Assembly: GCA_964648195.1 (NCBI GenBank)
Contig: CAZYLL010000007.1
Location: forward strand, 64,102 to 128,101
Direction of reading: 5' to 3'
DNA length: 64,000 bases
DNA from: an uncultured Anaerolineaceae bacterium
Lineage (GTDB): Bacteria; Chloroflexota; Dehalococcoidia; Tepidiformales; Tepidiformaceae
Notes under the pieces: generated by a model
The model's input: the letters and a program-made list of their open reading frames with translations, nothing else
What the model was told of the DNA's origin: nothing
Database searches by the model: none
In this document: piece after piece, positions 1 to 64,000 of the stretch
Layout of the letters: every line of letters begins with the position of its first letter
How positions within the stretch are numbered: position 1 is the stretch's first letter
Position numbers and translations under genes: made by a program

Positions 1-2131
1 CGACCTGCGCGGCATCATGGCGGATGGGCTGCCCGGGGCCGGGAAGTTCGCCAAGCAGGCCGACCGCGATATCGAGCGGGACCTGGAAGAACGCGGGCTG
101 ATGCTCAAGAAGGGGACCATCAAGCACACGTACCCCTTCTGCTGGCGATGCGGCACCCCGCTGCTGTACTACGCAAAGCCGAGCTGGTACATCCGCACCA
201 CGCTCCAGAAAGAGGCCCTGCTCGAAGGCAACAGCCGCATCAACTGGTACCCGGAGCACATCAAGACCGGCCGCTTCGGCAACTGGCTCGAAAACAACAT
301 CGACTGGGCGTTTAGCCGCGAACGGTACTGGGGCACGCCGCTGCCGTTCTGGAAGTGTGATACGTGCGGCGAGACGATGTGCTGTGGTTCGAAGGCCGAG
401 ATCGTCGAGCACGCCATCGACCGGGTGAAGGCCGAGGCCCTGGACGACTTCCACCGGCCATACATCGACGACATCCTCCTTCGTTGCGGGAAGTGCGGGG
501 GCAGCGCCCGGCGGGTGCCGGAGGTCGCCGATGCCTGGTTCGATAGCGGTGCCATGCCTTACGCCCAGTGGCACTACCCCTTCGAGAACGAGGACGCGTT
601 CCTGAAGCACTTCCCGGCCGACTTCATTTGCGAGGCGATCGACCAGACCCGCGGCTGGTTCTACACGCTCCACGCCGAGGCGACGCTGTTGAAGGCGGCG
701 GAGGCCGTGCCGGACGGCATCGCCTACAAGAACGTGATCTGCCTTGGCCACATCAACGACGAGAAGGGCAACAAGATGTCCAAGAGCCGCGGCAACACGG
801 TCGAACCGTGGACGGTCATCGATGCCCATGGGGCCGACGCCACGCGCTGGTACATGTACGCCGCAAGCCCGGCCGGATCGTCGCGCCGGTTCAGCTCGGG
901 ACTCGTCGAAGAAGGCCTTCGCCGTTTCCTCCTCACCCTCTGGCACACCTACTCGTTCTTCGTCAGCTACGCCAACATCGACGGCTACCGGCCCACGCCC
1001 GGTGGACCGAAGCCGGCCGCGGAGATCGACCGCTGGCTCCTGAGCGAGCTCAACGCGCTCGTGGTGAAGGTGACGGACGAGCTGGAAGCGTATGACCCGA
1101 CCGACGCTGCCCGGGCGATCGAGGCGTTCGTCGACGACCTTTCGAACTGGTACGTCCGGCGCAGCCGCCGCCGATTCTGGCGTGGCGCCACGGAGGGGGA
1201 TGCGGACAAGCAGAGCGCTTACGACACCCTCTACACCGCGCTCACCACCGTCACGAAGCTCATCGCACCGTTCACCCCCTTCGTCGCCGAAGAGCTCTGG
1301 CAGAACCTGGTCCGCTCGGTTGATGAAACGGCCCCCATCAGCGTCCACCTGGCCAGCTGGCCGGAGGCGGACCCGGCGGTCATCGACGAGTCGCTGAACG
1401 CCGAGACCCAGCTGGTGAAACGCGTCTGCTCGCTCGGCCGGGCGGCGCGGGCAAAGGCGCAGATCAAGGTCCGCCAGCCGGTGGCGAGAGTGCTGGTGAA
1501 GCCGCGCACGGCCGAGGAGGCGGACTCGCTCCGCAAGAACGCCAACCTTGTCCTGGAGGAGCTCAACGCGAAGGAGATGGATCTGCTCGATGACGAGACC
1601 GCCGTAGTGAGTTATGACGTAAAACCCAACCTCCCGGTGCTCGGCAAGAAGTACGGCGCGGACGTGGCAGCGATCCGTGCCGGGCTTGCGACGATGGCGC
1701 CGGCCCGGGTGGCGGAGGCGGTCCGCCGGGGCCGGACCGTCGCGGTCGCCGACAAGGAGCTGGAGCCTGAGGATATCCTCCTCCAGGCGCAGGACACCCC
1801 GGGTTACGCCGCCGCCCAGGAAGCCGGCTACACCGTTGCCGTGACCACAGCCATCACGCCCGAGCTCGCCGACGAAGGCCTGGCCAGAGAACTCGTCCGC
1901 CGCATCCAGGACATGCGGCGCGAGGCTGGCTTCGACCTCGCCGACCGGATCATCACCTGGGTCGCGGGTGATGGCGATGTCGCGCGGGTGCTCGACGTCC
2001 AGGGAGACTACATTCGCGCGGAGACGCTGAGCACGGAGCTCGTTTCCGGGGAGCCCCCGGCCGATGCCCACCGCGCGGAGCACGACCTGGAGGGCACGAA
2101 GGTCACGATCGGCGTCCGCCGCGTGCGGTAG
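1..2131 (+). CDS. ileS: isoleucine--tRNA ligase, C-terminal ~705 aa (5' end outside window)
   Basis: The frame is open from the window edge. It carries the class-I aaRS KMSKS motif (NKMSKSRGN), DQTRGWFYTLH, and Cys pairs CDTCGE..CGKCGG. The stop is at 2129-2131. Confidence 0.95.
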   Translation, partial: DLRGIMADGLPGAGKFAKQADRDIERDLEERGLMLKKGTIKHTYPFCWRCGTPLLYYAKPSWYIRTTLQKEALLEGNSRINWYPEHIKTGRFGNWLENNIDWAFSRERYWGTPLPFWKCDTCGETMCCGSKAEIVEHAIDRVKAEALDDFHRPYIDDILLRCGKCGGSARRVPEVADAWFDSGAMPYAQWHYPFENEDAFLKHFPADFICEAIDQTRGWFYTLHAEATLLKAAEAVPDGIAYKNVICLGHINDEKGNKMSKSRGNTVEPWTVIDAHGADATRWYMYAASPAGSSRRFSSGLVEEGLRRFLLTLWHTYSFFVSYANIDGYRPTPGGPKPAAEIDRWLLSELNALVVKVTDELEAYDPTDAARAIEAFVDDLSNWYVRRSRRRFWRGATEGDADKQSAYDTLYTALTTVTKLIAPFTPFVAEELWQNLVRSVDETAPISVHLASWPEADPAVIDESLNAETQLVKRVCSLGRAARAKAQIKVRQPVARVLVKPRTAEEADSLRKNANLVLEELNAKEMDLLDDETAVVSYDVKPNLPVLGKKYGADVAAIRAGLATMAPARVAEAVRRGRTVAVADKELEPEDILLQAQDTPGYAAAQEAGYTVAVTTAITPELADEGLARELVRRIQDMRREAGFDLADRIITWVAGDGDVARVLDVQGDYIRAETLSTELVSGEPPADAHRAEHDLEGTKVTIGVRRVR

Positions 2132-2214
2132 GCAGCCCGAAACCCCGGACCACGCAGGGCGGCGGGCCGTGGCTCCTCGCCTGCCGGCCGCGAGACCGCG
2201 TGCCCGTGAGCTTC

Positions 2215-2220
2215 TAGACT
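2215..2220 (+). promoter_or_regulatory. -10-like TAGACT hexamer 6 nt upstream of the nadD ATG (predicts a leaderless mRNA)
   Basis: Read directly as cTAGACTtcccccATG. The same hexamer and spacing recur at 16906, 22567 (minus) and 45828. Confidence 0.4.
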
Positions 2221-2226
2221 TCCCCC

Positions 2227-2832
2227 ATGACGGGCGGCCGCATCGCGCTCCTTGGCGGGACGTTTGACCCGCCCCATATCGGGCACCTGGTGCTGGGTGA
2301 GTGTGTGCGCTCGCAGTTCGATTGCGAACGGGTGCTGTTCGTGCCCGCGGGCGACCCCTACCGGAAGACGGGGACGGACACGGAGGAGAACCGGCGGGCG
2401 GGTGTTGCATCGCCAAGGGCGGTGACCCCGGGAGTGGTGCGCCTCGAGATGGTGCGCCTGGCGATTGCGGGCAACCCGCACTTCGCGGCGGACGGACGGG
2501 AAGTGGACCGGGCGGGTCCCTCATATACGGTCGACACGCTGCGGGAGCTGCGGGCGGAAGGTTGGGAGGACCCCGTGCTGGTGCTGGGCAGCGATGCGCT
2601 GGCGGATCTGCCGAATTGGCGCGAGCCGGGCGAGATCCGGCGGCTGGCGCGGATTGCCGTCGCGGAGAAGGAGCCTGGAGCGGCGACCGGCCCTTTCGAG
2701 CGGGTGGACATGCCCCTGCTGCGCATTTCATCGACAGGAATCCGGGCGCGGGTCGCCGAGGGCAAGCCCATCCGCTACCTCGTGCCAGATGCGGTGCGGG
2801 AGTACATCGAGCGCGAGGGGCTGTATCGCTGA
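2227..2832 (+). CDS. nadD: nicotinate-nucleotide adenylyltransferase
   Basis: It has the N-terminal GGTFDPPHIGH nucleotidyltransferase motif and a C-terminal ISSTGIR motif. Length is 201 aa. Confidence 0.9.
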   Translation: MTGGRIALLGGTFDPPHIGHLVLGECVRSQFDCERVLFVPAGDPYRKTGTDTEENRRAGVASPRAVTPGVVRLEMVRLAIAGNPHFAADGREVDRAGPSYTVDTLRELRAEGWEDPVLVLGSDALADLPNWREPGEIRRLARIAVAEKEPGAATGPFERVDMPLLRISSTGIRARVAEGKPIRYLVPDAVREYIEREGLYR

Positions 2833-2868
2833 AGTGACGCCGGAGCGCCACACTGTACACTCGGCGCC

Positions 2869-3750
2869 ATGGCAGGAAAGGCGAACGCGGAGGCCGAGCA
2901 CCGGGGCCGGCGCCGGATACCCGGGGACGACCTGCTCGATGAACTGACGGAGCAGCTGGAACGCACCCGGCAGCTGCTCACGGGGAGCCCCGAGGCAGCG
3001 GCGGAGGCTGCACTGGAGCGGTTCGCAGGAGAAAGCGAAGAGGAAGCGCGGATCGCGCTGGACCTCGCGGCCGCAGGGCCGCTCGCCGCGCCGGGGAGGT
3101 TCCTGGAGGCGCACCGGCTGGTGATGCGGGCGCTGGAGGTGCTGGACCGCGAGGGAGCACGGAATGTGCGGGTCTCGCGCTGGTTCGGGCCGCTGCGGCC
3201 GCTGGCGGAGTTCGGCGCGGAGTTCGTGGCCACCTACATCGTGAAGTCGTATGCGCGGGACGTGATTGGGTCGCTGGGGAGGCTGTACACGCGGCGGGAG
3301 GCGCAATCGCTCCCAGGGACACCCGAACGGCGCGCGCTGGCGCGAGCGCGGGTCGAGGCGGACCGGCTGGCGCCGGGGTTCAGTGGGGGAGGGATCGGCG
3401 CTCCGGTGCTGGTGGCGGGCGGGGCGGTGGTACCGCTGGCCGCTTCGGTGGGCCAGTACCTCGGAGCGATCGACTTCCTTTCGCGGCCCGTCATCGCTTT
3501 TGGGTTCGGGGCGCTGTTCCTGCTGTTCCTGTTCCTGTCGTCGGTATTGCTCAGTGGGGCCGGCCTTGCCCACCGGCGGTCGCGGCTGATCATGAGCCAG
3601 CCACTGGCGGCGTTGTGGGAAGTGTTGGGCCACGCGGGGGAGCCGCCGCGAGACAACTCGCGGGTGTTCGCGACGGTGGCGATCGTGCTCACGGGGCTGG
3701 TGTGGGTGGTAGTCCCGGCGGCCGGGGTGACTCTCTACCTGGTGAGCTGA
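2869..3750 (+). CDS. hypothetical membrane protein
   Basis: This is a 293-aa ORF with a helical, charged N-terminal half and 3-4 hydrophobic segments in the C-terminal half (FGFGALFLLFLFLSSVLL, VAIVLTGLVWVVVPAAGV). I recognise no family. Confidence 0.5.
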   Translation: MAGKANAEAEHRGRRRIPGDDLLDELTEQLERTRQLLTGSPEAAAEAALERFAGESEEEARIALDLAAAGPLAAPGRFLEAHRLVMRALEVLDREGARNVRVSRWFGPLRPLAEFGAEFVATYIVKSYARDVIGSLGRLYTRREAQSLPGTPERRALARARVEADRLAPGFSGGGIGAPVLVAGGAVVPLAASVGQYLGAIDFLSRPVIAFGFGALFLLFLFLSSVLLSGAGLAHRRSRLIMSQPLAALWEVLGHAGEPPRDNSRVFATVAIVLTGLVWVVVPAAGVTLYLVS

Positions 3751-4937
3751 GGAACGCGGTAGGTCATGGCGAGACGGGCCAACGCGCGCACGTCCTTGAT
3801 CCGGTCTTTCGGCCGGAACGTTTCGCGGACCGAATGGAGGTTGCGCTCGCTGCCACCCCAGGGGAAGGCGACGGCGGGGATGCCCAGGCCGATCGGGATG
3901 TTCGCATCGGTCGAGGCGGGTCCGGTCCGGACGATGAGGCCCTCGGATTCGATGGCTTCGCGGGCGGCCACGACGAGGGGATCGTCCCACGGCGTGGCGC
4001 CGCCGGGCCGGTGGCCGAGGATCTCGGCGGTGTATGAAGACTCCCCGTCGACCGTGGAGGCGTACTCTTCATGGGCGGCGCGCACGAGCTCGAGGACGTG
4101 CGCGGCAGCGGTCTCGAGGCCTTCCGGTTCGACGCAGCGGAGGTCGAGCTCGAAGGAGGCGGATTCGGGGATCGCGTTGATCGACCGGCCGCCGGAGATG
4201 ACGCCGACGTTGTAGCTGGTGCGGGGCTCTGTGGGAGCCTTGTAGAGCGCGATCTTGCCGACAGCGAGGCCGGCGGCGTGAAGCGGGTTGTAGCGTCCGA
4301 AGTTGTCCCAGGCGTGGCCGCCGGGGCCACGGAAGGTGAAGCGGTAGCGGTAGCTGGCGACGCCGGTGTGGATGAGCGCGCCTCGGACGCCGATGTCGAC
4401 CGTGATGAAGGCTCCGATGCGCGGCCCCCATTCGCTGGCGAAGAGGTGGCGCGTGCCTTTCAGGTCGCCGATGCCTTCTTCGCCGACGACAGCTGCGAAA
4501 AGGATGCTGGAGGGGGTGAAGGCGGAGCGCGCCTGGAGAGCTTCAATCACGCCTGTGACCGAGGCCAGGCCGGCGGCGCAGTCGGAGACGCCGGGGCCGT
4601 GGTACTCGCCTTCGGGGACGACGCCTGGCGTTTCGCAGTAATCGCACCAATCGCCAGGGCGGCGGACGCGCACATCCTGTTCGATGGGGAAGACGGTATC
4701 GAGGTGGGCGGAAATGACCAGGACAGGCTCATCCTGCTGGCCCGGCCTGAGGGCGAGGACGTTTCCGGCGCCGTCGATGTGGGGGTCGAGACCGGCATCG
4801 CGCCAGATCTGAGCGACGACCCCGGCGCGGCGGCTCTCATCGAAGGTTGGCGCGGGTGTTTCCGCGTAACGGAGCTGCAATTCAAGCAGCCGGTTTTCGT
4901 TGAGGTGTGCGAGGACCGGTGCGATGGCATGGTTCAT
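3735..4937 (-). CDS. M20 family metallopeptidase (ArgE/DapE/PepT-like)
   Basis: It shows M20 blocks ISAHLDTV, GVSDCAAG and VVGEEGIGDLKG. The start was re-picked at MNHAIAP (ATG 4937) because the track ORF extension overlaps moaC. Confidence 0.8.
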   Translation of the reverse strand: MNHAIAPVLAHLNENRLLELQLRYAETPAPTFDESRRAGVVAQIWRDAGLDPHIDGAGNVLALRPGQQDEPVLVISAHLDTVFPIEQDVRVRRPGDWCDYCETPGVVPEGEYHGPGVSDCAAGLASVTGVIEALQARSAFTPSSILFAAVVGEEGIGDLKGTRHLFASEWGPRIGAFITVDIGVRGALIHTGVASYRYRFTFRGPGGHAWDNFGRYNPLHAAGLAVGKIALYKAPTEPRTSYNVGVISGGRSINAIPESASFELDLRCVEPEGLETAAAHVLELVRAAHEEYASTVDGESSYTAEILGHRPGGATPWDDPLVVAAREAIESEGLIVRTGPASTDANIPIGLGIPAVAFPWGGSERNLHSVRETFRPKDRIKDVRALARLAMTYRVPQLTR

Positions 4938-5037
4938 GGAGTTCCCGGGAAGACGTCCAGCTTCCAGACGGGGAAGTCTGCCGGATCGAGGCGGGTGACG
5001 CCACCGGCGAGGTCGAAGGCAAGGGGTGTCTGTACAG

Positions 5038-5514
5038 TTACGATGCGATCCAGTCGCCGCTCTTGCCGCCGTGCTTCTCGAGGAGGCGGACGGCTTCGAT
5101 ACGGATGCCTTTCTCGACGGCCTTGCACATGTCGTAGACGGTGAGGGCGGCGACCGAGGCGGCGGTGAGCGCTTCCATCTCAACGCCGGTCTTGCCGGTC
5201 GTCTTGACGGTCGCGCGCACTACCAGAACGGAGTCGCCTTCGGGGGCGAGCTCGACGGTCACGCCGGTGATGGCGAGCGGGTGGCAGAGGGGGATGAGTT
5301 CGTGCGTCTTCTTGGCGGCCATGATGCCCGCAATCCGGGCCGTGGCAAACACATCGCCCTTGGCGATGCCGCCCTGCTGGATGAGCGCCAGGGTGGCGGG
5401 TTGCATGCGGACGGCCGCTTCGGCGACGGCGGTGCGGGCGGTCTCGACCTTTTGGGAGACATCGACCATGCGGGCGGCGCCCCGCTCATCGAGGTGGGAG
5501 AGTTCACCGGCCAT
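5038..5514 (-). CDS. moaC: cyclic pyranopterin monophosphate synthase
   Basis: It shows MoaC blocks [29 protein letters not shown] and [23 protein letters not shown]. The start was re-picked at MAGELSH. Confidence 0.9.
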
Positions 5515-5725
5515 GGTTGCGCCGCCACATGAGGGTTTCGTAGCCAAAGACGAAGGCGTAGGCGATGCCGCCGACGGCAAGGCCGCCGGGGATACCGCTC
5601 CAGGGCGAGACCCAGGTATCGAAGGTGATGATGCCGATTCCGGTGCCAGCGAGAAAGCTGAAGAACGCCTCGCGGCGGCGGGCAGACTCGAACTGTTCGC
5701 GGAGAGGGTGTTTCCTCGTGGCCAT
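5504..5725 (-). CDS. small two-TM membrane protein (hypothetical)
   Basis: This is a 73-aa product from MATRKHP with two hydrophobic helices ([30 protein letters not shown]). It overlaps the moaC start by 11 nt. Confidence 0.4.
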
Positions 5726-5797
5726 TGGGCAGAGTGTAGGCCGAAGGCGGCGGTGGCGCATGGCTGGTAGATGCGCGGGGGGATAGGCTGGGAGGTG

Positions 5798-6844
5798 ATG
5801 ACAGAACCGCGCGCCTACGCCGCCGCCGGGGTGGATATCGCCGCCCGGAGCAAGTTCGCGAAGAGCCTGCCAGGGATTCTCGCGCAGGCCCGCCGGCCAG
5901 AAGTCTTGAGCGACGCCGGGCCGTTCAGCGGGCTATTCCGGCTGGGAGAGAAGTATCGCGACCCTGTGCTTTCGGCGAGCGCGGACGGGATCGGCACGAA
6001 GGTGAAGCTGCACCTGGCGGCGAACCGGCTGGACCTGTGCGGTCCGGACATCCTCGGGCACAGCATCAACGACATCATGGTGTGCGGGGCGGAGCCGCTG
6101 TTCTTCCTTGATTACATCGCGGGGAACGGGCTCACCACGGAGCAGAAGCAGACACTGGTCGAGGGAGTCGCGCGGGCCTGCGCTGAGGCGGGGTGCGCGC
6201 TGCTCGGCGGCGAGACGGCGGACATGCCGGATGTCTATCCCCCGGGAGAGTTCGACCTGGCCGGGTTCATCGTGGGGGTGGTGGAGCGCGACCGGATCAT
6301 CGACGGATCGAAGGTGGCCGCGGGAGACGTGCTGCTGGGCATCCCGAGCTCGGGGCTGCACACGAACGGCTTTTCGCTGGCGCGCAAGGTGCTCGACATC
6401 TGCAATGGCGAACCGGTGGAAGAGACGCGGCGGCGGCTGGAAGAGCGCCCGGCGGTGCTCGGCGGGGCGACGCTCGGCGAGGCGTTGCTGACCACCCACC
6501 GGCCGTACTACAGGCAGGTGGGGCCGGTGATGGAGCGCATCCACGGGATGGCGCACATCACCGGTGGCGGCTACGTGGAGAACGTGCCCCGCATATTGGC
6601 GGGCGGGGTGACGGCGGAGTTCGACACCGCGGCATGGCCGGTCCTGCCGATTTTTCAGCTCATCCAGCAGCGCGGCGAAGTCTCCTCTGAGGAGATGTAC
6701 GAGGTGTTCAACATGGGCATCGGGCTGGTGTTGATGGTCTCGCCGGATGACGCCGGGGCGGTGGAAGCGGCGATCCCGGAGGCTCTCCGGATCGGGCGGG
6801 TGCGGGAGTGGACGGGGCGGCCGGTGGAACTGCGCGGGCTGTAG
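5798..6844 (+). CDS. purM: phosphoribosylformylglycinamidine cyclo-ligase (AIR synthetase)
   Basis: It shows PurM blocks [41 protein letters not shown] and HITGGG. A GGGAGG RBS lies 4 nt upstream of ATG 5798. Confidence 0.93.
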
Positions 6845-6925
6845 GCCGGGGAGAGGCGCCGGACTCGCACCCTGGATGCGTGGCCGGTAGGCTTCGGGTA
6901 CGAAATTCCAACCCGGAGCATCAGA

Positions 6926-7753
6926 TTGACGAGCCCTCAACAGATTGAGATCCCGCCACCATCGCCGGACGACGTGTTGTACGAAAAGCGCGAGAACTAC
7001 GCGGTCATCACGCTCAACCGGCCGGTCGTACTCAACGCCATGAACTGGTCGATCAACCGCCGGCTGTGGTGGGCGCTCGACCAGGCGGAGGCCGACGACG
7101 AGGTGAAGGCCATCATCCTCACGGGTGCGGGGCGCGCATTTTCGGCGGGGGGCGACCTTCAATCGACGCCGCCCCCGGATAAGGAACCGACCCCGGGCGG
7201 CATGCAGATCAACCTCCGGATCTGGAGTATGCCAAAGCCGGTGATCGCGGCGGTCCGGGGCTACGCGGTGGGCCAGGGGTGCGAACTCGCCGGGATGTGC
7301 GACCTGACGATCGCCGCCGACGATGCGGTCTTTGGTGAAATCCAGATCCGGCACGGGTTCGGGCCACCCATCCTGATCACGCCGTTCCTGGTCGGGCTGA
7401 AGCAGGCGAAAGAGGTGCTGCTCCTCGGCGAGCGCATCAACGCGCAGGACGCGCTGCGGCTCGGGCTTGTGAACAGGGTGGTGCCGGGCGACGAGCTGAT
7501 GGCAACCGCCGAAGACTGGGCGAAGAAGATGGCGGCGCTCCCGCAGAAGGCTGTCCGCCAGAACAAGCTGCTGGTGAACCGGGTGTACGAACTCGCCGGT
7601 TTCCGCGAGGCGCTGGATTACCGTGCCGATGCGGGTCTGGCAGAACGGCTGGGGACGCAGGCGGCGGAGCCGGACCCGCACCTGAAGGTGTTGCGGGAGC
7701 AGGGATGGGAAGCGTTCCGCAAGTCGCGCGACGTGCTGTACCGCGGCGAATGA
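6926..7753 (+). CDS. enoyl-CoA hydratase/isomerase family protein
   Basis: It shows crotonase-fold blocks ILTGAGRAFSAGGDL and KPVIAAVRGYAVGQGCELAGMCDLTIA. The start codon is TTG. Confidence 0.85.
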   Translation: MTSPQQIEIPPPSPDDVLYEKRENYAVITLNRPVVLNAMNWSINRRLWWALDQAEADDEVKAIILTGAGRAFSAGGDLQSTPPPDKEPTPGGMQINLRIWSMPKPVIAAVRGYAVGQGCELAGMCDLTIAADDAVFGEIQIRHGFGPPILITPFLVGLKQAKEVLLLGERINAQDALRLGLVNRVVPGDELMATAEDWAKKMAALPQKAVRQNKLLVNRVYELAGFREALDYRADAGLAERLGTQAAEPDPHLKVLREQGWEAFRKSRDVLYRGE

Positions 7754-8262
7754 GCGGCAGGTCGCCCCAGGATCTCTGGGAGGAGTACCGGTCGACGCTG
7801 CAAGGGGACGACCATGCCCGGCTCCCGTCGGAAGCGCCGCCCGCGTGGCAGTTCGGCGACAGCCCGGAGATGGCCGAAGAACTGGGTGCGCTGGTGATCG
7901 CCGGGACGAAGAGAGCGACGGCGGGACTGGTGTGGGAGTACGAGGCTGAGGGCGCGGCGCTTCCACAGCCCGGGGCGTACGAGATCGTGCTCGACGGTCG
8001 GGGGGAGCCGTGGTGCATCCTCGAATACACGAAGGTAGAGATGCGTCCATTCGATGAAGTGGACGGGCGGTTCGCGGCGCTGGAAGGCGAAGGGGACGGC
8101 ACGCTTGCGTGGTGGCGGGAGGCGCACTGGCGCTATTTCTCGCGCCGGTGCGGGGTGATCGGGCGAGAACCAGACGAGCGGATGCCGGTTTCGTGCGAAC
8201 AGTTCCGGGTGGTGTACGTCCGTGGTTCAGAGCAGGCGCCCGGGCCCCTGCCTCAGCTGTAA
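7750..8262 (+). CDS. ASCH domain-containing protein
   Basis: It has WQFGDSPEMAEELGALVIAGTKRATAG, the usual N-terminus of ASCH-domain proteins. Its start forms an ATGA overlap with the upstream stop. Confidence 0.7.
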   Translation: MSGRSPQDLWEEYRSTLQGDDHARLPSEAPPAWQFGDSPEMAEELGALVIAGTKRATAGLVWEYEAEGAALPQPGAYEIVLDGRGEPWCILEYTKVEMRPFDEVDGRFAALEGEGDGTLAWWREAHWRYFSRRCGVIGREPDERMPVSCEQFRVVYVRGSEQAPGPLPQL

Positions 8263-9023
8263 CGGGCGGCGAAGTCGGCTTCGTCGAGCCGGGCGCCGTG
8301 GCGGCGTTCGCTGACGGCGAGTTCCATACGCGTGAGCTGGGCCAGGCCCTTGCGCGTGTCGCTTGCTACGCGGGCCTTATCCTGGAGCTTGAGGCGCTGC
8401 TTGAAGAGCCAGTAGGTGAACGCCTTCCATTCGGCGAGTGAGACACTCTCGCGGATGAGGACGCCGGTCTCCTGGTAGTGCAGGGCGAAGAGCTCTTCCC
8501 GGCTTCGGCCGTAAACGCGCTGGTACATCGATTCATCGACACGCTGGTCGTACCCCCAGGCGCGGCACCGGATCTCCTTGTGGATCTCTTCTTCGACGCT
8601 GAGCTGAAGCGCCTCTTCGACCAGCACGCCGTAGAGGTAGTTGAGGTGGGCGCTGTGCTTGACTTTGCCCATGCGAAGGGAAAAGTCGTCGTCGTCCATC
8701 TCGATCGGCCAGCGATTCTCCCAGAGGAGGGCCTCACGCTCGGCCGGCGGGATGAGGTCCGGCATCTCGTCGAGCAGGCGTTCAGCGAGGAGGAGCCAAT
8801 CGAACGCTTCGCCGTGGATGAGGTAGCGGTATTCGCGGTCGCCGATGCGTTCGCCGGGCAAGCGCCAGCGGGCGATGGCATCGAGCAGGGCCTCGAACCA
8901 GTGCTGACCCGCAAGGATGGCCTGGCGCATGCGCAGGACCGTCTGCTCGGGTGCTGGCAGGTTCGGGCTATCCTCCACATCGCCTTCGAGGACCGGGGGC
9001 CTGGACTCTGCAGCCGCGGACAT
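8253..9023 (-). CDS. hypothetical protein
   Basis: This is a 256-aa ORF with non-repetitive, protein-like composition (HWFEALLDAIARW, KVKHSAHLNYLYGVLVEEAL). I recognise no family. Confidence 0.55.
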   Translation of the reverse strand: MSAAAESRPPVLEGDVEDSPNLPAPEQTVLRMRQAILAGQHWFEALLDAIARWRLPGERIGDREYRYLIHGEAFDWLLLAERLLDEMPDLIPPAEREALLWENRWPIEMDDDDFSLRMGKVKHSAHLNYLYGVLVEEALQLSVEEEIHKEIRCRAWGYDQRVDESMYQRVYGRSREELFALHYQETGVLIRESVSLAEWKAFTYWLFKQRLKLQDKARVASDTRKGLAQLTRMELAVSERRHGARLDEADFAARYS

Positions 9024-9186
9024 TGAGGCTCAATGGTACCAGAGCGGAGGCTGACGGCGGGACAATGAAGCAGGTTACACAAAGCGTACGCAAACAGAGC
9101 ACCCTATCAGGGGTTCTCCCGATTGGCCCCTGGCGTGATACCGGAAACGATCGACGCAGCCGAGCCCCGGCTGTGGAGAGAGAACA

Positions 9187-9402
9187 ATGCGTGTGGTTTG
9201 TGCGTGGTGCGGCACGAGCCTCTCGGGGGTAGACGGCCCTGTTTCTCATGGGATCTGCGGCAGCTGCTCCCTCTCCGTTGAACGCGCCTTCCATCGATCG
9301 GTGCTGAACCGGCAGCGGCTGGAGCGCGCGCGGAGGAGGCGGCGGGGTGCACTCAGCCTGACGTTGCCCCTGCCAGGCTTCCCCTTCCCGGAGCCAGCGT
9401 AG
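9187..9402 (+). CDS. small Cys4 zinc-ribbon-like protein (hypothetical)
   Basis: This is a 71-aa product with CAWCG..(15)..CGSC. A GGAGAG RBS lies 6 nt upstream of the ATG, and third-position GC is moderately high. Confidence 0.45.
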   Translation: MRVVCAWCGTSLSGVDGPVSHGICGSCSLSVERAFHRSVLNRQRLERARRRRRGALSLTLPLPGFPFPEPA

Positions 9403-9451
9403 CCAGCCTCGCCCGGGTTGAGACGGTCCGGCCGGGCCGACTACGATCGGT

Positions 9452-9937
9452 ATGCCCATGAGCGTGAACGGGGCACTGCCGGGGGAGCCGTTGGATATCT
9501 CAGGCGAGCACAGGTTCAGTGCGCCGGCGGCGCTGGTGTGGGAGGCCCTGTTCGATGCGCGCGCGCTGCGGGCCTCGATTCCCGGGTGCGAGACGCTGGA
9601 GGAAGTGGCGCCGGGACGGTTCCTTGTCTCCATGCGGGTTGGAGTTTCCGGGGTGAAAGGCCAGTATGCCGGCGAGGTCGTGGCGGCCGGGGTCGCCGTG
9701 CCGAGCTCGTTCCAGCTGTCGATGGCGGGGAGGGGCGAGAATGGCGCGGTCCAGGCTGAAGCCCGAGTGAGCCTGCGCGAGGAGCCGGGGACGACTGTGG
9801 CCGCCTATTCCGGTGATCTGCGCGCCCAGGGTGCACTGGCCCGGCTCGGCGGGCCGGTGCTCGCGGGGACAGCGAAACTCCTGCTCGCCCAGTTTTTCAA
9901 GGAGATGGAGCGCCAGGTGCGGGACCGGACGGCCTGA
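9452..9937 (+). CDS. SRPBCC/CoxG family protein
   Basis: The pattern FSAPAALVWEALFDARALRASIPGCETLEEVAPGRFLVSMRVGVSGVKGQYAGEV matches the CoxG-type SRPBCC layout. Confidence 0.8.
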   Translation: MPMSVNGALPGEPLDISGEHRFSAPAALVWEALFDARALRASIPGCETLEEVAPGRFLVSMRVGVSGVKGQYAGEVVAAGVAVPSSFQLSMAGRGENGAVQAEARVSLREEPGTTVAAYSGDLRAQGALARLGGPVLAGTAKLLLAQFFKEMERQVRDRTA

Positions 9938-9952
9938 CGGTGGAAGCAGCCC

Positions 9953-10576
9953 TCAGGGGCGGTTGAGCGTGGCCCGAACCGCATCCAGGGCCAGTTCGGC
10001 GACGCGCGGCGCGGGCAGGGCGGCATCGACGATGACCCAGTGGCCGGCCTCTGAGCGGGCCTGGAGGAGGTAACCTTCGCGCACTTTCCGGTGGAATTCG
10101 ATCCCCTGGAGTCCGGTCTGGATGGCTTCCGGCTCGCCGTGCTTCCGCCTGAGCCCGGCCTCGGGGGCGATATCGAGGTAGACCACGAGGTCGGGTTCAA
10201 GGCCGCCGGTGGCGGCCGCATTCGCTGTCCGGACGACCACCGGGTCGAGACCGCGGGCGTGAACCTGGTAGGCGAATGTGCTTGGCGCGAAGCGATCGCA
10301 GATGACCGTTTGGCCACGTTCGAGGGCGGGACGGATAACGGTGGCGACCAGCTGGGCGCGTGCGACGAGGAACGCAAACAGTTCGGCCCACGGCACGAGG
10401 GGCTGGTGCAGCAGGCCGCGTACCAGCTCCCCGGCCGGCGTGCCGCCCGGTTCGCGGGTGTGCAGCACGGGGATGCCTTCGGCCTGGAGCCGGTGGACGA
10501 CGGCAAGGGACGCAGTGCTCTTGCCCGAGCCCTCGCCGCCTTCGAAGACGACGAAGCGGCCGCGGTCAGCGCCCAA
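9953..10576 (-). CDS. tmk: dTMP kinase
   Basis: It has the P-loop [14 protein letters not shown] and TREPGGT. The TTG start at 10576 overlaps the upstream stop. The 536-aa track ORF is an artefactual upstream extension. Confidence 0.85.
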
Positions 10577-12278
10577 GGCCGCCGCCCGATCCGAGGGGAA
10601 GGATCTTGACTCGCCGCAGCGGCTCCTTCCCGGAGCTGGTGCTATCGAGGTTGTAGCGGGTGGCGAGCTGGTGCTGGACGCGCCGCACGTAACTGTTGGC
10701 AGGCGGGAGCTCGACGGGCCGGCCTTCCTCGATGACTTTCGCGATGGCGTCTTCGGTCTCGCGGAAGACATCGACCATCGGGTCGCGGCGCGGGCTGCGC
10801 GCGCCATCGCCACCGCCCCGGAACTGGAGGAGCGCCTGTTCGAGCTGGAAGGTGCTGTTGCTCTTGACCACGTACATCGGGAGGTTGCGCTCTTCCGCCT
10901 CGCGGAGGGCGGCGGGCTTACTCCGGTAGTAGCTGCGCATGGTGAGCACGGCGTCTGCTTCGGCAACGTCGTCGACGAGCTGCACAGGCACGCCGGTCGA
11001 GCGGATGGCGGTCTCGAGGCGGTTGCGCGGAATGCCAAAGGGGAAGAGGCGCGCCACGCGGCCGGCAGTGCGGCCCGGGGCCGCGGGCGCCTCCCCGGGC
11101 TCTGGTTGCTCGAACAGGTAGCTATCGCGGTGTTCGCGCTCGCGGACGTGGCCGCCGTTGCGGCGGTGTCCAATTTCCCAGGTGGATCGGCCGGGAGGGG
11201 CAGCCTGCTGGGCGCCTGCGCCGACCCTCGCTTCCTCCCGGGCTGAGTCGTCGACGATTTCGATGCGGCCGCCGCGGCCCAGCTGGCGCGTCTCGGGGCG
11301 TGCCTCGTAGCCGCGGAGCATGGCGTCGACGGTATCCGCCACGTTTTTATGGATGCGGACGCGCTGCCAGCTCTCGATTTCGATGACCACGTCGAAGGTC
11401 GGTGGCGCCTTGCGCTCGAGAATCGACTTCTGCGTCCCGCGGCGGCGGGCTTCCTCGTCACCGAGCGTGACCGACTGGATGCCGCCGATGAGGTCGGCGA
11501 GGGTGGGGTTGAGCATGAGGTTTTCGAGCGAGGTGCCGTGGGCGGTGCCAACGAGCTGAACACCGCGCTCGGCGATGGTACGGGCGGCCTGTGCCTCGAG
11601 CTCGGTGCCGATCTCGTCGATGACGATCACTTCGGGCATATGGTTTTCGACGGCTTCGATCATCACCGCGTGCTGGGCGAGCGGGGTCGCGACCTGCATC
11701 CGGCGCGAGCCGCCGATGGCCGGGTGGGGCACGTCGCCATCGCCGCCGATTTCGTTCGAGGTATCGACGATAATGACGCGCTTGTTCGCGTCATCGGCCA
11801 GGACGCGCGCGATTTCGCGGAGCATGGTGGTCTTGCCGACGCCCGGCCGGCCGAGGAGGAGGATGCTCTTTCCGCTGAGGACGAGGTCTTCGATCACGCG
11901 GATGGTGCCGTAGACGGCACGGCCGACGCGGCAGGTGAGGCCGATGACCTTGCCGCGGCGGTTGCGGATGCAGGAGATGCGGTGGAGGGTACGCTCGATG
12001 CCCGCGCGGTTGTCATCGCCGAAATCGCCGATGCGGTCGATGACGTACTGGAGGTCGTCTTCGGTCACCTCATCCCTGCTGAGCACCACTTCGCGCCCGG
12101 GGTAGCGCGCTTCGGGCAGGCGGCCGAGGTCCATCACGACTTCGAGCAGGTCGGACCGGCGTTCTTCGGAGCGCAGCGACTCGACGATGCGCGGGGGCAG
12201 GGCATCGAGCAGGAGGTCGAGGTCGTCGGTGACGATCTGTTCGTTGGGAAGGGGCGTGGCGGATGGATTCTGGGACAC
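10566..12278 (-). CDS. AAA-type ATPase with C-terminal R3H-like domain (Ycf45/SpoIIIAA-like)
   Basis: It has Walker [14 protein letters not shown], Walker B VIVIDEIG, and a C-terminal block [30 protein letters not shown]. Confidence 0.8.
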
Positions 12279-12281
12279 GGA

Positions 12282-13199
12282 TTACTGCGGGACGGGGAAG
12301 GAATCTCCCGGGACCGCTACCACCTCCTTCAGAGGATTGAGGAGTGCGAGCCTGCGCGCGCACATCAGTCGTACGCCGAGGGCCGGGTAGGCGCGGGACT
12401 CGGCTGCGGCTTCAAGGCCGGGCTGGTGTTCGGCGATGACGACGGCGCCGTGCCGCGGTGCGTGGGCCTCGATGTGATTGAGCGCTGCTTCGACGATTCC
12501 CTCGCCCGGCTCGGCCAGGACGTGGGCCTCGCGTTCGCCGATGCCGGCCCACGCCACAAGGCCCGCGGGGCCATCGAGCACGAATTCGCGGCTTGCATCG
12601 AACGAATCGAGGACGGCGCGGAACTCCTGCTGGGTGGGGGCTTCGTTGCGGCGCACCATTTCGGGCACGGCACGGCAGTACAGCCGGAAGATTGCCTGGC
12701 GGTCGGCGCGGGTGGCTGGACGGAACGCGGTCTCGGCGCCCCTGGCGCTGGTTGGCAGTGCGTAGATGCGTTCCAGCCGGTAGGCGAAGAAGCCGGCCTG
12801 GCGCAGGGCGGCCGCGTGGGGCGAGCCTTCGGCGTAGCGGAGGTAGAGGCAGCGGCCTCCGCGGATGGCGGCCTCGCGCGCGAGGGCTGCGAGGAGGGCG
12901 GCCACCGCTTCGTCATCCTTGGGCCGGGCGATGCGGAGCGAGACCACTTCCCAGCCGGCGCCCCCTGCGAGCCGGCGGGCAACGGCAACACCCCGGTAGG
13001 AGAGGCCCCGGCGGATACCGACGACAGTGGTGCGGGGGACCCGCGGGAGGCGAGTGATGCCGGTGGCGGCGAGCCCGGAGGAAACGAGCAGGCTCTCGCC
13101 GCCGCGGGTAGCAATCACTTCGGTATCGAGCCGGTGGAGCTGCGGCCAGAGGGTCGCCGCGTCGATGGGGCTGAGCGTTTCCGCCCGCAGCTCGCTCAT
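12282..13199 (-). CDS. hypothetical protein, possibly GNAT-like acetyltransferase fold
   Basis: This 305-aa protein has two ~140-aa halves with weak GNAT-like features (AIRGGRCLYLRYAEGSPHAAALRQAGF). The family assignment is tentative. Confidence 0.45.
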   Translation of the reverse strand: MSELRAETLSPIDAATLWPQLHRLDTEVIATRGGESLLVSSGLAATGITRLPRVPRTTVVGIRRGLSYRGVAVARRLAGGAGWEVVSLRIARPKDDEAVAALLAALAREAAIRGGRCLYLRYAEGSPHAAALRQAGFFAYRLERIYALPTSARGAETAFRPATRADRQAIFRLYCRAVPEMVRRNEAPTQQEFRAVLDSFDASREFVLDGPAGLVAWAGIGEREAHVLAEPGEGIVEAALNHIEAHAPRHGAVVIAEHQPGLEAAAESRAYPALGVRLMCARRLALLNPLKEVVAVPGDSFPVPQ

Positions 13200-13816
13200 T
13201 TTACGGGCCCCCCGGGCGGGCCGCCGATGGTGAGGAAGAGCTCGTGGAGGCGGGTATCGCCGGTGAGCTCAGGATGGAATGAGGTGGCGAGGAGGTTCCC
13301 TTCGCGAGCGGCGACGATCGTGCCATCGGGCAGCGTGGCGATGGCGCGAGCCGGGAAGGTCACGGAATCGATGCGGGGCGCGCGAATGAAGACCGCCCGG
13401 AATGGTCCGCCCTGCAGTCCTTCGATGTCCAGGTCTGCCTCGAAGCTATCGACCTGGCGGCCGAAGGCATTGCGATGCACGGAGATATCCATGGTCTCGA
13501 TGCCGGGGCGGTCGAGGCGGTCGACCTTCCTGGCGAGGAGGATGGCGCCGGCGCAGGTGCCCCAGACGGGTTTTCCGCTTGCGCAGAAGTCGCGCAGGGG
13601 CTGCTGGAAGCCGTTGCTGAGGATGAGGCGGGCGATGGTGGTGCTTTCGCCGCCGGGGATGATGAGCGCATCGATGCCGGCGAGTTGCTCGGGCTTGCGG
13701 ATTTCGCGGACGTCGTGGCCCATGGCTTCGAGCATCTCGCGGTGCTCGCGGAAGTCTCCCTGGAGGGCGAGGACGCCGACCGTTTTGCGGCCTGTGCCGT
13801 TGGTGGAAACGTTCAT
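13196..13816 (-). CDS. pdxT: pyridoxal 5'-phosphate synthase glutaminase subunit
   Basis: It has VGVLALQGDFREH, LIIPGGESTT, WGTCAGAILLA (catalytic Cys) and FHPELT. Confidence 0.92.
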   Translation of the reverse strand: MNVSTNGTGRKTVGVLALQGDFREHREMLEAMGHDVREIRKPEQLAGIDALIIPGGESTTIARLILSNGFQQPLRDFCASGKPVWGTCAGAILLARKVDRLDRPGIETMDISVHRNAFGRQVDSFEADLDIEGLQGGPFRAVFIRAPRIDSVTFPARAIATLPDGTIVAAREGNLLATSFHPELTGDTRLHELFLTIGGPPGGPVK

Positions 13817-14002
13817 GAAGCGAGTACCCCGGGCACGGAGGATGGCAGGTGCCCCAGGGGCGAGAGCGGCGGCTGGGCGGGCTGTGGAGCCCGGCGGGGC
13901 TGGTTGTGCGACACCGTACGCAACGTAGTTTCAGTGTAGCGCATCGGCGGCGCGGTGATAGATGCCGCGAGCCGCCGTTGTCCGCCGGAGCCCATACAAG
14001 CG

Positions 14003-14030
14003 CGAGGCGGGGGAGTGTTCCCCCGCCTCG
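14003..14030 (-). terminator. hairpin downstream of etfA (candidate terminator)
   Basis: A 12-bp stem cgaggcggggga/tcccccgcctcg with loop gtgt lies about 30 nt after the etfA stop. The trailing sequence on the minus strand is only weakly T-rich. Confidence 0.45.
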
Positions 14031-14057
14031 TGGCGGCGTGACTGGAAGGACCGCGAC

Positions 14058-15020
14058 TCAGCCGAGCTTCTTGATCTCCTCGATCAGAGCGGGCACGACC
14101 TTCTTGTAGTCCTCGATGATGGCGAACTTGGAGACCTTCACCATGTTCGCATCAGGGTCCTTGTTGATGGCGACGATGTTCTTGGAGCCGGCCATACCGG
14201 CCATATGCTGGCTGGCGCCGCTGATGGCGACGGCGATGTAGAGGTTCGGCGAGACGGTCTTGCCGGTGAGGCCGACCTGCTGGCTCGGCGGGTACCAGCC
14301 GAGGTCGCAGGCGGCGCGGCTGGCGCCGGTAGCGCCCTTCAGCAGGCTGGCGAGCTCTTCCAGCATGGCGAAGGCGGACTGGTCGCCCAGGCCGCGTCCA
14401 CCGGCGACGACGACGGGAGCATCTTCGAGCCGGATGCCGGTGCTTTCGGCCTTGCTGGTTGCGAGGACCTTGACGCGCGAGGCGCCGGCGGCATCGATGG
14501 TGGAGACGGAGCCGCTGCGGCCGGCGTCCGGGGCGAGACCATCGAACGACTTGGCCTTGATGGTGGCGATGGCGGGCGAGTTCTTGAAGCTGACCTCGGC
14601 GCGGGCGTTGCCACCGTAGGCCGAGCGGGTGGCCTTCAGCTTGCCACCATCGAACCGGACATCGACACAGTCCATGGCAACGGCGGTGTTGTACTTGAAG
14701 GCGAGGGCGGGGCCGAGGTCGCGGCCGAGACTGGTCTGGCCGAGCAGGATGATATCGGCGCCGGACTGCGATACCGCAGCCTCGACGGCCGGCAGGTAGG
14801 CATCGACGGTGCCTTCGGCCAGTGCCGGGTTCGTGGCGGCGATGGCGGCATCGGCGCCCAGGGCAATGAGCTCCTTCGCAAGGGCTTCGCTGCCAGCGAC
14901 CATTGCCGTGACGCTGCCCGCGCCTTCAGCGGCCAGCTTGCGGGCCGCACCAAGGAGTTCGGCGGAGATGGGGGCGAGTGCGCCCTCCTGTGCTTCTGCG
15001 ATGACGAGGATTCCAGCCAT
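14058..15020 (-). CDS. etfA: electron transfer flavoprotein subunit alpha
   Basis: It carries the ETF-alpha C-terminal FAD block [31 protein letters not shown]. Confidence 0.93.
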
Positions 15021-15038
15021 TCAGTGCTCCTTGGCGTG

Positions 15039-15839
15039 CTAGACGAGCTTGGCGGCGCGCAGCTTCTGGGCGAGGTTGCGGGCCTTCTCTTCGGGGGTGT
15101 CGCCTTCGATGATCTCGACGTTGCTCTCGACCTTCGGGACGTAGAGGGCATCGAGCGTGAGCACGCGGTTGGCCACGCCCATTTCGCCGGCGATGCCGAG
15201 GTCGGCCGCGGACCAGATCTGGACGGTCTTCTTGGCGGCGAGCATGATCTGGCGAAGCTGGGGATAGCGCGGCTCGCCAAACTCGTTCGAGATGGAGACG
15301 ACGGCTGGCGTGCTGACTTCGACGGTCTGGAAGCCATCATCGAGCACGCGCTCTACCTTGAGCGTGGAGCCGTTCTTTTCGATGGCCTTCGCGACGGTGA
15401 CGCAGGGGATGCCGAGGATCTGAGCCACACCGGAAGGCACGACGCCCATATCCCAGTCGGCGGCGGCGCGGCCCATGAGGATGAGGTCGGCGCCACCGAG
15501 CTTCTGGATGGCGGCGGCAAGTGCGCGGGCGGTCTGGAAGTTGTCGATGTCCTCGAAGGCGGGGTCGGTGAGGAGCACGCCTTCATCGGCGCCCATGGCG
15601 AGCGCATGCTTGATGGCGTCGCGGGCGCTATCGGGGCCAAGACTGATGACGGTCACCTTGCCGCCGCCATCGGCTTCGTTGAGGCGGAGGGCTGCTTCGG
15701 TGGCCTGGGGATCGTAGGGGTTCACGACGGGCGCGATACCCTGGGCTGGGATGACCTTTTTCGCTGCTTCGTCGACTTTAAAGGACGAAGCCGGGGTCTC
15801 CGGGTCGGGGATTTGCTTGACACAGACGATGATGTTCAC
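15039..15839 (-). CDS. etfB: electron transfer flavoprotein subunit beta
   Basis: It has the N-terminus MNIIVCVKQIPD and ETF-beta-like sequence throughout, and it lies directly upstream of etfA. Confidence 0.93.
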   Translation of the reverse strand: MNIIVCVKQIPDPETPASSFKVDEAAKKVIPAQGIAPVVNPYDPQATEAALRLNEADGGGKVTVISLGPDSARDAIKHALAMGADEGVLLTDPAFEDIDNFQTARALAAAIQKLGGADLILMGRAAADWDMGVVPSGVAQILGIPCVTVAKAIEKNGSTLKVERVLDDGFQTVEVSTPAVVSISNEFGEPRYPQLRQIMLAAKKTVQIWSAADLGIAGEMGVANRVLTLDALYVPKVESNVEIIEGDTPEEKARNLAQKLRAAKLV

Positions 15840-15998
15840 GCGGCTATTCGGCCTCCTGCGCGTAACCCGGCCCCATTGGGAGTGAGCGCCGGGACAATTC
15901 CACGGGGGTTGGTGGGGCGAACCCGCGGCAGATTACCACAAATGACGAGATTGTGAAATCTCGCACGGATCGCGGGGATGCGCCGGTGGGACAAGCGA

Positions 15999-16802
15999 TC
16001 AGGCGGGGACGGCGGCGCCGAGGAACTCCAGGATGGCGGAGTTGTATTCGTTCGGGAACTCCATGGCGCCGAGATGGCCGCCATCGAGCACCTGGAGTTT
16101 CGACCCCGGGATGAGCTTGTTGAGCTTTTCGGAGTTGCGCGGCGGGACGAGGAGGTCTTCCTTTCCGACGAGGATGAGGGTCTCGGCCTTGATGCCGGAG
16201 GTGCGGGCGGAGGCGTCCCACTGGAGGATGGCCTGGGCCTGGCGGAGGAAGGCGTGATCCTGCTGGGCGTAGGGGTTGCTCACCGAGTTCTGGATGGAAC
16301 GCTCGTAGCGCGGTTCGTCATCGAGGAGTGCGGCGGTGTAGAGGTAGGGTGCGCGGAAGCGGACGATCTGCTCGCGGCTCATGTTCGAGCGCTGGACGTT
16401 GATCCAGTTGCCGAGGACGACGCGGCCGTAGCCATCGATGCTGGCGGCGGTGCCGAGGAGGATGAGGCGGTTTACGCGGGCGGGATACTTGAGCGCGAAC
16501 TCCTGGGCGATGTAGCCGCCCATGCTGAAGCCGAGGATGTGCGCTTTCTCGACCTTGAGAGCGTCGAGCAGGGCCGCGAGGTCATCGGCCATGCCGGAGA
16601 TGGAGTAGGGCTTATCGGGGGCGCTGGTGCGGCCGGCGCCGCGGTTGTCGTAGGTGATGACGCGGAAGTGCTTCGCGAGCGCGGGTGCGGTGAGGGCCCA
16701 GCCCTGCAGGTCGCCACTGAGGCCCATGATGAGGACGAGCGGTTCGCCGGTGCCGGCTTCTTCGTAGTAGGTGATGATGTCGCGCGTCGGTACGTACGGC
16801 AT
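15999..16802 (-). CDS. alpha/beta hydrolase
   Basis: It has the HG oxyanion region, the nucleophile elbow GFSMGG, and a C-terminal GGH. Confidence 0.85.
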   Translation of the reverse strand: MPYVPTRDIITYYEEAGTGEPLVLIMGLSGDLQGWALTAPALAKHFRVITYDNRGAGRTSAPDKPYSISGMADDLAALLDALKVEKAHILGFSMGGYIAQEFALKYPARVNRLILLGTAASIDGYGRVVLGNWINVQRSNMSREQIVRFRAPYLYTAALLDDEPRYERSIQNSVSNPYAQQDHAFLRQAQAILQWDASARTSGIKAETLILVGKEDLLVPPRNSEKLNKLIPGSKLQVLDGGHLGAMEFPNEYNSAILEFLGAAVPA

Positions 16803-16905
16803 GGGAGTTCCTTCAGTTCGAATGAGCGTGAGGCCGCGGGCGGCGAGGGGAGCGCGCGAACCGGGCCGATCCTACCGCGATCCTGCGCTTCGCGCCCGGC
16901 GCGGG

Positions 16906-16911
16906 TAGACT
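16906..16911 (+). promoter_or_regulatory. -10-like TAGACT, 7 nt upstream of ATG 16919 (predicts a leaderless mRNA)
   Basis: Read directly as gGTAGACTcggcggcATG. Confidence 0.4.
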
Positions 16912-16918
16912 CGGCGGC

Positions 16919-17719
16919 ATGCCCTACCTGGAACGGCCGGGAGCGCGCATCTATTACGAAGTCTCGGGGGGCGGGCCGGCGCTGGTGTTCGCGCATGGCC
17001 TCGGAGGGAACCACCTGTCCTGGTGGCAGCAGGTGCCAGCATTCCAGGACCGTTACACGTGTGTGGTGTTTGCCCACCGGGGATTTGCACCGTCGACGGA
17101 GGAGCCGGGCGGGCCGGGAGGGGCAGCATTCGCGGATGACCTGGAAGCGCTCATCGACGAGCTGGGGCTGGAGGATGTGCGGCTGGTGGCACAATCGATG
17201 GGCGGCTGGACGTGCCTTGCGTATTCGCTGCGCCACCCGGGGCGGGTGAGGGCGCTGGTGATGTGCGATACCACGGGGACGCTGAATCACCCGGGTTTCG
17301 CGGCGATATACGCGGCGCGGCCTCCGGGGCGCGAGCAGGCACTGTTCGGACGCGGGATCCACCCGGCGGCGGGCGAGCGGATGGCGGCGGAGCAGCCCGC
17401 GCTGCACTACCTCTACTGGCAGATCAATCACCTGGCGAGCGGGCTCGATAAGGAGGCGTTGCGGCGTCAGCTGGTGGAGATGCGGACGACCCCGCCGGAG
17501 GCGCTGGCGGCGCTACGGATGCCGGTTCTGTGCATCGCGGGCGAGGAGGATGTGGTGATCGCCCCGGAATCGGTGCGGCTGCTTGCCGAAACGGTACCCA
17601 ACGGGCGATTCGTGCAGGTCCCGCGGGCCGGGCATTCGGTGTACTTCGAACGGGCGGACGTTTTCAACGAAGCTCTCGGGGCGTTTCTCGATGAGATTGA
17701 TGGAGGAGGCAGGCGATGA
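16919..17719 (+). CDS. alpha/beta hydrolase
   Basis: It has FAHGLGG, the nucleophile elbow AQSMGG, and a C-terminal AGHS. Confidence 0.85.
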   Translation: MPYLERPGARIYYEVSGGGPALVFAHGLGGNHLSWWQQVPAFQDRYTCVVFAHRGFAPSTEEPGGPGGAAFADDLEALIDELGLEDVRLVAQSMGGWTCLAYSLRHPGRVRALVMCDTTGTLNHPGFAAIYAARPPGREQALFGRGIHPAAGERMAAEQPALHYLYWQINHLASGLDKEALRRQLVEMRTTPPEALAALRMPVLCIAGEEDVVIAPESVRLLAETVPNGRFVQVPRAGHSVYFERADVFNEALGAFLDEIDGGGRR

Positions 17720-18132
17720 TCGGGAATGAGGAGCAGGACGCGTTCGTCCGCTCGATGAAGTGGTGCGTGGTGACCACGTTGCGGAAGGATGGGAGCCCGG
17801 CGACTTCGGTGCTGTTCTACGCAGTGGACGGCAACCAGCTGCTGCTGAGCACGACGAAGGGCCGGCTCAAGGCGAAGACGCTGCTGCGGGACCCGCGAAT
17901 CGCGGTCACGGTACTGGACGAAGGTGCGCCGTACCGGTATGTGAGTATCGAGGGCACCGCCCGGCTCGAAGAGGACAACCTGGTCGCGAACCACACGCTG
18001 ATCAACCGGGCGATGCGGAACGCGCCAGACTGGACACCGCCGGAGGGGTTCGAAGAGCGGCTTCGCAGTGAGGGGAGGGTCGTCATCCGGGTGACGCCGG
18101 GCCGGGTGAGCGGGGTGGTGCGGCGCGGCTGA
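17716..18132 (+). CDS. PPOX-class (pyridoxamine 5'-phosphate oxidase-like) probable F420-dependent enzyme
   Basis: The block WCVVTTLRKDGSPATSVLFYAVDGNQLLLSTTKGRLKAKTLLRDPRIAVTV is typical of the PPOX split-barrel family. Its start forms an ATGA overlap with the upstream gene. Confidence 0.75.
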   Translation: MIGNEEQDAFVRSMKWCVVTTLRKDGSPATSVLFYAVDGNQLLLSTTKGRLKAKTLLRDPRIAVTVLDEGAPYRYVSIEGTARLEEDNLVANHTLINRAMRNAPDWTPPEGFEERLRSEGRVVIRVTPGRVSGVVRRG

Positions 18133-18158
18133 CGCCGGCGGGCGCCCGGGGGCTGCGG

Positions 18159-19418
18159 TCAGTCGGCCCCGGCGGGCACGGGCCGGGCTGAAGATGTGGC
18201 GGCGCCAGCAGAACGAAGGGCGGGGCGGAGCGCGATCACGGAACCGGTGACGGCCAGGGTGGCCCAGGCAAGGATGGGGAACACGAGCGGGAGACCCCAC
18301 ACTTCGCCGGCGGCGCTGGCGGGGAAGCCGGCGAGCATGGACAGGCCCATGGCGAGCGGGAAGAGGCCCATCACGCGGCCACGCATCTCCTCGCTGACGG
18401 TCTGCTGGACGATGGTGGAGGAGGAGACCATGGTGGCGACCATAGCGAACCCAAGGCCGAAGTTCGCGGCGGCGGTGACCAGGACAACGCGCGAGTGGGC
18501 GAAGACGATGGCGCAGGAGGCGAAGCAGAGGACGGCCAGGCAGAGGCTGAGGCCCCGTCCGGCCAGCTCCTTGCGGAAGACGAAGAAGAAAGAGGCGAAG
18601 AAGGTGCCGAGGCCCCAGGTCATCGCCATGAAGCCGAACTGGGTGGTGCTGAGGCCAAGGACCTCGGTCATCCAGACGGGGCCGAGGGTGGCAGGGCCGG
18701 GCATGCCCAGGACCTGGAGGGAGATGACGATGGCGATGACGGCGAAAATCGTGGCATCGCGGCGGGTGTAGAGCAGGCCCTCGCGGATGTTGCCGAGGAC
18801 GCCGGCCGCGCGGTTGGCTTCGCCACGGTTCTGGAAGCGAAGCATGGCGATGAGGGGGACGATGGCAAGCCAGGCGAGGAGCGTCAGCGCGTAGACTGTG
18901 CCGGCATCCATCTGGTCATTGAGGAAGCCGACGAGGGGGAGGGCGAGGGGGAAGGTCACCTGCTGGGCGACCATCTGCAGGGTGATGGCGCTGGGAAGGT
19001 CCTGCATGCCGACAATGGCGGGCGTGGCGGCAGTGCGCGCGGGCTGGTCGACCGCCATGTTGCCGGCGGCGAGGAAGGTGAGGACCAGGAGGATGGCCAC
19101 GTTCGCCTGGCCGAGCGGCTCAAGGATCATCAACAGGGCTACGAGGGCGCCGAGCGCGAGCGAGACGAGCTGGCAGGCCATGAGGACGCGGCGGCGCTCG
19201 TAGCGGTCGGCGAAGGCGCCCCCGAGGAGGCCGAAGAAGAGCATGGCGGCACCGCGGCTGGCGGCCAGGAGGCCGACGAAGAGCACGGAATGGGCGGGGT
19301 AGCGGTCCTGGATCCAGAAGACCTGGGTGAGGAACTGCATGGGCATGACAAAGCTGACCGCCACCGAACCGGCGAAGAGCAGTCGGAAATCGCGGTGGCG
19401 GAGGGCTCCTCGCTTCAT
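18159..19418 (-). CDS. MFS transporter
   Basis: This is a 419-aa protein with about 12 hydrophobic helices and an MFS loop motif near GGAFADRYERRRV. Confidence 0.85.
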   Translation of the reverse strand: MKRGALRHRDFRLLFAGSVAVSFVMPMQFLTQVFWIQDRYPAHSVLFVGLLAASRGAAMLFFGLLGGAFADRYERRRVLMACQLVSLALGALVALLMILEPLGQANVAILLVLTFLAAGNMAVDQPARTAATPAIVGMQDLPSAITLQMVAQQVTFPLALPLVGFLNDQMDAGTVYALTLLAWLAIVPLIAMLRFQNRGEANRAAGVLGNIREGLLYTRRDATIFAVIAIVISLQVLGMPGPATLGPVWMTEVLGLSTTQFGFMAMTWGLGTFFASFFFVFRKELAGRGLSLCLAVLCFASCAIVFAHSRVVLVTAAANFGLGFAMVATMVSSSTIVQQTVSEEMRGRVMGLFPLAMGLSMLAGFPASAAGEVWGLPLVFPILAWATLAVTGSVIALRPALRSAGAATSSARPVPAGAD

Positions 19419-19452
19419 CGGGGGAGTATAGGGCGGCGGCGAGCGGGGTGGA

Positions 19453-20325
19453 TCAATCGCGGGCGAGAAGGGGGAGATAGACGCCGTAGGAAAGCGCCGG
19501 CGGCTGTTCGATTTCGTACTCGATCTGGCAGCCCATCACCTCACAGCCGAGGAGGAGATCGTCGAGGAGTTCGAGATCGATGCGCGATCCGTTGTTAAGG
19601 GTGCCGGAGGCGATGCCCTGGGTGTGGATGCCGACGACCTTTGCGAGGTTCGGGCCATTGGCGAGCGACCAGATTGCGGAGCCGCTTTGCCCGGGCGCGG
19701 TATCGATGTCGTAGAAGAGGCGGAACGGTTCGACGAAGATGAAGGCAGAACGGGAGAGGCCCCACATGGTGCCGCGGGGCTTGTCACCGGGATAGCCGAC
19801 GATGGCGGGTTCGAAGGCGGGGTCGCTCAGGGTGGCATCGCTGAGGACGGCGATGGGCATCCACCCGGCGTACCTCGAAAGGGAGTCATCGGGGAGCTTG
19901 ATGACGCCCCAGTCCCATTCGACAGAGCCTGTTTCAGCGTAGGCGTCGGGCACCCACCAGTCCTCGGCGTAGTCCCAGCCGAAGGGCTCGAAGCCGCCAT
20001 CTTTGCCGGGCACCAGGCGTAAGCCTTCGGCGGCCCAGGTCCCAGAGCCAGCGTCCCAGAGGCAATGGCCGGCCGTGAGCACGGCATCGGGGCCGATGAA
20101 GGTACCGCTGCAGGTGCCGATGGGGTCGTCGAACTCGTCGAGCAGTTCGATGAAGACCATGGCGGAGAAGGGGTAGAGGGTGGTGTCGGGGATCCGGATG
20201 CGCTCATCCTGGCCGATGATGGTCTGGCCGGAGACGGGTGCATCGCCATCACGCGCGAAGGCGATGGCGGGCACCAGGGCGAGGATGGCTACCAGCGGCC
20301 AGGCGGGGAGGCGCAGGCGGGGCAT
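19453..20325 (-). CDS. secreted trypsin-like (S1 family) serine protease
   Basis: It has a signal peptide MPRLRLPAWPLVAILALVPAIAFA, the catalytic His block LTAGHC and the catalytic Ser block GQSGSAIW. Confidence 0.75.
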   Translation of the reverse strand: MPRLRLPAWPLVAILALVPAIAFARDGDAPVSGQTIIGQDERIRIPDTTLYPFSAMVFIELLDEFDDPIGTCSGTFIGPDAVLTAGHCLWDAGSGTWAAEGLRLVPGKDGGFEPFGWDYAEDWWVPDAYAETGSVEWDWGVIKLPDDSLSRYAGWMPIAVLSDATLSDPAFEPAIVGYPGDKPRGTMWGLSRSAFIFVEPFRLFYDIDTAPGQSGSAIWSLANGPNLAKVVGIHTQGIASGTLNNGSRIDLELLDDLLLGCEVMGCQIEYEIEQPPALSYGVYLPLLARD

Positions 20326-20432
20326 GGCGCACAGTCTCGCCGTTGCGCGGCCAGAGCGCGAGGGGCGGACGGTTGGGTGACGCAAGGGTGGCCGGGTATC
20401 CGCCCGGGCGGTGGCATGCCGAACACCACGTT

Positions 20433-21212
20433 ATGCGCATCGAGCACGCTTCGGAGGGTACCGTGCGGGGGCCGTGGGGCTGGCAGGGGCCGGCGCCAGC
20501 AGAAGCCGCCCGGGTTGCGGCGCGGCTGGCGATTGGCCCCGATGGGGCGACAGCCCCGGCCGTGCTCCAGGCCGACGCGGTGCGGATATCCGCGGAGGCC
20601 CGCGCCCTGCTCCGGGGAGGTGCGCAGACCGCAGGGGACCAGGAGCCGTTGCCGGCTGAGGTGATCGGGGCGATGCGGGCCGTGCTCACGGCCCTTTCAC
20701 CGGCCGAGGCCCGCGCGGCGTTGGAACAGCTTGGAGCCCTGCTGAGGCGTGTACCGGGCGAACCGCCGTGGCCAGCCGGGAGCGGAGCTCGGCATGGGCG
20801 GCTGATGCGGCTGGCGAACCTGGCCATGGCCGCGATCGCCGCCGGGCGGGCCGGGCGCGCCGCCGGCCTGGTCCGGGCGCTGACCGGGCCGCTACCGGGC
20901 GAGGCTTCAGACGGCGACCTGCTGCTGGAGCGGGCCGCGGCAGCACTGTACCTTGCCGCGGGCCGGGTTGCGCGTGAGGCGAGTGAGGGGAGTGACAGCG
21001 GGCCGGGCGTCGCGCGCATGGTGGGCCGGGAGCCGGGGGAACTGCCGCCGGCGCTCCTTTCGCTGGCCGGTGCGCCCGGGCGCGGCCGGCGAGCCACGAA
21101 TCAGCGGGGACGCGGCAAGCCAGGGCGGACGCGTGATGGCAGGCTCGCAGGGGAGCAGGAGAACGCCGGGCCGGGGGAAGTCCTGGACCGCGACGCCCGC
21201 TGCTTTGTATAG
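20433..21212 (+). CDS. hypothetical Ala/Arg-rich protein
   Basis: Third-position GC is high in this frame over 20640-20780, and the peptide reads naturally (EVIGAMRAVLTALSPAEARAALEQLGALLRRV). The start is uncertain and I recognise no family. Confidence 0.4.
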   Translation: MRIEHASEGTVRGPWGWQGPAPAEAARVAARLAIGPDGATAPAVLQADAVRISAEARALLRGGAQTAGDQEPLPAEVIGAMRAVLTALSPAEARAALEQLGALLRRVPGEPPWPAGSGARHGRLMRLANLAMAAIAAGRAGRAAGLVRALTGPLPGEASDGDLLLERAAAALYLAAGRVAREASEGSDSGPGVARMVGREPGELPPALLSLAGAPGRGRRATNQRGRGKPGRTRDGRLAGEQENAGPGEVLDRDARCFV

Positions 21213-21248
21213 TCCCGCGGCGCGCCGGGATGGCGCCGGGGGGAAATC

Positions 21249-21722
21249 GTGGACGTATCGTGGGAAGAGCTCGCGGGGGACTTTCACCGCATCACCGGGC
21301 GGGTGGTGTGGTGCACCGTCACGACAGTCGACCGGAAGGGGCGGCCGAGGGCGCGCATCCTGCACCCGGTGTGGGACGGGCAAACCGGGTGGATTGCGAC
21401 GGGGCGGAACTCGTTCAAGGCGAAGCACATCGCGAACAACCCGTATGTCTCGTGCAGCTACTGGGACCAGCAGCACGAGCAGGTGTACGCGGAGTGCCGC
21501 GCTTCGTGGGATGACCGGCCCGAGACGAAGCGGTGGCTCTGGGAGCTGCTGAAGGCCACACCGCCCCCGGTGGGATACGACCCGGGGATGTTCTGGCCGG
21601 GCGGACCCGAGAGCCCGGACTTCGGAGCGCTGAAGCTGGAGCCGTGGCGCGTGGAGGTCTGGAACCTCCAGGAGATGGCATCGGGCAAGCCGAGCAGGGT
21701 GTGGCGATCCCGGGATTCGTGA
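21249..21722 (+). CDS. pyridoxamine 5'-phosphate oxidase family protein
   Basis: It shows a split-barrel PNPOx-like pattern (VVWCTVTTVDRKGRPRARILHPVW ... KHIANNPYVSCSYW). Confidence 0.7.
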   Translation: MDVSWEELAGDFHRITGRVVWCTVTTVDRKGRPRARILHPVWDGQTGWIATGRNSFKAKHIANNPYVSCSYWDQQHEQVYAECRASWDDRPETKRWLWELLKATPPPVGYDPGMFWPGGPESPDFGALKLEPWRVEVWNLQEMASGKPSRVWRSRDS

Positions 21723-21729
21723 CCGGGCG

Positions 21730-22128
21730 CTACTGGCCGGGGGTAGCGGAAGGCGATGCGGCGGCGGGCGAAGGGGATGCGTCCGGGGCAGGAGACGCGC
21801 CGGGGAGCTTGAGCACCTGTCCGATGGAGAGCGCATCTTCGTCGTCGAGCTCGTTCAGCTCGGCGATGGCCTGGACGGTGGTGTTGAACCGGGCGGCGAT
21901 GTCCCAGAGTGTATCGCCGGCAACGACGGTGTAGGTCTGCGGGTTGGCGGCCGGCGTGGGCGAGGGGGATGGCCGGGGAGTTGAGGCGCCGCCGGGGGTG
22001 GTCGCCGGTGCAGAGGGGACCGTGGCGGTGTCCGTCGCCCCGGGGCGTTGGCCCGGGGGAGTATTGTTTCCACCGCCGCATGCGGCGAGGGCGCTGCCGA
22101 GCAGGGCGATTGCGATGAGGCGCCGCAC
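21730..22128 (-). CDS. LysM domain lipoprotein
   Basis: It has a lipobox (LLGSALAAC), a Pro/Thr-rich linker, and a LysM domain YTVVAGDTLWDIAARFNTTVQAIAELN...GQVLKLP. Confidence 0.8.
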   Translation of the reverse strand: MRRLIAIALLGSALAACGGGNNTPPGQRPGATDTATVPSAPATTPGGASTPRPSPSPTPAANPQTYTVVAGDTLWDIAARFNTTVQAIAELNELDDEDALSIGQVLKLPGASPAPDASPSPAAASPSATPGQ

Positions 22129-22192
22129 TCCACCACCTCCTTCTTATCGACCGGAGGGTATGTGATTCCGCTATCGCCTGTAAATGCGTGTC

Positions 22193-22555
22193 TTAACCGT
22201 GTGCGGAGTGTTCGGCGGGGGGTTCAGCCCATTTCGCGGTCCAGGCGTCGATAGCGGCGACGATTTGCTCGAGTTCGCGGCCTTTTTCGGTGAGGTGGTA
22301 TTCGATGCGGACCGGGACCTCGGGGTAGACAGTGCGGGTGACGATGCCGGCGGCCTCGAGTTCGCGGAGGCGCTCGGAGAGGAGGCGGTCGGAGAGGCCG
22401 GGGACGCGGCTGAGGATCTCGCCGAAGCGGATGGAGCCCGAGAGCATGGAGCGGATGATGGAGCCGGACCACCGGCGGCCGATGAGCTCGACGGTGGCCT
22501 GGAAGGCGGGGCAATAGGCAGAAACCTCGGGGTGTGGGGCAGTGTCGGTGCTCAT
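22193..22555 (-). CDS. HxlR family transcriptional regulator
   Basis: It has CPAFQATVELIGRRWSGSIIRSML and YPEVPVRIEYHLTEKGREL. Confidence 0.85.
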   Translation of the reverse strand: MSTDTAPHPEVSAYCPAFQATVELIGRRWSGSIIRSMLSGSIRFGEILSRVPGLSDRLLSERLRELEAAGIVTRTVYPEVPVRIEYHLTEKGRELEQIVAAIDAWTAKWAEPPAEHSAHG

Positions 22556-22561
22556 TAGGGA

Positions 22562-22567
22562 AGTCTA
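22562..22567 (-). promoter_or_regulatory. -10-like TAGACT 6 nt upstream of the HxlR-family gene ATG (predicts a leaderless mRNA)
   Basis: The minus strand reads GGTAGACTtccctaATG. Confidence 0.4.
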
Positions 22568-22885
22568 CCATGCCTGCTCTTCCCTTTCGTAGCCAGCTTG
22601 ACAGTTCTTAGTTACTATTCGTGCATTGCCTATAACAAATCGCCTTCTTACGTGTCGTCCACCCTGATCCGGGCGTGGCCCGGAAAGGGGCGCCTCGAAC
22701 GCCGATCGCGGCGCCTGCCGGCGCCGAAAAACACCTTGAGATTCCCCGGGATCGATGCCGCCGACCGCGCCACAAGCCGGAGAGTTGGGGAGAGCCCGGC
22801 GAGCGAGGCCACGGTCACGAACGCGGCGGCATCCGCGGCTGGCGGCTCACGATGCGCTTGCGGCGGACGCGACCGGGCACCCCGG

Positions 22886-23278
22886 CTACCGGGCGACGGT
22901 TGCTTCGAGAACCTGGCGCAGCACCGCCAGATCGAACGGCTTCTGGAGGAAGCCAGCGGGGGGCGGCCCGTCGATGCTGTCGATGGCATTCGCCGGCGCA
23001 TAGCCGCTCATGAAAAGGACGGGGAGGCTTGAACTGAGCTCCTTCATGCGGCGGTACGTAGCAACGCCACCCATGCCCGGCATGGTGAGGTCGAGCAGGA
23101 CGCAGGCGTAGCGGTCGGGGCTGCTGCTGAGCTGTTCGATGGCGGATTCGCCGCTGGCGGCCGCATCGACCGAGTAGCCCCAGAGGCCGAGGGCGCGAAC
23201 AAGCACACCGCGGACAGCGTCTTCATCGTCGACCACAAGGACTCGCAGGCCGGTTGGGACGGGACGAGACGCAGTCAT
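22886..23278 (-). CDS. single-domain response regulator (REC only)
   Basis: It has VLVVDDE, the phospho-acceptor region VLLDLTMPGMGG, and QKPF. There is no output domain and no adjacent kinase. Confidence 0.85.
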   Translation of the reverse strand: MTASRPVPTGLRVLVVDDEDAVRGVLVRALGLWGYSVDAAASGESAIEQLSSSPDRYACVLLDLTMPGMGGVATYRRMKELSSSLPVLFMSGYAPANAIDSIDGPPPAGFLQKPFDLAVLRQVLEATVAR

Positions 23279-23404
23279 TGCTGACGGGAAGTATGCAGCC
23301 TATGGACCGTCTGAGGCCATACATTTCATGCAAAATGAGTCCCGCGGTTTCGCGGGCGGCGCCGATGAGCCAGAATCGCCGGACTACGTTGTTCGGGGGG
23401 CCAG

Positions 23405-24196
23405 GTGGGCGATTGCATTGTTGAGCGAGACGGCGGCGTGATGGTGATCCGGTTCAACCGGCCGGAGCGGTTGAACTCGCTGGGCGGCACGCTGATCGAC
23501 GAATTCAACGCCGCGCTCGACGAAGGCCGGACGGATGACCGGGTGAGGGCGTTCATCGTGACCGGCGAGGGGAGAGGCTGGTGCGCGGGAGCCGACCTCC
23601 AGGCTGCGGGGAGCGCGCAGCCGGGCGAGCACAGCCAGCGGTGGAATGCGCTCGACCCTATCGGCCAGGTGGGGCGGACCATTATCAACATCCACACGTG
23701 CGACAAGCCGATCATTGCCGCCGTGAACGGGGTTGCGGTCGGCGGGGGCTTCGGGTTCTGCTCGGCGATGGATGTGCGGATTGCCAGCGAGGAAGCGCGG
23801 TTCAGCACGGTGTTCATCAAGCGGGCGCTGGCGCCGGACTGCGGGCTTTCGTACTTCCTGCCGCGGCTGGTGGGCCCGGAGCGGGCGGCTGAGCTGTTCT
23901 ACTCGGGGCGAATGGTGGATGCGCGCGAGGCGCTGGCGCTGGGAATCGTCTCCAGGGTGGTGCCGCACGGGGAGCTGATGGAGGTGGCGATGGAGTTCGC
24001 GCGCGGGATTGCGAAGGCTCCGCCATCGGCGATGACGTATACGCGGCGAGCGCTGAAGCACTCGCTCTCGGCGACGCTGCCGGAGCAGCTGGAGTTCGAG
24101 TGGGCGAACCAGAAGGCGTGCCTTGCCAGCCCGGAGTTCCGGGAAGGGGTGAAGGCGTTCCTGGAGAAACGGGAGCCGGATTTCGGGAAGTTCTGA
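23405..24196 (+). CDS. enoyl-CoA hydratase/isomerase family protein
   Basis: It has IVTGEGRGWCAGADL and KPIIAAVNGVAVGGGFGFCSAMDVRIA. The start codon is GTG. Confidence 0.85.
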   Translation: MGDCIVERDGGVMVIRFNRPERLNSLGGTLIDEFNAALDEGRTDDRVRAFIVTGEGRGWCAGADLQAAGSAQPGEHSQRWNALDPIGQVGRTIINIHTCDKPIIAAVNGVAVGGGFGFCSAMDVRIASEEARFSTVFIKRALAPDCGLSYFLPRLVGPERAAELFYSGRMVDAREALALGIVSRVVPHGELMEVAMEFARGIAKAPPSAMTYTRRALKHSLSATLPEQLEFEWANQKACLASPEFREGVKAFLEKREPDFGKF

Positions 24197-24205
24197 CGAA
24201 ATGCG

Positions 24206-25534
24206 CTAGAGGAGCGCGCGGAGCTCGGCAGCGCCGCCTTCGATCACCGGGATCGCCTCGATGCCGTGGCGGCGGAGGTAGCTGGCTGCCATGGCGGAGC
24301 GCTGGCCGCTGGCACAGACCACGAGGACGGGGCCTGTAACAATCTCCTGTGCCCAGACCTGGATCTCATCGAAGGGGAGCTGGCGTGCGCCCGGAACCGG
24401 CACGTCGCGGTGCTCCTGGGTGTAGCGGACATCGAGCACCGGCAGCGCGCCGCTGCGGAGGAGGTCGGCGGCTTCGCGGACTTCGACCGTATGGAGCGAC
24501 GCGGGGAGTTCGACCGAGGTGGCTGCGATGAACCCGCGGACGTCCTCGTAGCCGATGCGGAAGAGGTCCGTCGTCACGCGTTGGGCCTGGGCGGCATCGT
24601 AGGCGACGAGGGCGATCGGCGCGTTGAACGGAATGAGCCAGCCAGCGTAGGCGAGCATGCTGTTGCCCTCCTCGATTTCGAGGGCGCCAGGCAGATGGCC
24701 GGCAGCGTAGTCGCGGCGGGTGCGGACATCTACACGGTAGACGCCGGGATCGAGCGCGTGGAACTGGCGGCTATCGAGGGCCGGGGTACGGGGGACGGAC
24801 CCGAACACGCGTGGGCCCTTGCGATTGAGCGGAGCCATGTACCGGTAGTAGCCCGGGATTGGGGCGACGCTGCCGAGCTGGAGTTCGTGGAAGAGTTCGA
24901 AAGTGGGGGAAGATAGCGCCGGGTTGCGAAGGAGCTCGACCGACATCGGGCCGCTGCGGCCGAGATCTGTGCCGGTGGTGCTGCAGAACGACCCCGCGCC
25001 ATGGGTCGGGAGGACATCGGCGGCCGCGGGGATCACCTGTCGCAGGTGCTGTGCGCTCTCCCACTGGAGGCGGGTGAGCTTCTCGGTGTGGCCGGGGCCG
25101 AGGAGGTCGGTGCGCCCGACGGCGCCCATGAGCAGCGCGCCGCCGGTGAAGGCGCCGTGGGTGGCGCCGCTGGAATCCTTCGCGAGGTAGGCGGTGTGCT
25201 CATAGGTGTGGCCCGGGGCTTTCACGGCAACCACGCGCGCCTCGCCGACGGTGAGCACGGCGCCATCGCGCATGGGGCGGTGGGGGAATTCGAGGCCGGA
25301 ATCCGCGGGAGCGACGACTTCGGCGCCGAGGTCCGCGAGTTCGCGGCCGCCGGAGACGTAGTCGTTGTGGACGTGGGTCTCGACGACGTAGCGGATGGTT
25401 GCGCCATGAGCCGTGGCCGTCCTGACGAACGGCTCGATGTCGCGCTCGGGATCGATGACTGCCGCTTGGTTGCCGCTCACCAGGAGGTACGAGGCATCGC
25501 CGAGGGATTCGGCGACGAACTGCTGGATCTTCAT
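24206..25534 (-). CDS. MBL-fold hydrolase fused to rhodanese domains (persulfide dioxygenase/sulfurtransferase-like)
   Basis: It has the MBL metal motif THVHNDYVSGG and APGHTYEH. The C-terminal half contains rhodanese-like modules with the active-site loop VVCASGQRS. Confidence 0.85.
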   Translation of the reverse strand: MKIQQFVAESLGDASYLLVSGNQAAVIDPERDIEPFVRTATAHGATIRYVVETHVHNDYVSGGRELADLGAEVVAPADSGLEFPHRPMRDGAVLTVGEARVVAVKAPGHTYEHTAYLAKDSSGATHGAFTGGALLMGAVGRTDLLGPGHTEKLTRLQWESAQHLRQVIPAAADVLPTHGAGSFCSTTGTDLGRSGPMSVELLRNPALSSPTFELFHELQLGSVAPIPGYYRYMAPLNRKGPRVFGSVPRTPALDSRQFHALDPGVYRVDVRTRRDYAAGHLPGALEIEEGNSMLAYAGWLIPFNAPIALVAYDAAQAQRVTTDLFRIGYEDVRGFIAATSVELPASLHTVEVREAADLLRSGALPVLDVRYTQEHRDVPVPGARQLPFDEIQVWAQEIVTGPVLVVCASGQRSAMAASYLRRHGIEAIPVIEGGAAELRALL

Positions 25535-25896
25535 GTTCGGGGCACCTGTGGTGGGGTCCATGCGCTGGGGCTGCCGGCAACGAGTGCGGCCTCGGCGAGA
25601 ACGCGCTGGCGAATGCCGCCGCAGACGATGTCGCAGAGTTCGGGGACGCTGGGGTCGGCGACGCTGTAGAAGGCGGAGGTGCCTTCGGGGCGGCGGCGGA
25701 CAACGCGCGCATCGAGGAGGACGCGGAGATGCTTACTCACGTTGGCCTGGGAACAGCGGGTAGCTTCGACGATTTCGCCGACAGTGGCCTCGCCATGTTC
25801 GATGAGGTGGCGGAGGATGCGCAGGCGGTTGGGGTCGCTAAGGACGCGGAAGCGGTCGGCGACGTAGTCGAGGAGTTCGTCGGGGAGCCGGTTCAT
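25531..25896 (-). CDS. ArsR/SmtB family transcriptional regulator (BigR-like)
   Basis: It has LSDPNRLRILRHL and the wHTH block ATRCSQANVSKHLRVLLDARVV, plus the Cys-containing C-terminus LCDIVCGG. Its stop overlaps the start of the downstream MBL-rhodanese gene (ATGA). Confidence 0.85.
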   Translation of the reverse strand: MNRLPDELLDYVADRFRVLSDPNRLRILRHLIEHGEATVGEIVEATRCSQANVSKHLRVLLDARVVRRRPEGTSAFYSVADPSVPELCDIVCGGIRQRVLAEAALVAGSPSAWTPPQVPRT

Positions 25897-26089
25897 GTTA
25901 CACACTGTATAACCACATACTCATGAAGCGCAAGGGGGCTGGAGCCAAGTGCGCGGTGTGGGGGATCGGGTACCGCTACCAGCCGTGAGCCGGGGGCGCC
26001 GGGCGGCGCCCCTTCGTATACTGCGGGCACTCAGAGAGACCACAGCTGCCGCTGATGCCAGAGGCATCGGCGACGCGAGAGGAACCCGT

Positions 26090-27076
26090 ATGAAGGCGGT
26101 CGTGATTACCAGGCCGGGTGGCCCGGAAGTGCTCGAACTGAAGGAGGTCCCAGACCCGGTGGCCGGGCCGGACGACCTGCTTGTCCGGGTGCGCGCGACG
26201 GCGCTGAACCGGGCGGACCTGCTCCAGCGGATGGGCGGTTATCCCCAGCCGGGCCGAAGGCCGGCGCACGAAATCCCGGGGCTGGAATTCGCGGGCGAAG
26301 TGGCCGCGATGGGCGAGCGGGTGGAGGGCTTCGCGGTGGGCGACCGGGTGATGGGGCTGCTGGCCGGGGGCGGCTATGCAGGGCTGGTGACGACGCACCA
26401 CCGGCTGGCGATGAAGGTGCCGGAAAGGCTCTCGTGGGCCGAGGCGGGCGCGACGCCGGAAGTATTCATCACCGCGCACGATGCGCTGATGCAGTGCGGG
26501 ATGGTTGCCGGCGAGACGGTGCTCATCCACGCTGCGGGGTCCGGCGTGGGTGTGGCGGCCATCCAGATTGCGAAGGCGCTTGGCGCCGGGCTGGTACTGG
26601 GGACAGCGGGGAGCGACGACAAGCTGGAGCGGGCACGCGAACTCGGGCTGGACGTGGGCATCAACTACCGGACACAGGACTTCGCTGAAGAGACGTTACG
26701 GGCGACGGGCGGGCGGGGCGCCGATGTAATCCTGGACGTGATCGGGGCGGACTACTGGGAGCGCAACATGCGGGCGCTGGCCCTCAAGGGCCGGATGGTG
26801 ATCGTGGGGCTGATGGGAGGAAACAGCACCAGCGCGAACATCGGGGTGCTCCTGCAGAAGCGGGCACAGGTACGGGGAACGACGCTACGGGCACGGCCAC
26901 TGGAGGAGAAGGCGGTTGCGACGCGAGCATTCGAGAAGAGCGTATTGCCGCACATCGCTTCGGGGCGGATCAGGGTGGTGGTCGACCGGGAGTTCGAATT
27001 GAGCGATGCGGCTGCCGCGCACGAATACCTGGGCTCGAATGCCAACTTCGGGAAAGTTGTGCTGCGGGTGAGCTGA
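26090..27076 (+). CDS. NAD(P)H:quinone oxidoreductase (MDR/zeta-crystallin family)
   Basis: It has MKAVVITRPGGPEVLEL, GLEFAGEV and the Rossmann block AAGSGVGVAAIQIAK. Confidence 0.88.
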   Translation: MKAVVITRPGGPEVLELKEVPDPVAGPDDLLVRVRATALNRADLLQRMGGYPQPGRRPAHEIPGLEFAGEVAAMGERVEGFAVGDRVMGLLAGGGYAGLVTTHHRLAMKVPERLSWAEAGATPEVFITAHDALMQCGMVAGETVLIHAAGSGVGVAAIQIAKALGAGLVLGTAGSDDKLERARELGLDVGINYRTQDFAEETLRATGGRGADVILDVIGADYWERNMRALALKGRMVIVGLMGGNSTSANIGVLLQKRAQVRGTTLRARPLEEKAVATRAFEKSVLPHIASGRIRVVVDREFELSDAAAAHEYLGSNANFGKVVLRVS

Positions 27077-27125
27077 CGCCTGTTGCGGAACAGGACGCAG
27101 GGAGCGAGCGCCTGACGTAAGTGAG

Positions 27126-27386
27126 CTATTCGGCGGCGACTGGCTGAGGGGTGTCCTTCGGTTCCTTCTTGACGCGCTCCATGTGCTCGAGGCCGGCCAT
27201 GCTGAAGCCGAGGTCGCCGAGTTCGCAGAGGAAACTGCAGTAGGTGAGGCGGAGGGCGCTGGTGGACTTGGTGGGGAGATAGGCGAGGTTGCAGCGCTTG
27301 CAGCGCGGCATGGCCACCAGTTCACCATCGACGGCGGGGCGGGGCACTGGCGTCGATTCGTCTCGGTCTTCGGTCATGGTACTCAT
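27126..27386 (-). CDS. small Cys-containing protein (hypothetical, zinc-ribbon-like)
   Basis: This is an 86-aa product with CKRCN..(17)..CSFLC and a Lys/Glu-rich tail. Confidence 0.4.
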   Translation of the reverse strand: MSTMTEDRDESTPVPRPAVDGELVAMPRCKRCNLAYLPTKSTSALRLTYCSFLCELGDLGFSMAGLEHMERVKKEPKDTPQPVAAE

Positions 27387-27424
27387 GGATGGCGATCCTT
27401 CCTCCAGTATGCGCCTGTTGTGCA

Positions 27425-27440
27425 GTATGCGCGCGCATAC
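27425..27440. promoter_or_regulatory. perfect 16-bp palindrome GTATGCGCGCGCATAC (candidate operator)
   Basis: It lies about 40 nt upstream of the start of the 27126-27386 small-protein gene. CAGTATGCGC also occurs twice as a direct repeat, at 27405 and 27423. Confidence 0.35.
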
Positions 27441-27669
27441 CGGGAGGGATTCCTACAGCTATCCAACATTCTGAAGTGCGACCGGGGGGAAGGCGAGTGC
27501 CGGTCGTTGCATCCGTGGGGGCCATTCGGCCAAATCCGCCTTGCAATCGTATGAAATTCATCAGGAAGCGATTGCCCGCCGTGTGCGGGGTTGCTAGGGT
27601 GTCGGGTGAGGGTTTCGCTTACCGCTCATCGGCTCTGCCAGGTGGTAGCGAGGGAGGGACAGGCCAGCC

Positions 27670-28488
27670 GTGGCACTGGTGAAGTCAGCCGCGGAGACAG
27701 GCGAGCGGCAGAGGCCGGGCGCCATCCGGTGGCGCGTCGTCGCGGGCGAGATGCTCGGGACGGCGGTCGTCCTGGCGGTGTACTTCCTGCTGCGCGGGAT
27801 CCGTCCCCCGGATGTGGAGGAATCGGTGAGCCGGAGCCTCCAGCTGATCCGGTTCGAGCAGCGGCTGGGGGTATTCCAGGAGGTTCACTGGCAGGCATTC
27901 TGGCTGGATTACGGCTGGGCGATGAAGGTCGCCAACGTGGTCTATGCCTGGTTCCACTACCCGGTCATGCTTGTCATCGGCTTGTGGCTCCTGCTGAAGG
28001 ACCCGGTGCGGTTCCGGTTTGTGCGGAACGTGATGTTCGTCTCGGCGGCGGTGGGTGTCGTGAGCTACTGGGTGCTGCCGGCGGCGCCGCCGCGGCTGAT
28101 GGAGAGCTACGGTTACGACTACGGCTTCATCGATACCGTCCACGGGCCGGCGAGCAACGTGAATTACTTCCAGCCGGGGCCGTTCGTAAACGACCTCGCG
28201 GCGCTGCCGAGCTTCCATTTTGGGTGGATCCTGCTGTCTTCGATGGCGGTCTGGTACAACACCACGAGCCGGGTGGTGCGAGGATTCGCAGTGCTGATGT
28301 CGGTCGTGATGTGGTGGGCGGTGACGGTGACCGGGAACCACTACTTCTTCGACATGGTGATGGGCGGGGTGGTGGTGGTGCTTTCGTGGATGTTCGTATC
28401 GGGCCTGGGCGATGTGCATTTGCGCGACACCTGGGCGCCGGTGCAGCGGGTGATCGCCCGGCGGCGGACGCCTCCTTCTTTCGAGTGA
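27670..28488 (+). CDS. PAP2-superfamily (IPC-synthase-like) membrane protein
   Basis: It is a multi-TM protein with AAPPRL and LPSFHFGWILLS motifs reminiscent of the PAP2 C-terminal family. The start codon is GTG. Confidence 0.6.
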   Translation: MALVKSAAETGERQRPGAIRWRVVAGEMLGTAVVLAVYFLLRGIRPPDVEESVSRSLQLIRFEQRLGVFQEVHWQAFWLDYGWAMKVANVVYAWFHYPVMLVIGLWLLLKDPVRFRFVRNVMFVSAAVGVVSYWVLPAAPPRLMESYGYDYGFIDTVHGPASNVNYFQPGPFVNDLAALPSFHFGWILLSSMAVWYNTTSRVVRGFAVLMSVVMWWAVTVTGNHYFFDMVMGGVVVVLSWMFVSGLGDVHLRDTWAPVQRVIARRRTPPSFE

Positions 28489-28600
28489 TCGCTGCCCGCC
28501 CGGGTGGCGGTGTGTGGCGCGGGCCATAGTGGCGCGTGGCTGAGGCTTCTACCTTCGAATGCGGCCCGGCAGCGCGGGCCACGAGGAGGAGAACTTCACC

Positions 28601-29317
28601 ATGAGGACACAGTACGAAGCGCGGCCCGGCGCTGGTGCGGGAGTCATCCCGCTGCAGCGGAGCCGCCTCGGCCTGGTACTGCCCGCCAGCATGCATCCCC
28701 GCGTGCTTGCGGCGCTGGCACGGAGAGCCGACGAGGGTGGCTACGATTCGCTCTGGATCGAGCACGAGCCGGGCGACCGGACGGACACGCTATCGACGCT
28801 GGCCTACCTTGCGGGCCGCACGAACCGGATCGCGCTTGGGGCACGCCTGGACTTGCCGGCGGGGTGCGCTCACTGGCACCTGTTGGAACGGCTGACGAGC
28901 GTGGCAAGGCTGGCCGATGGGCGGTTTATCCTCGGGGTCGACCACCCGGTGGACCTCGGCGATGGGAGCTTTGCGCAGCTGGCCCCGGCACAGGTCGCCG
29001 GGGTGGTGCGCGCCCCGGGATCGGCGTCCGGTGTGGTTGGCGCAACGGTTGTGGCGGCGTGCGATGTCACCTATCAGCCCGTGGAGGGCGCGCGGCCCGC
29101 GTTCGCCGGGGCGTTCGATCAGCTCGCGGAAGATGTGGAGCGGTACCGGCGGATGGGGGCCTACGAGGTGGTGCTGGACCTGCGCCAGTCCGCCTCCATC
29201 GGCTCGGCCGATGACTACGTGTGGCACATCGAGCGGCTGCGGGAGGCGGTTGAGCCGGGCCTGGCACCCCGGCGGGCGCCGGGCAGGGCAGAGGATCTGT
29301 TCGATTCGATCACCTAG
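28601..29317 (+). CDS. LLM-class flavin/F420-dependent oxidoreductase (short)
   Basis: It shows the luciferase-like monooxygenase N-terminal pattern LGLVLPASMHPRVLAALARRADEGGYDSLWIEHEP. A GAGGAGGAG RBS precedes ATG 28601. Confidence 0.6.
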   Translation: MRTQYEARPGAGAGVIPLQRSRLGLVLPASMHPRVLAALARRADEGGYDSLWIEHEPGDRTDTLSTLAYLAGRTNRIALGARLDLPAGCAHWHLLERLTSVARLADGRFILGVDHPVDLGDGSFAQLAPAQVAGVVRAPGSASGVVGATVVAACDVTYQPVEGARPAFAGAFDQLAEDVERYRRMGAYEVVLDLRQSASIGSADDYVWHIERLREAVEPGLAPRRAPGRAEDLFDSIT

Positions 29318-29359
29318 ACGAAGCGGCGCGGCACAGAGCTGCGGACGGCAGGGCGCCGC

Positions 29360-31069
29360 TCAGTCCTCGCCGCGCACGAAGTCTTCGGGGCGGGCTGCAT
29401 CGCGGGAGCCGAGGTCGCGGCCAAGCAGCCTCAGCTCGCGCGAGAACCGGGTCGTCCGCTCGGCGATGCCGGCCATGTAAGTACGGGCCGGGGTGACCTT
29501 GACCCACAGGCGGCGGCGAGGGACGTAGAAGGTGGTGGCGAGGCCGACCATGGCCATGACGACGGCGATCCAGATGAACGTATCGCCGGGGTCACGGCGG
29601 ACGCTCACCCCCGAGGCTTCGAGCTGGCCACCGAACGTGTAGGTATAGCCCTGCTCGTTCTTCACCGGCACATCCCGGGTGAGAACGAGCGGGGCATCGC
29701 CGAGACCGCTGATGAGGAGGTAGGGCTTGCCATCTCCGCCGGTTGGCATCTGGACTGTGACCCGGTCATCGATGGCGCCGGGCATATCAGCGATGGTGAG
29801 CGCCGGTATCGAACGGGCCTCGAGGAAATCGAAACGGTAGCCGCCGGAGGTCGCGGATTCACCGGGCGTGAGGGAAACCGGGGACAGGCCGGGGCCGCTG
29901 AGGTTGAGCCGCATTTCGCCCCCGCGGAAGAACCAGCCGACGGCATAGGTTTCGACCTCCTGGGAGCCGGGGCTCCGGGGGAAGACGAGCACCGCCAGGC
30001 CGGAATCGTCGCCGCGGGACGTGGTGGGGCCGGGGTCGGTCGCCATCTGCGGGATTTGCTGGCTGAAGAGGACCTCGCCTGTCACGGTGGTGACCCGGAC
30101 GACCGGGACGGCGGCGGTCTGGCTGTCGAAATCGACCACGTCGTCGTAGAGGAGCTGGCCGTTGGGGGCCTGGATGCGGAGGCGGGCGATATCGTTGAAC
30201 CAGGCAGCCTGGTGGACCTTGTAGCCGAAGGCGTGGCAGGGGTCGTTCACGGTGGTTTTACAGACCTTCACTTCGTCGCCGCGGCGCACCTCGATCATGC
30301 TGTGGTAGTCGATGATGTTCCCACCCTCATCAAGGCCGCGATGAGCATCGAGCATGCGGATGAAGAGCTGGCCGGGGCCGGGATCGGCGAACACCGGGGC
30401 CGCAGGCGTCGTCTCGGCGATAACGAGCGTGCGGTCGAAGCCGGCCATGGTGGTCAGGAGGGCGCCGATGAGGAGCATGAGGAGCGCCAGGTGACTGATG
30501 AAGGTGCCGTACTGGCTCCAGGCGAAGCGGTCGGCAAAGAGGTAGACGGAGCCGTCGCGCTCGGCGACGCGTTCCACCCGGTAGCGCCGGCGGCGCAGGA
30601 GGGTTTCGACGGCGGAAGCGCCACCTTCATGGGTGAAGTCGGCCCGGTGGTGGGCACGCTCGAAGTAGGAGTCGGCAACGGTGCGTTGCGGGCGCTGGAC
30701 GGCACGCCAGGTGGGCCGAAAGCGGCTGACCGTGCAGACCGTAACCGCGACGATGATGAGCACCCAGAGACCGTTGAACCAGGCGGAGTGGAAGACATCG
30801 AAGAGCCCGAGGGCGTCGATGGTGCCGGTGAGCGGGCCGTAGGTCTCGCGGCGCAATTCGAGCCAGGCTGATCGGGCGGCCGGGTTGGCGCGCATGGGGC
30901 CGGGGACCTGGGGGAGGACGACGCCGATAATCCCGGCGGCGAGGGCCAGGCCAACCAGGAAGAGGGCGAATTTGACATTCGTTAGGAGCTGCCAGGCCCA
31001 GCGAAATGGGTCGAGGCTGCCGGGCTCGATGCGGGCACGCGGTTTATTGGCGCGCGAGGCGGCGGTCAC
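29360..31069 (-). CDS. resB: cytochrome c biogenesis protein ResB/Ccs1
   Basis: It has an N-terminal TM region FRWAWQLLTNVKFALFLVGLALA, a large soluble domain and a C-terminal TM. The GTG start overlaps the resA stop (GTGA). Confidence 0.85.
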   Translation of the reverse strand: MTAASRANKPRARIEPGSLDPFRWAWQLLTNVKFALFLVGLALAAGIIGVVLPQVPGPMRANPAARSAWLELRRETYGPLTGTIDALGLFDVFHSAWFNGLWVLIIVAVTVCTVSRFRPTWRAVQRPQRTVADSYFERAHHRADFTHEGGASAVETLLRRRRYRVERVAERDGSVYLFADRFAWSQYGTFISHLALLMLLIGALLTTMAGFDRTLVIAETTPAAPVFADPGPGQLFIRMLDAHRGLDEGGNIIDYHSMIEVRRGDEVKVCKTTVNDPCHAFGYKVHQAAWFNDIARLRIQAPNGQLLYDDVVDFDSQTAAVPVVRVTTVTGEVLFSQQIPQMATDPGPTTSRGDDSGLAVLVFPRSPGSQEVETYAVGWFFRGGEMRLNLSGPGLSPVSLTPGESATSGGYRFDFLEARSIPALTIADMPGAIDDRVTVQMPTGGDGKPYLLISGLGDAPLVLTRDVPVKNEQGYTYTFGGQLEASGVSVRRDPGDTFIWIAVVMAMVGLATTFYVPRRRLWVKVTPARTYMAGIAERTTRFSRELRLLGRDLGSRDAARPEDFVRGED

Positions 31070-31701
31070 CGGAGGCGCTCCTCGAGCTCCGTGAGCTGTT
31101 CCCGCGTGATGCGGCCGTAGTAGACGCGCTCGACGAGCCCGGCCGGGTCGATCAGGTAAGTGGTGGGCAGGCCGGGAAACTGGTAGGCGTTGCTCACTTC
31201 GCCGGAGGAATCGAGGAGGATGGGGTAGGTGACGCCGAATTCGTCGGCGAAGGCGCGGGCGGTTGCGGCCTGTTCCTGCTGGTTGACGCCGATGATGACG
31301 ACGTTGGCTCCAGCGGGGCCCTGGTGGAAATCCTGGAGGTCGGGCGTTTCGCCCCTGCAGGGGCCACACCAGCTAGCCCAGAAGTTCAAAAGGACGTAGC
31401 TGCCCCGGTACTGGTCGAGGGTCCGGGTCTCGCCTTCGGGGGTCTGGAGCTTGAAGTTGGGGGCAGCGCGGCCTTCGCGGGCGGCAGGGGAGCGGCCGGT
31501 GGGGTTGAGTGATTCGGGGAGGGCGATGATGCCGAGGCCGGGTGTGCCATTGCCGGTGGTGCTCCCGCCATCGCGGAATTCGAACCACCAGATGGCGAGG
31601 CCGACGGTGAGGATGACGAGCGCTGCGAGCCCCAGGGTGGAGCCGGGGCCCGAGTATTCGCGCCGCCGTTGCGGCCGTTCGTCGGGGTGGGTTGCAGTCA
31701 T
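31066..31701 (-). CDS. resA: thiol-disulfide oxidoreductase ResA/TlpA family
   Basis: It has an N-terminal TM helix and the thioredoxin-fold motif WASWCGPC. Confidence 0.85.
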   Translation of the reverse strand: MTATHPDERPQRRREYSGPGSTLGLAALVILTVGLAIWWFEFRDGGSTTGNGTPGLGIIALPESLNPTGRSPAAREGRAAPNFKLQTPEGETRTLDQYRGSYVLLNFWASWCGPCRGETPDLQDFHQGPAGANVVIIGVNQQEQAATARAFADEFGVTYPILLDSSGEVSNAYQFPGLPTTYLIDPAGLVERVYYGRITREQLTELEERLR

Positions 31702-31948
31702 GCGGGCGCCGGGATCGAGGGTATCACCGGGGGCGGCTTGGCGGGGTAAGGGAGGAGGGAGGCTCTATCGCGTCCCGTCGACCCAGACCATGAGATTCGC
31801 GCTCTCCATCCCCGCGGGGGCATCGAGGAAGAGCATATCGAAGGTCCCCTGCTGCCCCGGGCCCAGCTATTGTGCGTCGCTAACGACACTCTTCCCTCTT
31901 TCCTCTCGGGTCGCCATAATCCGAACATCTGTGCGATAGAGGCAGAGC

Positions 31949-34249
31949 ATGGCCAAGCCACCGCCCGCGTATCCTGTGCCGGCCGTGAGGCCGGTACCGC
32001 CCGCTGTCATCGCCGAGAAGGTGGTGGCAGACCTCCAGGCGCGGCAGACCGGGACCACGGTGCGACGGATCGAGGAGCGGCCACCGCGGTATGCCGAGTG
32101 GCCCGAGGGGCTGGACAGCCGCCTGGTCCAGGCGCTCCGGAAGCGGGGGATCGAGCGGCCGTACACGCACCAGGCGGCCGCGATCTCGAACGCGCTGGCC
32201 GGGAAGAACAGCGTGGTGGTGACTCCGACGGCGAGCGGCAAGACGCTGTGCTACAACGCGCCGGTGCTCGATTCCATCCTGAAGGACAGCTCAACGCGGG
32301 CGCTCTACCTGTTCCCGACGAAGGCCCTGGCGCAGGACCAGCTGGACGAGCTGCACGGGCTCATCGCGAGCATCGGCGAGGAGATCCGGACCTTCACGTA
32401 CGACGGCGATACGCCAGCGGACGCGCGGCGAGCGGTGCGGACGGCGGGGCACATCGTGCTGACGAACCCGGACATGCTGCACGCGGCGATTCTTCCCCAC
32501 CACACGAAGTGGATGCAGCTGTTCGAAAGCCTGGACTACGTGGTGATCGACGAGTTGCACACGTACCGGGGCGTGTTCGGGAGCCACCTCGCGAACGTGC
32601 TGCGGCGGCTGCGGCGGATCTGCCAGTTCTATGGCTCCGATCCGGCGTTCATCCTCTGTTCTGCGACGATTGCGAACCCGGGCGAGCTCGCGCGGGCGCT
32701 GGTGGGCGATGACGTGGAGCTCATCGACGACAACGGAGCGCCCTCGGGCGAGCGGATGGTGGTGATCCACAACCCGCCCGTGGTGAACCGGGAGCTGGGC
32801 ATCAGGCAATCGGCCCTGAAGGCGGCACGGGACATCTCGGCGCAACTCATCCGGGCGGGGGTGCAGACAATTGTGTTCGCGCCAAGCCGCACGCGGGTGG
32901 AACTGCTGTTGACGTATCTGCGCGAAGCGTTGCGGAGCAAACCGGGCGACCCCGAGCGGGTAACCGGGTACCGGGGGGGCTACCTTCCGAACGAGCGGCG
33001 GGGGATCGAGCGGGGGCTGCGGGAAGGGACCATCAGGGGGGTGGTCGCGACCAATGCGCTCGAGCTCGGCATCGATATCGGGGGGATGGGGGCGAGCGTG
33101 GTGACGGGCTACCCCGGTTCGCTGGCGAGCCTGTGGCAGCAGTTCGGGCGGGCGGGGCGCAGCCGGGAGGCATCGCTCGCGGTGCTGGTGGCGTCTTCGA
33201 ACCCGCTGGATCAGTACGTGGCGACGCACCCGGATTTCGTGTTCGAGCAGGGGGTAGAGCGGGGGCTGATCGACCCGGACAACCTGTTCATCCTCGCGAG
33301 CCACCTGAAATGCGCGGCGTTCGAGTTGCCGTTCAGCGTTGGGGAGGTATTCGGGGCACACACGGACGAGCTGCTGGACATCCTCTCGGAAGAGGGGGTG
33401 CTGCAGAAGGCGAACGGACGGTACCACTGGATGAGCGAGGCCTACCCGGCGGAGCAGGTGAGCCTTCGATCGGCGAGCACCGACAATTTCGTCATCATCG
33501 AGCAGGGCCCGGCGCCGCGGGTGATTGGCGAGTGCGACCGGCCGAGCGCGCCGCTGCTCATCCACGAGGACGCCATCTATATCCACCGGGGCCAGCAGTA
33601 CCAGGTGGAGTACCTGGACTGGGACGATAAGAAGGCGTTCGTGACACCGGTGGCGGTGGATTACTACACCGATGCGCAGCTGGCGGTTGAATTGAAGGTG
33701 CTGGAGAGCTTCCGGCAGGAAGGTGCGGCCGGGGGTTCGTTCGAGATGGGGGAGGTCTCGATTACGTTCCTGGCGACGATCTTCAAGAAGGTGAAGCTCC
33801 ACACCCACGAGAATGTGGGCTGGGGCAAGATCGCGATCCCGGAGGAGAACCTCCACACGACGGCCATGTGGATGAGCTTCGACGGTGAGGCCACCAGGGG
33901 GTTGGCGCGCGACGAGATCGCGAGCGGGCTCATGGGGATCGGGCACCTGGCGCGCAACCTGGCGCCTATCTACTGCCTGTGCGACGCGAGAGACATCGGC
34001 GCGGACGCGCAGGTGCGGTCGCCCTACAACGAGCTGCCGACGGTGTACCTGTACGACATGGCGCCGGGAGGTGTTGGGCTGGCGGAGAAGCTGTTCGATG
34101 CGCGGGAGGCGTTGCTGGCGGCGTGTCTGACGGTCGTGCGGTCATGCCCGTGCGAGAACGGGTGCCCGGGTTGCGTGGGGCCGCAGGTGGAGGCGGCGAG
34201 CGCGGCGAAGCGCGCGGCAGCCACGATGCTCGGGCGGCTTGCCGGGTAG
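31949..34249 (+). CDS. DEAD/DEAH-box helicase with C-terminal DUF1998-type Cys4 domain (MrfA/YprA-like)
   Basis: It has helicase motifs TPTASGKT, VVIDELH, SAT and QQFGRAGR. The C-terminal Cys cluster is CPCENGCPGC. Confidence 0.88.
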   Translation: MAKPPPAYPVPAVRPVPPAVIAEKVVADLQARQTGTTVRRIEERPPRYAEWPEGLDSRLVQALRKRGIERPYTHQAAAISNALAGKNSVVVTPTASGKTLCYNAPVLDSILKDSSTRALYLFPTKALAQDQLDELHGLIASIGEEIRTFTYDGDTPADARRAVRTAGHIVLTNPDMLHAAILPHHTKWMQLFESLDYVVIDELHTYRGVFGSHLANVLRRLRRICQFYGSDPAFILCSATIANPGELARALVGDDVELIDDNGAPSGERMVVIHNPPVVNRELGIRQSALKAARDISAQLIRAGVQTIVFAPSRTRVELLLTYLREALRSKPGDPERVTGYRGGYLPNERRGIERGLREGTIRGVVATNALELGIDIGGMGASVVTGYPGSLASLWQQFGRAGRSREASLAVLVASSNPLDQYVATHPDFVFEQGVERGLIDPDNLFILASHLKCAAFELPFSVGEVFGAHTDELLDILSEEGVLQKANGRYHWMSEAYPAEQVSLRSASTDNFVIIEQGPAPRVIGECDRPSAPLLIHEDAIYIHRGQQYQVEYLDWDDKKAFVTPVAVDYYTDAQLAVELKVLESFRQEGAAGGSFEMGEVSITFLATIFKKVKLHTHENVGWGKIAIPEENLHTTAMWMSFDGEATRGLARDEIASGLMGIGHLARNLAPIYCLCDARDIGADAQVRSPYNELPTVYLYDMAPGGVGLAEKLFDAREALLAACLTVVRSCPCENGCPGCVGPQVEAASAAKRAAATMLGRLAG

Positions 34250-34259
34250 GGGCAGGGCC

Positions 34260-34550
34260 TCAGAGCGACCCGGAGAGCATCGGCAGCAGGGCCGAGAGGA
34301 GCGCGCCCAGCTGGAGACCCTGGGCGACGGGTCCTTTCAGGGTGGCGGCCGCATTGACCTCGTAGTGGTTGCGGCGGCCGTGGCGCTCGCGGGCGAGGTA
34401 CCCGCCCTTTTCGAGGTCGGCGACGATGCGCTTGACGGCCCTTTCGCTGATATTGACCCGGGCTGCGAGGTCGCGGAGGCGGATGTCCGGCTCTTCGGTG
34501 ATGCAGAGCAAGACGTTTGCGTGGTTGGTGAGCAGCGACCAGTCGGACAT
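34260..34550 (-). CDS. winged-helix transcriptional regulator (small)
   Basis: This 96-aa protein has IRLRDLAARVNISERAVKRIVADLEKGGYLARERHGRRNHY, an HTH plus wing. Confidence 0.65.
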   Translation of the reverse strand: MSDWSLLTNHANVLLCITEEPDIRLRDLAARVNISERAVKRIVADLEKGGYLARERHGRRNHYEVNAAATLKGPVAQGLQLGALLSALLPMLSGSL

Positions 34551-34741
34551 GGATACAGGCTAGCGACGGCCCGTGATAGCTACTAGCGATCTGCAAGTTG
34601 TGAAACAGAGTACCTTTATCTGTTCCAAACCAGCCGCTGAACGGGCGGGCCTCGCCGGTTTCCAGGATGGCGCCAACTCCCGGCGTTAAGGGGGCTTGCG
34701 CAGGTAGCGTAGGATGCGGCCATAACGCTGCGGAGGTGCGC

Positions 34742-35392
34742 ATGGCTACGGCTGAATTCGCCGCAGGCTACCCCGTAACGGTTGACGTGCAACCGGCGAC
34801 AGGACCACGGGACAAGATGACGATCGGGTTCCGGGTCATCCTGGCGATCCCGCACCTGCTACTTGTTGGCGGGCTTGGATTCGCAGGGAGCGTCGGGGCG
34901 TGGTGGCTGACGTACGGTGGGCTCTTCTCGCTGGGCGTGCTGGGCGCGGTGGCCTCGGTGTGCGCGATCATTTCGTGGTTCGCGATCATGTTCGCGGACC
35001 AGCACCCCCCGGGGTTGCGGGACCTGTGCCTGTACTACCTGCGCTGGCGGACGCGAGGGCTGGCCTACATGGCGCTGTTCCGCGATGAGTACCCGCCGTT
35101 CGGCGATGGGGAATACCCGGCCTCGATCAACGTGGTGCTCGCCGAGGGCCAGCGCGACAAGAAGTCGGTGGGATTGCGGATTTTCTACCTGATCCCGCAC
35201 GCGATTGTGCTCTGGGCACTTTCGATTGCGTGGACGGTGACCAGCATCATCGCCTGGTTCAGCCTCTTGCTGAACGGGACATACCCGGAAAGCCTGTACA
35301 ACTTCGGGCTGGGCGTGATGCGGTGGTCGCTGCGGGTGGAAGCGTACGCTCTGCTGCTGGTGGACGAGTTCCCGCCGTTTTCGCTGGACTAA
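34742..35392 (+). CDS. DUF4389 domain membrane protein
   Basis: It has RVILAIPHLLLVGG and a second half RIFYLIPHAIVLWAL, each followed by WFAIMF/WFSLLLNGTYP motifs. Confidence 0.7.
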   Translation: MATAEFAAGYPVTVDVQPATGPRDKMTIGFRVILAIPHLLLVGGLGFAGSVGAWWLTYGGLFSLGVLGAVASVCAIISWFAIMFADQHPPGLRDLCLYYLRWRTRGLAYMALFRDEYPPFGDGEYPASINVVLAEGQRDKKSVGLRIFYLIPHAIVLWALSIAWTVTSIIAWFSLLLNGTYPESLYNFGLGVMRWSLRVEAYALLLVDEFPPFSLD

Positions 35393-35413
35393 CGACGGCA
35401 GGCGCGCTGGCTG

Positions 35414-36454
35414 CTACACCGGGAGCCAGTAGAGCTTGCCATCGCGCATGACCTTCGCGAGGCGGCCAGTCTCGAAAAGGTATTCGAGGTGGGCGATGGT
35501 TTCGCCGACCGCAGCGCGCTGCATGTGCGGTTCGAAATCAGCGAGGGCGCCGGTGGCCCACTTCACGCGGCCGGCGACTTCCCAGGCGGTTGAGCCTCCG
35601 CGGTCGACGCATTTCACCATCTCATCGAGGCGGAGGTGGTGGTGGTGTTCGATCTCGCGGAGGCGTTTCTTGAGGTCGGAGATCTCGAACTCGTGGGCGG
35701 GAAGGACGATCTCGACATCGAGGTCTTCAAGGATTTCGAGTGAGCGCATGTAGTCGCCCAAGGGGCTGCCGTGCGTCTGGGCGTGGATGCTGACGTTAGG
35801 CGTGATGGTGGGGAGGACGTGGTCGCCAGTGAGGAGGATTTTGCGGTTGGGTTCGTAGAGGCAGATGTGGCCGGGCGAATGGCCGGGAGTCCAGATGATT
35901 TCGAAGTCGAAGTCGCCGACCTTGAAGGTCTCGCCGCCCTTGACTTCGGTATCGGCCGGGACGGGGGCAACGTTGCCGAGCATGCCCATGGAGCCGCGGG
36001 CCATGGTGGGCGAATCGAGGGCGGGGACGCCGTTGGTCTGCATGAACTTGCCCATCTCATCGGCGAGGCCCTTCGGGGCGAAGTAGCGGTCCTTGATGAC
36101 CTCGGCATCCTTTTCGTGGAGGACGATTTCGCAGCTGGAGAGCTGCTTGAGGCGGCCGGCCATGCCGTAATGGTCCGGGTGGATGTGGGTGACGACGAGC
36201 TTTCCGATGTCGTTGGGGTGAGAGCCATGCTCCTTCATGCCTTCTTCGAGCGCCTGGTAGGCGCTATCGGTGTTCCAGCCGCAATCGACGAGGACGGTAT
36301 CGCCGCCGTCCTTGAGGAGGTAGGGGAGGACATAGGGCAGGCCCTTGGTGACGCGGGGATGCTCCTGGAGGTCGCGGCGGAGCGCTTTCGCGTCTTCGAT
36401 GGTGAACTGGGGAAACGGTGTGAGGAGCTGGTAGATGCCGTCGATGATGCGCAT
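35414..36454 (-). CDS. MBL-fold metallo-hydrolase
   Basis: It has the metal motif THIHPDHYG, then GHSPGH, and a C-terminal winged-helix-like tail. Confidence 0.8.
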   Translation of the reverse strand: MRIIDGIYQLLTPFPQFTIEDAKALRRDLQEHPRVTKGLPYVLPYLLKDGGDTVLVDCGWNTDSAYQALEEGMKEHGSHPNDIGKLVVTHIHPDHYGMAGRLKQLSSCEIVLHEKDAEVIKDRYFAPKGLADEMGKFMQTNGVPALDSPTMARGSMGMLGNVAPVPADTEVKGGETFKVGDFDFEIIWTPGHSPGHICLYEPNRKILLTGDHVLPTITPNVSIHAQTHGSPLGDYMRSLEILEDLDVEIVLPAHEFEISDLKKRLREIEHHHHLRLDEMVKCVDRGGSTAWEVAGRVKWATGALADFEPHMQRAAVGETIAHLEYLFETGRLAKVMRDGKLYWLPV

Positions 36455-36551
36455 GTGGGCGTGCCCCCGGGCTTGGCTCGCCGTCCTGGACTGGAAGGTT
36501 GGCGGCTGCCGCCGATACTACGCGAGATGGTTCACGCGAGGCAAAACACCG

Positions 36552-37463
36552 TCAGCGGGACGAGACGGCGATGGCAGCGGCGAGCAGGAGGCCGAGGACC
36601 AGGTTGTAGCGGGCGGTCGCCTTGAGCACGGGATTGAGGGCGCGGCCGGAGGCGCCGGAGAGGATGGCACGAAATGGCCGCGCGGCCCACGGCAGGCTGA
36701 TGAGCGAGGCTGCCCAGGCCCACTCGGCCGTGGAGACGAGCGAGATGCCGATTGGCACGACAAGGGCAACGACGAGCAGGATTGCGTACCAGGCACGGGT
36801 GCCGCGGTCGCCGAGGATGACGCCAAGCGTGGTTTTGCCGCTGTTCTTGTCGGTGGGGATATCGCGAAGGTTGTTGACGACGAGGATCTGGGTGACGGTG
36901 CAGCCAACGGGGATGGAGGCCGCGACAGCGAGCGCGGCGACATGGCCGGCCTGCACGTAGCAGGTGCCGACGACAGCGACGACGCCAAAGAACACGAAAG
37001 TGAACAGGTCGCCAAGGGCGTGATACCCGATCGGCCAGGGCCCGCCAGTATAGATGATGGCGGCGGCGATGCTGGCGAGGCCAACGGCGACAATCGGCCA
37101 CCCGCCGATGGAGACCAGGTAGACGCCGATGAGCATAGCCAGGGCGAAGACGAGCCACATGGCGGCGAGCATCTGGCCGGGGCTCAGGAAGCCCATCTGG
37201 GTGGCGCGGGGCGGGCCGAGGCGCTCGCTCGAATCGGCGCCCTTCTTGAAGTCGAACACATCGTTGGCGAAGTTGGCGCCAACCTGGAGGAGGAGCGCGC
37301 CGGCGAGGGCGGCCAGGGCAGGGAGCGGCTCGAAAGCACCAAGATGGATGGCCACGCCCGTGCCGGCCGCAACGGGGGAGATGGCAGCAGTCAGGGTCGG
37401 GAGGCGGGTCGCGAGCTTCCAGGCCTGGAAGGTGGATGGGCGCGCGGGGGTGGCGACGGTCAT
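36552..37463 (-). CDS. menA: 1,4-dihydroxy-2-naphthoate polyprenyltransferase
   Basis: It is a UbiA-family protein with Asp-rich motifs NFANDVFDFKKG and NNLRDIPTD and about 8-9 TM helices. Confidence 0.88.
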   Translation of the reverse strand: MTVATPARPSTFQAWKLATRLPTLTAAISPVAAGTGVAIHLGAFEPLPALAALAGALLLQVGANFANDVFDFKKGADSSERLGPPRATQMGFLSPGQMLAAMWLVFALAMLIGVYLVSIGGWPIVAVGLASIAAAIIYTGGPWPIGYHALGDLFTFVFFGVVAVVGTCYVQAGHVAALAVAASIPVGCTVTQILVVNNLRDIPTDKNSGKTTLGVILGDRGTRAWYAILLVVALVVPIGISLVSTAEWAWAASLISLPWAARPFRAILSGASGRALNPVLKATARYNLVLGLLLAAAIAVSSR

Positions 37464-38167
37464 GCGCGCACCGCGCTGATGGACTGGATGGCGCCGAACA
37501 TCGGGGAGCGGCGCGTGATGCGGGTGAACCCGGATGCTTCGATGATGCGGTCGAGCTCGGCCACCGGCGGCAGGTAGGACGCTGACTGCGGGAGGTAGCG
37601 GTACGCCCTGCGGTCGGCGATGAGGCCGCCGACGACAGGGACGACGCGGTTGAAGTAGATGCCGTGGCCGGCCGCGACCAGGCGGTTGCGGGGCTTATCA
37701 ACTTCGAGGAGGCCGAGGCGGCCACCGGGCTGGAGCACCCGCGCAAGCTCATCGAGGACCGGGGGAATGGCCACGAAGTTGCGCAGGGCGAAGCCAGAGA
37801 CGGCGGCGGTGAACGAACCATCGGCGAAGGGGAGCCGGAGCGCATCACCCTGGACAAAGATGCCCAGGCCCGGGAAGCGGCGGTGCGCGGCGGTCAACAT
37901 ACCGCGGGAGAAATCGAGGCCGACGGCGCTGGCTCCGGCCGCGCGGCAGATCTCGGCGAAATCGCCGGTGCCGCAGGCGAGATCGAGCACGCGGTCGCGG
38001 GGGCCAATGCCCAGGCGGCGGACGAGCTCGCGGCGCCAGCGCTGGTCGGCGTTGAAGGTCATGATCCGGTTGACGCGGTCGTAGGTCGGCGAAATGCGGT
38101 CGAACATGTCGCGGACGGCGGCGGCCTTCTCTTCCGGGGGCGGGAGAACCGACATGGATACATTCAT
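37460..38167 (-). CDS. ubiE: demethylmenaquinone/ubiquinone methyltransferase
   Basis: It has MFDRISPTYDRVNRIMTF and the SAM motif VLDLACGTGD. The start was re-picked at ATG 38167, with 38155 as an alternative. Confidence 0.88.
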   Translation of the reverse strand: MNVSMSVLPPPEEKAAAVRDMFDRISPTYDRVNRIMTFNADQRWRRELVRRLGIGPRDRVLDLACGTGDFAEICRAAGASAVGLDFSRGMLTAAHRRFPGLGIFVQGDALRLPFADGSFTAAVSGFALRNFVAIPPVLDELARVLQPGGRLGLLEVDKPRNRLVAAGHGIYFNRVVPVVGGLIADRRAYRYLPQSASYLPPVAELDRIIEASGFTRITRRSPMFGAIQSISAVRA

Positions 38168-38210
38168 ACCCGATTTCGCGCGTATGGCCTGTGGGCGCGC
38201 CATGCCGGTG

Positions 38211-38654
38211 CTAGCCGACGCGCTCGGCGATTTTGCGGGGATTGACGACGCGGGTAAGGAGAAAAGTGACCAGGCTGATGATGACGGCGCCCCAGAATGC
38301 TGGCCAGAAGCCATCGATTTCGAACCGGATGCTTTCGAACTTGCCGGCAATCCAGGCCGTGAGGGCGAGGAGGGCGGTGTTGATGAGGATGAGGAAGAAG
38401 CCCAGGGTGAAGACCAGCGCGGGGAGCGACCCGAGGACGAGCAAGGGCTTCAGGTAGGCGTTGAGCAAGCCGAGGATGAGCGCGACGGCGAGGGTGCTCC
38501 CCCAGCCTTCGAGGTGGATCCCGCCGAGCAGTTCGGCGGCCACCCAGACCGCGACAGCGGTGATGAGCCAGCGGGCAACGAAGGCGACGGCCCGGCCGGC
38601 GCCGGAAGGTTCGCGATTGCGGCCACCAACGGTAACGACGACGAAACCTGGCAT
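38211..38654 (-). CDS. 4-TM membrane protein of the phage-holin-4/YvlD-like family
   Basis: It has WLITAVAVWVAAELLGGI ... LILGLLNAYLKPLLVLGSLP ... LGFFLILINTALLALTAW. Confidence 0.65.
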   Translation of the reverse strand: MPGFVVVTVGGRNREPSGAGRAVAFVARWLITAVAVWVAAELLGGIHLEGWGSTLAVALILGLLNAYLKPLLVLGSLPALVFTLGFFLILINTALLALTAWIAGKFESIRFEIDGFWPAFWGAVIISLVTFLLTRVVNPRKIAERVG

Positions 38655-38690
38655 GGCCGCAAGTTAACCACGGCCGGGTGCAAATCGCGA

Positions 38691-39494
38691 TCAGGCGGCC
38701 TGCTGGCGGAGCATGGCGAGCATGGTCTGCTGGAAGCGGACGCGTTTCTCCGGGTCGCGGATCTCGGCGCTGATCCGTTCGGCCAGGGAGGCGACGGCGT
38801 CGCGGGGCAGTGTGGGGCGGGTGAAGCCCAGGTCTTCGACGGCGTCATCGATGATGATCTCCGCCAGGGGGCCGAGGGCGGCGGCGACGGCTGTGGTGAG
38901 GGCCTGGAAGAACTGGGCCCCCGCCAGCTGGCGGACAGGGGCCGGGGCAGCCTGCGGGGCGGCGAGGTCGATCAGCCCGGAGAGGCGCAGGCGGTAGAGG
39001 CGGCGGATAGCCTCGAAATCGTCGATGCCGAGCTCCGCTGCGATGGTGCCGGCGGTCGCCTGGCCATCGATGAGGGCGATGACTTCCCAGTCGGCCGCAT
39101 CGATGGTGACCGAGGGGGCGGGAGGCTTGCGGGCGAGCCGGGGGAGGGTATCCATGGAGGGGATGACGCGGCGCATGGCCTCGCGTTCGCCGGCGGCGCG
39201 GGCCGACTCAGCGAGCAGGACATCGAGCGGGCGGTCGATGGTGCGGTCGGGCGCGGGGAGCCCGGGCTCGAAGCGGAACTGGCCGTTCGGCCAGCTGAAG
39301 AGGCGGAAGAGTGCCTGTTCGCCCCACTCGGGGCCAGATTCGGCGTGCACGATGGCGCCCCCGGCGAGGAAGATATCGCCGGTATCGAGGCCGGAGGTGA
39401 GTTCGAGACGGCCGGTTTGCCCCCCGGCACCGAGCATTTTGAGCAGGTCTCCCAGCGGTAGCTGGGCGAGGCTGCCGGTGAGTCCTTCTGGCAT
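38691..39494 (-). CDS. PATAN/DUF4388 domain protein
   Basis: Its N-terminus is LAQLPLGDLLKMLGAGGQTGRLELTSG..DIFLAGGAIVHAE..GEQALFRLFSW. A middle wHTH-like block reads WEVIALIDGQATAGTIAAELGIDDFEAIRRLYRLRLSGLI. Confidence 0.7.
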   Translation of the reverse strand: MPEGLTGSLAQLPLGDLLKMLGAGGQTGRLELTSGLDTGDIFLAGGAIVHAESGPEWGEQALFRLFSWPNGQFRFEPGLPAPDRTIDRPLDVLLAESARAAGEREAMRRVIPSMDTLPRLARKPPAPSVTIDAADWEVIALIDGQATAGTIAAELGIDDFEAIRRLYRLRLSGLIDLAAPQAAPAPVRQLAGAQFFQALTTAVAAALGPLAEIIIDDAVEDLGFTRPTLPRDAVASLAERISAEIRDPEKRVRFQQTMLAMLRQQAA

Positions 39495-39527
39495 GGTTGT
39501 CCCTCCCGTTTCCCTCGGATGAAGGTG

Positions 39528-39977
39528 CTAACTCCCGCGCGACTGGATGATGGCCCAGGAGTTCCACGAGCCGTGGTCGAGGGCTGTCCTGTTCACGAGC
39601 GCGGAGCGCTCGGCGCGGTGACGCTGGAGCCGCTTCCGGGCGGCGGCGTTCTTCTGCCAGCTTCCAATGACGACATCGGCGCTCAGGCGGACCATGGCCA
39701 TATCGGCATCGGGCTGGCAGACGACGAAGAGGACGGCATCACCGATGTCGCGGGCCAAAAGCCGCCAGGTGTTGTAGGCGAATTCGAGCCTGGGAGCATC
39801 CTGGCCGGCGGCCTGCAGGGCGACGAACGCGCGCCCGACCTCGCGGCCGATGGTGTTCATGGTGACCGTGGCGAGCACGGCGGGGTTGGAGCTCACGATG
39901 ACATCGCCGCGGTTGTCGCAAAGGAACGACCCACCAACGCCAGGTACCGTGCTGATCTGCTCCAGCTCCTTTTCCAT
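39528..39977 (-). CDS. Roadblock/LC7 (MglB-like) domain protein
   Basis: It has LEQISTVPGVGGSFLCDNRGDVIVSS ... AFVALQAAGQD ... LEFAYNTWRLLARDIGDAVLFVVC and a basic C-terminal tail. Confidence 0.7.
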   Translation of the reverse strand: MEKELEQISTVPGVGGSFLCDNRGDVIVSSNPAVLATVTMNTIGREVGRAFVALQAAGQDAPRLEFAYNTWRLLARDIGDAVLFVVCQPDADMAMVRLSADVVIGSWQKNAAARKRLQRHRAERSALVNRTALDHGSWNSWAIIQSRGS

Positions 39978-39989
39978 GCCAGTCCCCTG

Positions 39990-41030
39990 CTAGGCCACGA
40001 GCTCGGCGAAGTCGTCGCGCAGGTTGAACCGATCGACGACGGCGGCGTGTTTTTCGCTGACACCTTCGAGCCGCTCGCGGATGCGTGTCTCGAGGTCGGC
40101 CCGCTTGAGCTGGAAGGCGAGCTTGGAGACGGTATCGCTGAGGCAATCACCGAGCGCCTTGCTGAACTCATCGGGCAGGGGGCCATCGAAGGCGACTTTG
40201 CCCGCGCGGTACTCGAATTCGGCGGCGAAGGGGTCGAGGAACGGGTAGGTGGGCGCGCGGGCGACGAGGACCTCCTTGAAGGCCATGAGGAAGCGGCCGG
40301 GCTTCGAGTATCCATCGGCAACGGACTCAACGGTGGCGACGACTTCGGACCAGAAGGCGAGCAGCGCCTCGCGGTGGGTCTCGGCGGCGGCGACGGGACC
40401 GGCAGGCCGGGCGGGCGCGCCATTGGCTGCTGGGGCCGGGGCGGCTTCGACGAACACGTTGAATGAGCCGCCGGAAGCGGTGACCAGCTGCACGATGGTG
40501 TTGAGGGCATCCTGGCCGGCGTTCAGGCCGGCGGGGGTGGAGAGGACGCTCTCGACCGGCTCGCCGTCGGCGAGGTAGATGACGCCGGTGCCCTGGCCAT
40601 CCCCGGCCTGGACTTCGACGTAGCCGGTCAGCCCATCGGAGCGGAGCTTGGCGATGAGGCGGTCGAGGCTGGTGAACGCGCTCGTGAGGTCCTTGTAGAG
40701 CGGGCGGGCATCCATGAGGCGATGGAGGAGGAGGACGACATCGGGGAAGGCGGAATAGACGTTGAGGGTGCCGTCCTTTTCGGTGGCGCGGGCAAGGATG
40801 CCGCGGACCGCGGGCGCGCCGGTGACGCGCCCGGCGCCGGACTCCTCGCAGGCGTTGACGATCTCGCCTTCAGAAAGGAGGAGCGTGCCGGTGTGGCCGG
40901 GGAAGGCGACCTCGACATAGCCGGTGAGCCGGCGGGACTGGAGGTCGGCGAGGAGCGCCTCGAAGGAGGTGAACGAAGTGTTCAGGTTGGCGTAGAGGGT
41001 ACGGTCTCGGGGGAACATCATCGTGGTCAA
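39990..41030 (-). CDS. protein with two tandem PATAN/DUF4388-like modules plus an unknown helical C-terminal domain
   Basis: An internal repeat is visible: FTSFEALLADLQSRRLTGYVEV..GTLLLSEGEIVNA versus FTSLDRLIAKLRSDGLTGYVEV..GVIYLADGEPVES. Confidence 0.6.
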   Translation of the reverse strand: MTTMMFPRDRTLYANLNTSFTSFEALLADLQSRRLTGYVEVAFPGHTGTLLLSEGEIVNACEESGAGRVTGAPAVRGILARATEKDGTLNVYSAFPDVVLLLHRLMDARPLYKDLTSAFTSLDRLIAKLRSDGLTGYVEVQAGDGQGTGVIYLADGEPVESVLSTPAGLNAGQDALNTIVQLVTASGGSFNVFVEAAPAPAANGAPARPAGPVAAAETHREALLAFWSEVVATVESVADGYSKPGRFLMAFKEVLVARAPTYPFLDPFAAEFEYRAGKVAFDGPLPDEFSKALGDCLSDTVSKLAFQLKRADLETRIRERLEGVSEKHAAVVDRFNLRDDFAELVA

Positions 41031-41446
41031 CTCCTCGATGCGGGGTTCGAAGCGAGCGCCAGCCGGCGCAGCAGTTGAGCAACCGAAGGAAGGACGGCGG
41101 TGGCCCGGCCGGCGCTGGTGAGAAGCGAAAGGTACGTGCGCCCATCGACGGGGCAGATAAGCGTTTCCGACACGCCGGGGCCTGCGATGAGGACGTGGTC
41201 GAGACGGCTGCCGGCGAGCTGGCGGCCCATGCCCCGGAGGTCGCCATCAACCGGGAGTGCTTCGGCGCGGAGGGCCACGAAACTGGCGAGAGCAGCCTCG
41301 CGGGGCGCGTTGGGACAGCCGCTGGCGCCGAGCGCCCTGCCATCGGCATCGCAGACCAGGGCCGACCGGACGCCATCGAGCGCAGCGGCAGCAGCGGCAA
41401 GCCGGGGAGCGAGGGCCGGGTCGAACGAGACGGTTGGCGCGGGCAT
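41027..41446 (-). CDS. Roadblock/LC7-like protein
   Basis: This 139-aa protein has LDGVRSALVCDADGRALGASG ... LDHVLIAGPGVSETLICPVDGRTYLSLLT. Its stop overlaps the start of the next gene (ATGA). Confidence 0.6.
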   Translation of the reverse strand: MPAPTVSFDPALAPRLAAAAAALDGVRSALVCDADGRALGASGCPNAPREAALASFVALRAEALPVDGDLRGMGRQLAGSRLDHVLIAGPGVSETLICPVDGRTYLSLLTSAGRATAVLPSVAQLLRRLALASNPASRS

Positions 41447-41481
41447 GGTGGCGTCCTCGGTCGGGGGTTGGCTCGATGGTT

Positions 41482-42708
41482 TCAGGCGGCGGCGCGGCGC
41501 TGGCGCAGGCGCTCGATGGCGGAACGGAGGCTGGCCTGCATGCGGCGGAGCGATTCGGCGAGCTGGCCGACTTCGTTGCGACCTTCGACATCGATTTCGA
41601 CGTTGAGTTCGCCGAGGCTCATGCGGTCGGCAACATCGGCCAGGTGCTTGAGCGGGCGGGTGATGGTGGCGGAGATAAAGACGGCCAGGGCGAGCGCAAG
41701 CAGGATCACGCCGAGGGCGGCGCCACCGTAGGTGTAGAACTCCTGCTGGGCCTGGCTGGTGCGTTCATCGAAGCGTGCGTCGAGGGTTTCCTGGGCAGCG
41801 GAGAGGAGCTGATTCGAGAGGTCGATGGCGCTTCCGCCGAGGAGGAAGTAGCCTTCGGCGCCGGTGGTGGAGAGGATGTTGGCGTTGATGATGTTGTTGG
41901 TGGTGGATTCGCCGAAGACGTTGCGCGACGTCTCGGCGCGGCGTGCGATCGGGCGGAGGGATTCCTCGAAATCGGCATTCGCGGCCATCGCGGTTTCGAG
42001 CGCGCGGGAGAGGGCATCGGCGTGGGCGGCAGCGAGGCTCATCTGCGAGACGAGGTAGGCCTTCTGCTCGGCGGTGGCGGACTGGCCCTGGCGGGCGATG
42101 AGGGCGGCGGTGCCGAAGCTGCGGGCCTGGGAAAGCGCTTCGGTGAGGCGGGGCAGGGAATCGGTGAGGGCGACGATGACGCTGCGGCTATCGAGGTCGG
42201 GGTCGAGCACGAGCCGGGACTCGACGGAGACCGTGGAGAGCAGCGGGAAGATGCCCTGTTCGATGAGGCGGGTGTGGGCGGCGTTGGAATCGATCGCGCT
42301 CGACCGGGAATCCTTGACTTTGGGCCACTCGGAATTCAGGAACTGGACGAGTTCGCCAGTCCCAAGGGCATCGCCGTGGCGGGAGTTCATGTCGTTGATG
42401 ACGGCGAGGGCGGCATCGGCGGCCGCCGCGGTGCGAACCATGTTATCGCGCGAGAACTCGTCGCCGCTGAGGACGCGCTGGACAAGGCCGCGGTGGATCT
42501 GCACTTCGCGGAGGAAGGGGACGATGGCGGCGACGTAGTCGAGGCCATCGGATTCGGCGCTCGCCTGTTCCTGCGTCTCGGTGCGCTGCTGGTACTGGAC
42601 GAAGAGGAGCGCGGCGATGGGCAGCGCGAGGACGACGACAATGAGGCCGAGTTTGTTGGAGATGCCGAGGTTGGCGATGGCGGAAAAACCGGGCAGGTGA
42701 CGACGCAT
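41482..42708 (-). CDS. membrane sensor with a NIT-like extracytoplasmic domain and HAMP, without an output domain
   Basis: TM1 is LGLIVVVLALPIAALLFV. NIT-like motifs are FLREVQIHRGLVQRVL and LSQARSFGTAALIARQ. TM2 is AALGVILLALALAVFISATI. The HAMP domain is TRPLKHLADVADRMSLGELNVEIDVEGRNEVGQLAESLRRM. The protein ends about 20 aa after HAMP. A GGAGGGA RBS precedes ATG 42708. Confidence 0.75.
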   Translation of the reverse strand: MRRHLPGFSAIANLGISNKLGLIVVVLALPIAALLFVQYQQRTETQEQASAESDGLDYVAAIVPFLREVQIHRGLVQRVLSGDEFSRDNMVRTAAAADAALAVINDMNSRHGDALGTGELVQFLNSEWPKVKDSRSSAIDSNAAHTRLIEQGIFPLLSTVSVESRLVLDPDLDSRSVIVALTDSLPRLTEALSQARSFGTAALIARQGQSATAEQKAYLVSQMSLAAAHADALSRALETAMAANADFEESLRPIARRAETSRNVFGESTTNNIINANILSTTGAEGYFLLGGSAIDLSNQLLSAAQETLDARFDERTSQAQQEFYTYGGAALGVILLALALAVFISATITRPLKHLADVADRMSLGELNVEIDVEGRNEVGQLAESLRRMQASLRSAIERLRQRRAAA

Positions 42709-43126
42709 GCTCCCTCCAAGGTGACCCGGGCGATGTCTGGCTGGGAATCCCGGGCAAGGCCGGGCCCGCGTGGGGCCTGGCACTCCCTGCTATTTCCAGA
42801 ATCGACGCCCGGCGTACACGGATAAGGTGGCAACTGCGTGGAGCAGGGGGCGCAGGACCGGGAACCACGCCTCCAGGCGCGGGGGTTATGCGGGCCGGGC
42901 GAGGAGGAGCGCCGCAGCTTCGGGCGGCCGTAGATTCACCGGGGGTGTGGGGGCGTTCCAGTGCGGGGGCGCGTGGCGCCGCGGCGGGTGGATGAGGGGG
43001 TTTCGCACGAAAATTCCTGCGTTGCCGGCGGCGCGGGCGTGGACCGCACGAAGGCCCCAAGAAAGGGGCCAGGGTGAGGTCGAACGCGCCGCAATGGGGG
43101 TAGACTCAGGGCCACGGAGGACAGCG

Positions 43127-44164
43127 ATGCGAATAGCGATTGGCTTCGGTGGCGGGCCAGACTGGGCACGGGCGGCTGCGTTCGTGCAGGAAGCGGAGAA
43201 GCTGGGTGTGGACTTCTGCTGGACCGCGGAGACCTGGGGTTTCGACGCGGCCACGCCGATCGGGTACCTGGCGGGAAAGACCGAGAAGATCCGGCTGGGC
43301 ACGGGCATCATGCAGCTGGGTTCGCGCTCCCCGGCGATGCTGGGGATGACGGCACTGACCCTGAACTCGATGTCGAACGGGCGGTTCACGCTGGGGCTGG
43401 GGGCGAGCGGGCCGCAGGTGGTGGAAGGGTGGCACGGCGTGCGGTTCGCGCACACAGTGCCGCGCATCCGCGATGCGGTGAACATCGTGCGAATGGTGAC
43501 GCGAGGCGAGCGGGTGGCCTACCAGGGCGAGTACTACGAGCTGCCGCTCCCGGGGGGAGAGGGCAAGGCGCTGAAGAGCTCGGCGCCGCCGGCGCAGATC
43601 CCCATCTACCTTGCGACACTCAGCCCGAAGTCGCTCGAACTCACGGGGGAGATCGCGGACGGGTGGATCGGCACGTCGTTCATGCCGGAACACGCGGATG
43701 TCTTCTTCGACCACATGCGCAGGGGCGCGGAGCGGGCGGGGCGCAGCCTGAAGGACATCGACATTCAAGCCGCCGCCGGGGTTGTGCAGTTCTCAGACGA
43801 CCTGGAGCGCATCATCCCACCGCGAAAGCCGGGACTGGCGTTCACGCTCGGTGCGATGGGCTCGCGCCAGCACAACTTCTACAACGCGGCGTACCGGCGG
43901 GCGGGGTATGCCGACGAGGCGGTGGCGGTCCAGAAGCTGTGGCTCGAGGGGAGGCGTGACGAGGCTGCCGCGCTCGTGCCCGACGAGATGGTGCTGCAAT
44001 CGAACCTGCTTGGGACGGAAGCGATGGTGCGCGAACGCATCCGGAAGCACCGGGATGCGGGCGTGAACACCATCCGCGTGCAGCCGGAGGGCGCGACCAT
44101 GGAGGAGCGGCTGGAGACGCTGGCGCGCGTGGTGCGGATCATCCGGGAAGAGGCGCCGGAGTAG
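43127..44164 (+). CDS. LLM-class F420-dependent oxidoreductase
   Basis: It has GVDFCWTAETWGFDAATPIGYLAGKTEKIRLGTGIMQLGSRSPAML. A GGAGGA RBS and an upstream TAGACT (43101) precede the start. The track ORF extension was rejected. Confidence 0.85.
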   Translation: MRIAIGFGGGPDWARAAAFVQEAEKLGVDFCWTAETWGFDAATPIGYLAGKTEKIRLGTGIMQLGSRSPAMLGMTALTLNSMSNGRFTLGLGASGPQVVEGWHGVRFAHTVPRIRDAVNIVRMVTRGERVAYQGEYYELPLPGGEGKALKSSAPPAQIPIYLATLSPKSLELTGEIADGWIGTSFMPEHADVFFDHMRRGAERAGRSLKDIDIQAAAGVVQFSDDLERIIPPRKPGLAFTLGAMGSRQHNFYNAAYRRAGYADEAVAVQKLWLEGRRDEAAALVPDEMVLQSNLLGTEAMVRERIRKHRDAGVNTIRVQPEGATMEERLETLARVVRIIREEAPE

Positions 44165-44172
44165 CGGCGTCC

Positions 44173-45111
44173 CTACGAGCCGGCGAGGAAGCGGCGCGGG
44201 ACTTCGCGAATCATCATGTCGATGGCCGACTCCGGGACACCCTGGGCGAGGAGCGCGGGGATGGCGACCGTGCTGACGAAGAGGTAGCGGGTAGGGCCGG
44301 GGTTTGGGGGCGCTGCCTGGCCCCGGACAACCGCCGCGGGCGCGTGGTCATGTCCGAGCATGAGGCGGCTGGCCCAGCCCTTCTCGATGAGCGCCTTCAC
44401 GGTTGCGTTCCGCTGCTCCCAGTTGGGGCGGCCCGCGGCCCCGGGGTAGCGGTCCATGGAAAGGTACACGCCGGTCCGGAGGAGGTCCTCGAGGTAGGCC
44501 ACGTCAGTGGTGTCGGCGCTGTGGCCGATGGCGATGCGGTCCATGGGCGCACCTTCCTCCTGGAAGATCTCGACCTGGCGGCGGCCAACCTCTTGGGGAG
44601 CCCAGTGGTGGGTGCTGATGGGGCAGCCGGTGCGCTTGAGAGCGCGGGCGGCGCCGCGGAGGATGCGTTCGCCTTCGGGAGAGACACCGCCCATGTCGTT
44701 GGCGACCTTGATACAGCCTGCCTTGATGCCGGAATCGCCGATGCCAACCTCGATTTCGCGGACGAAGATGTCGGCAATCTCGTCGATATCGCGCGTCCAG
44801 AACGAACGGGGGATATCGCGCCAGATGCCGGTGGCGACGACGACGTTCACGCCCGAAGCGCGGGAGACATCGCGGACGAACTCGACATCGCGGCCGAGGT
44901 CAGGCGTGGTGAGGTCGATCAGGGTATCGACGCCGCCGGCCTTTGCTTCGGAGAGTTCGCGGATGGCGTTGGCGCGGGTGGCCTCCCAATCAAAGCGCCA
45001 GGGGTAGTGATGGTTGTCTTCGCCCATGCTGACGAGGACGTGCTCGTGGCTGAGGACGGTGCCGAGCTCCCCGGCGGGGACAGGGCCAAGGGCGGTTTCG
45101 ACGGTAGGCAT
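44173..45111 (-). CDS. phosphotriesterase-related (PHP/amidohydrolase) protein
   Basis: It has LSHEHVLV (HxH metal ligands), a TIM-barrel amidohydrolase pattern, GHSAD and LGHDH. Confidence 0.85.
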   Translation of the reverse strand: MPTVETALGPVPAGELGTVLSHEHVLVSMGEDNHHYPWRFDWEATRANAIRELSEAKAGGVDTLIDLTTPDLGRDVEFVRDVSRASGVNVVVATGIWRDIPRSFWTRDIDEIADIFVREIEVGIGDSGIKAGCIKVANDMGGVSPEGERILRGAARALKRTGCPISTHHWAPQEVGRRQVEIFQEEGAPMDRIAIGHSADTTDVAYLEDLLRTGVYLSMDRYPGAAGRPNWEQRNATVKALIEKGWASRLMLGHDHAPAAVVRGQAAPPNPGPTRYLFVSTVAIPALLAQGVPESAIDMMIREVPRRFLAGS

Positions 45112-45287
45112 GGCGGCTGCTCCGGCGGAAGGTGGTGTGATTCTGAGGGCAGGCGGGAAATGGGTCGAGAAATTGCGGCAGGCTTTCGCAGACAACCGTC
45201 ATCCGCCTGACAACGGTTCGACCGTGCGGTAGACTCCGGCCACGCAGCCCGTGCCCGAGTCGGGCCGTTTGCTCATGGAGGTGCCCA

Positions 45288-45722
45288 ATGCCTGAGTTTC
45301 CGTCTGTCGAGTGGTTCAAGACCGCAGCCGACCTGTTGAACAAGTCCGATAGCTTCAAGCGGCTTGGAACGTGCGACGCCGAGATGGGCGTGCAGGTGGA
45401 TAACAAGTACTACGAGATCGATTTCGAGGCGTTCGAAGTGAAGGACGTGAAGGAAATCGATGCGAAGCGGGCGGAGGAGCTCGACTTCGTGCTGGTGCAA
45501 TCGCTGGACGCCTGGAAGGCGATGCTGGACGACATCAAGGCGCACGGGCGGGCAACGCACGAGTACACGCTGAACTCGCTCGACCTGCGGAGCGCGGAGG
45601 AATTCGCGCGGGGGAAGGACTACCACCGCAGGGACGCGTTCTACCGGTTCAACCAGACGTTCCAGGAGTACTTCGACATCTCCTCGCAGATGGAGACGAC
45701 GTTCCCGGCGGCGGTAGCCTAA
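45288..45722 (+). CDS. hypothetical protein, possibly SCP2-like fold
   Basis: This 144-aa ORF has a GGAGG RBS and an N-terminus FPSVEWFKTAADLLNKSDSFKRLG reminiscent of SCP2-type proteins. The family call is tentative. Confidence 0.45.
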   Translation: MPEFPSVEWFKTAADLLNKSDSFKRLGTCDAEMGVQVDNKYYEIDFEAFEVKDVKEIDAKRAEELDFVLVQSLDAWKAMLDDIKAHGRATHEYTLNSLDLRSAEEFARGKDYHRRDAFYRFNQTFQEYFDISSQMETTFPAAVA

Positions 45723-45827
45723 GGATCAGAGCTGTTCGGCCAAGGCAGTGCGCCGGGTCGCCCCGTGAAGGTGGCGGTCCGGCGCGTTCGCGTGTGCTGG
45801 GCCCGGCCACTTGCAGGATGCATCCGG

Positions 45828-45833
45828 TAGACT
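45828..45833 (+). promoter_or_regulatory. -10-like TAGACT 6 nt upstream of the LigD-Pol ATG (predicts a leaderless mRNA)
   Basis: Read directly as cGGTAGACTgccgggATG. Confidence 0.4.
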
Positions 45834-45839
45834 GCCGGG

Positions 45840-46898
45840 ATGGCGGACCCATCGATCGTCATCGAGGCGGCTGGCCGCGAGGTGACCGTCACCAACCCGG
45901 GGAAGGTGTTCTTCCCGAAGGCTGGCTTTACGAAGCTGGACCTGGTGCGGTATTACCTCTCGGTTGCCGATGGTGCGCTCCGCGGCGTGATGAACCGGCC
46001 GATGGTGCTGAAGCGGTTTGTCAACGGCGTGGAAGAGAAGCCTTTCTTCCAGAAGCGGGCGCCCGCGAACCTGCCATGGGGCATCGAGACCGCACGCGTG
46101 ACGTTTCCGAGCGGAAGGAGGGCGGACCTGTGCGTGATCGATGATGCGGCGGACCTGGCATGGGTGATCAACCTTGGGTGCGTGGACTTGAACCCGTGGG
46201 CGGTGCGAGCCAGCGACGTAGAGCACCCCGACGAGCTGCGAATCGACCTGGATCCCACACCAGAGGCGACCTTCGCGATGGTGCGCGAGCTTGCGCTTGT
46301 GTGCCGCGACGTGCTGGCGGATTACGGGTACACGGGATACCCGAAGACGTCCGGGAGCCGGGGCATCCACATTAACGTGAGGATCGAGCCAAGGTGGACG
46401 TTCACGGAGGTGCGCCAGTGCGCGCTGGCGTTCGGGCGGGAGTGCGAGCGCCGCGCGCCGGAACTGGCGACGACGAAGTGGTGGAAAGAAGAGCGGCACG
46501 GGGTGTTCATCGACTACAACCAGAATGCGCGCGACCGGACGGTCGCCTCCGCCTATTCGGTACGTCCGACGCCGAACGCGCAGGTCTCGACGCCGCTGGA
46601 GTGGGACGAGGTGGGGACGGTGGAGCTGGCGGACTTCACGGTCGCGAACGTGCCGCGGCGGTTTGCGGAGCTGGGCGACCCGGGGGCGGGTATCGATGAC
46701 CGGGCATTCTCGCTTGAGCCGCTATTGGAGTTGAGCCGGAAGCAGTCGGAGGCGGGGCTGGGCGATGCGCCGTATCCGCCGCACTACCCGAAGGCACCGG
46801 GAGAGCCGCGACGGGTGCAGCCGAGCAAGGCAAAGAAGGATGCAGAAGCCGCCAGGACGCGAAGAGCGCCCGGGGGAGCGCCAAGGGCTTCTGAATAA
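45840..46898 (+). CDS. NHEJ polymerase/primase (stand-alone LigD Pol domain)
   Basis: It has VTNPGKVFFPKAGFTKLDLVRYY, KPFFQKRAP and KTSGSRGIHINV, followed by a basic C-terminal tail. Confidence 0.88.
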   Translation: MADPSIVIEAAGREVTVTNPGKVFFPKAGFTKLDLVRYYLSVADGALRGVMNRPMVLKRFVNGVEEKPFFQKRAPANLPWGIETARVTFPSGRRADLCVIDDAADLAWVINLGCVDLNPWAVRASDVEHPDELRIDLDPTPEATFAMVRELALVCRDVLADYGYTGYPKTSGSRGIHINVRIEPRWTFTEVRQCALAFGRECERRAPELATTKWWKEERHGVFIDYNQNARDRTVASAYSVRPTPNAQVSTPLEWDEVGTVELADFTVANVPRRFAELGDPGAGIDDRAFSLEPLLELSRKQSEAGLGDAPYPPHYPKAPGEPRRVQPSKAKKDAEAARTRRAPGGAPRASE

Positions 46899-46916
46899 TG
46901 AGGCGTTCGGAGGCTG

Positions 46917-47195
46917 TCAGCCGCCGACGACGACGTTCCATTCGCGGATACGGTGGGCGGTGACGAGGCCGTTGGCCACGTAGGGATCGCGGGAGACGAA
47001 CTCCTCGGCAGCCTCACGCGAGGTGAAGACGAAGACGGCACCGTCGACCGGGTCGGCATAGGCGCCGGCGAGCTTGAGCTTTCCATCGGCGAGGAAGGCG
47101 CGAGCGAGATCGAGGTGGGCCGGGCGAAAGGGGTCGCGCCTGGTGAGCACGTCGGGGACGTAGTCGTAGAACAGGAGGTAGTGCATGGGGCTCAT
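46917..47195 (-). CDS. YciI family protein
   Basis: This 92-aa protein has MHYLLFYDYVPDVLTRRDPFRPAHLD ... FVSRDPYVANGLV. Confidence 0.8.
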   Translation of the reverse strand: MSPMHYLLFYDYVPDVLTRRDPFRPAHLDLARAFLADGKLKLAGAYADPVDGAVFVFTSREAAEEFVSRDPYVANGLVTAHRIREWNVVVGG

Positions 47196-47387
47196 CGTAC
47201 GGGATGAAAGCCCGGTGCCACGTATTCACAGGTCTCCGTGCTTCCACAGGCCCCAGAGTCTCCGTGCCACGGCCGCCGGGTCCTCATCGAGCCCGGCGTT
47301 GTAGCGGGCCAAGTAGCGCAGGAGGTTGCGCAGGTCCCGCTCGACATGGACAAGAGCGAGGGCGGCTGGAGCCGATGGCACGCTCAG

Positions 47388-48401
47388 TTACGCATCGAAG
47401 ACACGCTGCAATTCGTAGGGGACGGCAGCCTCGAACTGGTCGAACGTGCAGGTCCGCGGGGGCTTATCGGTGCGCCAGCGTCTGAAGGTGGCTGCGTGGC
47501 GGAAGCGGTTGTCCTGAAGGTAGTCAAAGGAGACTTCGCAGACGAGTCCGGGGCGGAGGCGCACCCAGGAGAGGTCCTTGCCGCCTGTCCAGCGGCTGGG
47601 GGCGCCGGGGGTTCTTCCCTGGCCGAACGATTCGGCTTCGTCTTCGGAGCGGTAGGGCGCCAGGAAGGCCACCAGGTCGCGTTTTTCGCTGGCGCTGAAG
47701 CTGGAGGTGTGACCGACGTGGTGGAAGAGGCCATCGTCGCTGTAGAGGCCCAGCAGGAGGGAGCCGACCGATTTGCCCTCTTCGCCACGGTGCCAGCGAA
47801 AGCCGCCGACGACGCAATCAGCGGTGCGGAGGTGCTTGATCTTGGCCATGACGCGTTTGCCCGGCTGGTAGGCATCGGAAAGCTTCTTTGCGATGACGCC
47901 ATCGAAGCCGGCGCCTTCGAAGCGTTCGAACCAGTCGAGCGCAACCGCGCGGTCAGCGGTGGCGGGGGTGAGGTAGGCAGGGGGGGAGACGTGTTCGAAG
48001 TAACGCTCGAGGCGGGCGCGGCGCTGGGCAAGGGGGGCCGTGAAAAGGTCGTCGGCGCCATCGCGGAGCATGTCGAAGGCCACAAAGGCGGCAGGCGTTT
48101 CGCGGGCGAGCATGCGGACGCGGGATTCGGCGGGGTGGATGCGCATCTGGAGGGCATCGAAGTCGAGGCCTTTCGGTCCCATGATGACGATTTCGCCGTC
48201 GAGGATGGCGGGGTCAGGGAGGGCGGCGGCGAGGCCGCCGACGAGTTCGGGGAAGTAGCGGGCGAGGGGCTTGAGGTCACGCGACTGGAGGTAAGGCGGC
48301 GAAGCGCCATCGTAGAAGACGATGCAACGGAAGCCATCCCACTTCGGTTCGTAGAGCCAGCCATCGCCCGCGGGGATTCCGGGCGTGAGTTTGGCGAGCA
48401 T
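47388..48401 (-). CDS. ATP-dependent DNA ligase (stand-alone LigD ligase domain / LigC-like)
   Basis: It has MLAKLTP..GWLYEPKWDGFR (adenylation Lys motif), GFDGVIAKK and an OB-fold C-terminus. The start was re-picked at ATG 48401. Confidence 0.88.
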   Translation of the reverse strand: MLAKLTPGIPAGDGWLYEPKWDGFRCIVFYDGASPPYLQSRDLKPLARYFPELVGGLAAALPDPAILDGEIVIMGPKGLDFDALQMRIHPAESRVRMLARETPAAFVAFDMLRDGADDLFTAPLAQRRARLERYFEHVSPPAYLTPATADRAVALDWFERFEGAGFDGVIAKKLSDAYQPGKRVMAKIKHLRTADCVVGGFRWHRGEEGKSVGSLLLGLYSDDGLFHHVGHTSSFSASEKRDLVAFLAPYRSEDEAESFGQGRTPGAPSRWTGGKDLSWVRLRPGLVCEVSFDYLQDNRFRHAATFRRWRTDKPPRTCTFDQFEAAVPYELQRVFDA

Positions 48402-48498
48402 GGGAGCGATGGGGGATGGGGGTTGCGAGCCGGGCACGCAGGGATTGTGGCGTAGCCAGAAGCGAGTTGCGAGTTTGCCTCTCTCGCAAGCGCGAAGG

Positions 48499-48969
48499 CT
48501 ACTTGTCGGAGGAGACGGCAGGGAGGCGGAGGCAGTGCTCGCTCTTGCGGCAGAGTGGGACGGGGGGCTGGAGGTTGGGGTCGGGGATGCACTGGGGGTC
48601 CCAGGTCTGGACGAAAACGGGAGTGATGACGGTGCCCTTGAGGGCGGGATCGAAGGCGTCGACGAAGGTGGTGGAACCGCCGTATTCGATCCGGAGGGCG
48701 TTGGATACCTCTCCGCTCTCAAGGACGCCCGTATCGAAGAAAGGTGGGTCTTCGGGGAAAAGGCTCGGGATGATGATGCGGCGGGGCTGGTTGCCGGCGT
48801 TCTTGAAGCGGACGTACTCGCGGTTCATGCGGCAGATCGGGGGGTTGAAGCCGGCCTCGCTGACCTCGATGGTCTGGACTTCGTAGGCGCGCGGGGCCAA
48901 CGGCGGCGCGAGCGCCTGGGCCAGCAGGGCCAATGCGCAAAGGGGGAGGAAGATGCGGCGAGCAGACAC
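48499..48969 (-). CDS. secreted hypothetical protein
   Basis: It has a GTG start and a signal peptide MSARRIFLPLCALALLAQALA, and the mature part of ~130 aa contains 4 Cys. I recognise no family. Confidence 0.55.
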   Translation of the reverse strand: MSARRIFLPLCALALLAQALAPPLAPRAYEVQTIEVSEAGFNPPICRMNREYVRFKNAGNQPRRIIIPSLFPEDPPFFDTGVLESGEVSNALRIEYGGSTTFVDAFDPALKGTVITPVFVQTWDPQCIPDPNLQPPVPLCRKSEHCLRLPAVSSDK

Positions 48970-49010
48970 GTGCGAAGCCTACGGGGCTGCCGGGCTTTCC
49001 GCACGTGCGG

Positions 49011-49396
49011 GGACAAGCAAACAGGCCCCGGTAACTCGCGGGGCCTGTTGGTTTTCGAACTCCTCCACCGGGTACCGGGCGGTGCGCCGGTGGAGAGTGG
49101 CCGCTGGTTGGTGGGGGCTCTTTCGTATCCAGTGCCGCTCCTTGGAGGAGCGATCCGGGTCGCGCCTGCTTCGTGCAGGGCTTCGTGCGACCGGGCATCA
49201 CCAGTGAGGACTCTTGGGATACGCGCCCTCAGCGGCCGCCGTGCCTGGCCTGCCTGGTGCAGGCCTCATTTCTGCACAATGAAGACTCCGTAGACGGCGT
49301 GCAGCTTGCTTCGCATACGCTTACCTCCGTCCAGATGGCGACTTGCCCGGGTTCCGCTCCCTCTTCAGGAGCGGGGGCTTCGTCGCAGGTCTCACC
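49011..49396 (-). ncRNA. candidate structured non-coding RNA or long riboswitch-type leader (class unassigned)
   Basis: This is about 380 nt with no credible ORF. It is bounded by a near-consensus promoter and a terminator. Several perfect local hairpins are present (CCGCUCC/GGAGCGG, GGCCUGC/GCAGGCC, CGCUCC/GGAGCG). Confidence 0.45.
49020..49049 (-). terminator. intrinsic-terminator-like hairpin
   Basis: A 10-11 bp GC-rich stem aacaggcccc/ggggcctgtt is followed on the minus strand by TTTGCTTGT. On the plus strand it is followed by GGTTTTCG, so it may work in both directions. Confidence 0.6.
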
Positions 49397-49400
49397 AGTC

Positions 49401-49428
49401 ACATTACTCCGGCGGGGAGGGTTGTCAA
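49401..49428 (-). promoter_or_regulatory. sigma70-like promoter, TTGACA-16 nt-TAATGT
   Basis: The minus strand reads cTTGACAaccctccccgccggagTAATGTgactgg. Confidence 0.55.
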
Positions 49429-49467
49429 GGGGTTTTGGTGGAAGGTAAACGCAAGAAAATCGCAGGC

Positions 49468-49890
49468 TCAGCGGCGGATGGTGCGGAGGGTGAGGAGGTG
49501 CACGGAGACGGCGATTGCGATGGCGAAAAGGGTCAGGCGTACCCAGTGGCTCTCGATGAGGAAGTACTCGGTGACGCCAATGCCGAGCCATAGGGAGCCG
49601 ACGGAGTAGGCCTTGGCGGCGATCGTCGCGCCCTTCTCTTCACGGTATTCGCGCAGGGGCTTGCCAAACCAGCGGTTCGTCGTCAGCCATCGGTAGGCGC
49701 CGGGCGAGCTCTTGCCGTAGCAGCCGGCAGCCAGGAGGAAAAAGACCGTCGAAGGGAGGAGGGGGAGGAAGATCCCGAGGATACCGATGCCAACAAGAAG
49801 GCTGCCCAGGGCGATGAACAGCCAGCGGACCAGGCGGTGGCGGCTGGGCGGCCGGAGCCCGAGGGAGGATGAACTTCCCAAATCTTTCAT
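49468..49890 (-). CDS. DUF454/YbaN family inner membrane protein
   Basis: It has [43 protein letters not shown]. The start was re-picked at MKDLGSS. Confidence 0.75.
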
Positions 49891-50010
49891 TTCGGTGATG
49901 GAGGTCTCCGTCACGGCAGATTCAGTATGCCACGGCAGAGAGGGGGATGCGAGTGCCATTCGGGACGGGGAGCGGAGCCGGGAGCGGGCCCGCGGACGTA
50001 CAATCCGGGC

Positions 50011-50754
50011 ATGACCTACACGCTTGTTTTGCTCCGCCACGGTGAGAGCACGTGGAACCAGGAGAACCGGTTCACCGGTTGGACCGATGTCCCGCTGAAT
50101 GAGAAGGGCCTTGCAGAGGCGCGCGAGGCGGGCAGGATGATGCTGGAGGAGGGGCTGCGCTTTGATGTGGTGCACACCTCACTGCTCCGGCGGGCGATCG
50201 CGACGACCCAGATCGCGCTGGATGTGATGGATCAGCACTGGTTGCCGGTGCGGCGGTCGTGGCGGCTGAACGAACGGCACTACGGGGCGCTCCAGGGCCT
50301 GAACAAGAAGGAGACCTCGGAACGGTACGGGCCGGAGCAGGTGTTCGCCTGGCGGCGCGGATACGATACGCCACCTCCACCCCTGTCCCTGGACGATACC
50401 CGGCATCCGCGCCACGACGCTCGCTATGCCGCCCTCGCGCCTGACCTGGTGCCGGCGACGGAATGCCTGAAGGATGTGGTCGGGCGGATGTTGCCGTACT
50501 GGTACGACGCGATCGTGCCGGACCTGCGAGCGGGGATGCGGGTGCTGATCGGGGCGCATGGGAACAGCCTGCGGGCGCTGGTGAAGCACCTCGACGGGAT
50601 CAGCGACGAGGACATCCCGGAGCTGAACATTCCCACCGGCATCCCGCTGGTGTACGAGCTGGGCGAGGACCTGCGGCCGGTCTGGTCGCGGTACCTTGGC
50701 GACCCGGAGGCGGCGCGCGCAGCGGCTGAGGCGGTGGCCAGGCAGGCCGGGTAG
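50011..50754 (+). CDS. gpmA: 2,3-bisphosphoglycerate-dependent phosphoglycerate mutase
   Basis: It has [20 protein letters not shown] (catalytic His), [11 protein letters not shown] and [10 protein letters not shown]. Confidence 0.93.
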
Positions 50755-50821
50755 AAAAGACGGGGGCCGGGCAAGAATGCCCGGCCCTGGAAGTCCAACA
50801 GGTTGTGCCTGACCGGCTGGC

Positions 50822-51838
50822 TCATCGCATCGGCGTGGCGGTCGCCATTCCGGTGCCCATGTTCATGCCCGAATCGGAGCCTGGTTTGGCAGCAGCCATG
50901 ATGGTCACCTCTCCGGCCTTTTCGAACGTCAGGGTGATCGGCACCACCTGGCCTTCGGTCACCGGGGCCTTCAGGTCCATCAGCATGATGTGGAAGCCAC
51001 CGGGCTTGAGTTCGAGCATGCCGTTGGCGGGGATGGGGAAGCCGCCTGCCTTCTCCTGCATCTTCGAGGTCGAGCCTTCGGTGATCACTTCGTGGAGCTG
51101 GACGGTAGCCGTCAGGGGGGTGCTGGCCTTGATGAGCCTGTCGGCAACGCCGGTGTTTTTCACGACCAGGTAGGCGGCGGTGACGTTGTTCGTGGTGGTG
51201 CGGACCCATTGGCCTGTGATGGTCAACGAACCCAACGTCACGTCTTTGGGCATGCCAGACATCGCGGTCGTGGCGGTGGCGGCAGGGGTGGTCGAGGAGC
51301 TCATGCTGCCGTGATCCATTCCGCTCATGTCGGGCGCGGCCTTCACCGGGGCATCGATAGTGATTTCGCCGGCCTTTTCGAACGTGAGGGTCAGCGAGAC
51401 GGTCTCGCCCACGGCGATGGGCGCCTTGAGGCCCATGAGCATGATATGGAAGCCACCGGGCTTGAGTTCGAGCGTGCCGTTTGCCGGGACGGGGAAGCCG
51501 CCAGGTTTCTCTTGCATCTTCGAGCTGGAGCCTTCGGTGATGACTTCGTGCAGCTGGACGGTGCTGGTGAGCGGCGTGGCCGCCTTGATGAGGGTATCGG
51601 CGGCGCCGGAGTTGTGGACGGTGAGGTAGGCGGCGGAAACGTCGTTGGTGGTGGGGCGGACCCACTGGCCGGAGATGGTCAGCTTGCCAAGCCTGGCGCC
51701 ATCGGTCATGGCCGGGGTGGAATCGCCACGGGCGTCGTCGTCATCGTCGTCACCGCAGGCGACGGCGACGAGGGGGAGGGAGAGCGCAAGGATGAGGAGG
51801 AACGCGGCAAGCGGGCCGCGCCGGAGGAGGTGTGTCAC
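50822..51838 (-). CDS. copper chaperone PCu(A)C, tandem two-domain fusion (lipoprotein)
   Basis: It carries two copies of the PCuAC pattern ISGQWVR..AAYL.V.N.G...D.LI.A.TP....VQLHEV......KMQE......PANG.LELKPGGFHIMLM.LK. The likely start is GTG at 51838, overlapping the SCO stop. The lipobox is LVAVAC. Confidence 0.85.
   Translation of the reverse strand: MTHLLRRGPLAAFLLILALSLPLVAVACGDDDDDDARGDSTPAMTDGARLGKLTISGQWVRPTTNDVSAAYLTVHNSGAADTLIKAATPLTSTVQLHEVITEGSSSKMQEKPGGFPVPANGTLELKPGGFHIMLMGLKAPIAVGETVSLTLTFEKAGEITIDAPVKAAPDMSGMDHGSMSSSTTPAATATTAMSGMPKDVTLGSLTITGQWVRTTTNNVTAAYLVVKNTGVADRLIKASTPLTATVQLHEVITEGSTSKMQEKAGGFPIPANGMLELKPGGFHIMLMDLKAPVTEGQVVPITLTFEKAGEVTIMAAAKPGSDSGMNMGTGMATATPMR
50913..51226 (-). 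repeat. intragenic direct repeat, copy 1 (second PCuAC domain of the protein)
   Basis: About 314 nt are clearly alignable with 51369-51682 at a constant 456-nt offset. Long identical runs include ccggccttttcgaacgt and atggaagccaccgggcttgagttcgagc. Confidence 0.8.
51369..51682 (-). repeat. intragenic direct repeat, copy 2 (first PCuAC domain of the protein)
   Basis: See copy 1 at 50913-51226. Confidence 0.8.
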
Positions 51839-52488
51839 TTTGGTTGATATCCCTTTTTCACGAGGAGTGGAAGGTCGTTGAGCCATTCGGCCTGGCCCAT
51901 CCCGGAGGGGTAGACCAAGTAGGCGATGCGGTCGGGGGTGAAGGCCATGACGTAGGCGGCGTGGTTGACCGCGTAGTTGCCACCGCCAAGGTCGGTACGG
52001 GTGGCGGGCTCGAGGCCGAGGGCACGCTGGAAGTCATCCATGAGCTCCCGGGGGCCGGTGAGCCCGACAAAGTTCTCGTCGAAGGTATCGAGGTACTTCT
52101 TCAGCACCTCCGGGGTGTCGCGTTCGGGGTCGGCGGTCGCAAAGACGACCTTGACCTTGCCCGATACATCCGCGGGGAGCTTCTTGAGTGCCTCGCTGAT
52201 TTCGTAGAGGTGGGTTGGGCAGATGTCGGGGCAATGGGTGTACCCGACATAGAGAAGGGTGACGAAGCCCTCGGTCTCCTCCTGGAGGTCGTACTTCTCG
52301 CCGTTCTCATCGAGGAGGACCGCATCGGGCATCTCAATTGGAGGAGCGACGGTGGCGCCCATGTAGGAGGCGCCGCCGCTGGCCGGGCTGCCGCTGTCGC
52401 TGTCGCCGTTACCGCCACAGGCGGTGAGAACGAAGGCTGCAGCCAGGACGCCGAAGGCGAGGGCGGCAGAACGGGCGATTGTGTGCAT
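51835..52488 (-). CDS. SCO1/SenC family copper chaperone (lipoprotein)
   Basis: It has the lipobox LTAC and the thioredoxin-fold Cu site YVGYTHCPDICP. The start was re-picked at MHTIARS (ATG 52488). Confidence 0.88.
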   Translation of the reverse strand: MHTIARSAALAFGVLAAAFVLTACGGNGDSDSGSPASGGASYMGATVAPPIEMPDAVLLDENGEKYDLQEETEGFVTLLYVGYTHCPDICPTHLYEISEALKKLPADVSGKVKVVFATADPERDTPEVLKKYLDTFDENFVGLTGPRELMDDFQRALGLEPATRTDLGGGNYAVNHAAYVMAFTPDRIAYLVYPSGMGQAEWLNDLPLLVKKGYQPK

Positions 52489-52609
52489 GAGTAACTCCAG
52501 AGGGTGTCGCTGCCCGGGCGCGGGAGCCCGGGCAGCGGGCGGGAACCACCGATCGTGATGATCTTCACAGATCATACACCCGCAGGTGAGGGGCGGATGG
52601 GCCTTGCGT

Positions 52610-52641
52610 GGCCAGCGCGGCCGGCGCCGGCCGCGCTGGCC
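52610..52641. repeat. perfect 32-bp GC-rich palindrome
   Basis: GGCCAGCGCGGCCGGCGCCGGCCGCGCTGGCC equals its own reverse complement. It lies between the lipoprotein gene stop (52649) and the SCO start (52488). A second hairpin gctgcccggg/cccgggcagc lies at 52509-52536. Confidence 0.8.
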
Positions 52642-52648
52642 ATGCACC

Positions 52649-53131
52649 TCAATGGGTATGACCATCGCCGCCATGGGCCAGCCCAGCAGCCTCGTAAAGG
52701 TAGTCCCACACCGCTCCAGAAAAGTCGTGCTGGGCGACGTGGACCTTCGTCGAGAGCTCGCCGACCCGGGCCATGTCGGGGGATTCGGCATCGAGGACTT
52801 CGGCGAATTCGCCGAAGAGCGCCGCGAGCGAATCGGCCCGGGCCTCGAGGTCATCGTTGGGCCAGTGTGTGAGCTTGACGAGCGCCTGCATGCGGACCGT
52901 GGTGGTCCTCGCAGTCGCCGGGATCTTCTTTTCCTGCTGAATGGCATCATCGATTTCGTGGAAGCCGGCGGCATCGAGGATGCTGATTGCGGTGAGGACG
53001 GTTGCGTCGCCGGAGGGGGAATCACCGGCGCCGTCGTCACCGCAGGCAGCCGCGGCAAGCAGGGCGATCGCGGAGAGAGCGGCGAGCGCCATGAGCGCCA
53101 GCGGGCGCGAGAGGATCCTGGTCATATCCAT
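52649..53131 (-). CDS. lipoprotein with His-rich C-terminus (hypothetical, possible metal binding)
   Basis: It has a signal peptide plus lipobox LLAAAACG, a helical body and a C-terminal HGGDGHTH. The start is 53131 or 53125. Confidence 0.5.
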   Translation of the reverse strand: MDMTRILSRPLALMALAALSAIALLAAAACGDDGAGDSPSGDATVLTAISILDAAGFHEIDDAIQQEKKIPATARTTTVRMQALVKLTHWPNDDLEARADSLAALFGEFAEVLDAESPDMARVGELSTKVHVAQHDFSGAVWDYLYEAAGLAHGGDGHTH

Positions 53132-53193
53132 GTTCCTTGTGAGCTGGGAGGCGAGACGCCTCGTGCGCGAGCGAACAACGCTCGCGGGGCACA

Positions 53194-53634
53194 TCAGCAA
53201 GCGCGGGAAAGGGCTCGCGGCGGCTCCAGCTCTGGGGAAGGGGTAAAGCCCTCACCCGGGTTCCACCAGCGAAGGGCGAGAAGGAGAAAGATCCCGGAAG
53301 CACCGAGAAGGGTGACGAACTCATTCAGGATGGCGAATGTGACACCGGCGGAGGCGGGAGCATCGCTGCAGGAGCCAGCGTCGGCGTGGCAGTGGCGGGA
53401 GTGGTCGTGGCCGTCGTCCTCGCCCGAGGCGGGAGCGGCGCCGGGGAGCGCGAGGTAGTACGCGGTGCCGGGGATCGGCAGTTCGGCGGGCCAGTGGCCG
53501 AAGAAGGTCAGGGTCGGCAGCAGCGCGAAGGCCAGGATGAAGGAGGCGCGGCGCCGGCCCGCCACAGAGGAAAGGCGAACTCCCACGCGCGAAGGATAAC
53601 ACCGGGTGCGCGATAGCGGTGAGACAAAGGTCAC
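53194..53634 (-). CDS. membrane protein with a His/Cys-rich loop (hypothetical)
   Basis: Two hydrophobic helices flank GEDDGHDHSRHCHADAGSCSD. The start is uncertain. Confidence 0.4.
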   Translation of the reverse strand: MTFVSPLSRTRCYPSRVGVRLSSVAGRRRASFILAFALLPTLTFFGHWPAELPIPGTAYYLALPGAAPASGEDDGHDHSRHCHADAGSCSDAPASAGVTFAILNEFVTLLGASGIFLLLALRWWNPGEGFTPSPELEPPRALSRAC

Positions 53635-53699
53635 AAGATCCGGAGAGGCCGGGTTCCGCTACACTCGGCAGCCACCACCGGTTGGACGAGGGCAGAAGC

Positions 53700-54548
53700 A
53701 TGCGAGACTTGCGAGGCAGGACAGCAATCGTAACTGGCGCATCGCGCGGACTGGGACAGTACATCGCGCGGGCGCTGGCAGCGGAGGGGGTGAACCTTTC
53801 GCTCGCGGCGCGTTCGGCGAGCGAGCTGGAGCGGGTCGCGGACGAGATGCGTGCCCTGGGCGTGCGCGCTATTGCGGTGCCCGGGGATGTGACCTCGGCA
53901 GCGGACCGCGCGCGGCTCGTCGAGGCGACGCTGGCAGAGTTCGGGCGGGTCGACATCCTGGTGAACAACGCCGGGATCGAGGTGACGGCGCACTTCGAGC
54001 GGCAGAGCGAGGAAGAGCTGGCGCGGACGATCGAGGTGAACCTGACGTCGGCGATCCTCCTGACGCGGCAGGTGGTCCCCGTGATGCTGGAACGAAATGC
54101 CGGGCATGTGGTGAACATGGCATCGCTGGCGGGGAAGGTGCCGGTGCCGTACAGCGTGCCCTACGCGGCTTCGAAGGCCGGGCTCATCGGGTTCACCGAG
54201 TCGTTCCGGAACGAGTTCAGGAAGCGCGGGGTGAGCGCAAGCGTGGTCTGCCCGGGGCTGGTCTCGGAAGCGGGCATGTATGTGCAGATGCAGCAGGACG
54301 CGGGCGTGAAGGAGAACTTCCTGGCCGGGACGGTGACCCCGGGGAAGGTTGCCTCGGACGTGGTGAAGGCGATCAAGCGGGACAGGCCGGAGTTGCTGGT
54401 GTACCGGGGGCCGGGCCGGCTGGTGAGCGCCTTTGCGGAGGCCGCGCCGGGTGTGTTCGAGCGGGTGTTCCCGGTATTCGGGACATTCACGCTGTTCCGG
54501 AAGATCGCCGACGCGAGGGAGAAGCGGGGGGAGAAGGCCGGCGGATGA
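53700..54548 (+). CDS. SDR family oxidoreductase
   Basis: It has TGASRGLG (TGxxxGxG), NNAG and YAASK (YxxxK). Confidence 0.88.
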   Translation: MRDLRGRTAIVTGASRGLGQYIARALAAEGVNLSLAARSASELERVADEMRALGVRAIAVPGDVTSAADRARLVEATLAEFGRVDILVNNAGIEVTAHFERQSEEELARTIEVNLTSAILLTRQVVPVMLERNAGHVVNMASLAGKVPVPYSVPYAASKAGLIGFTESFRNEFRKRGVSASVVCPGLVSEAGMYVQMQQDAGVKENFLAGTVTPGKVASDVVKAIKRDRPELLVYRGPGRLVSAFAEAAPGVFERVFPVFGTFTLFRKIADAREKRGEKAGG

Positions 54549-54576
54549 AGGGAACTCCCGGTGTCCCCATGAGGCG

Positions 54577-55353
54577 TCAGGCGTCGCCGACAAGGGTACT
54601 GGCGAAGATCTGCCACGCGAGGGCCGACTTCGCGGTCAGGCTGAGGAGGACGTAGACGGCTTCTCCGAAGAGGTAGTCGCGCCAGGGGCCGGTGCGGCGG
54701 TACTGCAGGACCATGTTGACCGCGAAACAGTTGAAGAAGACGAAGAGCGACACGAAGATGCCGACGACGAAGCCGGGCGGCGAGGCTTCGAAACCGGGGC
54801 TGGTGAAGTAGATGGCGATGGCGATCCACGGCACGGCCCCGGCGAAACAGCCGAAGATGAACGCAGTCCAGTTGGGGTTGCCGGGCTCCTCGTAGTGCTC
54901 CATCAGGAGTCCGAACAGGATCATTGCGGCGTTGACGCCGAAGATGGCGACCAGCGCAGCGACATCGCTGATGCCCGTGAACATCGCGATGAGGACGACC
55001 ATGACCGAGGAGCTGACGGAATACTCGATCCAGCGGGCGTAGTTGCGATTGCGGCCGAGGTTGCGGGCGTACCAGCCGTAGACGCCCGGGGCGGAGATGA
55101 TCCAGTGAGCCGCCGCCGAGAGGAAGACGAAGAGGGCAACCCCCCAGGCGATGCGGACATCGAAGAGGTCGCGCAGTTCGGGGGGAGCCGAACCCGGGGC
55201 ATCGCTCATAAACGTCGCCGTAACGGGCAAGGAGAAGTCGTTGGCGAGGGCGAGGATAGCCACGCCCTGGGCGGCATGGAAGGCGCCCATCACCAGGTTG
55301 TAGAGACGGAGGCGGCGCAGCTGGCGTTCGCGTGGGGCGCCGGGGGTGCTCAT
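54577..55353 (-). CDS. heliorhodopsin
   Basis: It is a 7-TM protein carrying, in order, the blocks I recall from heliorhodopsins: ILALANDFSLPVT, RWIEYSVSSSVMVVLIA, IFGVNAAMILFG, FGCFAGAVPWI, and LSLTAKSALAWQIF (Schiff-base Lys). Confidence 0.9.
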   Translation of the reverse strand: MSTPGAPRERQLRRLRLYNLVMGAFHAAQGVAILALANDFSLPVTATFMSDAPGSAPPELRDLFDVRIAWGVALFVFLSAAAHWIISAPGVYGWYARNLGRNRNYARWIEYSVSSSVMVVLIAMFTGISDVAALVAIFGVNAAMILFGLLMEHYEEPGNPNWTAFIFGCFAGAVPWIAIAIYFTSPGFEASPPGFVVGIFVSLFVFFNCFAVNMVLQYRRTGPWRDYLFGEAVYVLLSLTAKSALAWQIFASTLVGDA

Positions 55354-55459
55354 CGTTTGTCCTTCGGGTGGGTTTGGGGGATGTCCCCGGTAGATGAACG
55401 AACGGCAAGGCTGCGGCGATCATCGGGGCGCGTTAACCGCCGGGCCCGGCGAAGCGTTG

Positions 55460-55489
55460 TTGATGCAAGCAGCCAATGGAGACTATAGT
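55460..55489 (+). promoter_or_regulatory. sigma70-like promoter, TTGATG-18 nt-TATAGT
   Basis: Read directly as gTTGATGcaagcagccaatggagacTATAGTctgcta. No annotated plus-strand gene lies immediately downstream. Confidence 0.55.
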
Positions 55490-55519
55490 CTGCTACATGT
55501 TCGAAGGGGGGCGCCGCCG

Positions 55520-55600
55520 ATGACGACAAAGACGCGAGCAGCTGCATTCCGGCTGCGCCTCAGTGCGCCCAGCGCCGGAAGAGTGCCCATCGAGCAATAA
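55520..55600 (+). CDS. possible 26-aa leader peptide / small ORF (MTTKTRAAAFRLRLSAPSAGRVPIEQ)
   Basis: The ATG is preceded by GAAGGGGGG 9 nt upstream. The ORF lies inside the promoter-to-terminator leader. Coding status is unproven. Confidence 0.25.
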   Translation: MTTKTRAAAFRLRLSAPSAGRVPIEQ

Positions 55601-55622
55601 ACGGGACGAGTCCGACCGTTCG

Positions 55623-55664
55623 AAGCCGTGGGCGTCACCAGACCAAACGCCCACGGCTTTTTTT
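55623..55664 (+). terminator. strong rho-independent terminator
   Basis: A 12-bp stem agccgtgggcgt/acgcccacggct with an 11-nt loop is followed by TTTTTTT. It lies 82 nt upstream of the ABC ATPase start. Confidence 0.8.
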
Positions 55665-55746
55665 GATCTCCGCTCTTGCCGGGGTGAGGAATGCCGGGGC
55701 AGCCCGGCCACTCGCCGGGAACGCCCGCCCCACGAGGAGGAGATGA

Positions 55747-56640
55747 ATGACGGTGGCAACCACAGAGCCAGAACAGTTTCGAGGGTTGCGGATCGAGGTC
55801 GACCCGCACGCCCGCGCCCTCGAAGTCGACGACGTGACCAAGGTGTTCCGGCAGGGGCCGGGACTCATCGGGCGGATGAAGGGGAAACGCGAAGAGCGCA
55901 AGCGGGTGGTCGCAGTTGACCACGTGAGCTTCGTGGTGGAGCGTGGGGAGATTTTCGGCGTGCTGGGACCGAACGGCACGGGAAAGAGCACGCTCATCCG
56001 GCTGATGTCGACGCTCCTGATGCCCGACACGGGGCGGGTGCGGGTGTTCGGGCTGGACGTGGAGCGGGACGAGGCGCAGGTGAAGCGGCTCATCAACCGC
56101 GTCTCGGTGGAGGCGTCGTTCTTCAAGAAGCTCTCGCCCATGGAGAACCTGATGTACGGGGCGCGGCTTTACGGCGTCGACCCGGCCTATGCGCGGCGCA
56201 AGGTCGTGGAGATCCTGACGCGGCTCGGGCTGGAGAACCGGTCGATCAGCTCTTCGATGGAAGACATGTCGCGCGGGATGCAGCAGAAGGTGGCGATTGC
56301 GCGGGCGTTCCTGACGGCCCCGGTGCTGCTGCTGCTGGACGAGCCGACGACCGGGCTCGACCCGCATTCGAAGCGGGAGGTGCAGGCGGCGGTGCGGGAG
56401 CTGCGCGACACGCACGAAGCGACGGTGGTGCTGACCACCCACGACATGCAGGAAGCGGACGAACTGTGCGACCGGATCGCGATCGTGGACAAGGGCCGGA
56501 TCGTGGCGCTGGATACGCCACAGGGGTTGAAAGACATGGTCCGGCAGCCGGGCGAAGCCCCGCCATCGCTGGAGGACGTCTTCCTGCGGCTAACGGGGAA
56601 GAAGCTGGAAGAAGCTGACCAGGAGGCAGAACAGTCATGA
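55747..56640 (+). CDS. ABC transporter ATP-binding protein (DrrA/ABC-2 type)
   Basis: It has Walker A GPNGTGKST, the signature MSRGMQQKV, Walker B LLLLDEPTTGLD and the H-loop TTHDM. Confidence 0.92.
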   Translation: MTVATTEPEQFRGLRIEVDPHARALEVDDVTKVFRQGPGLIGRMKGKREERKRVVAVDHVSFVVERGEIFGVLGPNGTGKSTLIRLMSTLLMPDTGRVRVFGLDVERDEAQVKRLINRVSVEASFFKKLSPMENLMYGARLYGVDPAYARRKVVEILTRLGLENRSISSSMEDMSRGMQQKVAIARAFLTAPVLLLLDEPTTGLDPHSKREVQAAVRELRDTHEATVVLTTHDMQEADELCDRIAIVDKGRIVALDTPQGLKDMVRQPGEAPPSLEDVFLRLTGKKLEEADQEAEQS

Positions 56641-57473
56641 CACTGGCGTATCACGAATTGCGGGCGAGCTACGCGTTCGTCGAGCGGAACATCAACCTGG
56701 TGAAGCGGTACTGGGGCTGGGAGCTGGTGTGGATGCTGTACACCATCGCGAACTCACTCGCGGTGGTGCTGATTGCGCGCGGGGCGAACACGGCCGTGGG
56801 CGGGCAGCCGCTGAGCACAGCGCAGGTGGACACGCTGATCCTGTTCCTGGCGATCGGGGCGCTGGTGTGGCACTACCTGGCGGTGGTGTTCCAAACGGTG
56901 AGCGAGATGATCAGCTGGGAGCGCTGGGAAGGGACGATCGAGTACACGTTCATGGCGCCGGTGCGGCGGGGCACACATATGGTGGGGACGGCAGTGTTCT
57001 CGCTGGTGTACGGGTTCGCGCACACGGCGGTCGTGCTCATCATCGTCGTGCTGGCGTTCGACCTGAACATGTCGCACGCGAACTACGTCTCGGCGAGCGC
57101 GGTCCTCATCGCCGGGAGCCTGTCGCTGGTTGGGATCGGGATCATGGGGGCGGTGCTGCCGCTGCTGTACCCGGAGCGTGGGGCGGAGATGACCCACGTG
57201 ATCCAGGCGGCGCTGGTGCTGATCTCGGGCGTGTACATCACGGCGAGCGAGATGCCGGAGCCGCTGGCAACGATCTCGATCTTCAGCCCTGCGACCTACG
57301 TCATCGAAGGGATCAGGTCGGCGCTGATCGACGGTGAGGGGTTTGCGGAACTCTGGCCGACGATGCTGGGGCTGGTCGCAAGCGGCATGCTGATGATCCC
57401 GCTGGGGGTGTACGTGTTTTCGCTGGGCGAGCGGTACGCGAAGCGGACGGGGCGGCTGAAGCGGAGCGGGTAG
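56637..57473 (+). CDS. ABC-2 type transporter permease
   Basis: It is a 6-TM protein whose start forms an ATGA overlap with the ATPase gene. Confidence 0.85.
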   Translation: MTLAYHELRASYAFVERNINLVKRYWGWELVWMLYTIANSLAVVLIARGANTAVGGQPLSTAQVDTLILFLAIGALVWHYLAVVFQTVSEMISWERWEGTIEYTFMAPVRRGTHMVGTAVFSLVYGFAHTAVVLIIVVLAFDLNMSHANYVSASAVLIAGSLSLVGIGIMGAVLPLLYPERGAEMTHVIQAALVLISGVYITASEMPEPLATISIFSPATYVIEGIRSALIDGEGFAELWPTMLGLVASGMLMIPLGVYVFSLGERYAKRTGRLKRSG

Positions 57474-57501
57474 AGGGAGGAGGGAGGAGTCCCTCCAACC
57501 C

Positions 57502-57542
57502 AACCCCTCCCCATTTCACGATTCGCGATTGGGGAGGGGGTT
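57502..57542. terminator. hairpin between convergent genes (candidate bidirectional terminator)
   Basis: A ~12-bp stem aacccctcccca/tggggagggggtt has its right arm overlapping the 3' end of the ferredoxin CDS. An additional 7-bp hairpin GGAGGGA-ggag-TCCCTCC lies right after the permease stop. Confidence 0.45.
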
Positions 57543-57887
57543 GCGGCCGATGACGAGGTCGGGGACTTCCTGGCCGTTGACCAGGTGCTCGTTGATGACG
57601 CGGTCGAGGTTTTCGGGGGAGAGGCAGCCGTACCAGGTGCCTTCGGGGTAGACGACGGCGGTGGGGCCGGCTTCGCAAATGCGGAGGCAGCCGACCTTGC
57701 TGCGGTAGAGGCGGCCACGATCGGGGGAGCCATTGAGGCGCGCGGCGGCCTGTTTGAGCTGGCCCCAGGCGCGGTCGCCTTCCTCCGGCGTGCAGCAGTC
57801 CGGGCCGATGCAGAGAAAGATGTGGCGGTCGTAGTGGCCGATGCCCCGTTTCGCGGCGGCGGCGCGGGCGGACTCGATGTCGGTCAT
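57516..57887 (-). CDS. thioredoxin-like [2Fe-2S] ferredoxin domain protein
   Basis: The Cys pattern is HIFLCIGPDCC ... GCLRICEAGP, followed by AVVYPEGTWY. Confidence 0.8.
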   Translation of the reverse strand: MTDIESARAAAAKRGIGHYDRHIFLCIGPDCCTPEEGDRAWGQLKQAAARLNGSPDRGRLYRSKVGCLRICEAGPTAVVYPEGTWYGCLSPENLDRVINEHLVNGQEVPDLVIGRNPLPNRES

Positions 57888-57987
57888 CGGACAGAGGATA
57901 GCGGATTGGGAGGAGGTGAGAACGCGCGAGTAGGCGGCGGAGAGACGGTTGATGGGTGTTGAATGCACCACGTTCTGTTGTTGCGCT

Positions 57988-58017
57988 TTGCGGCGGGGAT
58001 GATGGGCCACATATACT
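57988..58017 (+). promoter_or_regulatory. candidate purF promoter, TTGCGG-18 nt-TATACT
   Basis: Read directly. An AGGAGGG RBS precedes the TTG start at 58060. Confidence 0.35.
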
Positions 58018-58059
58018 GGTTGTGCCGTTAACGTCACCCAGCAGGAGGGCGACCAGGGT

Positions 58060-59526
58060 TTGATCCCCGACAGCGATAACCCGCGCGAGGCCTGCGGCGT
58101 CTTCGGGGTGTACAGCCCCGGGGACGACGTCGCAAGGCTGACGTTCTACGGGCTGTATGCCCTCCAGCACCGGGGCCAGGAAAGCGCCGGGATAGCCACC
58201 AGCAACGGGAGCGATTTCAGCCTGCGGACGGGCATGGGCCTGGTGGCCCAGGTGTTCGACGAGGAAGACCTGGCGTACCTTCGCGGACACATCTCGATTG
58301 GGCACACGCGGTACAGCACGGCAGGCGGCTCGATCGCCTGCAACGCCCAGCCGATCGTGGTGAACGACAGCCACAACGGCGAACCGATTGCGCTGGCGCA
58401 CAACGGGAACCTGACGAACGTGGACATCCTCCGGGAGGACCTGGAGGCGCAGGGCATCCAGTTCGAATCAACGGCGGACAGTGAGGTGATCGCGCACCTG
58501 CTCGCGATTGCGCCGGCGGGGACGTGGGAAGAGCGCTTCCACTACGTGATGCGCCGGATCGAGGGCGCCTACAGCGTGGTGATTATGACCAAGGATCGGC
58601 TGTTCGCAATGCGCGACCCGATGGGTGTGCGGCCGCTGTGCATTGGCCGGCTCGAAAGCGGGTGGGTCGTGGCATCGGAATCGTGCGCCCTGGAGCACCT
58701 GGGCGTGCCGATGGAGCGAGAGGTGCAGCCGGGCGAAGTCGTGCAGATCGACGAACACGGGATGGCGAGCTTCTACCCGGTTGCGCCCGCGCGGAAGCGG
58801 GCGATCTGCACGTTTGAGTACACCTATTTTGCCCGCCCCGACAGCCGTCTCGGCGGGCAACTTGTTTACCCCGCGCGGGAAGCGATGGGCGCGCACCTGG
58901 CGAAGGAACACCCGGTTGAGGCCGACATGGTGATCGGCGTGCCGGACTCGGCGATCCCGGCGGCGATTGGGTATGCGCGGGCGGCGGGGATCCCGTACCG
59001 CGAGGGGCTGGTGAAGAACCGATATGTGGGGCGGACGTTCATCCAGCCGGACCAGCGCATCCGCGAGGCGGGCGTAAGCCTGAAGTTCAATGCGCTTTCG
59101 GACGTGCTGCGGGGGAAGCGCGTGATCCTGGTGGACGACAGCATCGTCCGTGGGACGACGACGCCGCGGGTGGTGAGCCTAGTGCGGAACGCGGGCGCGG
59201 CCGAGGTGCACATGCGCATCACCACGCCACCGATCGTTTCGCCGTGCTTCCTGGGCGTGGACATGGCGACAAAGGCGGAGCTGATTGCGGCAAACCACAG
59301 CATCGAGGAGATCCGCGCGCATATTGGGGCCGACTCGCTCGGGTTCCTGAGCCTGGACGGGCTGAACGCCTCGACCGGGCAGGCGCCGGAAGACCTCTGC
59401 AACGCCTGCTTCACCGGCATCTACCCGCTGAACGTGCAGATGCAGATGGACCGGCTGGAGGCTCCGCGCGCGCGGGAGCCGGAGCTGGTTGCCGCGGAGA
59501 GCCTGAACCGGGCGGGACGCCCGTAG
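58060..59526 (+). CDS. purF: amidophosphoribosyltransferase
   Basis: It has the N-terminal nucleophile CGVFGV, then ALQHRGQESAGIA, and the PRPP loop VILVDDSIVRGTT. The start codon is TTG. Confidence 0.95.
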   Translation: MIPDSDNPREACGVFGVYSPGDDVARLTFYGLYALQHRGQESAGIATSNGSDFSLRTGMGLVAQVFDEEDLAYLRGHISIGHTRYSTAGGSIACNAQPIVVNDSHNGEPIALAHNGNLTNVDILREDLEAQGIQFESTADSEVIAHLLAIAPAGTWEERFHYVMRRIEGAYSVVIMTKDRLFAMRDPMGVRPLCIGRLESGWVVASESCALEHLGVPMEREVQPGEVVQIDEHGMASFYPVAPARKRAICTFEYTYFARPDSRLGGQLVYPAREAMGAHLAKEHPVEADMVIGVPDSAIPAAIGYARAAGIPYREGLVKNRYVGRTFIQPDQRIREAGVSLKFNALSDVLRGKRVILVDDSIVRGTTTPRVVSLVRNAGAAEVHMRITTPPIVSPCFLGVDMATKAELIAANHSIEEIRAHIGADSLGFLSLDGLNASTGQAPEDLCNACFTGIYPLNVQMQMDRLEAPRAREPELVAAESLNRAGRP

Positions 59527-59531
59527 CAACG

Positions 59532-59990
59532 GTGGTGGACGGGCGGGCGGGGATCACGGCGGCGCACTTCATCCTGTACGTCCGGGAGCAGGCGGCCGCC
59601 ACCGCGTTCTACCGGCGTGTCTTCGGCGAACCAGCGCTCGATGTGCCCGGCATGACGGAGTTCGCACTGGCGGAGGACGTCGTGCCGGGCCTGATGCCCG
59701 CGGCGGGCATCAGGGCGCTCCTGGGCGATACGCTGCCGGACCCTGCGGTTGCGGGTGGGGTGCCGAGGGCCGAACTCTATCTGAGGGTAGCGGACCCGGC
59801 GGGAATGCATGCCCGCGCCGTGCGCGCCGGGGCGCGTGAACTGAGCCCGCTGCTCCCGCGGGACTGGGGCGACGAGGCGGCGTATTGCCTCGATCCCGAC
59901 GGGCATGTGCTGGTCTTCGCGCGAGCGATCGCTGTCCGGGGTCAGGCCAGGAACTCGGCCGCCTCGAGGTCGAGCACGGCCTCGCCGTAG
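59532..59990 (+). CDS. VOC (glyoxalase/bleomycin-resistance fold) family protein
   Basis: It has a GTG start just after the purF stop, then ITAAHFILYVREQAAATAFYRRVFG ... YCLDPDGHVLVF. The last ~16 codons overlap the convergent gene. Confidence 0.55.
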   Translation: MVDGRAGITAAHFILYVREQAAATAFYRRVFGEPALDVPGMTEFALAEDVVPGLMPAAGIRALLGDTLPDPAVAGGVPRAELYLRVADPAGMHARAVRAGARELSPLLPRDWGDEAAYCLDPDGHVLVFARAIAVRGQARNSAASRSSTASP

Positions 59991-61042
59991 CGGCTGAACA
60001 TGCGGTCCATGAGCTCGCGGCCGCGGTCGTTCAGGGTCTCCGGGTCGACATCGGCGGCGCCGGTGACCATGTAACCGATGAGGACGAGGGCGGCCTTGCG
60101 GTAGTCGCGCCAGCAATCCTCAAACGAATAGCCGATGACGCCGTTGCGGAGGAGCGCCTCGTGGTAGGCACGGAGCAGGTCCTCCTGGTTGGCCCGCCGC
60201 ACCCCGGGGTCGAAGTTGCCTGCGAGGAAGTAGGCGATGTCCCACTGTGGAATGGAACGGAAGGGGAGCTGCCAGTCGATGATCGCGATTGGCGGGTCGC
60301 CGGGGTTGTCGCCGAAGAGCATGTTGTCGAGGCGGTAGTCGCCATGGACGAGCGTGACGGCATCGGTGGCGAGATTGGCGACGAGACGCTGGTAGTTATC
60401 GGCGTAGGCATCGACGAGGCGGCGGATTTCGGGGCCGACGAGGTCGCCGTAGATGGCGTTGAAGGCGGGGATGGCCTGGCGGAAGGCCATTTCGAGGAAG
60501 AGGAAATACGGGTCGCCGGCGCCGGGAAGCCATGAGGCGAAGGCATCGAGCCGGGGGCTGTTCCACCAGGTTGCATGGAGCGCTGCGGCGGCCTCGAGGG
60601 CCAGGCGGGCTTCTGCCATGGAGCAGGATGCGAGCTGGTTGCCGGGGCGCATGGGTGCGAGGTCCTCGATGAGGAGGGCAAACGTCTCGGTCGCGGGGTC
60701 TCCGAACCGGTAGTAGCAGGCAGGGATGCGCATGGGGGTCTCGGCCGCGGCGTGCGCGAAGAAGGCGTTTTCACGCTGGTACAGTCCAAGGGCCGTTCCG
60801 AGGCGGCGGAAGCCTTCGTTGGCGGTCGGGACCTTGGAGATGACAGAGGGCGGGGCGCCGGGCGCGGGACGGTCGTAGGTGAGGCGAACGCGGGCGACTT
60901 CGCCGACGAATCCCACCCCTTCGCCGATGACCTGGATATCGACTGCGGCGATGGTCGCACCGGCCCGGACGTCGGCGGGAAGGGCTTCGTTGAGCCACTG
61001 CGGGGTGATTTCGCTGCTGGCGCGTGGGATGGGTTGCGGCAT
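59942..61042 (-). CDS. phosphotransferase (APH/ChoK-like kinase) family protein
   Basis: The catalytic loop is LVHGDYRLDNMLF and the metal-binding block is IIDWQ. Confidence 0.85.
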   Translation of the reverse strand: MPQPIPRASSEITPQWLNEALPADVRAGATIAAVDIQVIGEGVGFVGEVARVRLTYDRPAPGAPPSVISKVPTANEGFRRLGTALGLYQRENAFFAHAAAETPMRIPACYYRFGDPATETFALLIEDLAPMRPGNQLASCSMAEARLALEAAAALHATWWNSPRLDAFASWLPGAGDPYFLFLEMAFRQAIPAFNAIYGDLVGPEIRRLVDAYADNYQRLVANLATDAVTLVHGDYRLDNMLFGDNPGDPPIAIIDWQLPFRSIPQWDIAYFLAGNFDPGVRRANQEDLLRAYHEALLRNGVIGYSFEDCWRDYRKAALVLIGYMVTGAADVDPETLNDRGRELMDRMFSRYGEAVLDLEAAEFLA

Positions 61043-61160
61043 GTTCAGACCTCCGGCGCGTCAGGGTTCGATGGCGCGTGGAGGAACAGTGATGAGCGGC
61101 GTCATAAGGCGCAACAAGCGAGGGGCGGCCCGCTAGTGGAGTCATAGAGCATGGCGTAAG

Positions 61161-61859
61161 GTGGAGGATATGGGAGTGCTTCAGGAGATCCGGGCGGACA
61201 TTCGTGCGGCGATGGACCATGACCCGGCAGCGCGCAGCGCGCTGGAGGTGGCCCTGTTCTATCCCGGGTTTCATGCCCGGCTGGCGCACCGCCTGGCCCA
61301 CGCGTTGCACCGCCGGGGCGTGCCGCTCGTTCCACGCGGGATCATGCACATGGCGCGTTTTTTCACGGGAATCGAAATTCATCCGGGGGCAACCATCGGG
61401 CGGCGCTTTTTCATCGATCACGGGATGGGGGTGGTGATTGGCGAGACCGCCGAGATTGGCGACGACGTGATGCTCTACCAGGGTGTGACGCTGGGGGGCA
61501 CAAGCACGCGGCGCGTGAAGCGGCACCCAACCCTGCGGGACCGCGTGGTGGTCGGCGCCGGCGCGAAGGTCATCGGCGCCATCGAAGTGGGTGAGAACGC
61601 TCGCATTGGGGCGGGGAGTGTAGTGGTGACGAATGTCCCCGCGAATGCGACGGTCGTGGGCGTGCCCGGGCATATCGTGGCTTTTCACGACGATTCGAAC
61701 GGGGCGATCCAGCGGTTGCCGGACCCTGAGTGGGAGCGGCTGAACGACCTCGACCGGCGGGTGCGGGAGCTGCACGAGCTGGTGGAGCACCTGGAAGAAC
61801 ACATCGGCGGGCTGCATTCGAACCACCACACCGAATCTTCTCCGGCGCGGGCCGACTGA
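61161..61859 (+). CDS. cysE: serine O-acetyltransferase
   Basis: It has [19 protein letters not shown] and the hexapeptide repeats [44 protein letters not shown]. Confidence 0.9.
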
Positions 61860-61867
61860 GACACGCG

Positions 61868-62029
61868 GTGGAACGTTGGGAGCGCCGGGCGCAGAAGCTG
61901 GATGCGAAACGCCGGCGGATGCGGGTGACGGGCCGCGGTCTACTGACGACAGAACCGCTCGCCATCCAGAAGCGCTTGCAGAAGCTGAAAGCAGCTGCCG
62001 CGACGCGGCGAGGGAAGCGGAAGAAGTAA
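61868..62029 (+). CDS. possible small basic protein (53 aa from GTG, or 36 aa from ATG 61919)
   Basis: The product reads VERWERRAQKLDAKRRRMRVTGRGLLTTEPLAIQKRLQKLKAAAATRRGKRKK. Third-position GC is about 79 percent, and an imperfect GC hairpin follows. Coding status is unproven. Confidence 0.3.
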   Translation: MERWERRAQKLDAKRRRMRVTGRGLLTTEPLAIQKRLQKLKAAAATRRGKRKK

Positions 62030-62082
62030 GGCCGGGCACCGCCGGGGACCCGGGCCTCCGGGTGTGTTGCCGCGGCTCTGTG

Positions 62083-62982
62083 CTACGGGAGCGGGACGTT
62101 GAGGCCGCGGGTGGCAATAATCCAGTAGCGCTGGCCGGCACGCAGTTGGAAGAGTGTTTGGAGTACCGGGTCGATGCGGGGGCTCCAGCGCAGCCAGGTG
62201 TTCGTCTCCTCATCCCAGGCGTAGACGACGGCGATCCAGTTGGAGACGCCGCGGAAGGCGGAGGCAGGGCTCGAGTCCGGGCCGCTCCAGGTCACCAAAT
62301 TTGAACCGGTGGAGACAGCGAGGCTCGCACTGGAGACCGATGGGGGCGGCGGGGCAGCGGGGACCGGCGGGGCAGACGCCTGGATCACCGGGGTGGCCAG
62401 AGGCGGCGGGAGCGGCGTGGGCGTTGGCGGCACCGGGGCCGGAGTTGGTGCAACAGGGGCGTCGCCTCCGGGGTAGCCAAAATCGGCGACCCAGTACCAG
62501 CCGTAGCGGGAGCCTTCCGCGTAAACGCGGGCGATGCCGATGGCAGTGAACTCGGTAGCGAGCATGACGTCGCGATGCGAGGGCGAGGCGATCCAGGCAT
62601 CGAGGGCCCACTGCGCGCTGGAGCGATTGGTGCCGGCTGCCAGGTTTTCGCCACCGGGGACGGAGTAGCCGCAATCCGGCATCCGCTGCCAGGGGGAGCG
62701 CCCGAGCGAATCGTTGTGGGCGAGGCCGGGACGCTTCGCCAGGTCGAATGCCATCCACGTGGCCGCACGATTGAGGGCGGGCGATACCGCGAGCGCCGGG
62801 GCGTTGTTCCGGGCGCGGTAGTCATTGAGGAGGCGCAGGAAGGCCTGCTCCTCGTCGTCAATGGTCAGGTCGGCGACATCACAGTTCGAAAGCGCGTGGG
62901 CCGGGGCCGGGCGAACCACGGTCCACACGGTGGCGCTCAGCGCGATCGCGGCAACGAGCGCCCATGAGAGTTTCCGCAACAC
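62083..62982 (-). CDS. secreted CAP (SCP/PR-1-like) domain protein
   Basis: It has a signal peptide, the CAP blocks YRARNNAPALAVSPALNRAATWMAFD and WIASPSHRDVML, a Pro-rich linker and a C-terminal beta-rich domain. Confidence 0.8.
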   Translation of the reverse strand: MLRKLSWALVAAIALSATVWTVVRPAPAHALSNCDVADLTIDDEEQAFLRLLNDYRARNNAPALAVSPALNRAATWMAFDLAKRPGLAHNDSLGRSPWQRMPDCGYSVPGGENLAAGTNRSSAQWALDAWIASPSHRDVMLATEFTAIGIARVYAEGSRYGWYWVADFGYPGGDAPVAPTPAPVPPTPTPLPPPLATPVIQASAPPVPAAPPPPSVSSASLAVSTGSNLVTWSGPDSSPASAFRGVSNWIAVVYAWDEETNTWLRWSPRIDPVLQTLFQLRAGQRYWIIATRGLNVPLP

Positions 62983-63109
62983 TGCATCCTCCCGGGGGCC
63001 ACCGGAATGACCCTAGGAGGGCGAGCGGGTTGGAACGACCGGGATATTCCCTATTTGTTGTAAACGGACGGCAAAAAGTTAGAGCTTCGTATGAGCGCGC
63101 CCCGGGCGG

Positions 63110-64000
63110 TCAGCCTTCGAGGTGTTCGAAGGCGACGGCGGCGGCGCCGAGGAGCCCGGCGTCTGCGCCAAGTTCGCTGAGGCGGATGAGCGTGCCCGCC
63201 GCAGGGCCGTAGGCGAGCGAGTACATGGCCTCGCGGGCGGGGCCGAGGAACATCTCGCCCATGGAGAGCAAGCCACCGCTGAGCGTGACCAGGTCGGGAT
63301 TGAGGACGTTGACGAGGCTTCCCAGGGCGAGGCCAAGCAAGTGGCCACCGTGGCGGATCTCGGCCTCGCAGAGGGTGTCGCCACGGGCGGCGGCCGCGGC
63401 AAGGTGGGCGGCGGTGGGTGGCCCGCCTGCGGCTATCTCCGCAAGGATGGGTGATTTGCCCTGGTGGATGAGCCTGCGCGCGCGTTCGGCGAAGGCGACG
63501 CCGCTGACCATGGCCTCGAGGCAACCGCGCGAGCCGCAATTACAGCGGGGCCCTGCGGGATTGAGGATGATGTGCCCGATTTCGCCGGCCAGGCCCTTCG
63601 CGCCCCGGTAGAGGCGGCGGTCGATAACGATGCCTCCGCCGATGCCGGTGCCCAGGGTGGCGTGGAGCAGGTGGCGGGTGCCCCTCCCGGCGCCGAACCG
63701 GAACTCGCCAAGAGCGGCTGCGCTCGCATCGTTTTCGATGTAGGCCGGGATGCCGAGGCGCTCGGCGACCGGGGCGGTAAGCACCAGGTTGCGGAAGCCG
63801 GGGATGTTGGGCGCGACGATGACCTTCCCCTCCTCGGCGTTGATCAGGCCAGCGGTGGCGATGCAGGCGGCGGCTGGAGTGGCCCCCGAAGCGGCGACGG
63901 TGCCTGCCAGCAGATCGATGACGCGGATGATGATCGCCCCGGGTGTTGCCTCGGCCGGGGTGGGGTGGTCGTCGCGGTGGAGGATGGTCCCGTCTTCGGT
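63110..64000 (-). CDS. ROK family sugar kinase/glucokinase (5' end outside window)
   Basis: My own translation shows the frame stays open to the window edge (..ATAGLINAEEGKVIVAPNIPGFRNLVL..). It has ENDASAAALGE, the ROK Zn motif GHIILNPAGPRCNCGSRGCLE, and LSGG. Confidence 0.85.
   Translation of the reverse strand, partial: TEDGTILHRDDHPTPAEATPGAIIIRVIDLLAGTVAASGATPAAACIATAGLINAEEGKVIVAPNIPGFRNLVLTAPVAERLGIPAYIENDASAAALGEFRFGAGRGTRHLLHATLGTGIGGGIVIDRRLYRGAKGLAGEIGHIILNPAGPRCNCGSRGCLEAMVSGVAFAERARRLIHQGKSPILAEIAAGGPPTAAHLAAAAARGDTLCEAEIRHGGHLLGLALGSLVNVLNPDLVTLSGGLLSMGEMFLGPAREAMYSLAYGPAAGTLIRLSELGADAGLLGAAAVAFEHLEG

Follow-up and report, generated by a model that had tools for sequence, protein, structure and literature searches.

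The window (the whole 64,000-nt stretch of DNA that was analysed) contains a two-gene ABC-2 exporter operon of the DrrAB-like type, which is preceded by a leader comprising a promoter, a small open reading frame (ORF) and several hairpins. The first gene of the operon codes for an ABC ATPase (Pfam ABC_tran, 3.3e-30), which is DrrA-like in that its best NCBIfam match is drrA, with a score of 249 bits that lies under the 312-bit cutoff. The second codes for an ABC-2 permease (Pfam ABC2_membrane, 4.9e-12); its start overlaps the ATPase stop codon, and the two genes are conserved together in all relatives. The neighbouring genes in the window include a heliorhodopsin gene and a purF-like gene. The features of the leader and the operon are as follows:

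55432..55458, plus strand: conserved upstream box, GTTAAC (55432-55437), 17 nt, CGTT (55455-55458)
55460..55489, plus strand: sigma-70-type promoter TTGATG-18-TATAGT, with the -35 element at 55460-55465 and the -10 element at 55484-55489
55498..55519, plus strand: region 1, the 5' UTR with the leader Shine-Dalgarno (SD) sequence GGGGGG (55506-55511); its sequence resembles region 3
55520..55600, plus strand: leader ORF of 26 codons, MTTKTRAAAFRLRLSAPSAGRVPIEQ, with ATG at 55520 and TAA at 55598-55600; GGGGGG lies 8 nt 5' of the start
55529..55537, plus strand: K4-T5-R6 codons, a second R/K-x-R/K (+x+) motif within the leader ORF
55550..55558, plus strand: R11-L12-R13 codons, a +x+ motif and candidate ribosome stall site
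55583..55595, plus strand: region 2, GTGCCCATCGAGC, putative antiterminator 5' strand, spanning codons V22-P23-I24-E25 and extending into the first base of Q26
55600..55620, plus strand: P1, a small hairpin (AACGG...CCGTT) directly 3' of the stop codon, predicted apex of the antiterminator
55622..55664, plus strand: intrinsic terminator T1 (regions 3 and 4), with left arm GAAGCCGTGGGCGT at 55622-55635, an 11-nt loop, right arm ACGCCCACGGCTTT at 55647-55660, and U7 at 55658-55664
55665..55671, plus strand: GATCTCC, putative anti-SD segment
55693..55708, plus strand: GCCGGGGCAGCCCGGC, a hairpin lacking a U-tract
55747..56640, plus strand: DrrA-like ABC ATPase, the first gene of the putatively regulated pair
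56637..57473, plus strand: ABC-2 permease

The promoter, which an earlier note on this DNA had described, is indeed present and is the sole sigma-70-like match within 54000-57000 (3 kb; shuffles 0.4 +/- 0.7); its TTGAT...TATAGT elements are kept in congeners. Transcription is predicted to start at about 55496 (55495-55497). The distance from GTTAAC to the -10 element is invariant (51-52 nt) in all 18 congeners with a TATAGT promoter, and the GTTAAC...CGTT box may represent an operator or, alternatively, a second promoter of ECF-sigma-like type. The back-to-back placement of the heliorhodopsin gene and the leader promoter, to which the earlier note had also drawn attention, is real but incidental, as several relatives keep the leader with the heliorhodopsin gene missing beside it.

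T1 is the strong intrinsic terminator with a run of seven T that had been recognized in the earlier note. The predicted free energy of its hairpin is -25.4 kcal/mol, and the distance from the end of the T-run to the start of the ABC ATPase (55747) is 82 nt, as previously counted. A simple terminator scan with a loop limit of 8 nt missed it solely because its 11-nt loop exceeds this limit. Among the Anaerolineae orthologues 92% of the cells in T1 are paired and 9 of the 12 pairs show compensatory changes, a level reached by none of 500 shuffles. The sequence of the terminator stem (GCCGYGGGC) is unusually conserved across the phylum, and a terminator-like hairpin is found upstream of 75 of the 81 ABC orthologues. 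The T1 hairpin pattern has a single occurrence in the organism's own genome, which rules out a generic genome-wide repeat. A hairpin is also present at the position of P1 in every lineage, with sequences that are unrelated between lineages.

Alignment of the intergenic regions upstream of orthologous ABC-2 operons, to which the earlier note had pointed, revealed conservation that extends to the small ORF. The leader region shows 74-91% DNA identity in 7 congeners, the order promoter, SD, ORF, small hairpin and terminator is found in the 18 congeners carrying the promoter, and the unit precedes the orthologous DrrAB-like ABC-2 operon in every congener whose upstream region is intact. Among 80 further orthologues in Chloroflexota (Tepidiformales and Anaerolineae) at least 59 have it as well; this count stems from an automatic parse and is a lower bound, the parser having missed the true leaders L070 and L097, which were found by eye. 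The parsed loci L100, L104 and L117 looked spurious and were excluded. Conservation of the whole unit upstream of orthologous ABC-2 operons, combined with the uniqueness of the hairpin in the genome, indicates more than a chance arrangement. An independent trans-acting sRNA gene of ~170 nt, another option of the earlier note, would account for the dedicated promoter and strong terminator, with its position upstream of the exporter being due to chance, and terminated attenuator RNAs can act in trans, e.g. rnTrpL (PMC7968998). However, the unit is single-copy in its own genome and without exception lies directly upstream of the ABC-2 operon. In congeners it is always co-oriented with the ABC gene, at 53-92 nt from the ABC start, and its alternative pairings with its own terminator (see below) conform to a cis-regulatory logic, making an independent sRNA exceedingly improbable.

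The embedded 26-codon ORF with its RBS-like sequence is present as described in the earlier note and has counterparts in the 59 parsed orthologous loci. In these an SD-led ORF of 21-35 codons ends with its stop 5-30 nt 5' of the terminator. This constancy bears directly on whether the leader might be a translation-independent cis-regulator, i.e. a metabolite riboswitch or a protein-binding leader, in which the ORF is incidental. Recognition by a factor could be reflected in the phylum-wide GCCGYGGGC stem, but the stem conservation is explained by pairing and coding constraints (see below), and 59 loci keep a strong SD, a start codon and an in-frame stop whose distance to the terminator is fixed, despite the differing ORF lengths. 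Furthermore, there is no conserved multi-helix aptamer core, and the segments between the helices vary freely. Searches with Rfam 15 recovered nothing at the gathering score in the whole window or in six related loci, and a permissive scan of 55300-55800 matched no family, the best E-value being 0.72 for a match covering only the terminator. A riboswitch, which the earlier note had listed among its options, thus matches no Rfam family in the window or the six relatives, and translation-independent control appears very unlikely.

Two motifs stand out in the leader peptides. The +x+ motif, encoded by differing Arg and Lys codons, is found in 43 of 58 peptides, as against 18.8 +/- 3.1 in composition shuffles (L108 was left out of the peptide statistics), and the C-terminal R-x-A/V-P-V/I motif is kept across the leader peptides. 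The remainder of the peptide appears mostly free to evolve in a nearly neutral manner. Comparison of the leader ORFs showed 442 non-synonymous versus 176 synonymous codon differences, and the variable sites at codon positions 1, 2 and 3 number 75, 71 and 93, respectively, amounting to a weak excess at the third position. This weak codon-position bias fits a regulatory leader better than a functional protein and is no proof of translation. The conserved motifs, together with the succession of a small gene, a leaky terminator and an ABC exporter, which is a known bacteriocin layout, could alternatively suggest that the ORF codes for a functional peptide (exported, bioactive or a partner of the pump), with the terminator setting the peptide:transporter ratio as in bacteriocin operons. 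Near-neutral evolution is at odds with such a role, the conserved C-terminal codons coincide exactly with the RNA pairing strand, and an RBS built to pair with the end of the ORF reflects the logic of an attenuator. As the peptide is also devoid of a signal or double-glycine leader, and no modification, processing or immunity genes are adjacent, we regard a functional peptide as quite improbable.

The alternative pairings of the leader involve regions 1, 2 and 3. The earlier note had conceived of an antiterminator formed by CGCCCA (55566-55571) and TGGGCG (55629-55634) of the terminator left arm. Both segments exist, but their pairing is not conserved in relatives: CGCCCA was rejected as a functional antiterminator since it is not kept in L048, L049, L050 and L056. 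The conserved strand is instead region 2 (55583-55595), at the 3' end of the ORF. When leaders were folded with the right arm withheld, the 3' end of the ORF paired with the terminator left arm in all 59 parsed loci, and 82% and 83% of the antiterminator cells are paired, as opposed to 26-54% in controls with slid partners. Compensatory changes in the antiterminator are no higher than in shuffles, because its core is nearly invariant; the support for this putative element consists of the conserved complementarity and the slid-partner controls.

Region 1, in turn, can pair with region 2 in predicted folds, and is thereby a potential anti-antiterminator and mask of the RBS. The MFE fold pairs 55498-55512 with 55583-55597. 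RNAalifold on a MAFFT alignment of 14 Anaerolineae leaders, from the transcription start to the stop codon, predicted zero pairs, because the variable SD spacer was misaligned, and this whole-leader approach was replaced by duplex energies computed for each sequence and compared with shuffles. By this measure the 1:2 and 2:3 duplexes beat shuffles by 5-6 kcal/mol, with the 1:2 duplex being ~5 kcal/mol better at a mean z of -1.5 (58 loci), and the end of the ORF pairs with the leader RBS region in ~40 of 58 loci. The duplexes of the window itself are only modestly above shuffles (z of -0.85 for 2:3 and -1.5 for 1:2, the latter with an energy of -23.9 kcal/mol). It is the combination of this three-way pairing constraint with coding that accounts for the unusual conservation of the terminator stem. 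The Anaerolineae extend the scheme with twin look-alike terminators, the second being found in 28 related loci. All 28 of these twin-terminator loci allow the T1 right arm to pair with the T2 left arm (mean z -3.9), and the T1 and T2 stems flip together between clades, suggesting that the twin terminators can be disarmed in relay.

The ORF and the hairpins, their mutual exclusivity and their conservation are direct results of these computations; from there we infer where the ribosome stalls, what the inducer is and in which direction the logic runs. We consider it likely that the leader is a ribosome-dependent (leader-peptide) transcription attenuator of the two-gene DrrAB-like ABC-2 exporter operon, and among the three options of the earlier note an attenuator using the 26-codon ORF is the one best supported by the comparative evidence. 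The proposed mechanism involves four segments, namely region 1 (the RBS), region 2 (the last codons), region 3 (the left arm) and region 4 (the right arm and U7). During normal translation the ribosome would reach the stop codon and cover region 2, the 3:4 terminator would fold, and the pump would stay off, with a leader RNA of ~169 nt as the terminated product. If no ribosome is loaded, 1:2 would pair and the terminator would form again. If a ribosome is held earlier in the ORF, with R11-L12-R13 as the best candidate site, region 2 would be free to pair with region 3, a pairing that the P1 hairpin might nucleate. The 2:3 duplex would then block the terminator and allow RNA polymerase to read into the exporter genes. 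In geometric terms, region 2 stays free and region 1 uncovered when the ribosome is at codon 12. As a ribosome at R11-L12-R13 would leave region 1 exposed, the model has to assume either that the long-range 1:2 helix is excluded sterically or kinetically, or that a second ribosome is queued. An overlap of +x+ with region 1 is seen only in one Anaerolineae clade (MARIRLL...).

The signal is likely to be impaired translation, and the inducer is plausibly a ribosome-targeting compound removed by the pump. The classical trp, his and leu leaders sense amino-acid supply via runs of regulatory codons, and an attenuator of this kind might respond to arginine or charged-tRNA supply rather than an antibiotic, with stalling at Arg codons when Arg-tRNA is scarce. 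The leader peptides are indeed Arg-rich, with 4 of 26 residues in the window and a maximum of 7 of 25 in L056. However, consecutive Arg codons do not form a conserved run in these leaders, several clades have Lys at the first basic position (K-V-R-R), and the choice of Arg codon is heterogeneous (CGC, CGG, CGT, CGA and AGG). Given also that the regulated genes code for an ABC-2 exporter and not for arginine metabolism, sensing of arginine supply seems improbable.

The preferred attenuator model resembles the E. coli trpL leader, in which 1:2, 2:3 and 3:4 are mutually exclusive and a ribosome that has reached the stop codon occupies segment 2, leaving 3:4 to terminate transcription. In both cases 1:2 pairing leads to termination when no ribosome is loaded. 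Unlike in trpL, where segment 1 contains the regulatory codons, the role of segment 1 is here taken by the SD/start region of the leader itself. The present leader also differs in lacking a run of codons for one amino acid, in having the extra post-stop hairpin P1 that would cap the antiterminator, and in that a second terminator (segments 5 and 6) lengthens the chain in its relatives. A role of R11-L12-R13 in stalling is suggested by analogy with ErmDL, ErmKL and Mef(E)L (PMC8298421, PMC4335068). The erm(K)L and erm(D)L leaders (MTHSMRLR...) and mef(E)L (MTASMRLR) are macrolide-inducible, have an R-L-R stall site, and act through transcription attenuation (PMC4335068); descriptions of the +x+ arrest motif are given in PMC8298421 and PMC12583479. 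The present leaders share with these an Arg/Lys-x-Arg/Lys motif (R-L-R in the window), a Rho-independent terminator on the 3' side, and an efflux-type regulated gene. While the known leaders have 8-14 codons and a C-terminal stall, here the motif lies mid-ORF, 15-21 codons 5' of the stop, in ORFs of 21-35 codons. In 20 of the 26 motif-bearing Anaerolineae peptides, which are 28-33 residues long, it starts exactly 21 residues from the C-terminus. The pump is no known macrolide determinant, and the motif is absent in one sister clade of the genus (peptides like MINAMLGATVFVPRPAVPNGRPAPTV), in which the whole architecture is nevertheless retained.

Two other systems offer further parallels. The uORFC-6-1 motif upstream of hflX in Bacillales is a structured uORF with a conserved Arg-Leu-Arg (PMC8632094); like the present leader it was defined by comparative genomics, contains R-L-R within a conserved RNA structure, and is a proposed sensor of stalled ribosomes, although the taxon, the downstream gene (hflX versus an exporter) and the structure differ, and there is no sequence similarity. 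The bmrB-bmrCD system of Bacillus subtilis controls a multidrug ABC exporter by transcription attenuation that is mediated by the ribosome (Reilman et al. 2014, PMC4191407). There too an ABC exporter is preceded by a short, translated leader ORF, with an intrinsic terminator in between, and read-through is proposed to follow the behaviour of the ribosome on the leader, thereby coupling the pump to translation stress. The two show no sequence relationship. The pump of the Chloroflexota system is an ABC-2 (DrrAB-like) ATPase and permease, as opposed to the heterodimeric type-I exporter bmrCD. Further distinctions are the conserved R/K-x-R/K and R-x-A/V-P-V/I motifs, the predicted use of the leader's own RBS as the anti-antiterminator strand, and the Anaerolineae relatives with twin terminators.

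A more ambitious reading, which we hold only tentatively and regard as rather doubtful in its entirety, would join all these elements into a phylum-wide drug-sensing arrest peptide with a C-terminal pause, a hairpin relay, and a stem frozen by coding and pairing. In it the +x+ motif would stall ribosomes only with a tunnel-binding natural product (macrolide- or ketolide-like), and the DrrAB-like pump would export that compound. The R-x-A/V-P-V/I motif would be a second programmed pause, keeping the uninduced ribosome parked over the antiterminator strand. The RBS mimic, the antiterminator and terminator 1 (followed by terminator 2 in Anaerolineae) would act in relay, and simultaneous satisfaction of coding and three pairings would freeze the sequence of the terminator stem phylum-wide.

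Soil, sediments and activated sludge are rich in Chloroflexota, but these bacteria are barely tractable genetically, and to our knowledge almost nothing is known of RNA-level gene regulation in them. The attenuation mechanism is familiar, whereas this Chloroflexota leader family is uncatalogued; a phylum-wide unannotated attenuator before one conserved export pump is a candidate Rfam or uORF family. It offers a handle on the role of the pump, in that whatever stalls ribosomes on the leader is probably its cargo, and clearly illustrates how a terminator sequence might be frozen by coding together with several alternative RNA pairings. If R/K-x-R/K is the sensor, environmental Chloroflexota would carry an inducible response to tunnel-binding antibiotics.

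The segment between T1 and the ABC gene has two additional features. GATCTCC (55665-55671) is predicted to be able to pair with the SD of the ABC gene (55735-55743) in the window and close relatives, and in L049 CGTCCTCC and GGAGGAGAACG occupy the positions matching this anti-SD/SD pair; it might accordingly serve as an anti-SD. The hairpin at 55693-55708, seen in both the sequence and the fold, is possibly a vestige of the second terminator that other lineages carry.

The DrrAB-like ABC-2 exporter operon is preceded by a leader which we model as a ribosome-dependent attenuator, with T1 as its terminator. The features concerned, in window positions, are:

54577-55353, minus strand: heliorhodopsin gene (flanking)
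55460-55489, plus strand: sigma-70-type promoter TTGATG-18-TATAGT (sequence)
55520 (ATG) to 55598-55600 (TAA), plus strand: leader ORF of 26 codons, MTTKTRAAAFRLRLSAPSAGRVPIEQ (sequence)
55583-55595, plus strand: region 2, the putative antiterminator strand GTGCCCATCGAGC (alignment)
55622-55664, plus strand: T1, composed of GAAGCCGTGGGCGT, an 11-nt loop, ACGCCCACGGCTTT and seven T (sequence and fold)
55747-56640: ABC ATPase gene (flanking)
56637-57473: ABC-2 permease gene, overlapping the ATPase gene (flanking)

The promoter, the embedded ORF with an RBS-like segment and the GC-stem hairpin with seven T, all claimed in an earlier note, were recovered here. The promoter is the sole sigma-70-like match in a 3-kb scan (shuffles: 0.4 +/- 0.7), a G-rich SD lies 8 nt 5' of the ATG at 55520, and 82 nt separate the end of the T1 U-run (predicted hairpin dG -25.4 kcal/mol) from the ABC start at 55747. 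T1 was missed by the consensus terminator scan solely because its 11-nt loop exceeds the 8-nt limit of that scan. The predicted leader lies in a 176-nt segment (55495-55670) whose fold is more stable than those of its shuffles (z -2.55). The genome has one copy of the leader, and T1 was rejected as a dispersed repeat, since the pattern CCGTGGGC...GCCCACGG is found nowhere else in it. Immediately 5' of the promoter are GTTAAC (55432-55437) and, after 17 nt, CGTT (55455-55458), an AAC-N16/17-CGTT spacing similar to that of ECF-sigma promoters, though an operator bound by a regulatory protein is just as possible. The distance of GTTAAC to the -10 element is invariant (51-52 nt) in 18/18 congeners with the promoter.

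The ATPase is nearest to the DrrA subfamily and scores below its cutoff (249 versus 312 bits); hence the pump is called DrrAB-like. A purF-like gene lies farther along, beyond the permease gene. The heliorhodopsin gene is absent beside several congener loci that keep the leader, indicating that the leader belongs to the pump and not to the divergent gene.

A BLAST search of 55440-55750 against 40 relatives recovered the whole segment in seven congeners (74-91% identity) and the terminator alone in more distant relatives, always immediately 5' of the ABC orthologue. When the 400 nt 5' of the ABC gene were extracted from 21 orthologues, all 18 loci with an intact promoter shared a single architecture: the GTTAAC box, TTGAT (-35), TATAGT (-10), a strong SD 36-39 nt past the -10, a 25-34-codon ORF whose stop codon lies 24-28 nt ahead of the conserved CCGTGGG core of the terminator left arm, and the terminator itself. 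A wider scan with one genome per species added 80 ABC orthologues of 58-97% identity, whose labels are Chloroflexota except where plainly mis-binned. A GC-rich hairpin with a U-run precedes the ABC gene in 75/81 loci, and in 59/81 the automatic parser recognised an SD-led ORF (21-35 codons) whose end falls 5-30 nt ahead of the hairpin; parser counts are lower bounds (two more leaders were spotted by eye), and the kinship of the loci makes the counts overstate independence. The leader is thus conserved 5' of orthologous transporters, on which the earlier note had made its proposal depend. That note had also entertained an independent sRNA, which is unlikely given that the leader is never met apart from the pump; under the attenuator model the terminated leader RNA could accumulate all the same. 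Its further option, a metabolite riboswitch controlling the exporter, is likewise improbable, as the leader gave no match in an Rfam search and has no conserved aptamer core, whereas the SD, start codon and stop position are strictly kept.

T1, as a predicted RNA structure, shows strong covariation. Across 30 Anaerolineae sequences the proportion of paired cells is 92%, with compensatory changes in 9/12 pairs (0/500 shuffles as good), and entire stems are swapped between clades (GCCGTGGG/CCCACGGC to GCCACGGG/CCCGTGGC). The earlier idea of an antiterminator holds in modified form: when the last 12 codons through the T1 left arm and loop were folded with the right arm withheld, the left arm paired with the ORF 3' end in 59/59 loci; the segment originally named, CGCCCA (55566-55571), is not conserved in relatives and was rejected as the antiterminator strand. 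In fixed alignments 82% (Tepidiformales) and 83% (Anaerolineae) of the helix cells are paired, against 26-54% for a slid partner. It is capped by P1, a small hairpin directly past the stop codon that is found in every lineage with unrelated sequence. Compensatory changes in the antiterminator did not exceed shuffles in either alignment because its core is nearly invariant; support for this predicted helix rests on conserved complementarity, not covariation. In folds from the transcription start to the stop codon, the ORF end also pairs with its own SD/start region (region 1) in about 40/58 loci, and in the window region 1 (TGTTCGAAGGGGGGC, 55498-55512) resembles a copy of region 3, the T1 left arm (GTTCGAAGCCGTGGGCGT). 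Compared with shuffles, both the 1:2 and the 2:3 duplex gain 5-6 kcal/mol in stability over 58 loci (mean z -1.5 and -1.9, respectively). Together with T1 itself (3:4), these pairings would give the classical 1:2 / 2:3 / 3:4 layout. That region 2 must both code and pair with regions 1 and 3, and region 3 with region 4, is plausibly why the terminator stem is frozen phylum-wide.

The leader peptide itself is variable. Counts of variable sites within ten equal-length clades are 75 for the first codon position, 71 for the second and 93 for the third, and codon differences are 442 non-synonymous versus 176 synonymous. Most positions evolve almost freely, which fits a regulatory leader and argues against a functional small protein. 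An exported or bioactive peptide is disfavoured by this near-neutral evolution, by the absence of processing genes from the flanks and by the attenuator-type wiring. One motif, R/K-x-R/K (R11-L12-R13 in the window), occurs in 43/58 peptides against 18.8 +/- 3.1 in composition-preserving shuffles (maximum 29), an enrichment inflated by locus kinship. It is seen in nearly every deep lineage, its absence being largely confined to one sister clade of the genus, and in Anaerolineae that have it (peptides of 28-33 residues) it starts exactly 21 residues from the C-terminus in 20/26. The motif codons comprise CGC, CGG, CGT, CGA and AGG for Arg and AAA and AAG for Lys. Arginine-supply sensing is disfavoured, as Lys replaces Arg, the Arg codons are mixed and the regulated genes encode an exporter. 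Conservation extends to a C-terminal R-x-A/V-P-V/I-x(1-2)-stop motif (RVPIEQ, SVPIV, APTV, RSAPVHR, RSAPTD, RIAPVRW); as its codons are also the antiterminator strand, peptide and RNA constraints are inseparable there. The third position of its Arg codon varies and covaries with the pairing partner (pair 21/89, Anaerolineae alignment).

In the attenuator model, once the stop codon has entered the A site, the uninduced ribosome would cover roughly 55583-55612, blocking region 2 and opening P1, so that T1 would fold and transcription would end at ~55664. With no ribosome, 1:2 pairing would again let T1 terminate. On induction, a ribosome stalled at R11-L12-R13 would cover ~55540-55570 and free region 2 to pair with region 3 ~30 nt downstream, P1 nucleating; T1 would be pre-empted and RNA polymerase would continue into the pump genes. 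The weakest point of the model is that region 1 is uncovered when the ribosome stalls at codon 12; its bulk, lying between regions 1 and 2, should hinder the long-range 1:2 helix. As R/K-x-R/K is where ribosomes stall on the erm(K)L, erm(D)L and mef(E)L leaders (PMC4335068), we infer that a translation-inhibiting natural product is the leading candidate inducer. In four Anaerolineae loci (L106, L113, L101, L110) a conserved hairpin lies within the ORF just past the motif codons (e.g. GCTCCGCCGATATCGGTGGAGA then TGTTTTGC; flagged by the terminator scan in L106 and L113); it may cause RNA polymerase to pause and so keep transcription in step with the leading ribosome.

Most Anaerolineae and some Tepidiformales loci have a second look-alike terminator, T2, 22-57 nt past T1. 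The T1 right arm can pair with the T2 left arm in 28/28 twin loci (mean z -3.9) and both stems switch together between clades, suggesting that a single upstream decision could disarm both in relay. The window has T1 only, plus a hairpin without a U-tract (55693-55708) that may be a T2 remnant. GATCTCC (55665-55671), right after the T1 U-run, is complementary to the ABC SD region GGAGGAGAT (55735-55743). The pairing is kept in close relatives, with locus L049 changed on both sides (CGTCCTCC / GGAGGAGAACG), and in the sister clade its place is taken by a local CTCCTTCC...AAGGAG hairpin with a CCGTGGGC copy ahead of it; this anti-SD pairing suggests an additional translational layer on the pump.

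Among characterised systems, bmrB-bmrCD of B. subtilis (PMC4191407) is the nearest, and the nearest peptide logic is that of erm(K) and mef(E), whose leaders carry R-L-R (PMC4335068); similar comparative analysis defined a structured uORF with R-L-R 5' of hflX (PMC8632094). A literature search found no description of the Chloroflexota leader family. Features that might not have been recorded before are the enriched R/K-x-R/K motif at a fixed spacing, the segment mimicking the RBS and the relay from T1 to T2.

Some loci depart from the common arrangement. In L041 and L119 (a MAG labelled Candidatus Amarobacter glycogenicus) the ORF stop is lost through a 1-nt difference (GCGCCCCCGTCTGA versus GCGCCCACCGTCTGA) and the ATPase gives matches in two frames, reflecting either locus decay or long-read homopolymer errors. 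One relative's genome carries a second, degraded ABC copy (G021:C4:124959-125931) with three in-frame stops and a terminator-segment copy just 5' of it, indicating that leader and pump were duplicated together. In the cultured isolates Thermanaerothrix solaris (L121) and T. daxensis (L124), twin GGCCACGGG...CCCGTGGCC hairpins lie ~645-700 nt 5' of the ABC match, far more distant than at other loci; provided that they keep an intact leader, these isolates would be best suited in practice to experiments.
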